Both the position numbers and the translations under genes were made by a program. Shown piece by piece: positions 1 through 32,000 of a DNA stretch of 32,000 nt. A model generated the notes under the pieces. The model searched no databases, was not told the DNA's origin, and worked only from the letters and a program-made list of their open reading frames with translations. Each line of letters starts with the position of its first letter. Position 1 is the first letter of the stretch. Source of the DNA: an uncultured Acidobacteriota bacterium (lineage in GTDB: Bacteria > Acidobacteriota > Vicinamibacteria > Vicinamibacterales > UBA2999); contig CAVXMP010000024.1 of the NCBI GenBank assembly GCA_963762925.1, positions 37,187-69,186 on the forward strand. Direction: 5' to 3'.

Positions 1-1604
1 GACGCCCAGGACACCGATCCCTATCCATAACGTCCCCAAGCCGCCCGATGACGATGTCGGTACGCTGACAGGCGCCGTGTCACCGGCGGCGGCCGTCGCT
101 GCCTTCTCACTTGCAGCGACCGCCGCTGCCTTCTCGCTCGCCGCGGGCGGCGCGTCGCCCCCGACTCGCGTGATCTCGAGCGCGTAGGGGCTCTCGACAT
201 TCTGGGCCGCCGTACTGCGCGGGCCTTCACCTTCAGGTACGCTTTGCCCTCGTAAGGGAACTCGATGTTCTCGACGCGCACCGCGGCGCCGGCATTCGCC
301 GCCTCGACCTCTTTCATCTTCACGCCGTCGCGATCCAATACCTCGAGATCGATCTCCTTCTCCTGCACGCCTGGCTTGACCCGGACGTTGTACTTCGACG
401 TCGGCGTGACGTTGAGCGCATAGAAATCGGTGGCATCGTTGGCGTGGACGTAGCCTGTGTATGCGCCAGGCTGGATGTCGATGGCGTTGGCATCGTCCGA
501 ACCGGCGTCGCGACCGCTGTTGGCATCGAACAGATCGACGAGCGTGACATCGAAACGGCTGTTCTGGTGTTGAGGGGCATGTTCATTGCCGACGAGAATG
601 TAAAAGCGTCCGCCCTGGCCGGCTCCGATCGGTACCGATACGGTCGCCTTCGCCCCCTGGTTGGCGACCCACTTGTCCACGATGTTCCGTTGATCAGGCG
701 CGTGAATGGCAATGCCCGTGTAGGGCGATGCTCCCGCCCTCGTCGACCTTGCCGCCGCGGATGGTAATGGCCTTCTCGACGGCTTGAATCGACGCAACGA
801 TCTTCTGGCCATCGCGCGCGTCGATCGCAAAGTAGTCGGTACTCGTTCTGGCGCTGATGATGGTCGAGGTGGTACGTCGTTGCCGCCTTGATCGCAACCG
901 CCTCATCGGTACTTGGCGCCGCCGCGAATCGCCTCGCCGAACGTCGAGTCACGCTCGATGAGCAGCGCACGCTGCGTGAGTTTCCGCAGGGTGTCGGCCA
1001 ATGCCGAAGCACTGCGCGCGTCGAAGTACTCGCCACCGGTTGCGCTCGAGATGGCTTCGAGCTGTGCGCGCGCCGCGGCGTCCACGTCGAACCCGATCGT
1101 GTGAACCTTGACCTTGAAGCCTTTGGCCGAGAGATCGCGCACGGTCGCGAGCGGGTCGCCTCCGCACGTTTCGATTCCGTCGCTCACGAGAATCAACGCA
1201 CGTTCTTCGTCGCTGGCAGCGCCAAAATCCTGCGCCGCCTGCTGAAGCGAGTACGCGATCGGCGTCTGGCCGCGGGGCATCGCTTTGGCCAAGGCGCCCA
1301 GGAACTGCGGCTTGTCAATCGGTTGGAACTGGACGACGAGCTCCGTGTCCTTGCAGCTCTCGTCCTTGCGCTCCTGCGGCACCCGGTGTCCGTAGTAGCG
1401 CAGCGCGACCACGCTGCCGTCAGGGATACCCGACACCGTGTCGCGAATAGCACTCTTGGCGGCGTCGATTTTGACCTGCGAGCCGAGCGACGCTCGCATC
1501 GATCCGCTGACGTCAAGAACGATCTCTATGCGAGGTGAGCCGGCGCCGACAGGAAGCGAAGCGATCACCAACGCGAGAGGCAGGAGAACCACTAACGTGC
1601 GCAT
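1..1604 (-). CDS. Secreted von Willebrand factor A (VWA) domain protein with C-terminal PPC-like beta-sandwich repeats and probable C-terminal TM anchor. The 3' end runs off the window and the frame is broken at least 4 times.
   Basis: ORF 903..1712(-): GGAGG (minus sense, 1611-1615) lies 6 nt before ATG 1604. Signal peptide MRTLVVLLPLALVIASLPVGAG; VWA/MIDAS-type motifs DVSGSM and LILVSDGIETCGG. After the stop at 903 the polypeptide continues in other frames: the 320..1036 frame (DEAVAIKAATTYHLDHHQRQNEY), the 694..906 frame (DYFAIDARDGQKIVASIQAVEK..GGKVDEGGSIA), and the 21..830 frame (PYTGIAIHAPDQ...ATDFYALNVTPTSKYNVRVKPG...GKAYLKVKA). An unlisted frame over 1..~210 reads AQNVESPYALEITRVGG...LGTLWIGIGVLGV and stays open to the edge. 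The repeated Y.L....DYF/DFYA blocks resemble pre-peptidase C-terminal (PPC) domains. Frame breaks lie near 908, 838, 728 and 212. Confidence 0.7.
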
Positions 1605-1769
1605 GGATTGCCTCCAGATCGGGGAGTATGTGACTATAGCTACGTTCCTGCGGGCAAACCAGTTCGCGAATCCCCCACAGGCGCACCTCTTCGGCGCTAT
1701 CGCCGAGCTCAACCGTAACGTCGCCGTAACTATTCCTGAGGTCTGAGTCGCGCTTCACCTCGGTGAGCA

Positions 1770-3522
1770 ATGGCTGACGACCATCCGTCGCGGACAACCC
1801 ACCGATCGACCGGCCGCCCCATCGCAGTCGTACCCGGTGCCCTCCTCGCCAATCGCTACGAAATACTCGCGTACATCGGCAAGGGCGGAATGGGGGTCGT
1901 CTACAAGGCCCTTGATCGAACACTGGATGAAACGGTTGCGATCAAGGTCCTGCGGCAGCAATTTCTCGATGACCCGGCGATGACGCAGCGGTTGCTCGCC
2001 GAAATCAAGCTCGCCCGCCGCGTGACCCACAAGAACGTTTGTCGCATCCATGATTACGGCGCGGCGGAATCCGTCGGGTTCATCTCGATGCAGTTCATCG
2101 ATGGGATCGAGCTTGGCCAGATGGTCCGCACGGCCGGGGGCGTCAGCCTTGGCGAGGGGTACGACATCGCTCTCCAGCTCGTGGACGGCCTCGAGGCCAT
2201 CCACGATCAGGGCATCGTTCACCGCGACTTCAAAACGGCCAATGTGATGATCGATCGGCATGGCACGGCGCTACTCATGGACTTTGGCATCGCCAAATTC
2301 TGGCAGGGCGAAGCAGGGATGACACTGACCGCGCCTGGCCAGATCATTGGCTCACCTCAGGTACATGAGTCCCGAGCAGGCGCAGGGCGAGCCGCTCGAT
2401 CCGAGGAGCGACATCTACGCGCTAGGCGTCGTCCTCTTCGAGCTGTTCACGGGAACGCTCCCGTTCACGGCCGACAACTTCGCGGCGATGCTCTACAAAA
2501 AGGTATACGAGCCGCTGCAGCTGGATTCTCCGGCCGCTGCAAGGCTTCCTGCGGCACTCACGCCCGTCATCAAGAAGGCACTCGCCCCGGTGGCTGTGGA
2601 TCGCTATCCATCAACGCGGGAGCTCAGAGCCGCCTTGCTCGAGGCGCGCGCTCAGACGGGCGCCGACCAGCCCGACGCCTCGACGACGATCGCGACAAAA
2701 GTTCAGAACCTGCAAGACGCGGCGCTCGTCGTTGCGAGTCCCGCTTCTCCTGATGCAATCACTTCCAGCAGTGCTCGCCGCCGGTGGCTGATGACCGGCA
2801 TGACGGTCGCCGCAGTTGTGCTGATCGCGATCATCGTCCGAACCGCGCTGCCCTTCTTTCAACCAACCTCAGACCCGATCCGTGCTTCGACCGTGAGCAC
2901 GAGCACTCCGCCAACAGCCTCCGTCCGTAGCAACGACTCACCTCAGGCAGCCTCGAGCGCCGCAGTACCTTCGAATGAAACCGATCGCTCGAAGGCGGCA
3001 CAGACTATATTACCTTCCACGATCTCGGCGAATCCGTCGGAGCGTGAGATGAACTTATGTGATGACGGTGATGCTGCGGCCTGTGTGGCACTGGCGCGGG
3101 CGGCGGAGGCGACGAGAGATTTCGACCGTGCCGCGGATCTCTATCTCAAAGCGTGCAATGGCAGGGCCGCCGCCGGATGCACCGCGTTCGGCGTGTTATA
3201 CAACCGCGGGCTCGGCGTCACGCGCGATGCGATGCAGGCGGCCATGTACTACGAGCGCGGCTGTGCGCTCGGCGACATGGCTGGATGCAACAACCTGGGC
3301 ACTGTGTATCAGTTCGGGTCGATTGGTTTCCGCGACCCCGCGAAAGCGGCCGGTCTTTACGAGCGTGCGTGCTCGACTGGTCACGTGGACGGCTGCGCGA
3401 ATCTCGGGCTGTTGTTGCTGGACTCGCCTGGCCTCGCGCCGGAAGAGCAACAGCGCGCGCGGCAGCTGCTCGAAAGGGCATGCGCCGCCGGCATCGCACG
3501 CGCGTGCGGCAAGATCAGGTAA
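1770..3522 (+). CDS. Receptor-type Ser/Thr protein kinase: Hanks kinase domain, single TM helix, S/T/P-rich linker, Cys-paired Sel1-like repeats. One frameshift.
   Basis: ORFs 1770..2753 and 2347..3522 are one gene. Kinase motifs: [26 protein letters not shown]. An extra G at ~2361 splits ..GQIIGSPQ | YMSPEQAQG.., followed by [13 protein letters not shown] helix [19 protein letters not shown]-terminal repeats of the form C..G....C..LG.LY..G.GV..D...A (e.g. [37 protein letters not shown]) are typical of Sel1/Hcp-like cysteine-rich repeats. Confidence 0.85.
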
Positions 3523-3808
3523 TCATCACTTCAACCAATGCCGTGGTCGGTGATCCGTCAATTCTTTTTTGCTCGCATCGCCGCACAGGCGAGTTGAGAT
3601 TCACTCCGTCCCCTGCTCCTTGTTTTCGATCGCGTGCGCGCTGTTCATTTCTGAGCTGGAGTGCGAGGCTTGACAACCGCCTGGTGGGCCCCGACACCAA
3701 GTCGCCGGTGTCGCTCGCTGGCCGCGTGCAGATCGCCTGTGGGCTGATACAATCCGGCCGCATTGACGGGCGGGCCACCGTCCCGGGCGACTGTGTTAGG
3801 ACCCCATC

Positions 3809-4984
3809 ATGAGCGCGTCGCTACGGATCCTCGGCCTCGCAACGCTCGCGACGTTGGTTGGATTCGCGTGGAGATTCGGTTTGAGTTGGCTTCTTCTGGG
3901 GACGGCACTCGTCCTCATCGCTCTCGTCGTTCATTTGCTGATGACCGCACATCGGCGGAGGCGCTCAGCGCCTTTACCGTATCCACGGCCGACGTTGGGT
4001 GGCCCGGCTCGTCGTGACCAGGACGCTGCCGCCGTGCCCAGGAGCACGACCCTTCAGCCCCCGGCATCACCTTCCCGAGCTTCCGAGGGCACCCGGCCAC
4101 ATCCTCACGAAGAGCACTCGTCAGCGGCCTCGCCTTCGCGCTCCCGTCCGCCTGTCACCGACGATGTCTGGTGCACTGCCTTCTCGCCTTCCGCCGGCGC
4201 GCCTGGCGATACGGTGCTGCTCCAAGTGTTCGCACACCGACGCGCGCATGCCGGCAACGTTCGGAGGACGGCGGCCGAGTTCGATCCATCGGCGAGTGCC
4301 CGGGGCGCCACGCTACTCGATCAGCGGGTCGAGCGCGGTTCTGCGTTGACCTTCGTGCTCGCCATGAAACATGCCGAGGTCGAACCTGGCATCCAGAGGC
4401 TCGTGTGGCACGGCGAGCCCGCAGCGATTCAATTCTCGATCGAAATTCCCAGCGACGTGGCCGCCAACAATCTGATCGGAACCATCTACGTGGCGCAGGA
4501 CGGTATCCCCCTCGGCCACCTCAAGTTCGTGATTCGGGTATCTAGCGCTGTCCAACCCGAGCCTGCAGCGAATTGTGCGACGAACCTCACACACTATCGC
4601 TCGGCGTTCGTGTCCTACGCGTCTCACGATCGCAGCGAGGTGCTGAAACGCGTGCAGATGCTGTCGCGCCTCTCGATTCCCTTCTTCCAGGATGTGCTGA
4701 GCCTCGAGCCAGGTGAACGCTGGGCGCGGGCGCTGTACAAGAGCATCGACGACAGCGACGTGTTCTTCCTGTTCTGGTCGACCAGCGCGAAGAACTCTCC
4801 CTGGGTCATGAAGGAGGTTCAGTCCGCGATCGAGCGCAAGGGCGGCGACGAGTTCGCGCGGCCTGAAATCGTCCCAGTAATTATCGAGGGCCCGCCGCCG
4901 GTGTCCCCACCTCCGGAGCTGGCGCACCTGCACTTCAATGACGCACTCATGTCCTTCATGCAGCGGGGCGATCAACCCCTTTGA
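3809..4984 (+). CDS. Membrane-anchored TIR domain protein (2 N-terminal TM helices, Pro/Ser-rich linker, beta-rich middle domain, C-terminal TIR).
   Basis: Intact 391-aa ORF starting at ATG 3809. Hydrophobic helices ILGLATLATLVGFAW and LSWLLLGTALVLIALVVHLL. The TIR core spans residues ~263-385: YRSAFVSYASHD..EVLKRV..L...IPFFQDVLSLEPGERW...LYKSIDDSDVFFLFWS..AKNSPWVMKEV. The candidate catalytic Glu sits in WVMKE at nt 4814-4816. The middle segment DDVWCTAFSPSAGAPGDTVLLQVFAH...GTIYVAQDGIPLGHLKFVIRV looks like an Ig-like sandwich. Confidence 0.8.
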   Translation: MSASLRILGLATLATLVGFAWRFGLSWLLLGTALVLIALVVHLLMTAHRRRRSAPLPYPRPTLGGPARRDQDAAAVPRSTTLQPPASPSRASEGTRPHPHEEHSSAASPSRSRPPVTDDVWCTAFSPSAGAPGDTVLLQVFAHRRAHAGNVRRTAAEFDPSASARGATLLDQRVERGSALTFVLAMKHAEVEPGIQRLVWHGEPAAIQFSIEIPSDVAANNLIGTIYVAQDGIPLGHLKFVIRVSSAVQPEPAANCATNLTHYRSAFVSYASHDRSEVLKRVQMLSRLSIPFFQDVLSLEPGERWARALYKSIDDSDVFFLFWSTSAKNSPWVMKEVQSAIERKGGDEFARPEIVPVIIEGPPPVSPPPELAHLHFNDALMSFMQRGDQPL

Positions 4985-5126
4985 TGCACGGCCAGCGGCC
5001 ATCGCCGGCCCACCGCCGCGTGCTGGGCGTCTCGATCGTGTTAACTCTGGGTGAAATTCCTTGTTTGGCGCGTCTGCCGTGCGCGATTCGGTGACACCGA
5101 TCCGTCTAACTAGCACAGCGAGAACA

Positions 5127-5144
5127 CGACGTCATTCCGACGTC
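5127..5144 (+). promoter_or_regulatory. Two copies of the palindrome-containing heptamer CGACGTC spaced 11 bp centre to centre; possible operator upstream of the 5202 gene.
   Basis: CGACGTC at 5127-5133 and 5138-5144, inside the 217-bp gap between the TIR gene stop (4984) and ATG 5202. No other support. Confidence 0.2.
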
Positions 5145-5201
5145 GAGAACACCCGCGGCTGGTCAGTCCTTGACCTCCCGCGGCGCATGTGGGGTTATGC
5201 A

Positions 5202-8196
5202 ATGCGTAACGTTCTATCCACCCTTACGTGTTTGTGCTGCCTGACCGCATCCGCCTATGCCTCCGTCGACAGCCAGTGGGCGCAGTTCCGGAAGCGCTTT
5301 CCTTACCACGTCCAGGTCATCGCGCTTTCAGCACCAGAACGCGACGGCACCCGCACGCTGATTATCAGCGAGCCTCCTCCGTCTATCACACTGGATGCCG
5401 TGACAACCGCGTACGGCGACATCGTCACAAGGATCAGCACCAGGCAGCATCGTATCGGGTTCGATGGCTGGGTGAAAGACATCGTAGGGGTGCTGCCGGC
5501 GATGAGTCCCGACCAACAACAAATATTCGTCCAGGATCTTTCGCGCTATATCTTCGGCACCTCTTACAAGGCGTATGCGCTAGAACTATCTGAGTCGCCA
5601 AGCAGCACGTCGTCTTACGACCTGACCGTCGGTGCGTCGGCGCTGAGCGGCTGGCTCGGCTTCAACCAGGCACCGTCGTCCCCGACGGCTGATGTCGTCA
5701 ACCGGTTGGCCTGGCTCGTCGGACTCATTGCGTTGGTTATGCTGATCAAGCGACGAGGCGGCAGGGCCCTGACGGTGCTCACCGCCTGCATCGTCGTCGC
5801 GTACTGGACCACTCCCGAACCGGCGCGTCCAGGGGCAGCAGGCGTCTTGCATCCTTTGCACGGCGGCGAGCCCAAAATGCTGTCGCAACTGCTGTCGACT
5901 CCGGCCAGCGGAGTGTACATGAGCGACACGCCCGGTCTGGTGGTGCTCGTGGTTCCGCGCGACGAGGCGCTGAACAATGCCTCGGTGGCGCTTCGCGAAT
6001 TTGCGCTGGACAGCGATGTCGTGCTCGGTGCCATCGGCACACCGCACAGCGTGGCCGTTATCGCGCGCGAGCGGCAGGAGTCGGTGACCGCCTTGCCGCC
6101 GCTGCGCGCCGAAACTCTGCTGCAACTAGCGGCGGCAAGCAGCGAGGAGCTGTCGCAGAGCTATGAGCGTATGGACCTCTTCGCCGGCCGCCTCGGGACG
6201 GTGCAGCGCGACTGGGCGCCAATCTTCTTGAGTCCCCAGCTGCATGACACTGAGTCCGGCAGCCTGCTGAACATCACCGACCAGTTGCTCAAGTCCTGGT
6301 CGGAGCACGGCAACGTGAAGTACATCAACTTCAACTATCCCCCGCCGAAAAAGTATCCGTTCCCGGATGGTCTGCTGAAGCACGCCAAGGCCACGATGGT
6401 CACCTACAACTGGAACACGAAAGGCGTGGGCTATGTCGACACCCGCGAGGGTTACGACATCCTCGCGTTTTCGCGCACGGGTGCGCTGCCGGTCGACTAC
6501 CTAGGGGAGCAAGACGACCGGATGCGCGAATACGAAGATCAGGGTTACGAGTTCTTCGCCGGCGGGACCGACGATCCGAACCTTGCGCGCGTCGTGCAGT
6601 ACGCGGGTTTCTACCAGATCTGCCGCCACTTCAACCTGCACGCGACGTTCGCGGCAAGCAGCCGCCAGCGCGGCGGAGCGGATGCCGTGCAGCCACTCGC
6701 ACGCATGGTGCTTGATCGCATACTGGAAACCGACGTCGATCAGCTCGTCGATCCAGTACGCTTGGCGGCCGACGCCGACCTATCGGGCAGCGTCGGCGAG
6801 TTCCGCCAGATACGTCGGGCGCTTCAGGTCGAGGCTGTCTACGGCGAGGCCGCGCTCGACCAGATCGCTCGTGCGCTGGTACAGTCCCCGGGAGGTCTCT
6901 TCCAGCGACGCCGCGGACGAGCGGCGCCGCCGGACGCTTACGTTGGCGCGGGCGGTCTCGCGTTCACCGGTCGTGCGATCACTGATAGACGACATGACCG
7001 ACACGGCAGCACGGACCTTCGTCGATGCCGAAAGCCGGAACGACCCTGCGGGCTGGATCAAAACGCCGTCGATCGTGCTGTCTTGGAGCACCGCTCGCGA
7101 TGGTGTCAACCTCGTCGGCGGACACAGTCTGAGCAGCCGCATCTCGCATTTTTCGGCTGACGACGTCGTGTCGCCAGGCGGCGTTCGAATCGTCGAAGAG
7201 AACGGGCAGCGCGTGGTCCGGTACAACGCCGCGGACGCCGGCAAGATTCGCGAAATCGTTCGCTCGGTGGGCCGCAACCAGGAGATGACGGACAGTCAAC
7301 TAGCAAGCTTGGTGGAGACAGGCCTGCGGACCGCGCGAGCCGAGGTTCCTGTGATGCCTGCTGCCCTGCGCCTCGGCTCGCGGAGCGCCACCATTGGCCG
7401 CGGGATGGTGCCCTCCCGCACAGTGCCCCTGTCGAATTCAACGCCGTGGCGCCTGCTCGAAGACATGCCCGCGAGCCACACGCGCGCCCTCGACGCGATT
7501 GCTGATCCGCGCTTCTTCGCGATCGTGGTCGAACGGTTGGATGGAAGATACCTGGTCTCTCGCGCCGGCCACGGCTCCGTGCTCGAAGCTGGCAGTGGCG
7601 CCAGTGCTCTGGATGCGGTCGTCGATCTCACTCGGTCTGCGACGGGAGGCCGCGCGGTGCATCTCCATTTTCGCGGGATGAACAGCGAACAGGCGCGCGG
7701 TTTCGCACGGGTGACCGAGCTACACACCTCCGGGCCGAAGGGCGTCTCCATTCGCACGTCCGTGGAATCCGAGACCGGCGGGCTCAAGGTGATTGGCGAG
7801 ATTCGCAACGGTCGGTGGAACCTCGCGAAAGCCGACATCAAGGTCGTGGACACGCCGCTCGGCAGCGTGCGCAAAAGCGTGGACTTTGACGTGTCGATTC
7901 CGCACATGTCCGCCGCTGGCCGTCTGCGCGCGCGCGTGTCGATCACGTTCAAGGAGACCGTTCGCGTCACGGCGGAGTTGGTCGCCCGCCTAACGCAACG
8001 AATCGAGGCGATCCTGCAGTCAATCGTCAGGAGCGGCGAGGAATTGGACGTGCTGCTCGCGTCGCGCCGGATGATCCATGAGCTGCGCATCGGGGACGAA
8101 ACCGTTGCAACGGTCGAGATTCGTCTCGCCGGCGACGCTGGAGACATACAGATTGTTCACCATCTTCAGATCTCGAAGGATCCGGTCGGCGACTGA
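5202..8196 (+). CDS. Large (~1000 aa) hypothetical membrane protein, no recognisable family. One frameshift.
   Basis: ORFs 5061..7160 and 6583..8196 are two frames of one gene. The switch lies somewhere in ~6895-6935: ..DQIARALVQSPGGLFQ | SDAADERRRRTLTLARAVSRSPVVRSLIDDMTDTAARTF... ATG 5202 gives a classic signal peptide, MRNVLSTLTCLCCLTASAYA|SVDSQW. Two hydrophobic helices (LAWLVGLIALVMLI, ALTVLTACIVVAYW) occur ~200 aa in. The remaining ~750 aa are protein-like in composition, but I cannot assign any motif to a family. Confidence 0.6.
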
Positions 8197-9070
8197 TTGC
8201 GCACTGCTGCTCGCGATCCCGCTGAACCGGGCTGAGTACGACACGGCGTGGCAACGCGGTACAGACTTTCTGCAGGCGTACGGCGCGGCATGCGACGTCA
8301 CCGATCCCGATCGTCTGTGGCGGATCTACGAGCACTACGCTGGCCTGTGTAGCGCGGCGGTAGACGTCGCGGAGGCATATGGCGTCGCGGTTTTCCGAGG
8401 CGCCACGCTGAAAGCGCTGGCCGACGCAACCGGACGGTTCGCAACTGTCACGATAGTCGCGCATTCGCGCGAGCCCGGGATCGAGACGCGCGATATCGCG
8501 GCCTTCGACAGGCTCCATGCCTCGCTGCAAGAAATCGCAGCGGCGCTAGGTGTAACGCCGCCCCTAATCCGGGTCGACGAACCAGCCCGGCTTGCGGCTT
8601 GGCTGGACACGGCGCTCGGTTCGCGTGAGTCCGGCTCTCCGGAGCGAGTAGCAGACACCCGCGCCGCAGCATGGCGTGCCCATCGTCAGCAGGAGCGATG
8701 GCTACGGCGACGGGCAATCGAGCAGCTCTGTCCGGGAGGTCTGAGTGGCGGGCCGGCTGTCGAACTCGAAGATGGATTGTGGCCGGTGCCCGCCATCGAC
8801 GCGGCGCTGCCGTTGCAGTTTCAGACCCTCGATCTTACGGTGTGCGACTCGGTGCTGCTCGCGGATGTGTTGCGGGCGCGGCGCACCGACGGCATCATTC
8901 TGGCCAACGCTCATCCGACGACACCGGACTTCCGCCTGGCGCTGTACCGTGAAACGGTGCGGCTGATGGTCCGGCACGGCAGTTCGTACCACGAGGCGGG
9001 AATCCGTCTGCGCCGCAGCTTGCGAGGTCGGCCGTCACCAAGCGTGCCGAAGATCGCGCCGGCCAATTGA
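8195..9070 (+). CDS. Hypothetical ~290-aa module lacking its own start codon. It is either the C-terminal domain of the 5202 gene or a separate gene with an indel-masked start. Weak His/Cys (caspase/CHAT-like) pattern.
   Basis: Listed as ORF 8078..9070, but the first 119 nt overlap the convincing C-terminus of the upstream gene and translate to Arg/Ser-rich junk. After the upstream stop (8194-8196) there is no in-frame ATG/GTG/TTG for ~570 nt. Removing base 8194 joins ..ISKDPVGD to DCALLLAIPLNRAEYD... The module contains ..RFATVTIVAHSRE.., ..VELEDGLWPVPAIDAAL.. and ..FQTLDLTVCDSVLLADV..DGIILANAHPTTPDFRLALYRETVRLM. Confidence 0.45.
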   Translation, partial: DCALLLAIPLNRAEYDTAWQRGTDFLQAYGAACDVTDPDRLWRIYEHYAGLCSAAVDVAEAYGVAVFRGATLKALADATGRFATVTIVAHSREPGIETRDIAAFDRLHASLQEIAAALGVTPPLIRVDEPARLAAWLDTALGSRESGSPERVADTRAAAWRAHRQQERWLRRRAIEQLCPGGLSGGPAVELEDGLWPVPAIDAALPLQFQTLDLTVCDSVLLADVLRARRTDGIILANAHPTTPDFRLALYRETVRLMVRHGSSYHEAGIRLRRSLRGRPSPSVPKIAPAN

Positions 9071-9191
9071 AGTGCGAGGCCCGGCAGCTGCGCAGGTCTC
9101 GCCAGACTCACGGGATGCCGATCGCCGCCGGCGGAAAGGGGCGGCGAGGTTTTGCTCCAGTGTGAGCGTCGCGATCGTTTGAGTGTGTCAA

Positions 9192-10057
9192 TCAGCCGGT
9201 CCCGCTCTTCGCGCCAAGCGCTCCATCCTCGAGGTATTTGACGAACACCACTTCGTTCCGCTTCTCGTTGTAGAGCAGCTCGTCGACGCTGCCGCGAACC
9301 ATCAGGAGGCCAAACCCTCCCGGGCGGAGTCCCTTTCTCTTCGCGGACCTGCATGTGCGCGATCGGATCGTCGGGGGCCTGCCAATCGCCGCGTGCGGCA
9401 GATCGTCGATGTTGAATCCAGGACCCGGATCGGCAATGCGGTAGAGCAGCATGCGCTTGGCGCGCAGGTACGAAATCCGCACGGTGCGTCTCGGGTCGAG
9501 GCGACCGCCCCATTCAATCGCGTTCATCAGCAGCTCGCGAAAGGCGTAGGCGATCGACTCGCGCATGTCCGGCGCGAGATCGGCGTCGAGTCCGCGCCAT
9601 CACGTCTTGAAGGCGTTCGACGGCTTCGCGTTGGCAGGGGACGACCAGCTCGACCCAGTCCGGGTCGCGCGGAAATCACCTCGATGGCAGGGAGCTCTGG
9701 CGCCTTGAGCACCTCGCGGACGGTCTGGAGCAGCTCCATCGATGCGATCGGCTTGTGCACGTACTTGAACGCCTGCTGACGCACCGCCTCGAGCAGCGTT
9801 TCCGGAGCGTCGTCGGAGGTCATCACGATCACGCGAGGGCGCGACTTGCGTGTCCGCAGTCGTTCGAGCAGATCGAGCCCGTTCATCCGCGGCATCCAGA
9901 CATCCAGCAACAGCAGATCGAAGCGCCGGTGGCGCAGCGCCTTGAGTGCGTCGACACCGTCCTTTGCCACCGTCACGGTGAACCCGGCGCTCGTCAGGAC
10001 CTTGCGCAGCACGTGCCGCGTCATTCGATCGTCGTCAGCAACGAGAATGCGGCTCAT
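9192..10057 (-). CDS. Response regulator with receiver domain fused to an RsbW/SpoIIAB-like HATPase_c domain. About 4 frameshifts.
   Basis: ORF 9527..10057: MSRILVADDD...LLLLDVWMPRMNGLDLL...VIVMTSDD...KYVHKP (REC). The gene continues across frames as ..ISARP|DWVELVVPCQREAVERLQDVMAR|LDADLAPDMRESIAYAFRELLMNAIEWGG...YRIADPGPGF..HAAIG|.PDDPIAHMQVREEKG|LRPGGFGLLMVRGSVDELLYNEKRNEVVFVKYL. These pieces come from ORFs 9192..9566 and 8911..9513. Inserted single bases are visible at cccgGactgg, cggActcgac and gggActccg (minus sense). Confidence 0.8.
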
Positions 10058-13132
<3,075 letters not shown>

Positions 13133-13216
13133 GGTCCCAGGGGCATTGTGTACCAAACTGCCAAATCTGGCGGAACGCCGCACGCAACCCGAGAATGGCG
13201 GATAAGGAGTGGTGAG

Positions 13217-13790
13217 ATGAAGAATCTGTCGGTAGCCGTGATCCTGGTTGTGGGCACATTCGTTCTGGCCGCCGCTTCGCCTCGTGTGCGACCGAACGAC
13301 AGTCGAGGACCCGTGAGTCCGCTGGTCCAGGTGCAGCCACGACCAGCACAGCCGACGCCAGGCGCCGGGCAACGACTCGTTGGCGCCTGGCAGCTGGAAT
13401 CACGAACCGTCCGCCGGTCCGACGGGACACTCCTGGCCGATCCCGTGCTCGGCGAGCGTCCTCTCGGCCGGCTCTTCTACGATGCGAGCGGCGTCATGAT
13501 GTTGCAGATGATGCGGCTGGGGCGCGCGGCGGCCATCGCCGCGAACTCGCCGGACGGCACTAGTCCCAGGGTGGTCCTGGGCTACGACGCGTATTTCGGA
13601 CGATATGCGGTCGATGAGCGTGCGCGGGACGATCACGCACCGTGTCGAAGGGTCACTGTTCCCGGAAGATCTCGGAAAGGATTTTGTCCGGGGCTTTACG
13701 CTCGAGGACGACGCACTGACGTTGCGATTCACATCGACGGCAGATGGCGCGGAGGTCACCCGAACGTTGGTCTTTCGGCGATTGCGATAA
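13217..13790 (+). CDS. Secreted lipocalin-like domain protein. One frameshift.
   Basis: AAGGAG at 13204-13209 lies 7 nt before ATG 13217. Signal sequence MKNLSVAVILVVGTFVLAAA. LVGAWQLESRTVRRSDGTLLADPVLGERPLGRLFYDASG...YDAYFGRYAVDERA | GTITHRVEGSLFPEDLGKDFVRGFTLEDDALTLRF..RTLVFRRL. Built from ORF 13148..14119 then ORF 13605..13790, with the break near 13620-13635. The pattern matches bacterial lipocalin-like domains from memory. Confidence 0.55.
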
Positions 13791-13936
13791 CGCATCGCCG
13801 CGCGTTCCCGGTCGCGAACCGCGCCCCTGATCGCACAATCGGCATCGGCGCAAGCGGACCTGGGTGCCGTCCCGGCGAATCGTCATGTCAACGGACAGCG
13901 ACCAATGCGAGAATGGCGCACTCACGAGGAGGTGTC

Positions 13937-15104
13937 ATGCCCACGCCGCGAATCCTGCTCTCCACGTTCAGCGCCTGCGCCGTCTTTCTGCTGACGGTCT
14001 CCAGCAACTTCGATTCGCCGCGCGACGTTGTCGGCGCAGGCCGCCGCGAAGGTGGCGAATCCCATCACCGGCGAGGGGCTGCCGAACCCGGCACCGAAGG
14101 TGACCCGCAACTGGGGTGAGCTCCCCGCGGGCCGCAAGTGGGGCACGTCGGCCGGCCTCGACATCGATCCGAAGGACGGCACACATCTGGGGCTACGAGC
14201 GCTGCGGCGCCGGCGCGACGGCCGGCGGCGGGCGGTGGCGGATCATGCGACACCAACCTCGTCGATCCCGATCTTCAAGTTCGATCGCAACACCGGCAAG
14301 GTGCTGGCGAACTTCGGCAAGGGCGTGATGGTGACGCCGCACGGCATTCACGTGGACCGGCAGGGCAACGTGTGGATTGCGGACTTCGCGGGCAATAAGG
14401 CCGGGACCAAGGGACATCAGGTCCACAAGTTCAGCCCGAAGGGCGAAAAGCTCCTGAGCCTCGGCATCGCCGGCAAGCCGGGCAACGCCGATGGTCAGTT
14501 CAACCAGCCCAACGACGTCGTCGTCGGGCCCGACGGCAGCATCTACGTCTCCGACGGCCACGACGCCCAGGGCATGACCACCAACGCGGCGATCGCCGAA
14601 GGGCTCAAGCGCGGCGCCACGTCGCGCATCAGCAAGTTCACGCCCGACGGCAAGTTCATCAAGTCGTGGGGGAAGATCGGCGTGCGCCACGGCGAGTTCC
14701 GCACGCCGCACGCGCTGATGTTCGATGCGAAGGGCCGTCTCTGGGTGGCGGATCGCGGCAACCACCGGCTCGAGATCTTCGATCAGGACGGCAAGTACCT
14801 CGAATCGCGCTACATGTACGGGCGCATCAGCGGGTTCTTCATCAAGGGCGACCTGGTCTACGCGATCGACTCGGAGTCGGGTCCGTTGAACCACCCGAAC
14901 TGGCGCAACGGCGTGCGCATCGGTCCGCTCGACGAGGATCGCATCACCGCGTTCATCCCGCCGTTCGAGCGCGAAGACCGCGTGTACCAGGGGACGGCTG
15001 GCGAAGGCGTCGCGGTCGACGCGGACGGCAATGTCTACGCAGCGGAAGGGCCGAACTCGCTGACCCAGGCGGGCGGCGCGTTCACCAAATACTCCGTGAA
15101 GTGA
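13937..15104 (+). CDS. Secreted NHL-repeat six-bladed beta-propeller protein (peptidyl-alpha-hydroxyglycine lyase-like). About 4 indels near the 5' end.
   Basis: GAGGAGG at 13926-13932 precedes ATG 13937. Signal peptide MPTPRILLSTFSACAVFLLTV (frame of ORF 13148..14119), then a switch near 14030 into ORF 14028..15104. NHL-like blades: PHGIHVDRQGNVWIADF, QFNQPNDVVVGPDGSIYVSDG, FRTPHALMFDAKGRLWVADRGNHRLEIFDQDGKY, GEGVAVDADGNVYAAEG. Segment 14181-14269 reads correctly only by stepping through all three frames (DGHIWGYERCGAGATAGGG / GSCDTNLVDP / IFKFDRNTGKV). Confidence 0.75.
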
Positions 15105-15144
15105 ACGCGCGATCGGGCGCGACGTCGGTCAGCTCCTCAGCGAA

Positions 15145-15184
15145 GCGCAAACGGTAACGGAGTTTAGCCCGTGGCCGTTTGCGC
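15145..15184. terminator. GC-rich hairpin between convergent genes (possible bidirectional terminator).
   Basis: GCGCAAACGG (15145-15154) and CCGTTTGCGC (15175-15184) form a perfect 10-bp inverted repeat with a 20-nt loop, which holds an inner ACGG/CCGT pair. It lies between the NHL stop (15104) and the DUF4150 stop (15218). There is no clear U-tract on either strand. Confidence 0.35.
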
Positions 15185-15217
15185 AACTGTCCCGCCGGCA
15201 GACTGCCCATCGTACGG

Positions 15218-15657
15218 CTACTCGACCTTGACCTTGGTCGTCGTGTTGGACACCGTCAGGTTCGATCGCCTCAATCTTGCGTAGAGGAGTATCTGATCCT
15301 GGGGCGTCGTGACTGGAAGGCCCTGAACCATCAGCCTGGCGCCTCCCGCCGTGAAACCGAGTGTCCTGAGCTGATTCATCAACGAGACGCCCGCGCCGGT
15401 CTTCGGCAGGTCCTTGAAATTTCCTGCTTCACCGCCGGAGCTGCGCCACAAATTCAATCCGACGCCGGCTACCGACTTCGAAGCTCCGGTCTTTACTCCC
15501 GCTCCCCCGGCAGCGGGGGAGCTGTGCTCGGGTAGGCGAGAGGAATGAATGGGGCCGGTGGTGCCGGAATCTTGCAGACGTCCGGAAAGAGCGTGGCTAC
15601 ACCGCCTGAACTCTTGTGAACCAACAACGCGTCGACGACGGTAACAGTCGCTCCCAT
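15218..15657 (-). CDS. Small PAAR-like DUF4150 domain protein (~146 aa). One frameshift.
   Basis: Minus-strand ATG at 15657, preceded by AGGGGAGGGAGCG. MGATVTVVDALLVHKSSGGVATLFPDVCKIPAPPAPFIPLAYPSTAPPLPG | GAGVKTGASKSVAGVGLNLWRSSGGEAGNFKDL..ARLMVQGLPVTT... The break lies near 15505; the downstream part is ORF 15218..15457. The H-K-x-S-G-G...F-P-D-V-C-K-x-P-x-P...P-x-x-Y-P and S-S-G-x-E-A-G motifs match the DUF4150 (PAAR-like) consensus as I remember it. Confidence 0.6.
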
Positions 15658-15857
15658 CGCTCCCTCCCCTTCGGTCGGACGTGCCTCAGTGGCCGCGGCG
15701 GGTTCAGCTTCCCTGCGTGCGTGCAGCCGCCACGCCGCTGAGGCTCAGGACTGGCATTCTCGCACATCGGCGACTCCCGTTACTTGACTGAGTGACCACC
15801 GAAGCAATGCTCCCCCGTCCGTCAGTTGTCGTTCAGTAAGGCCTCAAACGACCGCTA

Positions 15858-18687
15858 TCAACGCCCTTCGTTCACCGCACAGACGCTGGCGTCCAAGTCG
15901 CCGATCAGCCTCACCCAGGAGACGGCGTCGACGACACCCAGGTGCCGGCAGGCGACGTTTCTCAGATCATCCACGCGCCACGGACTGACGTGCAGGTAAT
16001 TCTCGCCGGCTGCGACAATCCGCGAACCATCACCGACGAAGGTCACCGCATCGACGCGAAACGGAAACGAGAGTTGCGCCCGCGCGGTGCCGTTCGCCGC
16101 GTCCCAGATGCGGACGGTGCGATCGTGTGCGCCACTTGCGACCAAACGCTCATCGATACTGATATCCACGGCGCCGACTCGCCCTGCGTGCAGTCCTGTC
16201 CAAACGCGCTGACCGTTCGTCGGATTCCACAACGACACCGCGCCGTCTTCGCTGCCGGTCGCGAGCCGGGTGTTGCTGAACTGCAGCGCTCGCACCGAGG
16301 TGCTCACCGGTATGCGCACACGATCCCGCCATTCGCCGGCGACGTCCCACACCGTGACGGCGCCGTCGCTTGCGATGGCAAGAGCATCGCCCTTCGCCGT
16401 CAGCGCGAGCGCGTCGACCGGCGCGTCGAAGCGATGCTGCGAGACGAATGCCGCATCCTTCGCCGCCAAAGCTTCACGACGTGATCGGCGGACGTGGTCG
16501 CAACGATCGACCCATCGGCTGCAAGCGTCGCGCGCACGAGCCGTTCGGTCCCGGGCTCATGAACGATTTCGCGGGACGACTGCAGATCGGTGCCATCGAA
16601 CACGAACACCGTGCCCTCGCTCCCAGCCGTCATAATCACGCGTCCGTCGCGGCTCACTGCGGCGCCGGTCAGGTCGTTGCCGTGGCGCCGCAGCCGCGCC
16701 TCCACCCGAAGTGGTCGAGTCCCCAGACACGGCCGGCAAACTCGCCTGCAGTGATGACCCTCGTGCCGTCGGCGGTTGCGACCGCGGCGGTCACCCCTTG
16801 CCCATGACGGCTCCAATCGACGTCCGGATCTGGATCCACGTTCCACACGCGTACCCATCCGTCGCTCCCAGCCGTGGCAAACGATTGGCTATCCGGCGCC
16901 GGGCCGACGCTGCTGATCGATTGCGCGCGGCTGCGGATGAACGAGGTCAGGTTTGAGCCGTGGGTCGTGATGCCCGTAAGGCGGGTCGACTGAAAGAAAT
17001 CGTTGAAGTCGTCTCGCGCCAGACCAGCATCCCACACTCGAACGATGCCATCCTCCGCCGCGGTAATGATGGAGCGCCCATCCGGCGTGAACTCCGCGGC
17101 GAGTACGCGAGAGGGATGCGGCAGTTGCGCGATGGTCGGGGACATGTCCGATAGCGTGGGATACAACGTGACGAGCCCGGTGACATTGGCAGCGAGGAGC
17201 GCGTCGCCAGACGGATCGAAGCGCACGTGCGCGAAGCCGGTACTGTCGACGAGCCGCTGCCGCTCCGCACCGGATGCGACATCGAGCACCGTGAGCCGTG
17301 TTGGTTCCTCGACGGGGAGCAGCCGGCTGTCCTCGCTGAACTGCACGTCGGCGGACTCCCACAATCGACCGCGTTTGAGCGGTTGTTCGAGTGAAACCAC
17401 GGGGCGGCACTGTGCCGTTCCCTGCAGCTCCCAGAGGCACGCGACCGGCGCGCCCGGTTGCGTCGCCTGTATACCCAACGCGACGTGAGCTCCGTTGCGG
17501 CTGATGGTGGCCGACCGGATCCCGGCCTGGACCGGCAACTCGCCAATGGAATTCCAAGCCTCGCTCGCCCACACTCTCACTGACGCCGTTGATGGTCCGG
17601 TGCTGGCTGACGTCATCAACAACCGGCCGTCGGTGCTGAACTCGGCGCGCGACACGCCGGCGTGAGGCACACACGACACGGTGCGCCCACTCTCGATTTC
17701 GACGATCAACACGCACGGCCCGGCATCAGACACGACGAGCAGCCGTTCATTCGGGCTGATGACGGCGGCAGCCAGAGCGGCACGTTCGGTCCGCCATACC
17801 TCCTTCATCGTGCCGGCCTCGAGAACCGTCAGCACATCGCGCGGTGTATCCAGCCGTCCGGCGGTGAGCAAGTAGCGGCCACCGGCGCTGTAGCGGACGC
17901 GACTGGCCAACCGGCCAATCTTCTGCGCCTTGAGCGGACGGCGTGCGAACGGGAGCACTCGCGCGAGAACCTGGCCGGCCTCGGGCGATGTGTGTCGCGA
18001 TAGCGCCGCGACGCCGTACGCGAGCGCGCGCAGGGGATTCTGATCGACATCGAATGCGAGCGCGGCGCGGGCGCTCAATTGCTCGGCCTCTCGCTGGCGT
18101 GCCTGATCGGAAGCCCGGCGCGCCGACCACCACGTTGCCGCACCGAGCGCCGCGGCAACGACGACGATGAAGGCGATGAGCCGCTGCGCGAAAATGCGGC
18201 TGCCTGTCGATTTGAGGTGCTGCCGGATGCCTCTGAGCACGTCGCGCGACGGGCTCGACTCCAGCGCGGCCGGCGACTCGTCGAGCCAGACGAGGTTGAG
18301 CGGCGTGAGCAACGGCCACGCTCCCTGTGCGAAGGAGCCCGAGAAGTCGACGGGCACCACGGGTCGGCCGGTCTGCAGATAGGTCTGCACTTCGAGTTGC
18401 ACATGTTTCGACCGGCTGGCGCCCTCTGTGGCCACGACGATCAGCAGCCGGCTTTTCTTGAGCGCCTTGGCCAGCGTCGGAGTCAGTAGATCGCCGGCAA
18501 GCACATCACGGCGATCGAGAAAGCACACAATCCCGGTGCGTTCGAGGTGCCGATGCAGGGCGCGCGCGTAGCGGCGGCCGTCGCGGCGCGCGTACCAGAT
18601 GAACACGTCGTACAGGAAGAGGGTGACGCACGCACGCACCAGCCCTCGCCAGCGCAACCGCAGCGTTCGTCCAGGAGAACCAGCCAT
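15858..18687 (-). CDS. TIR-TM-WD40 protein (~940 aa): N-terminal TIR domain, one hydrophobic helix, then ~14 WD40-like repeats. Two frameshifts.
   Basis: ORF 16669..18687 starts at ATG 18687. TIR: LYDVFIWYARRDGRRYARALHRHLERTGIVCFLDRRDVLAGDLLTPTLAKALKKSRLLIVVATEGASRSKHVQLEV. Helix: LIAFIVVVAAALGAATWW. Repeats end in ..VRVWAS, ..IVRVWDAG, ..GWVRVWNV, ..GRVWGLD. The gene continues after a break near 16700-16712 in ORF 16400..16858 (GNDLTGAAVSRDGRVIMTAGSEGTVFVFD...ADHVVKLW). After a second break near 16465-16475 it continues in ORF 15858..16469 (..DGAVTVWDV, ..DGAVSLWNP, ..DRTVRIWDA). Confidence 0.8.
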
Positions 18688-18764
18688 CGCCGCCGGCGAT
18701 TGTAATCGCTCCGGCGCGAGGAGCTCCGCTGGTCAAAAGCTGGACTGGCGATGCAGACGAACAA

Positions 18765-18790
18765 ACGGCCGCCCGTGACCAGGCGGCCGT
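18765..18790 (-). terminator. Intrinsic terminator downstream of the small secreted-protein gene.
   Basis: Minus-sense RNA: ACGGCCGCC-UGGUCACG-GGCGGCCGU, a 9-bp perfect GC-rich stem with an 8-nt loop, followed by UUGUUCGUCU. It starts ~30 nt after the stop at 18820-18822. This separates that gene from the TIR-WD40 gene downstream. Confidence 0.55.
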
Positions 18791-18819
18791 GTGCTCGCAG
18801 AGCGATCCGTGGCGCGGTG

Positions 18820-19268
18820 CTACTTCTTGCGGATGTAGGTCACGTGCGTGACGCCCGTGATCTTGCCTTCCTTGTCCATGCGGATGTACTCGTTATTGAT
18901 CGTGTTGTTGTCTTCCGACAACGTGTTGATGACCACCTGGTACACCACGCCGTCCCGCTTGTTGTAGATGCGCGTGCTCTTCTCGTTGATGACCTCGACG
19001 GCGGTCTCGGAGCCCTGCTGACCGGTGACGGGGCGGAACTTGCCGTCGAAGATCGTCACGTAGCTCCACTCGTCCCCGGCTTACTGGGGTTGCTGACGGT
19101 GATCTTCATGCCGCCCTTCTCGTACGGCTCGTAGGTCATGACGTTGTTGGGATTGGTCGAGTTGTCCCAGACGCCGAAGCGCGTCTCACCCTGAGCCCAA
19201 CTCGGGCTGGCGGAGATAGATCACCGCAGTGAAGATGGCGGCACAAACGAACAGATTCCGGAATGGCA
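18820..19268 (-). CDS. Small secreted hypothetical protein (~148 aa). Two frameshifts.
   Basis: AGGAG lies 8 nt before ATG 19268. MPFRNLFVCAAIFTAVIYLR | ..SWAQGETRFGVWDNSTNPNNVMTYEPYEKGGMKITVSNPSKPG | DEWSYVTIFDGKFRPVTGQQGSETAVEVINEKSTRIYNKRDGVVYQVVINTLSEDNNTINNEYIRMDKEGKITGVTHVTYIRKK. The last part is ORF 18820..19059. Breaks lie near 19205 and 19075. No family assigned. Confidence 0.5.
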
Positions 19269-19306
19269 TTGACTCAGCTCCTGTTTGGGGCCTCCGCACG
19301 ACGAAG

Positions 19307-19335
19307 AACCCGGGTCAGCATACTCAATGCGGCGG
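19307..19335 (-). promoter_or_regulatory. Sigma-70-like promoter candidate for the small secreted-protein gene.
   Basis: Minus sense: TTGCAG (19335-19330), 17-nt spacer, TATGCT (19312-19307), ~38 nt upstream of ATG 19268. Promoter consensus in this lineage is uncertain. Confidence 0.3.
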
Positions 19336-19373
19336 AGTGCTGCAATGATGTCCGCCTGACAAACGTGACTGGA

Positions 19374-20321
19374 TCAATATTCCGAAGACGGTCCGGCAAC
19401 TGGCTGAGACGCGATGCGGGCGCCCGCGGCCGCTCGGCGGTCGGCGCGCCGGCGCGAACTGAGAAGCGCCAGCGCGCCGACGATCATGGCGATGATACCC
19501 AAGTAGATCGCCCATACGGCCGGTCCGGACGTAAGTCCCGCGAAGGCGATGAGGTCTCGTGCATTCGTTAACAGGAGGAGGCCGGCCACCGCGACGCCCA
19601 TTGGCCCCGGCGCGACGTAGCGAATCAACCAGGCTGCGGCCGGCGCCGCGACGACTCCGCCGAGCAACATCGACAGCAACATCGTGCCGTTGACGCCGGC
19701 AGCGCCCAAGGACGCAATCAGCGAGAAGGCCGACGTGGACGCGACCGCGATTTCGGCCGTGTTGACACATCCAATCGCGTAGCGCGGGCGAACGCCGCGG
19801 TGCAAGAGAAAGGGCGTCACCACGGGTCCCCAGGCCCCAATCATGCCGTTGGTTACGCCGCCCAGGAACGCGGCGATCTTCACGCCGCGCCGGTCGTAGC
19901 GGAGCTCCCGCTTCAGACTCCCCAGGATAGGAATTGTGGCCTTCTCCGAACGCGGAAGTGGGCGCGCGAATCTCACGAGGATCCGAAGTCCGATGATCGT
20001 GAGCAGCATCGCGAGGTAAGGCCGCAGGGTCGCCCCATTGATGCTCGAGAGCACGGTCACGCCGACCAGCGCGCCGAAGCAGCCGGGCACCGCCAGCCGC
20101 AGCACGAGCCCCCGATCGAGGTTGTGAAACCGCCAGTGCGAGATCCCAGCGACCAGACCGGTGACCACTTTCGCAAGATTGACCGAGGCCGACACCGCCG
20201 TCGGTGCGAGGCCGGCGCCGAGCAAGATGCTCGAGCTCGTCGGGCCGAAGCCCATTCCCAGCGCGCCGTCCACGAGCGACGCGGCGAAACCGGCTAAGGC
20301 AAACAGAAGGAGGTCACGCAT
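19374..20321 (-). CDS. TauE/SafE (TSUP) family anion/sulfite exporter-type permease.
   Basis: Intact 315-aa ORF, polytopic. MRDLLLFALAGFAASLVDGALGMGFGPTSSSILL..., with a repeated G-rich half (..FLGGVTNGMIGAWGPVVTPFLL..) typical of 4-TM + 4-TM TSUP proteins. Confidence 0.8.
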   Translation of the reverse strand: MRDLLLFALAGFAASLVDGALGMGFGPTSSSILLGAGLAPTAVSASVNLAKVVTGLVAGISHWRFHNLDRGLVLRLAVPGCFGALVGVTVLSSINGATLRPYLAMLLTIIGLRILVRFARPLPRSEKATIPILGSLKRELRYDRRGVKIAAFLGGVTNGMIGAWGPVVTPFLLHRGVRPRYAIGCVNTAEIAVASTSAFSLIASLGAAGVNGTMLLSMLLGGVVAAPAAAWLIRYVAPGPMGVAVAGLLLLTNARDLIAFAGLTSGPAVWAIYLGIIAMIVGALALLSSRRRADRRAAAGARIASQPVAGPSSEY

Positions 20322-21237
20322 AGTATGAAATACCGAGGCGGCGTGAGTGACAGTGCAACCGGCTGGGTCTTGTCATCACACGAGGAACCGCGTGTGCCGA
20401 CGCACGAGTTGCCGAATATGCTCACACTCCTCGACGAGCTGTCGCACGCTCAAGTATCCCTGAAGCCGCAACCAACACCTCAGCCTCGCCGGGACTCGCC
20501 TTCACCTAGCAGCCCGTGGTGAAAGTCGCGACGGCATTCGGCCGGCGATGCATCCCCGCGGACGGCGTTGCTTCTCCTTCAAATATGGCCCGATATTCTC
20601 AGTCGTCGCGCCTTGCTCGCGGGGCGCCTCGCCGCCCTCGGTGCTCGCCGTGACTTCCACCACGGGCTGCTAGCTCGGCACGACCGGCGCCGCGCATGCC
20701 CGCGATCGTGCCGCCTTCCGGCGGCAGGCGAGGCGATTCAACTCCTTATCGGTCATCTCGATGCAGACGAGTATCGTGGCCATAAGCAGAAGGTCCGGGC
20801 GACGACTCGTGGGCATCGAACCAGAATCGCTCGAGGGGGTGGACGCCAGGGCGGGCAGGCGAACGGCTACCCTTGGCGACTGATGAAGAGTCATCTGCGA
20901 GTAACGCAGACCGCCCGCGTAGAACGAGGCCGCGCAAGACGGCGTACCTGGGACTGGTGAAGATGAGCGCGCTGAGTATTCGCAAAGTGCTGGTCGACCG
21001 CTATCTGTGGCTTGGCCTCGTCCTCGTTGCATGCGCAAGCCTTCGCGGACCACCGGTGCTTGGATTGGCGATTTCTGGTCACACAGCGCGGCGGTTCGCG
21101 AGATTGCCGACCGACCGTTCGGCCCGCGGCATCCAGAAGTCGCCGCCGCCCTCCCCGGTGTGTTCTACACGCCCTACACGGTGGCGGTCGGGACCGTGGC
21201 GATCGAGTACGGGCGGCTGCGGCCTCGTTCCCGAACC

Positions 21238-21765
21238 TCACCGAAGCGCCGTAATCGAGCCGCTTCGAACGATCGAATCAGATGCGGCGCCGCCGTGAGG
21301 CGGCGATTCGATTTCCACGTCCACACTGCCGCGGTCATCGGTCACAAACGCCGTGACCGGACGGTCGTCGATAACCACCGTGAAGGTCGCGCGTGCAGCG
21401 AGTTTGATAATGTCGATTTCGAGTTCCTGCCGGCGGTCGGATGCATTCGCGCTGGGTATGTCCACCTCGACTTCGCCGATCACTTGCGTGCCGCTACGGT
21501 CGGTCAGGGCTGCGTCCTTTTCGATGTTTCCCGATGGATCGGTCCGAGTCCTGAACTCACCGCTCAGTATCGTCCCTCCGGCGGCGTCGCGAATTTCCAC
21601 AATGTGAGCCTCCGAAAGGTCTCCCATCTTCAACGTTTGACCGAGACGGGGTTCGCTACCCAACGCGACCCCGACAGCCAGGAAGCAGCCGCATACGCTC
21701 ATCAGTACCAGAAACAACTGTCGATCCTGTCGCCGATCGATTTCGCCGTGTTCAAATGCCTGCAT
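21238..21765 (-). CDS. Hypothetical membrane-anchored or secreted beta-rich protein.
   Basis: Part of ORF 21238..21945. The upstream 60 codons overlap the permease 3' end, so ATG 21765 (MQAFEHGEIDRRQDRQLFLVLMSVCGCFLAVGVALG) or ATG 21702 is the likely start. Protein-like body: ..GEVEVDIPSANASDRRQELEIDIIKLAARATFTVVIDDRPVTAFVTDDRGSVDVEIE. No family assigned. Confidence 0.45.
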   Translation of the reverse strand: MQAFEHGEIDRRQDRQLFLVLMSVCGCFLAVGVALGSEPRLGQTLKMGDLSEAHIVEIRDAAGGTILSGEFRTRTDPSGNIEKDAALTDRSGTQVIGEVEVDIPSANASDRRQELEIDIIKLAARATFTVVIDDRPVTAFVTDDRGSVDVEIESPPHGGAASDSIVRSGSITALR

Positions 21766-21841
21766 AGTGGAGAGCGTAGCGCTGAGGACGTGAACAACAG
21801 ATAAATGAACGGGCAGCAAGGTGCGCTCACGTGAAAAGGCC

Positions 21842-24301
<2,460 letters not shown>

Positions 24302-24523
24302 GCCAGCCTCCTGTGCCCTGTTCGAGCCAAGTTAGACACCGCGCAGGGCGATTCGGGCGACCTCGGGATTCGATGACGTCGCCGTTGACCGCAAGAGGCC
24401 GCCGCAATCGAATCCGCCGCGGTCGAGGCCGATGATCCCACGTGTCGGGTTGCACGACCTTTCGGGACCCTGTTACAGTCCGCTGCACTTGACGCGATCT
24501 TCTGGGCAATTCGCACACGCGCC

Positions 24524-25180
24524 ATGACGTCGGTCCATGTGATCACCCGACTCGGCGCCGGTAGAAACGTATGCGCGGTCGCCGTGCTGCTGACGCTTGC
24601 GTCGTCGATCTCCACTCATGCGCTGCCCGCCCTCCGCTCAGCCGACATTCGCGTCACGATCCCCTCGGCCGATGCGTGCGATGTAACCATGCTGCTCGCC
24701 GTCGAGGGTGGCGGCCCTGTCGATCACCGCATCGAGGCGGTCGATGACACGCAGATCGTCGTGTCGGCGCTTCGCGGTGCCCGACAAGTGCAGGAACCGC
24801 GCACGGTCGGCCGCACGCGGTCGCTGGTACTCGATAGCGCGATGAGCGAGTATGAGCTCACGTATTCGGTGCGGCAAGTCGCGATGCAAAACCGCTGTCC
24901 GCTGTGGGTGCCGGCGGCGCCTGCCGATGGTGTGTCTCGCGCCGTGCGTATCAGTGTGGCCCTTCCTCCGGCGATGTCCGCGCACTCGACGATGCCCGCC
25001 TTCACCTGGACTGGGTCGACAGGAACCACCACGCTCGGCCACATCCCCGCGTTCGTCCTCGTGCCGTTCGCGCCGGCCGGCGAATCGGCGGCGTGGGATA
25101 TTTCCACGACGATGGACCTCGTGACCGTCCTCGTCTTTGTTGGCGCAACCGGCATCTGGATCTGGCGGCGGAGAGGCTGA
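24524..25180 (+). CDS. Hypothetical exported protein with C-terminal TM anchor, translationally close-coupled to the symporter.
   Basis: Intact 218-aa ORF. Signal-like N-terminus (VCAVAVLLTLASSISTHA) and C-terminal helix LVTVLVFVGATGIWIW-RRRG. The stop at 25178-25180 lies 4 nt before the symporter ATG. No family assigned. Confidence 0.5.
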   Translation: MTSVHVITRLGAGRNVCAVAVLLTLASSISTHALPALRSADIRVTIPSADACDVTMLLAVEGGGPVDHRIEAVDDTQIVVSALRGARQVQEPRTVGRTRSLVLDSAMSEYELTYSVRQVAMQNRCPLWVPAAPADGVSRAVRISVALPPAMSAHSTMPAFTWTGSTGTTTLGHIPAFVLVPFAPAGESAAWDISTTMDLVTVLVFVGATGIWIWRRRG

Positions 25181-25184
25181 CGAC

Positions 25185-26780
25185 ATGGGTTTTGGCTGGA
25201 GCTTCTACGGGTTCTTCGCGGCTGCGGCTGTGTGGTTGCTGCTCTATTTCATCTGGGCGGTACCGAGCCGCGGCCCGCGATCGCCAGCGAGCGGCGCGGT
25301 GACAGCCGACTCCCCCGTGCTCATCGCGGTTGTGTTCGTGTATCTCGCGATCGTGTTTGGGGTGTCGATCTGGGGATATCTCCACACAGAAACCGAGGTG
25401 GATTTTCTCGCCGCCGGGCGTTCGATCGGACCGTGGGTTGGCGGCGCCGTGCTTGCCTCGACCCAGATCAGCGCCGGTACCTACGTCGGCACGCTGGGCC
25501 GCCACTATCTGACCGGCGTGAGCTGGACCTGGATCTGGTTTGGGCTCTGGTCCGGATGGATCATCTCGGCGATCTTTGTTGCGCCGAAGTTAAGACGCTT
25601 CGGTGCGCTCACCGTGGCCGACTACGTCGGCAAGCGCTTCGCCAGCGAAGGCGCTCGCACACTCGCGGCGGCGCTCATCATCATCACCTACACGATTCTG
25701 CTGACGGCGCAGTTCCAGGCGATCGGCGAGATCACGTCGGCGATCTTCGGGCTCGAGCCGCTTGTGGCGATGACGGCGCTTCTCGCGAGCACGGGCTTCT
25801 ACACGGCACTCGGCGGCGTACGCTCGAGTTCGTACATCGAGTTCGTGCAGACGCTGATCATGGTGCTTGCACTCGTGTGCGCGGTGCCAGTCGTCATCTC
25901 ACATGTCGGCGGCGTGCAGGCGCTGGGCGAATACGTCGGATCGATCGAACCGCGCGTCACGGGCTGGTGGTTCAGCTGGCGCGAGTTGGTGGCGTTCGGG
26001 ATGGCATTCGGACTGTCGATCGCAGCGGCGCCCTACGAGATGACGCGTTACTACTCGATGCGTGACGTGACCACTGTGCGCTACGCGATCGGCATTTCCA
26101 TGGCAGCGCAAGTCGTGATCGGCGCCAGCGTCATGATTCTCGGGATCGGCATGCGTGGTATTTTTCCCTACCTGCCCTCACCCGATCAGGCGTCGAGCAT
26201 CATGGCGTCGACGATCATGTCACCGCTCCTTGGCTCGCTGTTCCTGGTGGCGATGCTCTCGGCCATCATGTCCACCGTCAATTCGATTTTGCTTGTCACC
26301 GGGGGAGCGTTTGCGCATGACTTCTACAAGCGTTTGGTCAACCCGCCATGCGACGGAGCGGCAGGTGATTTGGGTGAACCGCGTCTCGATCGTGGTGCTC
26401 GGCATCGTGCCGTTCTGGTTTGCCACCCGCAAGATTGGCGACGTTCAGGCGATCGTCGTCGAACAGGCGAAGTTCATCGCCAGTTTCTTCTTCGTGCCTG
26501 TCGTGCTCGGGTTTGAACTGGCGCCGCGGCACGCGCGAGGGCGCCATCTGGAGCATGGTGGCAGGGTTTCTCGGCTGCCTGATCTGGACGTTGACATTGC
26601 AGCGCAGCTTCGCCTCGCACGGCATCGATTCCGTCGAAGTCGGTGTCGCGCTGAGCGCCGTCGTCTTCGTCGTGGTGAGTCGCATGACGCGGCCGACCCC
26701 GGCGGAGAATCTCCGCATTTTCTTCGACGATGCACGCAAATGCTGCAGCTGTGGAGGATTCCCGTGTCACAGGCATTTAG
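25185..26780 (+). CDS. Sodium:solute symporter (SSS) family transporter. At least 2-3 frameshifts; 3' end uncertain.
   Basis: GGAGAGG precedes ATG 25185. ORF 25137..26516 (..DFLAAGRSIGPWVGGAVLASTQISAGTYVGTLG..., LTVADYVGKRF, ..MSTVNSILLVTGGAFAHDFYKRLVNP). It switches near 26345 into the 26155 frame (HATERQVIWVNRVSIVVLGIVPFWFA...FFFVPVVLG). It switches again near 26512 into the 26420 frame (LNWRRGTREGAIWSMVAGFLGCLIW...RPTPAENLRIFFDDA). The natural stop is not visible in that frame; TAG at 26778-26780 in the third frame is my guess. Confidence 0.8.
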
Positions 26781-28582
26781 CGTTTTTCGAGATGAGCCGC
26801 TCGAGCGGGCGATGTGCGATGCCATCGGGCTCGACGAGCCGCGTGCGCTGCTGGACACATTCGTCACGCTCGTCCGCGAATCCGGTACGGCTGCCGAAGA
26901 AGAAGCCGGCCACTATCTGGTGGAGCGGCTTCGTGCGCTGGGCATCCCGGTTACGCTGCATACACCGGATCTCTATATCAGCGTGCCCGAGCGCGCCGAG
27001 CTCACGGTCACGTCCTCTGACGAGCGGAAGTCGCTCAAAGCGCGTCCGCCGGCGATGGCGCGATCCACAGGTGATCGACCCGTCGCTGGCGAGGTGTGTT
27101 ACATCGCATCACGTTATGCCGCCGGGACGTCGACGCTGTTCGACATACCCGATGCGGCGCGCGGCGGCGACACCGGCACCGATCCGGTCAAGGGACGCAT
27201 TGTCCTCACCGAGGGCTACTCGATGCCCGGCCCGGTGCAGGCCTTCGAACGGCGCGGCGCCATCGCGCAGATCTACATCCACCCCGGCAGGAACATTCAC
27301 GAAGGGATCTGCACCTCGATCTGGGGCGCACCAACCGCGGAATCGATCGGGCGCAAACCGACAACCCCCGTGGTGTGCATCAACCATCCGGATGGCGAAG
27401 CGCTTATTGCCGCAGTGCAGCAGGGCACGGTGCAGGCAGAGGTCAAAACCTGGCTCCGCGAGGGGTGGATGCGTTGCCTGCTTCCGGTCGCGGAGATTCG
27501 CGGCCAGACTGACCCCGACGAATTTCTGCTGCTGCACGGGCACTACGACTCGTGGTACGAGGGCATCGGCGACAACGCCACCGGCGACGCGGCGCTCCTC
27601 GAGCTCGCGCGGCTGCTCTGGAATTTTCGCGATCGCTTGAAGCGAACCGTACGCATCGCCTGGTGGCCCGGCCACTCGACCGGCCGCTACGCCGGTTCCA
27701 CTTGGTATGCGGACACCTTTGCCCAGGATATCGACGAGTTCTGCATCGCGCAGCTCGACATCGACTCACCGGGCTGCGCCGATGCCACCGCCTACGAGGA
27801 AGTGATGTGGATGGCGGAAGCGGATGCGTTGTGCAAGGCGTCGATTCAGGATGCGCTGGGACTTCCCTCACAGCGCGTGCGCCCGTTGCGTGCCGGCGAT
27901 TATTCGTTCAATCAGATCGGCCCGACCGGCCTCTACATGCTCCTGTCGAACATCCCGATCGAGGAGCGTAAACGGCGCGGGTATTACGCCGTCGGCGGCT
28001 GCGGCGGCAACATCGCGTGGCACACGCCGGACGACCTGATGCCTGTGGCCGACCTCGAGATCCTGCGTCGCGACCTGGCCGTCTATGTGACGACGATCGT
28101 GCGCATCCTCAACGCGCCGCTGCATCCGTTCGACTATGCGGCTGCCGTAGAGGAGATCCGCGGCGCGATTGCCGACTACCAGCGTGCCGCCGGCAAGGAC
28201 GTCGACTTCGCGCCGATGCTCGACGAACTCGCGGCGCTCGCGAAGGACATCCGGACGTGGCGTGCCGAAGCCGAGTCACGCATCGGCCGCTCGGCGGCCG
28301 ACGCAGTCGGAGCGGCGCCGCTTCAACGGCGTGCTCCGCAATCTGGCGCGCCATCTCGTGCCCCTCAACTACGCGCGTGGCGAGCGCTTCGATCACGATC
28401 CTGCGCTCAAGTTCGGCGCAGTGCCGCGACTCGAGGCGGCAGCAACCCTCGCATCAGCGCCCGCGGAGCTGCGTCCGTTTATCAAGGTCGGTCTCGTGCG
28501 CGAGCTCAACAAAGTACGCGCCGTGGTCCGAGCGGCACGGCGCGAACTGAAGGCGTCGATTGACGCTCGCGTGCTGCAATAG
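26740..28582 (+). CDS. M28-family (PA-domain, glutamate-carboxypeptidase-II-like) metallopeptidase homologue. One frameshift.
   Basis: In the frame of ORF 26155..28563, starting at ATG 26740 (alternative GTG 26764). ..LLLHGHYDSWYEGIGDNATGDAALLELARLL.. matches the M28 H.D / G.DN.SG metal-ligand motifs. Also ..QLDIDSPG.. and ..GGNIAWHTPDD... A break near 28305 leads into ORF 28169..28582 (..ERRRFNGVLRNLARHLVPLNYARGERFDHDPALK...). Confidence 0.7.
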
Positions 28583-28624
28583 CGAGTGCTTTCGCACGGT
28601 CGCGAGTCGCGTTGAAGGAGTCGC

Positions 28625-29374
28625 ATGATGCCAGCCACGATCCTCTATCAAGTTCCTGGCGACATGACGGCTGGCCCACTTGGTTCGGCCGAGATCGCGC
28701 GTCGACGCGACATCCTGCAGGGCTGGGCTGCGCCGGGCATCATCGTCGACGCCGCCGATGCCCCTGGCGGCCCGCTCAGCATCGAGAGTCACTGCGAAGA
28801 GATCTTGTGCGTGCCGCCGATGATTCGCGCGCTGCAACGCCGCTCGGAGAGCCCGGACGCGATCATCATCGGCTGCTTCGGCGATCCTGGTCTCGCGGCA
28901 TTGCGTGAGCTGTTTGACTGCCCTGTCGTCGGCCCATTCGAAGCGTCAATCCATCTCGCCGCCCAACTCGGGGCGCGCGTAGGCGTCGTCACCATTCTCG
29001 ACAGCGTCGTACCGATGCTCGATCACCTCGCCCGCGGCATGGGTCTGTCGCTTCGCTACGCCGGCGCGACGGCCATCGACGTTCCGGTACTCGAGTTGAA
29101 GAAGGACGCGGGGCTTGTCGTCGAGCGCGTCGTGCGCGCTGGACAGCATCTGATGGACCGCCACGGTGCGGACGTGTTGGTGCTCGGGTGCATGAGCCTC
29201 GCCTTTCTTGGCGTGGCTGAGGAAGTACGGCCGCGCCTGGGAGTGCCGGTCGTCAATCCCGCGAAGTGCGCTCTCAAAACCGCTGTATCGCTCGTTGCGC
29301 AACACCTTGCCGCCAGCCGGCGGACCTACGCTAAGCCGCGCAAATCCATCTTCGCGGCGGAGGAAACACGATGA
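28625..29374 (+). CDS. Asp/Glu/hydantoin racemase family protein.
   Basis: Intact 249-aa ORF; GAAGGAG lies upstream of ATG 28625. It has the two half-site Cys motifs typical of the family: ..AIIIGCFGDPGL.. and ..VLVLGCMSLAFL. Confidence 0.75.
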   Translation: MMPATILYQVPGDMTAGPLGSAEIARRRDILQGWAAPGIIVDAADAPGGPLSIESHCEEILCVPPMIRALQRRSESPDAIIIGCFGDPGLAALRELFDCPVVGPFEASIHLAAQLGARVGVVTILDSVVPMLDHLARGMGLSLRYAGATAIDVPVLELKKDAGLVVERVVRAGQHLMDRHGADVLVLGCMSLAFLGVAEEVRPRLGVPVVNPAKCALKTAVSLVAQHLAASRRTYAKPRKSIFAAEETR

Positions 29375-31272
29375 AGACCGTTCTCGTCGCGGCGGCGGCT
29401 GCGATTCTGCTCGCCACTCCACAACCGCTGCACTCGCAGGCTGCAAAGCCGAGAGCGCTCACCATCGAGAACATCTTCGGCGGCCAAGGCGCCGGCGGCG
29501 CGCGACAGGTGTCGCTCTCGCCCGACGGCAAGTTGATTGCCGTGAGCGGCGAGGGGCCATCAGGAAATGGCGTCTACCTGTGGAACACCGGCGAAGCACC
29601 GGCGGCGCCGACGTTCTGGCTCCAGGGGACCGTCGCTGCATGGTTTCCGGACAGCCAACGGATGGTGTTCTGGCGCCAGGGCGATCTCTTTGCGGCGCGC
29701 GTGGGATCAACTGAGGCAACGCAGATTACAAGGGACAAAGACGATGAACGCGATCCCGCCGTGTCACCGGACGGACGATGGATTGCCTTCTACTCGTCGC
29801 GAAGCGGCCACCAGGACATCTGGCTCGTCGCAAGCGACGGCAGCGCGCCCTCGAAGCAACTGACGAGGCAGGCGATGGCGCTCGACGACCCACGGTTTGC
29901 CCCGGCATGGTCTCCAGACAGCAAGCAGATCGCCTACATCTCGAACAAGAGCGACTACTGGCACGACGACGTGTGGGTGATCGACGTCAGCTCGGGATCA
30001 CCGAAACAGCTGTCGAAAAGTCTGATGGCGGCGTCCACGCCGGCGTGGTCACCGGACGGTCGATCGATCGCACTGCTCGGATCAGCGAAAAAGGGGTACT
30101 GGTACGAGGACCTCCAGGACATCTGGGTCCTCGATACCGCTCGCGGGACTGAGCGAACGGTCATCATGCAAATCACCGCCACGGACTGGTTGCACAGCCT
30201 GCCGGTGTACTGGTCGGGCGACGGGCAGCGATTCTTCTTCGTCTATCACGAGCGCGGCGATCTCAATCTGTGGTCGGTCCCGGCGGCGGGGGGCGTGGCC
30301 ACGCGTCTCACGCACGAGCGCGGCACCTTGCGCTCGTTCGCCACCAATGCACAGGGCGATGCATTCGTCTACATTCGCTCCGGACCGGTGATTGGCTCCG
30401 AGGCCCACTACCTGCCTGTGATCGGCGGACCGCCGCGCCAACTCACGACGTTTGCCGAAGCATGGGAAGGCGTGCGCGAGCCGCAGGAGGTGTCGTTCCG
30501 ATCGTTCGACGGCCTTTACATCCAGGGCTTCCTCTACCTGCCGCCAAACAGACAGCCGAACGCCCGCTATCCCGCGCTGGTGCAGGTGCACGGCGGCGGC
30601 ACCAACTCATACCTCCGAACGCAGAACCTGCTCGAGCAGTACCTTGCCTCAAAAGGCTATGTCGTGATGGCCATCAACTACCGAGGAGGTTCCGGCTTCG
30701 GGCGCGAGTTCCAGAATCTGGGCGTCAACGACTGGGCCACGGGTCAGGCGCACGATGCTGCGATCGCCGCTGATTTCATGCGTGTCGCTGCCGTACGTGA
30801 ACGGCAAAGTCGGCATCTACGGCTACAGCTACGGCGGCATCATGACGATGGCGACGATCGCGCGGCATCCTGACAAGTACAACGCCGCGGTGCCGATGGC
30901 CGGCATCTACGACTTCGGCGATGCGCTCACCAATGCCGATCGCCTGGGCAAGATCTTCACGCGCACCGGCCACGGCGGCGATCCGCCGAGCGCAAGGAGA
31001 TTTACGCCCGCAGCAACACGCTGGCGCGGGTGAAGGACGTCAAGACACCGCTCCTCATCATGCACGGCGAGGCCGACGTGCGCGCGCCTTATCGGCAGTA
31101 CCAGCTTGCCGTGGAGATCCTGAAGAAGACGGGCAAGACGTTCGAGAGCAAGAGTTATCCCGGCGAGCCGCACGGCTTCCGCAATCCGGCGAACCGCATC
31201 GACATGTATCACCGGCTCGAAGCGTTCTTCGACAAATACCTGAAGACGACGACCTCGTCGAGCCGGCAATGA
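29371..31272 (+). CDS. S9 family serine peptidase (TolB-like beta-propeller plus alpha/beta-hydrolase domain). Two frameshifts.
   Basis: ATG 29371 overlaps the racemase stop (ATGA). Signal peptide MKTVLVAAAAAILLATPQPLHSQA. Propeller repeats: SPDGKLIAV, SPDGRWIAFYS, SPDSKQIAYIS, SPDGRSIALL. Hydrolase part: VQVHGGG..., with the nucleophile elbow GYSYGG (30821-30838) in ORF 30755..31033, and ..TPLLIMHGEADVRAP..GEPHGF in ORF 31030..31272. Breaks near 30785 (1-nt insertion) and 30987 (1-nt deletion). Confidence 0.85.
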
Positions 31273-32000
31273 AGCTGGCTCTGGCTGCCGACCGTGTCTT
31301 TACCGCACGGTCGGATGCGGCCGAATTCGGCGTCGTCGTGATCGACGGTGGCCGAATCGTTGGCGTGGAATCCGCTGCGCCACCCGGTGTGTCGCTCGTC
31401 GAGTTGCGCGGCGCAACTCTTCTGCCTGGTCTGATCGACGCGCATACGCACCTGTCGATCATGCCGTCGCGCGGCAACCAGATCGAGCAGATGAAGCAAC
31501 CAGTTGCCGAGCAGCTCGCGACAGCTCGCAGCAACGTGTTCACGGATTTGCTGTCGGGCGTCACGACGTTGCGCGTGATGGGTCAGGAGATGGATGTGGA
31601 TTTCCTGCTCCGCGACGAGATCGCGCGCGGCGAGACGATGGGTCCCGAGCTCGTGTGCGCCGGCGTACAGCTCGCGAAACCGGGTGGGCACGGTCACGCG
31701 TTGACGGCGGTGACGAGCGAAACCGAAATCGTCCAACTGATCGATCGGAATGCGGCAAGAGGCGCTGGTCTGATCAAGATTTTCACAACCGGCGGCGTGT
31801 CCAGCGTGGCGACTTCGTCGGGCGACTGCCCGTTCACGCCGCGAGAGGTCAGGTGCGCAGCGGATGCCGCCCATCGCCACGGGCTCAAGCTGGCGTCGCA
31901 TGCGCACGGCGGTGCCGGTGCGCGGATCGCCCTCGAGAACGGCGTGGATACCATCGAGCACGCGGTGCTCTTCGACGACGAGCTGATCGTGGAAGCGGCG
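31269..32000 (+). CDS. Amidohydrolase superfamily protein (metal-dependent hydrolase), 3'-partial.
   Basis: Not in the ORF track because it has no stop inside the window. ATG 31269 overlaps the S9 stop (ATGA). MKLALAADRVFT...GATLLPGLIDAHTHLS (H-x-H metal motif) ...IKIFTTGG...ASHAHG...DTIEHA. Confidence 0.75.
   Translation, partial: MKLALAADRVFTARSDAAEFGVVVIDGGRIVGVESAAPPGVSLVELRGATLLPGLIDAHTHLSIMPSRGNQIEQMKQPVAEQLATARSNVFTDLLSGVTTLRVMGQEMDVDFLLRDEIARGETMGPELVCAGVQLAKPGGHGHALTAVTSETEIVQLIDRNAARGAGLIKIFTTGGVSSVATSSGDCPFTPREVRCAADAAHRHGLKLASHAHGGAGARIALENGVDTIEHAVLFDDELIVEAA

Follow-up and report, generated by a model that had tools for sequence, protein, structure and literature searches.

A widespread, so far undescribed bacterial operon and its lineage-specific, TIR-associated variant in an uncultured acidobacterium

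We analyzed a cluster of three genes within a 32-kb stretch of DNA from an uncultured acidobacterium (the whole stretch is called the window here) and identified it as a lineage-specific version of an operon that is widespread, self-contained, and so far undescribed. In its usual form, this operon consists of a gene for a large, probably exported protein (Big), then a gene for a protein with invariant His and Cys residues (C), and then a gene for a small two-transmembrane (2-TM) protein (D). In the window, D is missing and a gene for a membrane-anchored TIR protein lies directly upstream of big; this TIR gene is a lineage-specific add-on to, or a replacement on, the older big-C core. Judged from sequence, the TIR link appears to be functional but accessory, and the proposal of a preliminary description of this DNA, that the locus represents a new TIR-associated system, is credible.

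Results

The three reading units lie on the same strand, as had been proposed (Table 1). The product of the first had been described as a 2-TM TIR protein retaining the conserved Glu, and each element of that description was recovered, namely, an N-terminal hydrophobic hairpin, a TIR_2 domain (PF13676; Pfam E = 2.1e-17 and 64.2 bits, above the curated cutoff of 28 bits), and Glu336 (WVMKE), which aligns in the same column as the Glu of WPQKE (PdTIR 3h16), WCLME (L6 3ozi), and WVKKE (9m0n). We take this column to be that of the catalytic Glu (the alpha-C W-x-x-x-E position, as in E135 of L6 and in bacterial TIRs), and the domain is competent-looking with respect to catalysis. Pfam found no DUF4062 domain in this protein. 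The hairpin has a short WRFG loop, and both are also kept in the homologues of loci L001 and L050; given the HRRRR motif behind the second helix and the positive-inside rule, the remainder of the protein is predicted to be cytoplasmic. The middle domain, which had been described as Ig-like but gave no Pfam match and no informative PDB match, is homologous to a segment of two Bacteroidota proteins (L046, aa 310 to 453, BLASTP E = 1e-15; L043, aa 264 to 407, E = 2e-5). A relationship of this domain to the BatD-like protein of L032 was considered and rejected, since comparison of the two showed none. A word-indexed homologue search with the domain retrieved only the window protein itself. Matches of the TIR protein to models of ThsB, the Thoeris TIR protein, were weak (E = 8e-5 to 8e-3 in PADLOC; 23 bits against a cutoff of 220 for the NCBIfam Thoeris models), and a PADLOC TIR-NLR match was confined to the TIR part (aa 266 to 360).

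Table 1. Coordinates of the features of the locus within the window
Feature	Positions (nt)	Strand	Remarks
TIR protein gene	3809..4984	+	391 aa; TM hairpin, Pro/Ser-rich linker, beta-rich middle domain, TIR_2
N-terminal 2-TM hairpin of TIR protein	3827..3943	+	aa 7-45; predicted from hydropathy scan and sequence
Middle domain of TIR protein	4160..4576	+	aa 118-256; homologous to a domain in L046 and L043
TIR_2 domain	4607..4942	+	aa 267-378; putative catalytic Glu336 at nt 4814-4816
Conserved noncoding element, GAGAACAC-N17(palindrome GACGTCATTCCGACGTC)-GAGAACAC	5120..5152	+	50 nt 5' of the big ATG
Large exported protein gene (big)	5202..8196	+	~997 aa; ATG 5187 as an alternative start; frameshifted once, 6872-6886
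Predicted Sec-type signal peptide of Big (MRNVLSTLTCLCCLTASAYA)	5202..5261	+	N-terminal hydrophobic segment
Predicted TM hairpin of Big	5703..5822	+	two helices flanking a KRRGGR loop
Frameshift site (GTACAGTCCCCGGGAGG, C4/G3 run)	6872..6886	+	one indel splits big between frame 3 and frame 1
His/Cys protein gene (C)	8153..9070	+	305 aa from TTG 8153; alternatively ATG 8078

The second reading unit is a single gene, as shown by tblastn with its homologue P0001 (74% identical), of which residues 1 to 556 match 5202 to 6872 in frame 3 and residues 561 to 996 match 6886 to 8193 in frame 1. The two halves are free of stop codons and 71 to 77% identical to P0001, and the 997-aa reconstruction aligns end to end with intact homologues of 975 to 1,080 aa. 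It agrees with the earlier view of a protein of about 1,000 aa with a signal peptide and two TM helices. Of the 114 full-length homologues, 105 have a hydrophobic segment at the N terminus, and some homologues carry a lipobox signal or a Zn ribbon with a single TM anchor; we predict from these features that Big is exported rather than cytoplasmic. Clear homologues have 0, 2, or 4 internal TM segments (in 28 of the 114, only one was resolved at the hydropathy threshold, and these were taken as unresolved hairpins). The core is extremely conserved, with invariant polar and aromatic residues that include R264, D271, R288-E289-R290, N402-W403-N404-T405, and H639. With more than 490 homologues, Big can no longer be called an orphan, though the family is unannotated: none of these homologues has a precomputed Pfam domain. 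One homologue contains a weak PG_binding_1 insert (E = 5e-4). The AF2 model of P0001 (pLDDT 87) found no structural match by Foldseek (best E = 0.025 in PDB, to a type III pantothenate kinase, and 0.03 in BFVD), and these hits, like a few other weak PDB matches to actin-like/ASKHA folds, were set aside, with nothing built on them. Neither Big nor C matched anything in Pfam, NCBIfam, PADLOC, or PDB; 27 and 47 family members, searched one by one at E ≤ 1 in Pfam, NCBIfam, and PADLOC, likewise yielded nothing apart from TIR, and the family profiles gave nothing meaningful against PDB sequences. No profile or structure search places Big in a housekeeping family.

C, which is identical to P0121 of the source annotation (305 aa, 100%), had been thought either to be fused to the large protein or to follow it directly. 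The latter is the case, its start overlapping the stop codon of big; fusion does not hold, since the homologues of C are independent proteins of 280 to 315 aa. The family is large (about 1,229 clusters at 50% identity). H104 (nt 8462 to 8464) and C231 (nt 8843 to 8845) are invariant in 27 homologues, as are R106, E190, G200, E204, D227, T229, R261, and Y265. The His and the Cys follow predicted hydrophobic strands (VTIVAH and LDLTVCDS, respectively), in that order and with a spacing of 36 to 37 aa in short forms of the protein, and it is this order and spacing that suggest a protease. The AF2 model (pLDDT 91.9) matched no protease or other fold in PDB by Foldseek (best E = 0.14, TM < 0.27), and neither CHAT nor Peptidase_C14 was found by Pfam. 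C has no signal peptide and is predicted to be a cytoplasmic alpha/beta protein of about 300 aa. Export through the Tat or Sec pathway was considered and rejected, as the N-terminal hydrophobic segment forms a beta-strand of the core (pLDDT 98) and the family shows no conservation of the RR motif.

We define the operon family by an exported protein of about 1,000 aa matching profile A3, directly followed by a protein matching profile A2. The window belongs to it, the two frames of big giving E = 8e-245 and 1e-107 and C giving E = 3e-125. big and C are adjacent in 36 of 42 genome loci, mostly with overlapping stop and start codons, and three of the remaining six are cut by contig ends. D, a 2-TM hairpin protein of about 130 aa, follows in about 35 of the 42, as well as in L002 to L004, L047, and L048, and is fused to C in P0181, P0191, P0193, L019, and L028. 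The operon is spread over at least 10 phyla, with unrelated neighborhoods, its hosts including Acidobacteriota, Burkholderiaceae, Myxococcota, Cyanobacteria, Bacteroidota, Planctomycetota, Verrucomicrobiota, and Gemmatimonadota. Within genera it is patchy (three Paraburkholderia, one Caballeronia, and one Sorangium representative among 185,579 species genomes), which fits an accessory, horizontally moving module. The 113 neighboring proteins carried 124 Pfam families, each seen at most twice, so that the operon is self-contained. These neighbors showed no enrichment for defense genes, PADLOC matches being sporadic, and tblastn of 72,556 plasmids and 50,697 phages gave no match. The neighborhoods are made up of metabolic and housekeeping genes rather than defense islands.

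A TIR gene lies directly upstream of big in four independent contigs, the window, L001, L049, and L050, with differing flanks where these are visible; the refutation that had been envisaged, that big is never syntenic with TIR genes, is thus not what we found. The TIR protein is represented by full-length homologues in L001 (phmmer E = 1e-137) and L050 (58% identity) and by a C-terminal fragment in L049. The window and L001 extend past C and both lack D (no match to the D profile at E ≤ 10), while L049 and L050 end before the position of D; relatives at about 48% identity carry D but lack a TIR gene. A remnant of D was sought 3' of C in the window and not found, the space being occupied by a frameshifted, convergent RR-HATPase_c_2 gene on the other strand. 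In the Bacteroidota loci L043 and L046, C is fused to a homologue of the middle domain and to DUF4062 (PF13271; Pfam E = 6e-18 and 4e-15), again in the absence of D. The four TIR-big contigs, the missing D, and the fusions of middle domain and DUF4062 to C together suggest that the TIR link is functional. In L040, a CHAT protease gene takes the place of C; C itself was also considered as a CHAT homologue, and hhalign against the L040 protein was negative. The earlier idea of a new TIR pairing therefore stands with respect to a conserved trio whose partners match no known component of a TIR system; it does not stand in the sense of TIR-specific partners, as about 40 of some 50 loci examined have big and C with the small 2-TM protein and without TIR.

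The noncoding element upstream of big is nearly identical in L049 (329 to 361) and L050 (1810 to 1842), and is found neither in L001 nor in any D-type locus. A promoter and terminator scan and a search of Rfam yielded nothing informative. The Ser/Thr kinase gene upstream of the TIR gene was considered as a further component and dismissed as coincidental: L001 lacks it, and a kinase adjoins the operon only in L047 and as 1 of the 113 scanned neighbors. The window also contains a second TIR gene, encoding a TIR-WD40 protein unrelated to the membrane-anchored one.

Discussion

The reading that we tentatively favor, while holding it at somewhat less than an even chance, is that of a conflict module that spans the envelope and whose effector, a 2-TM protein or an NADase, can be swapped. 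Such a module would span the inner membrane; Big would monitor something in the periplasm or envelope, and the membrane hairpins would couple it to cytoplasmic C. The output would be a swappable toxic effector, which in most lineages would be the small 2-TM protein, in the clade of the window the TIR domain, degrading NAD+, and in some Bacteroidota DUF4062, and the whole would act as a conflict system of the abortive-infection type. C could be the Cys hydrolase or protease through which the tethered TIR domain is freed or activated, perhaps by cleavage of the Pro/Ser-rich linker of 70 aa. A physical complex and the direction of signaling would both be implied. The defense role of the module is unproven, given that its neighbors are not enriched for defense genes and that no plasmid or phage copies were found. 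The sensor/effector pairing proposed in the preliminary description is complicated by the predicted export of Big: with Big extracytoplasmic and C and TIR cytoplasmic, coupling would have to pass through tiny membrane hairpins. In L043, Big resembles a lipoprotein and the fused C protein is devoid of TM segments, an arrangement that the membrane-hairpin model leaves unexplained. The frameshift in the window copy of big and the lack of structural matches for Big and C also speak against a conflict module. A bolder version, which we regard as doubtful, is that of a trans-envelope surveillance class in which Big, with a novel fold, would detect a periplasmic or envelope event such as phage attack or wall damage and signal through hairpin contacts to C and from there to a suicide effector (2-TM, TIR, DUF4062, or CHAT).

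The usual partners of bacterial TIR proteins are indeed absent, as had been noted from the sequence: no SIR2, SLOG, Macro, cyclase, Argonaute, STING, or SAVED domain was found among the ORFs scanned across the 32 kb, all 200 aa or longer (Pfam, E ≤ 0.001 to 0.01). The window has no ThsA, Macro, SLOG, or SIR2 protein of the kind that would mark Thoeris; no CD-NTase or pyrimidine cyclase (by Pfam and PADLOC, in the scanned ORFs) as in CBASS or Pycsar; and no Argonaute (MID-PIWI) or APAZ protein, again in the scanned ORFs, as in short pAgo systems and SPARTA. With regard to TIR-STAND and Avs, the 391-aa protein has no domain, such as a STAND NTPase, besides its TM hairpin, middle domain, and TIR. 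Like the TIR proteins of CBASS (TIR-SAVED), Pycsar (PycTIR), SPARTA (TIR-APAZ), and Avs/TIR-STAND, the window protein has a TIR_2 domain with Glu in the catalytic column, and, like the effectors of CBASS and Pycsar, TIR of the window type seems to be an exchangeable output that alternates with a small TM protein. However, unlike these systems, the window has no cyclase, SAVED, Argonaute/APAZ, or STAND NTPase; its TIR domain is tethered by a 2-TM hairpin of its own and is partnered by an exported 1,000-aa protein and a His/Cys protein from unannotated families. Zorya (ZorAB) and Kiwa (KwaA) have membrane-embedded phage defense sensors and share with our model the idea of an envelope sensor controlling a cytoplasmic effector; in contrast to these, neither Big nor C is matched by PADLOC, and the bulk of the candidate sensor is predicted to be periplasmic. 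With the clan CD peptidases (caspase and CHAT), in which a catalytic His-Cys dyad lies behind strands 3 and 4 of a caspase-hemoglobinase fold, C shares the strand-His/strand-Cys order, and in L040 a CHAT gene occupies its position, but C has no Pfam CHAT or Peptidase_C14, Foldseek caspase-like, or hhalign match.

DUF4062 is a TIR-like NADase that depletes NAD+ in defense (bioRxiv 10.64898/2026.05.01.722283; 10.64898/2026.06.25.731849). L043 and L046 resemble Swarozyc and Evangelion in carrying this domain, which is joined to C through a middle domain of the window type; Swarozyc and Evangelion, however, are single-gene systems with other auxiliary domains, and the window has TIR_2 and no DUF4062. 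In type IV Thoeris, the pairing of TIR with a caspase-like protease is established (bioRxiv 10.1101/2024.10.24.620036; Science 2025), and a recent survey proposes some 29 configurations of Thoeris, which differ in their effectors (bioRxiv 10.64898/2025.12.03.692087). As in type IV, and as in types II and V, which combine TIR with TM effectors, TIR in the window adjoins a possible Cys hydrolase gene and genes for membrane proteins. Unlike in Thoeris, the partners are mostly found in the absence of TIR, C cannot be recognized as a caspase, there is no signal receiver of the SLOG or Macro type, and the TIR protein falls far below the ThsB family cutoffs.

It is possible, if on the unlikely side, that the big-C-D core is instead a physiological envelope module (for cell wall, surface polymer, or envelope stress), in which TIR, DUF4062, and CHAT would be additions with a regulatory or scaffolding role, or else rare cases of exaptation. 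The export of Big, its conserved polar and aromatic core, such as is seen in periplasmic enzymes or binding proteins, the PG_binding_1 insert in one homologue, the metabolic and housekeeping neighborhoods, and the lack of plasmid and phage copies would all accord with such a role. It is harder to reconcile with a distribution that is very patchy within genera, with flanks that are unrelated, with the independent gain, three times, of domains of a cell-killing type (TIR_2, DUF4062, and CHAT), with the retention of Glu in the catalytic column, and with the exchange of a 2-TM protein for an NADase, a swap generally associated with conflict systems. That the copy in the window is a decaying pseudogene cluster, which would be compatible with any of the other readings, seems to us unlikely. 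The frameshift in big does point in this direction, and the source annotation likewise splits the gene (P0003, 657 aa); however, the shift lies within a homopolymer run, both halves are open and well conserved, and the kinase gene (1770 to 3522) and the RR-HATPase_c_2 gene (9195 to 10057) are also shifted within 8 kb, a pattern suggestive of assembly indels. Given these other frameshifts, an assembly error is as likely an explanation of the indel as a true pseudogene.

Two further explanations concern the TIR gene itself. In a Thoeris-like arrangement, TIR would sense infection and produce an ADPR-derived signal that acts on C, as a caspase-like effector comparable to that of type IV Thoeris (bioRxiv 10.1101/2024.10.24.620036), or on Big. 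The precedent of that pairing, the many configurations proposed in the Thoeris survey (bioRxiv 10.64898/2025.12.03.692087), the motif order and spacing in C, and the weak ThsB matches make this conceivable, and yet we consider it improbable. Most loci have Big and C but no TIR, so that these two cannot depend on a signal made by TIR; C has no Pfam, NCBIfam, or PADLOC match and no structural match to caspases; the TIR-like domain present in cis on C in L043 and L046 fits an effector better than a generator of a diffusible signal; the ThsB scores are far too low (23 versus 220 bits); and in the survey text, as searched, the TIR-big-C architecture is not described. Finally, the TIR gene could be a mere neighbor, a stand-alone membrane TIR functionally unrelated to Big and C. 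A 217-nt gap, which holds a conserved element of its own, separates it from big; the same TIR domain (68 to 74% identity) also occurs away from big, in L051 and L052, where it is truncated or adjoins IS21; and the window harbors a second, unrelated TIR gene. Against this, four independent contigs, with differing flanks where these can be seen, share the TIR-big arrangement, D is absent from both of those that extend past C, and a Rosetta-stone fusion joins the middle domain to C in a different phylum, so that coincidence strikes us as very improbable indeed.

If the conflict-module reading is correct, the TIR- and NADase-armed conflict systems would gain a widespread member (about 1,200 C clusters at 50% identity in at least 10 phyla, mostly in soil bacteria) whose candidate sensor would be extracytoplasmic, an uncommon location among known defense systems. 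It would provide functional handles on three families that lack annotation and structural relatives, and the natural alternation of effectors (2-TM, TIR, DUF4062, and CHAT) would make it easier to separate output from sensing by experiment. A trans-envelope module of the bolder kind, built from three unannotated protein families, would amount to a bacterial equivalent of receptor-TM-TIR logic. Even as a physiological envelope module, the operon would represent a large, conserved family with novel folds predicted at high confidence and would be worth characterizing.

Results

The plus strand between 3809 and 9070 (window G+C, 65%) carries three real genes, whose features are collected in the table. 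By profile and alignment, the TIR domain of the gene 1 product is a bona fide family member, and the positive-inside rule predicts that it lies in the cytoplasm with the linker and middle domain. When phmmer aligns the domain with TIRs of solved structure, Glu336 (WVMKE) shares a column with the Glu of WPQKE in PdTIR (3h16) and of WCLME in flax L6 (3ozi), in agreement with the preliminary description, which had this conserved residue as retained; we take the column to be that of the catalytic Glu.

Features of the window and of comparison loci (L numbers; window coordinates unless a locus is named)
Feature	Position	Strand	Details
Ser/Thr kinase-Sel1 gene	1770-3522	+	Hanks-type kinase, TM segment, Sel1/TPR repeats; frameshift near 2350-2750
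Gene 1 (TIR protein)	3809-4984	+	391 aa
Gene 1, hydrophobic helix pair	aa 7-45		N-terminal; short WRFG loop between helices, HRRRR after
Gene 1, Pro/Ser-rich linker			70 aa, between helix pair and middle domain
Gene 1, middle domain	aa 118-256		beta-rich
Gene 1, TIR_2 domain	aa 267-378		Pfam E=2.1e-17, 64 bits against a cut-off of 28
Non-coding element, 33 nt	5120-5152; L049 329-361; L050 1810-1842		GAGAACAC-GACGTCATTCCGACGTC-GAGAACAC
Gene 2 (Big)	5202-8196	+	single gene; frame 3 to 6872, frame 1 from 6886
Gene 3 (C)	8153-9070	+	TTG start, 305 aa; identical to source annotation's P0121
Response-regulator-HATPase_c_2 gene	9195-10057	-	receiver E=1.6e-30; HATPase_c_2 (RsbW-like) E=1e-12; two overlapping frames
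Second, unrelated TIR protein	16669-18687, on into 15858-16469	-	N-terminal TIR_2 E=8e-14, then WD40 repeats
Big zinc-ribbon extensions	L046 6593-7100; L032 931-1400
CHAT-domain locus	L040 6983-12462
TIR copies, operon absent	L051 14-3262; L052 168-2972
Five-gene cluster	L003 1-5407	-	442, 148, 152, 349 and 1110 aa

Gene 2 encodes a large exported protein (Big), and its frame break sits in a C4/G3 run. The 997-aa reconstructed product opens with a Sec-type signal peptide and has a TM hairpin whose loop contains KRRGGR; intact homologues, 975 to 1080 aa long, align with it along the whole length. The kinase gene is also frameshifted, and since the receiver and HATPase_c_2 domains lie in two overlapping frames, their gene looks like a single one carrying a frameshift. 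Three frameshifts within about 8 kb suggest an indel-prone assembly, so the indel in gene 2 may be an assembly error. Further WD40 repeats in the ORF downstream of the TIR-WD40 gene mean that it too may be frameshifted. The kinase strongly matches PADLOC PD-T4-6 kinase models (E=9e-53). L047 also has a kinase beside the operon, but L001 has none, and the adjacency is therefore probably coincidental.

The His/Cys module, first described as either fused to the large protein or directly following it, does follow it, as a separate gene (C) overlapping the gene 2 stop codon. Nor is Big the orphan it was taken for: a word-indexed search returned more than 490 homologues, none with a precomputed Pfam domain, and an exhaustive HMMER search placed 1,229 50%-identity clusters in the C family at E<=1e-3 (867 of these at E<=1e-10). 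Neither family matched Pfam, NCBIfam or PADLOC, even with 27 and 47 members scanned singly at E<=1, and neither profile matched PDB sequences. Confident AlphaFold2 models reached a pLDDT of 91.9 for C and of 87.3 (pTM 0.85) for Big, represented by the intact, 74% identical homologue P0001. Foldseek found nothing significant in the PDB for C (best E=0.14, TM<0.27) or for Big, whose top match there was a type III pantothenate kinase (E=0.025) and whose weak matches included a few more actin-like folds, nor in BFVD for Big (best E=0.03). The strand-His (VTIVAH104sR) and strand-Cys (LDLTVC231DS) motifs of C, 36-37 aa apart in its short forms, resemble those of clan CD peptidases, an identity that no profile or structure search supported.

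We surveyed 42 loci from GTDB species genomes and eight contigs from an exact-protein look-up. C directly follows Big in 36 of the 42, mostly with stop/start codon overlap; of the six exceptions, three are truncated at the end of a contig. The next gene, in about 35 of the 42 and likewise in L002-L004, L047 and L048, encodes D, a protein of 125-150 aa in which a 2-TM hairpin joins a cytoplasmic N-terminal region to a short helical tail at the C-terminus. P0181, P0191, P0193, L019 and L028 are single-protein C-D fusions, and in L031 D directly follows a shortened Big. The operon occurs, with only a handful of representatives per genus, in taxa including Acidobacteriota, Paraburkholderia/Caballeronia, Sorangium, Cyanobacteria, Bacteroidota, Planctomycetota, Verrucomicrobiota, Gemmatimonadota, Abditibacteriota and Leptonemataceae. 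Because no Pfam family recurs more than twice among the flanks (113 proteins, 124 different families), the operon is self-contained, in unrelated neighbourhoods. Upstream of it in L003 are five unannotated genes, one product weakly matching Tubulin_2; this cluster was found again in a second metagenome contig.

An N-terminal hydrophobic segment precedes the first conserved motif in 105 of 114 full-length Big homologues, and lipobox-type signals occur in L014, L015, L031, L043 and Sorangium P0108. The Bacteroidota proteins of L046 and L032 instead carry an N-terminal extension with a Cys4 zinc ribbon (two CxxC...CxxC motifs) followed by a single TM anchor, the extension being a predicted cytoplasmic handle on an exported protein. 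Clear cases among the homologues have 0, 2 or 4 TM helices between the N-terminal domain and the remainder; the single segment that our hydropathy threshold resolved in 28 of the 114 we read as an unresolved hairpin of the kind present in P0001 and in the protein of the window. Together, these features predict an extracytoplasmic body for Big. C lacks a signal peptide (in the model, the first hydrophobic stretch forms a core strand), and its fusion to the N-terminus of D would place C against the membrane's inner face.

The large ORF is syntenic with the hairpin-middle-domain-TIR gene, which immediately precedes Big in four contigs: the window, L001 (Big 74% identical, flanks wholly different), L049 (Big 70% identical, the contig edge leaving the final 49 aa of the TIR ORF) and L050 (TIR protein 58% identical, followed by the start of Big). 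The D profile has no match at E<=10 in the window or L001, and the L049 and L050 contigs stop short of its expected position. L047, L048 and the P0007 contigs, relatives at about 48% identity, carry Big-C-D without TIR, and on this distribution the TIR arrangement is derived.

About 50 nt upstream of the Big ATG is a 33-nt element of direct 8-mers either side of a palindrome, near-identical in the window, L049 and L050 although the TIR proteins there are just 58-70% identical, and absent from L001 and every D-type locus. A hairpin with a few compensatory changes follows, reaching about 5190 in the window. The element may act as an operator or within the 5'-UTR. TIR domain copies 68-74% identical to the window's also occur without the operon, in L051, which additionally encodes a pentapeptide-repeat-TIR protein, and in L052, where the truncated ORF adjoins an IS21-type IstA/IstB pair.

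Independently, in Bacteroidota loci L043 and L046, from which D is absent by profile, C is extended C-terminally by a middle-domain homologue (BLASTP E=1e-15 in L046 and 2e-5 in L043) and DUF4062 (Pfam E=4e-15 in L046 and 6e-18 in L043), recently reported to be a TIR-like NADase mediating anti-phage defence (bioRxiv 10.64898/2026.05.01.722283; 10.64898/2026.06.25.731849). The slot beside C thus holds either D or a middle domain plus TIR-like NADase; in the window's clade it is empty and the hairpin-middle-TIR protein is encoded upstream. This arrangement ties the TIR protein to the core operon by a Rosetta-stone link. In L040, a Phaeodactylibacter MAG, a 562-aa CHAT-domain protein (E=7e-8) stands in the place of C, after a 1262-aa Big with a weak match to the peptidoglycan-binding domain PG_binding_1.

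Discussion

We propose that Big acts outside the cytoplasm as a sensor or enzyme and that membrane hairpins couple it to C and an output module. In most lineages this output would be D; in the window and some Bacteroidota it would be an NADase, either TIR or TIR-like. Given the clan CD-like motifs of C, it may be C that releases or activates the tethered effector. This scheme does not explain trans-membrane coupling in L043, whose Big looks like a lipoprotein and whose C fusion is soluble.

We hold only tentatively that the locus as a whole is a conflict system. The occupants beside C fit the effector swapping known from CBASS and Pycsar; against this reading, PADLOC matches among flanking proteins are sporadic, and tblastn found no copy of Big in collections of 72,556 plasmids and 50,697 phages. 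That the core is instead a physiological envelope module is a serious, if somewhat unlikely, rival; a categorically new trans-envelope surveillance system we consider rather unlikely. Thoeris-like signalling by the TIR protein is also unlikely, as most loci have Big and C but no TIR, and the TIR-like domain of L043 and L046 is part of the same protein as C.

The window locus lacks the features that define Thoeris, CBASS, Pycsar, SPARTA and TIR-STAND systems, which bears out the earlier remark that the usual TIR partners are missing, and the searchable text of a recent TIR-system survey (bioRxiv 10.64898/2025.12.03.692087) does not describe a TIR-Big-C architecture. The closest working likeness is to modular abortive-infection systems with an NADase effector, the sensor and adaptor here coming from undescribed families. 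We would rate the locus as belonging with TIR/NADase-armed conflict systems, in which what is new would be its sensor and adaptor families.
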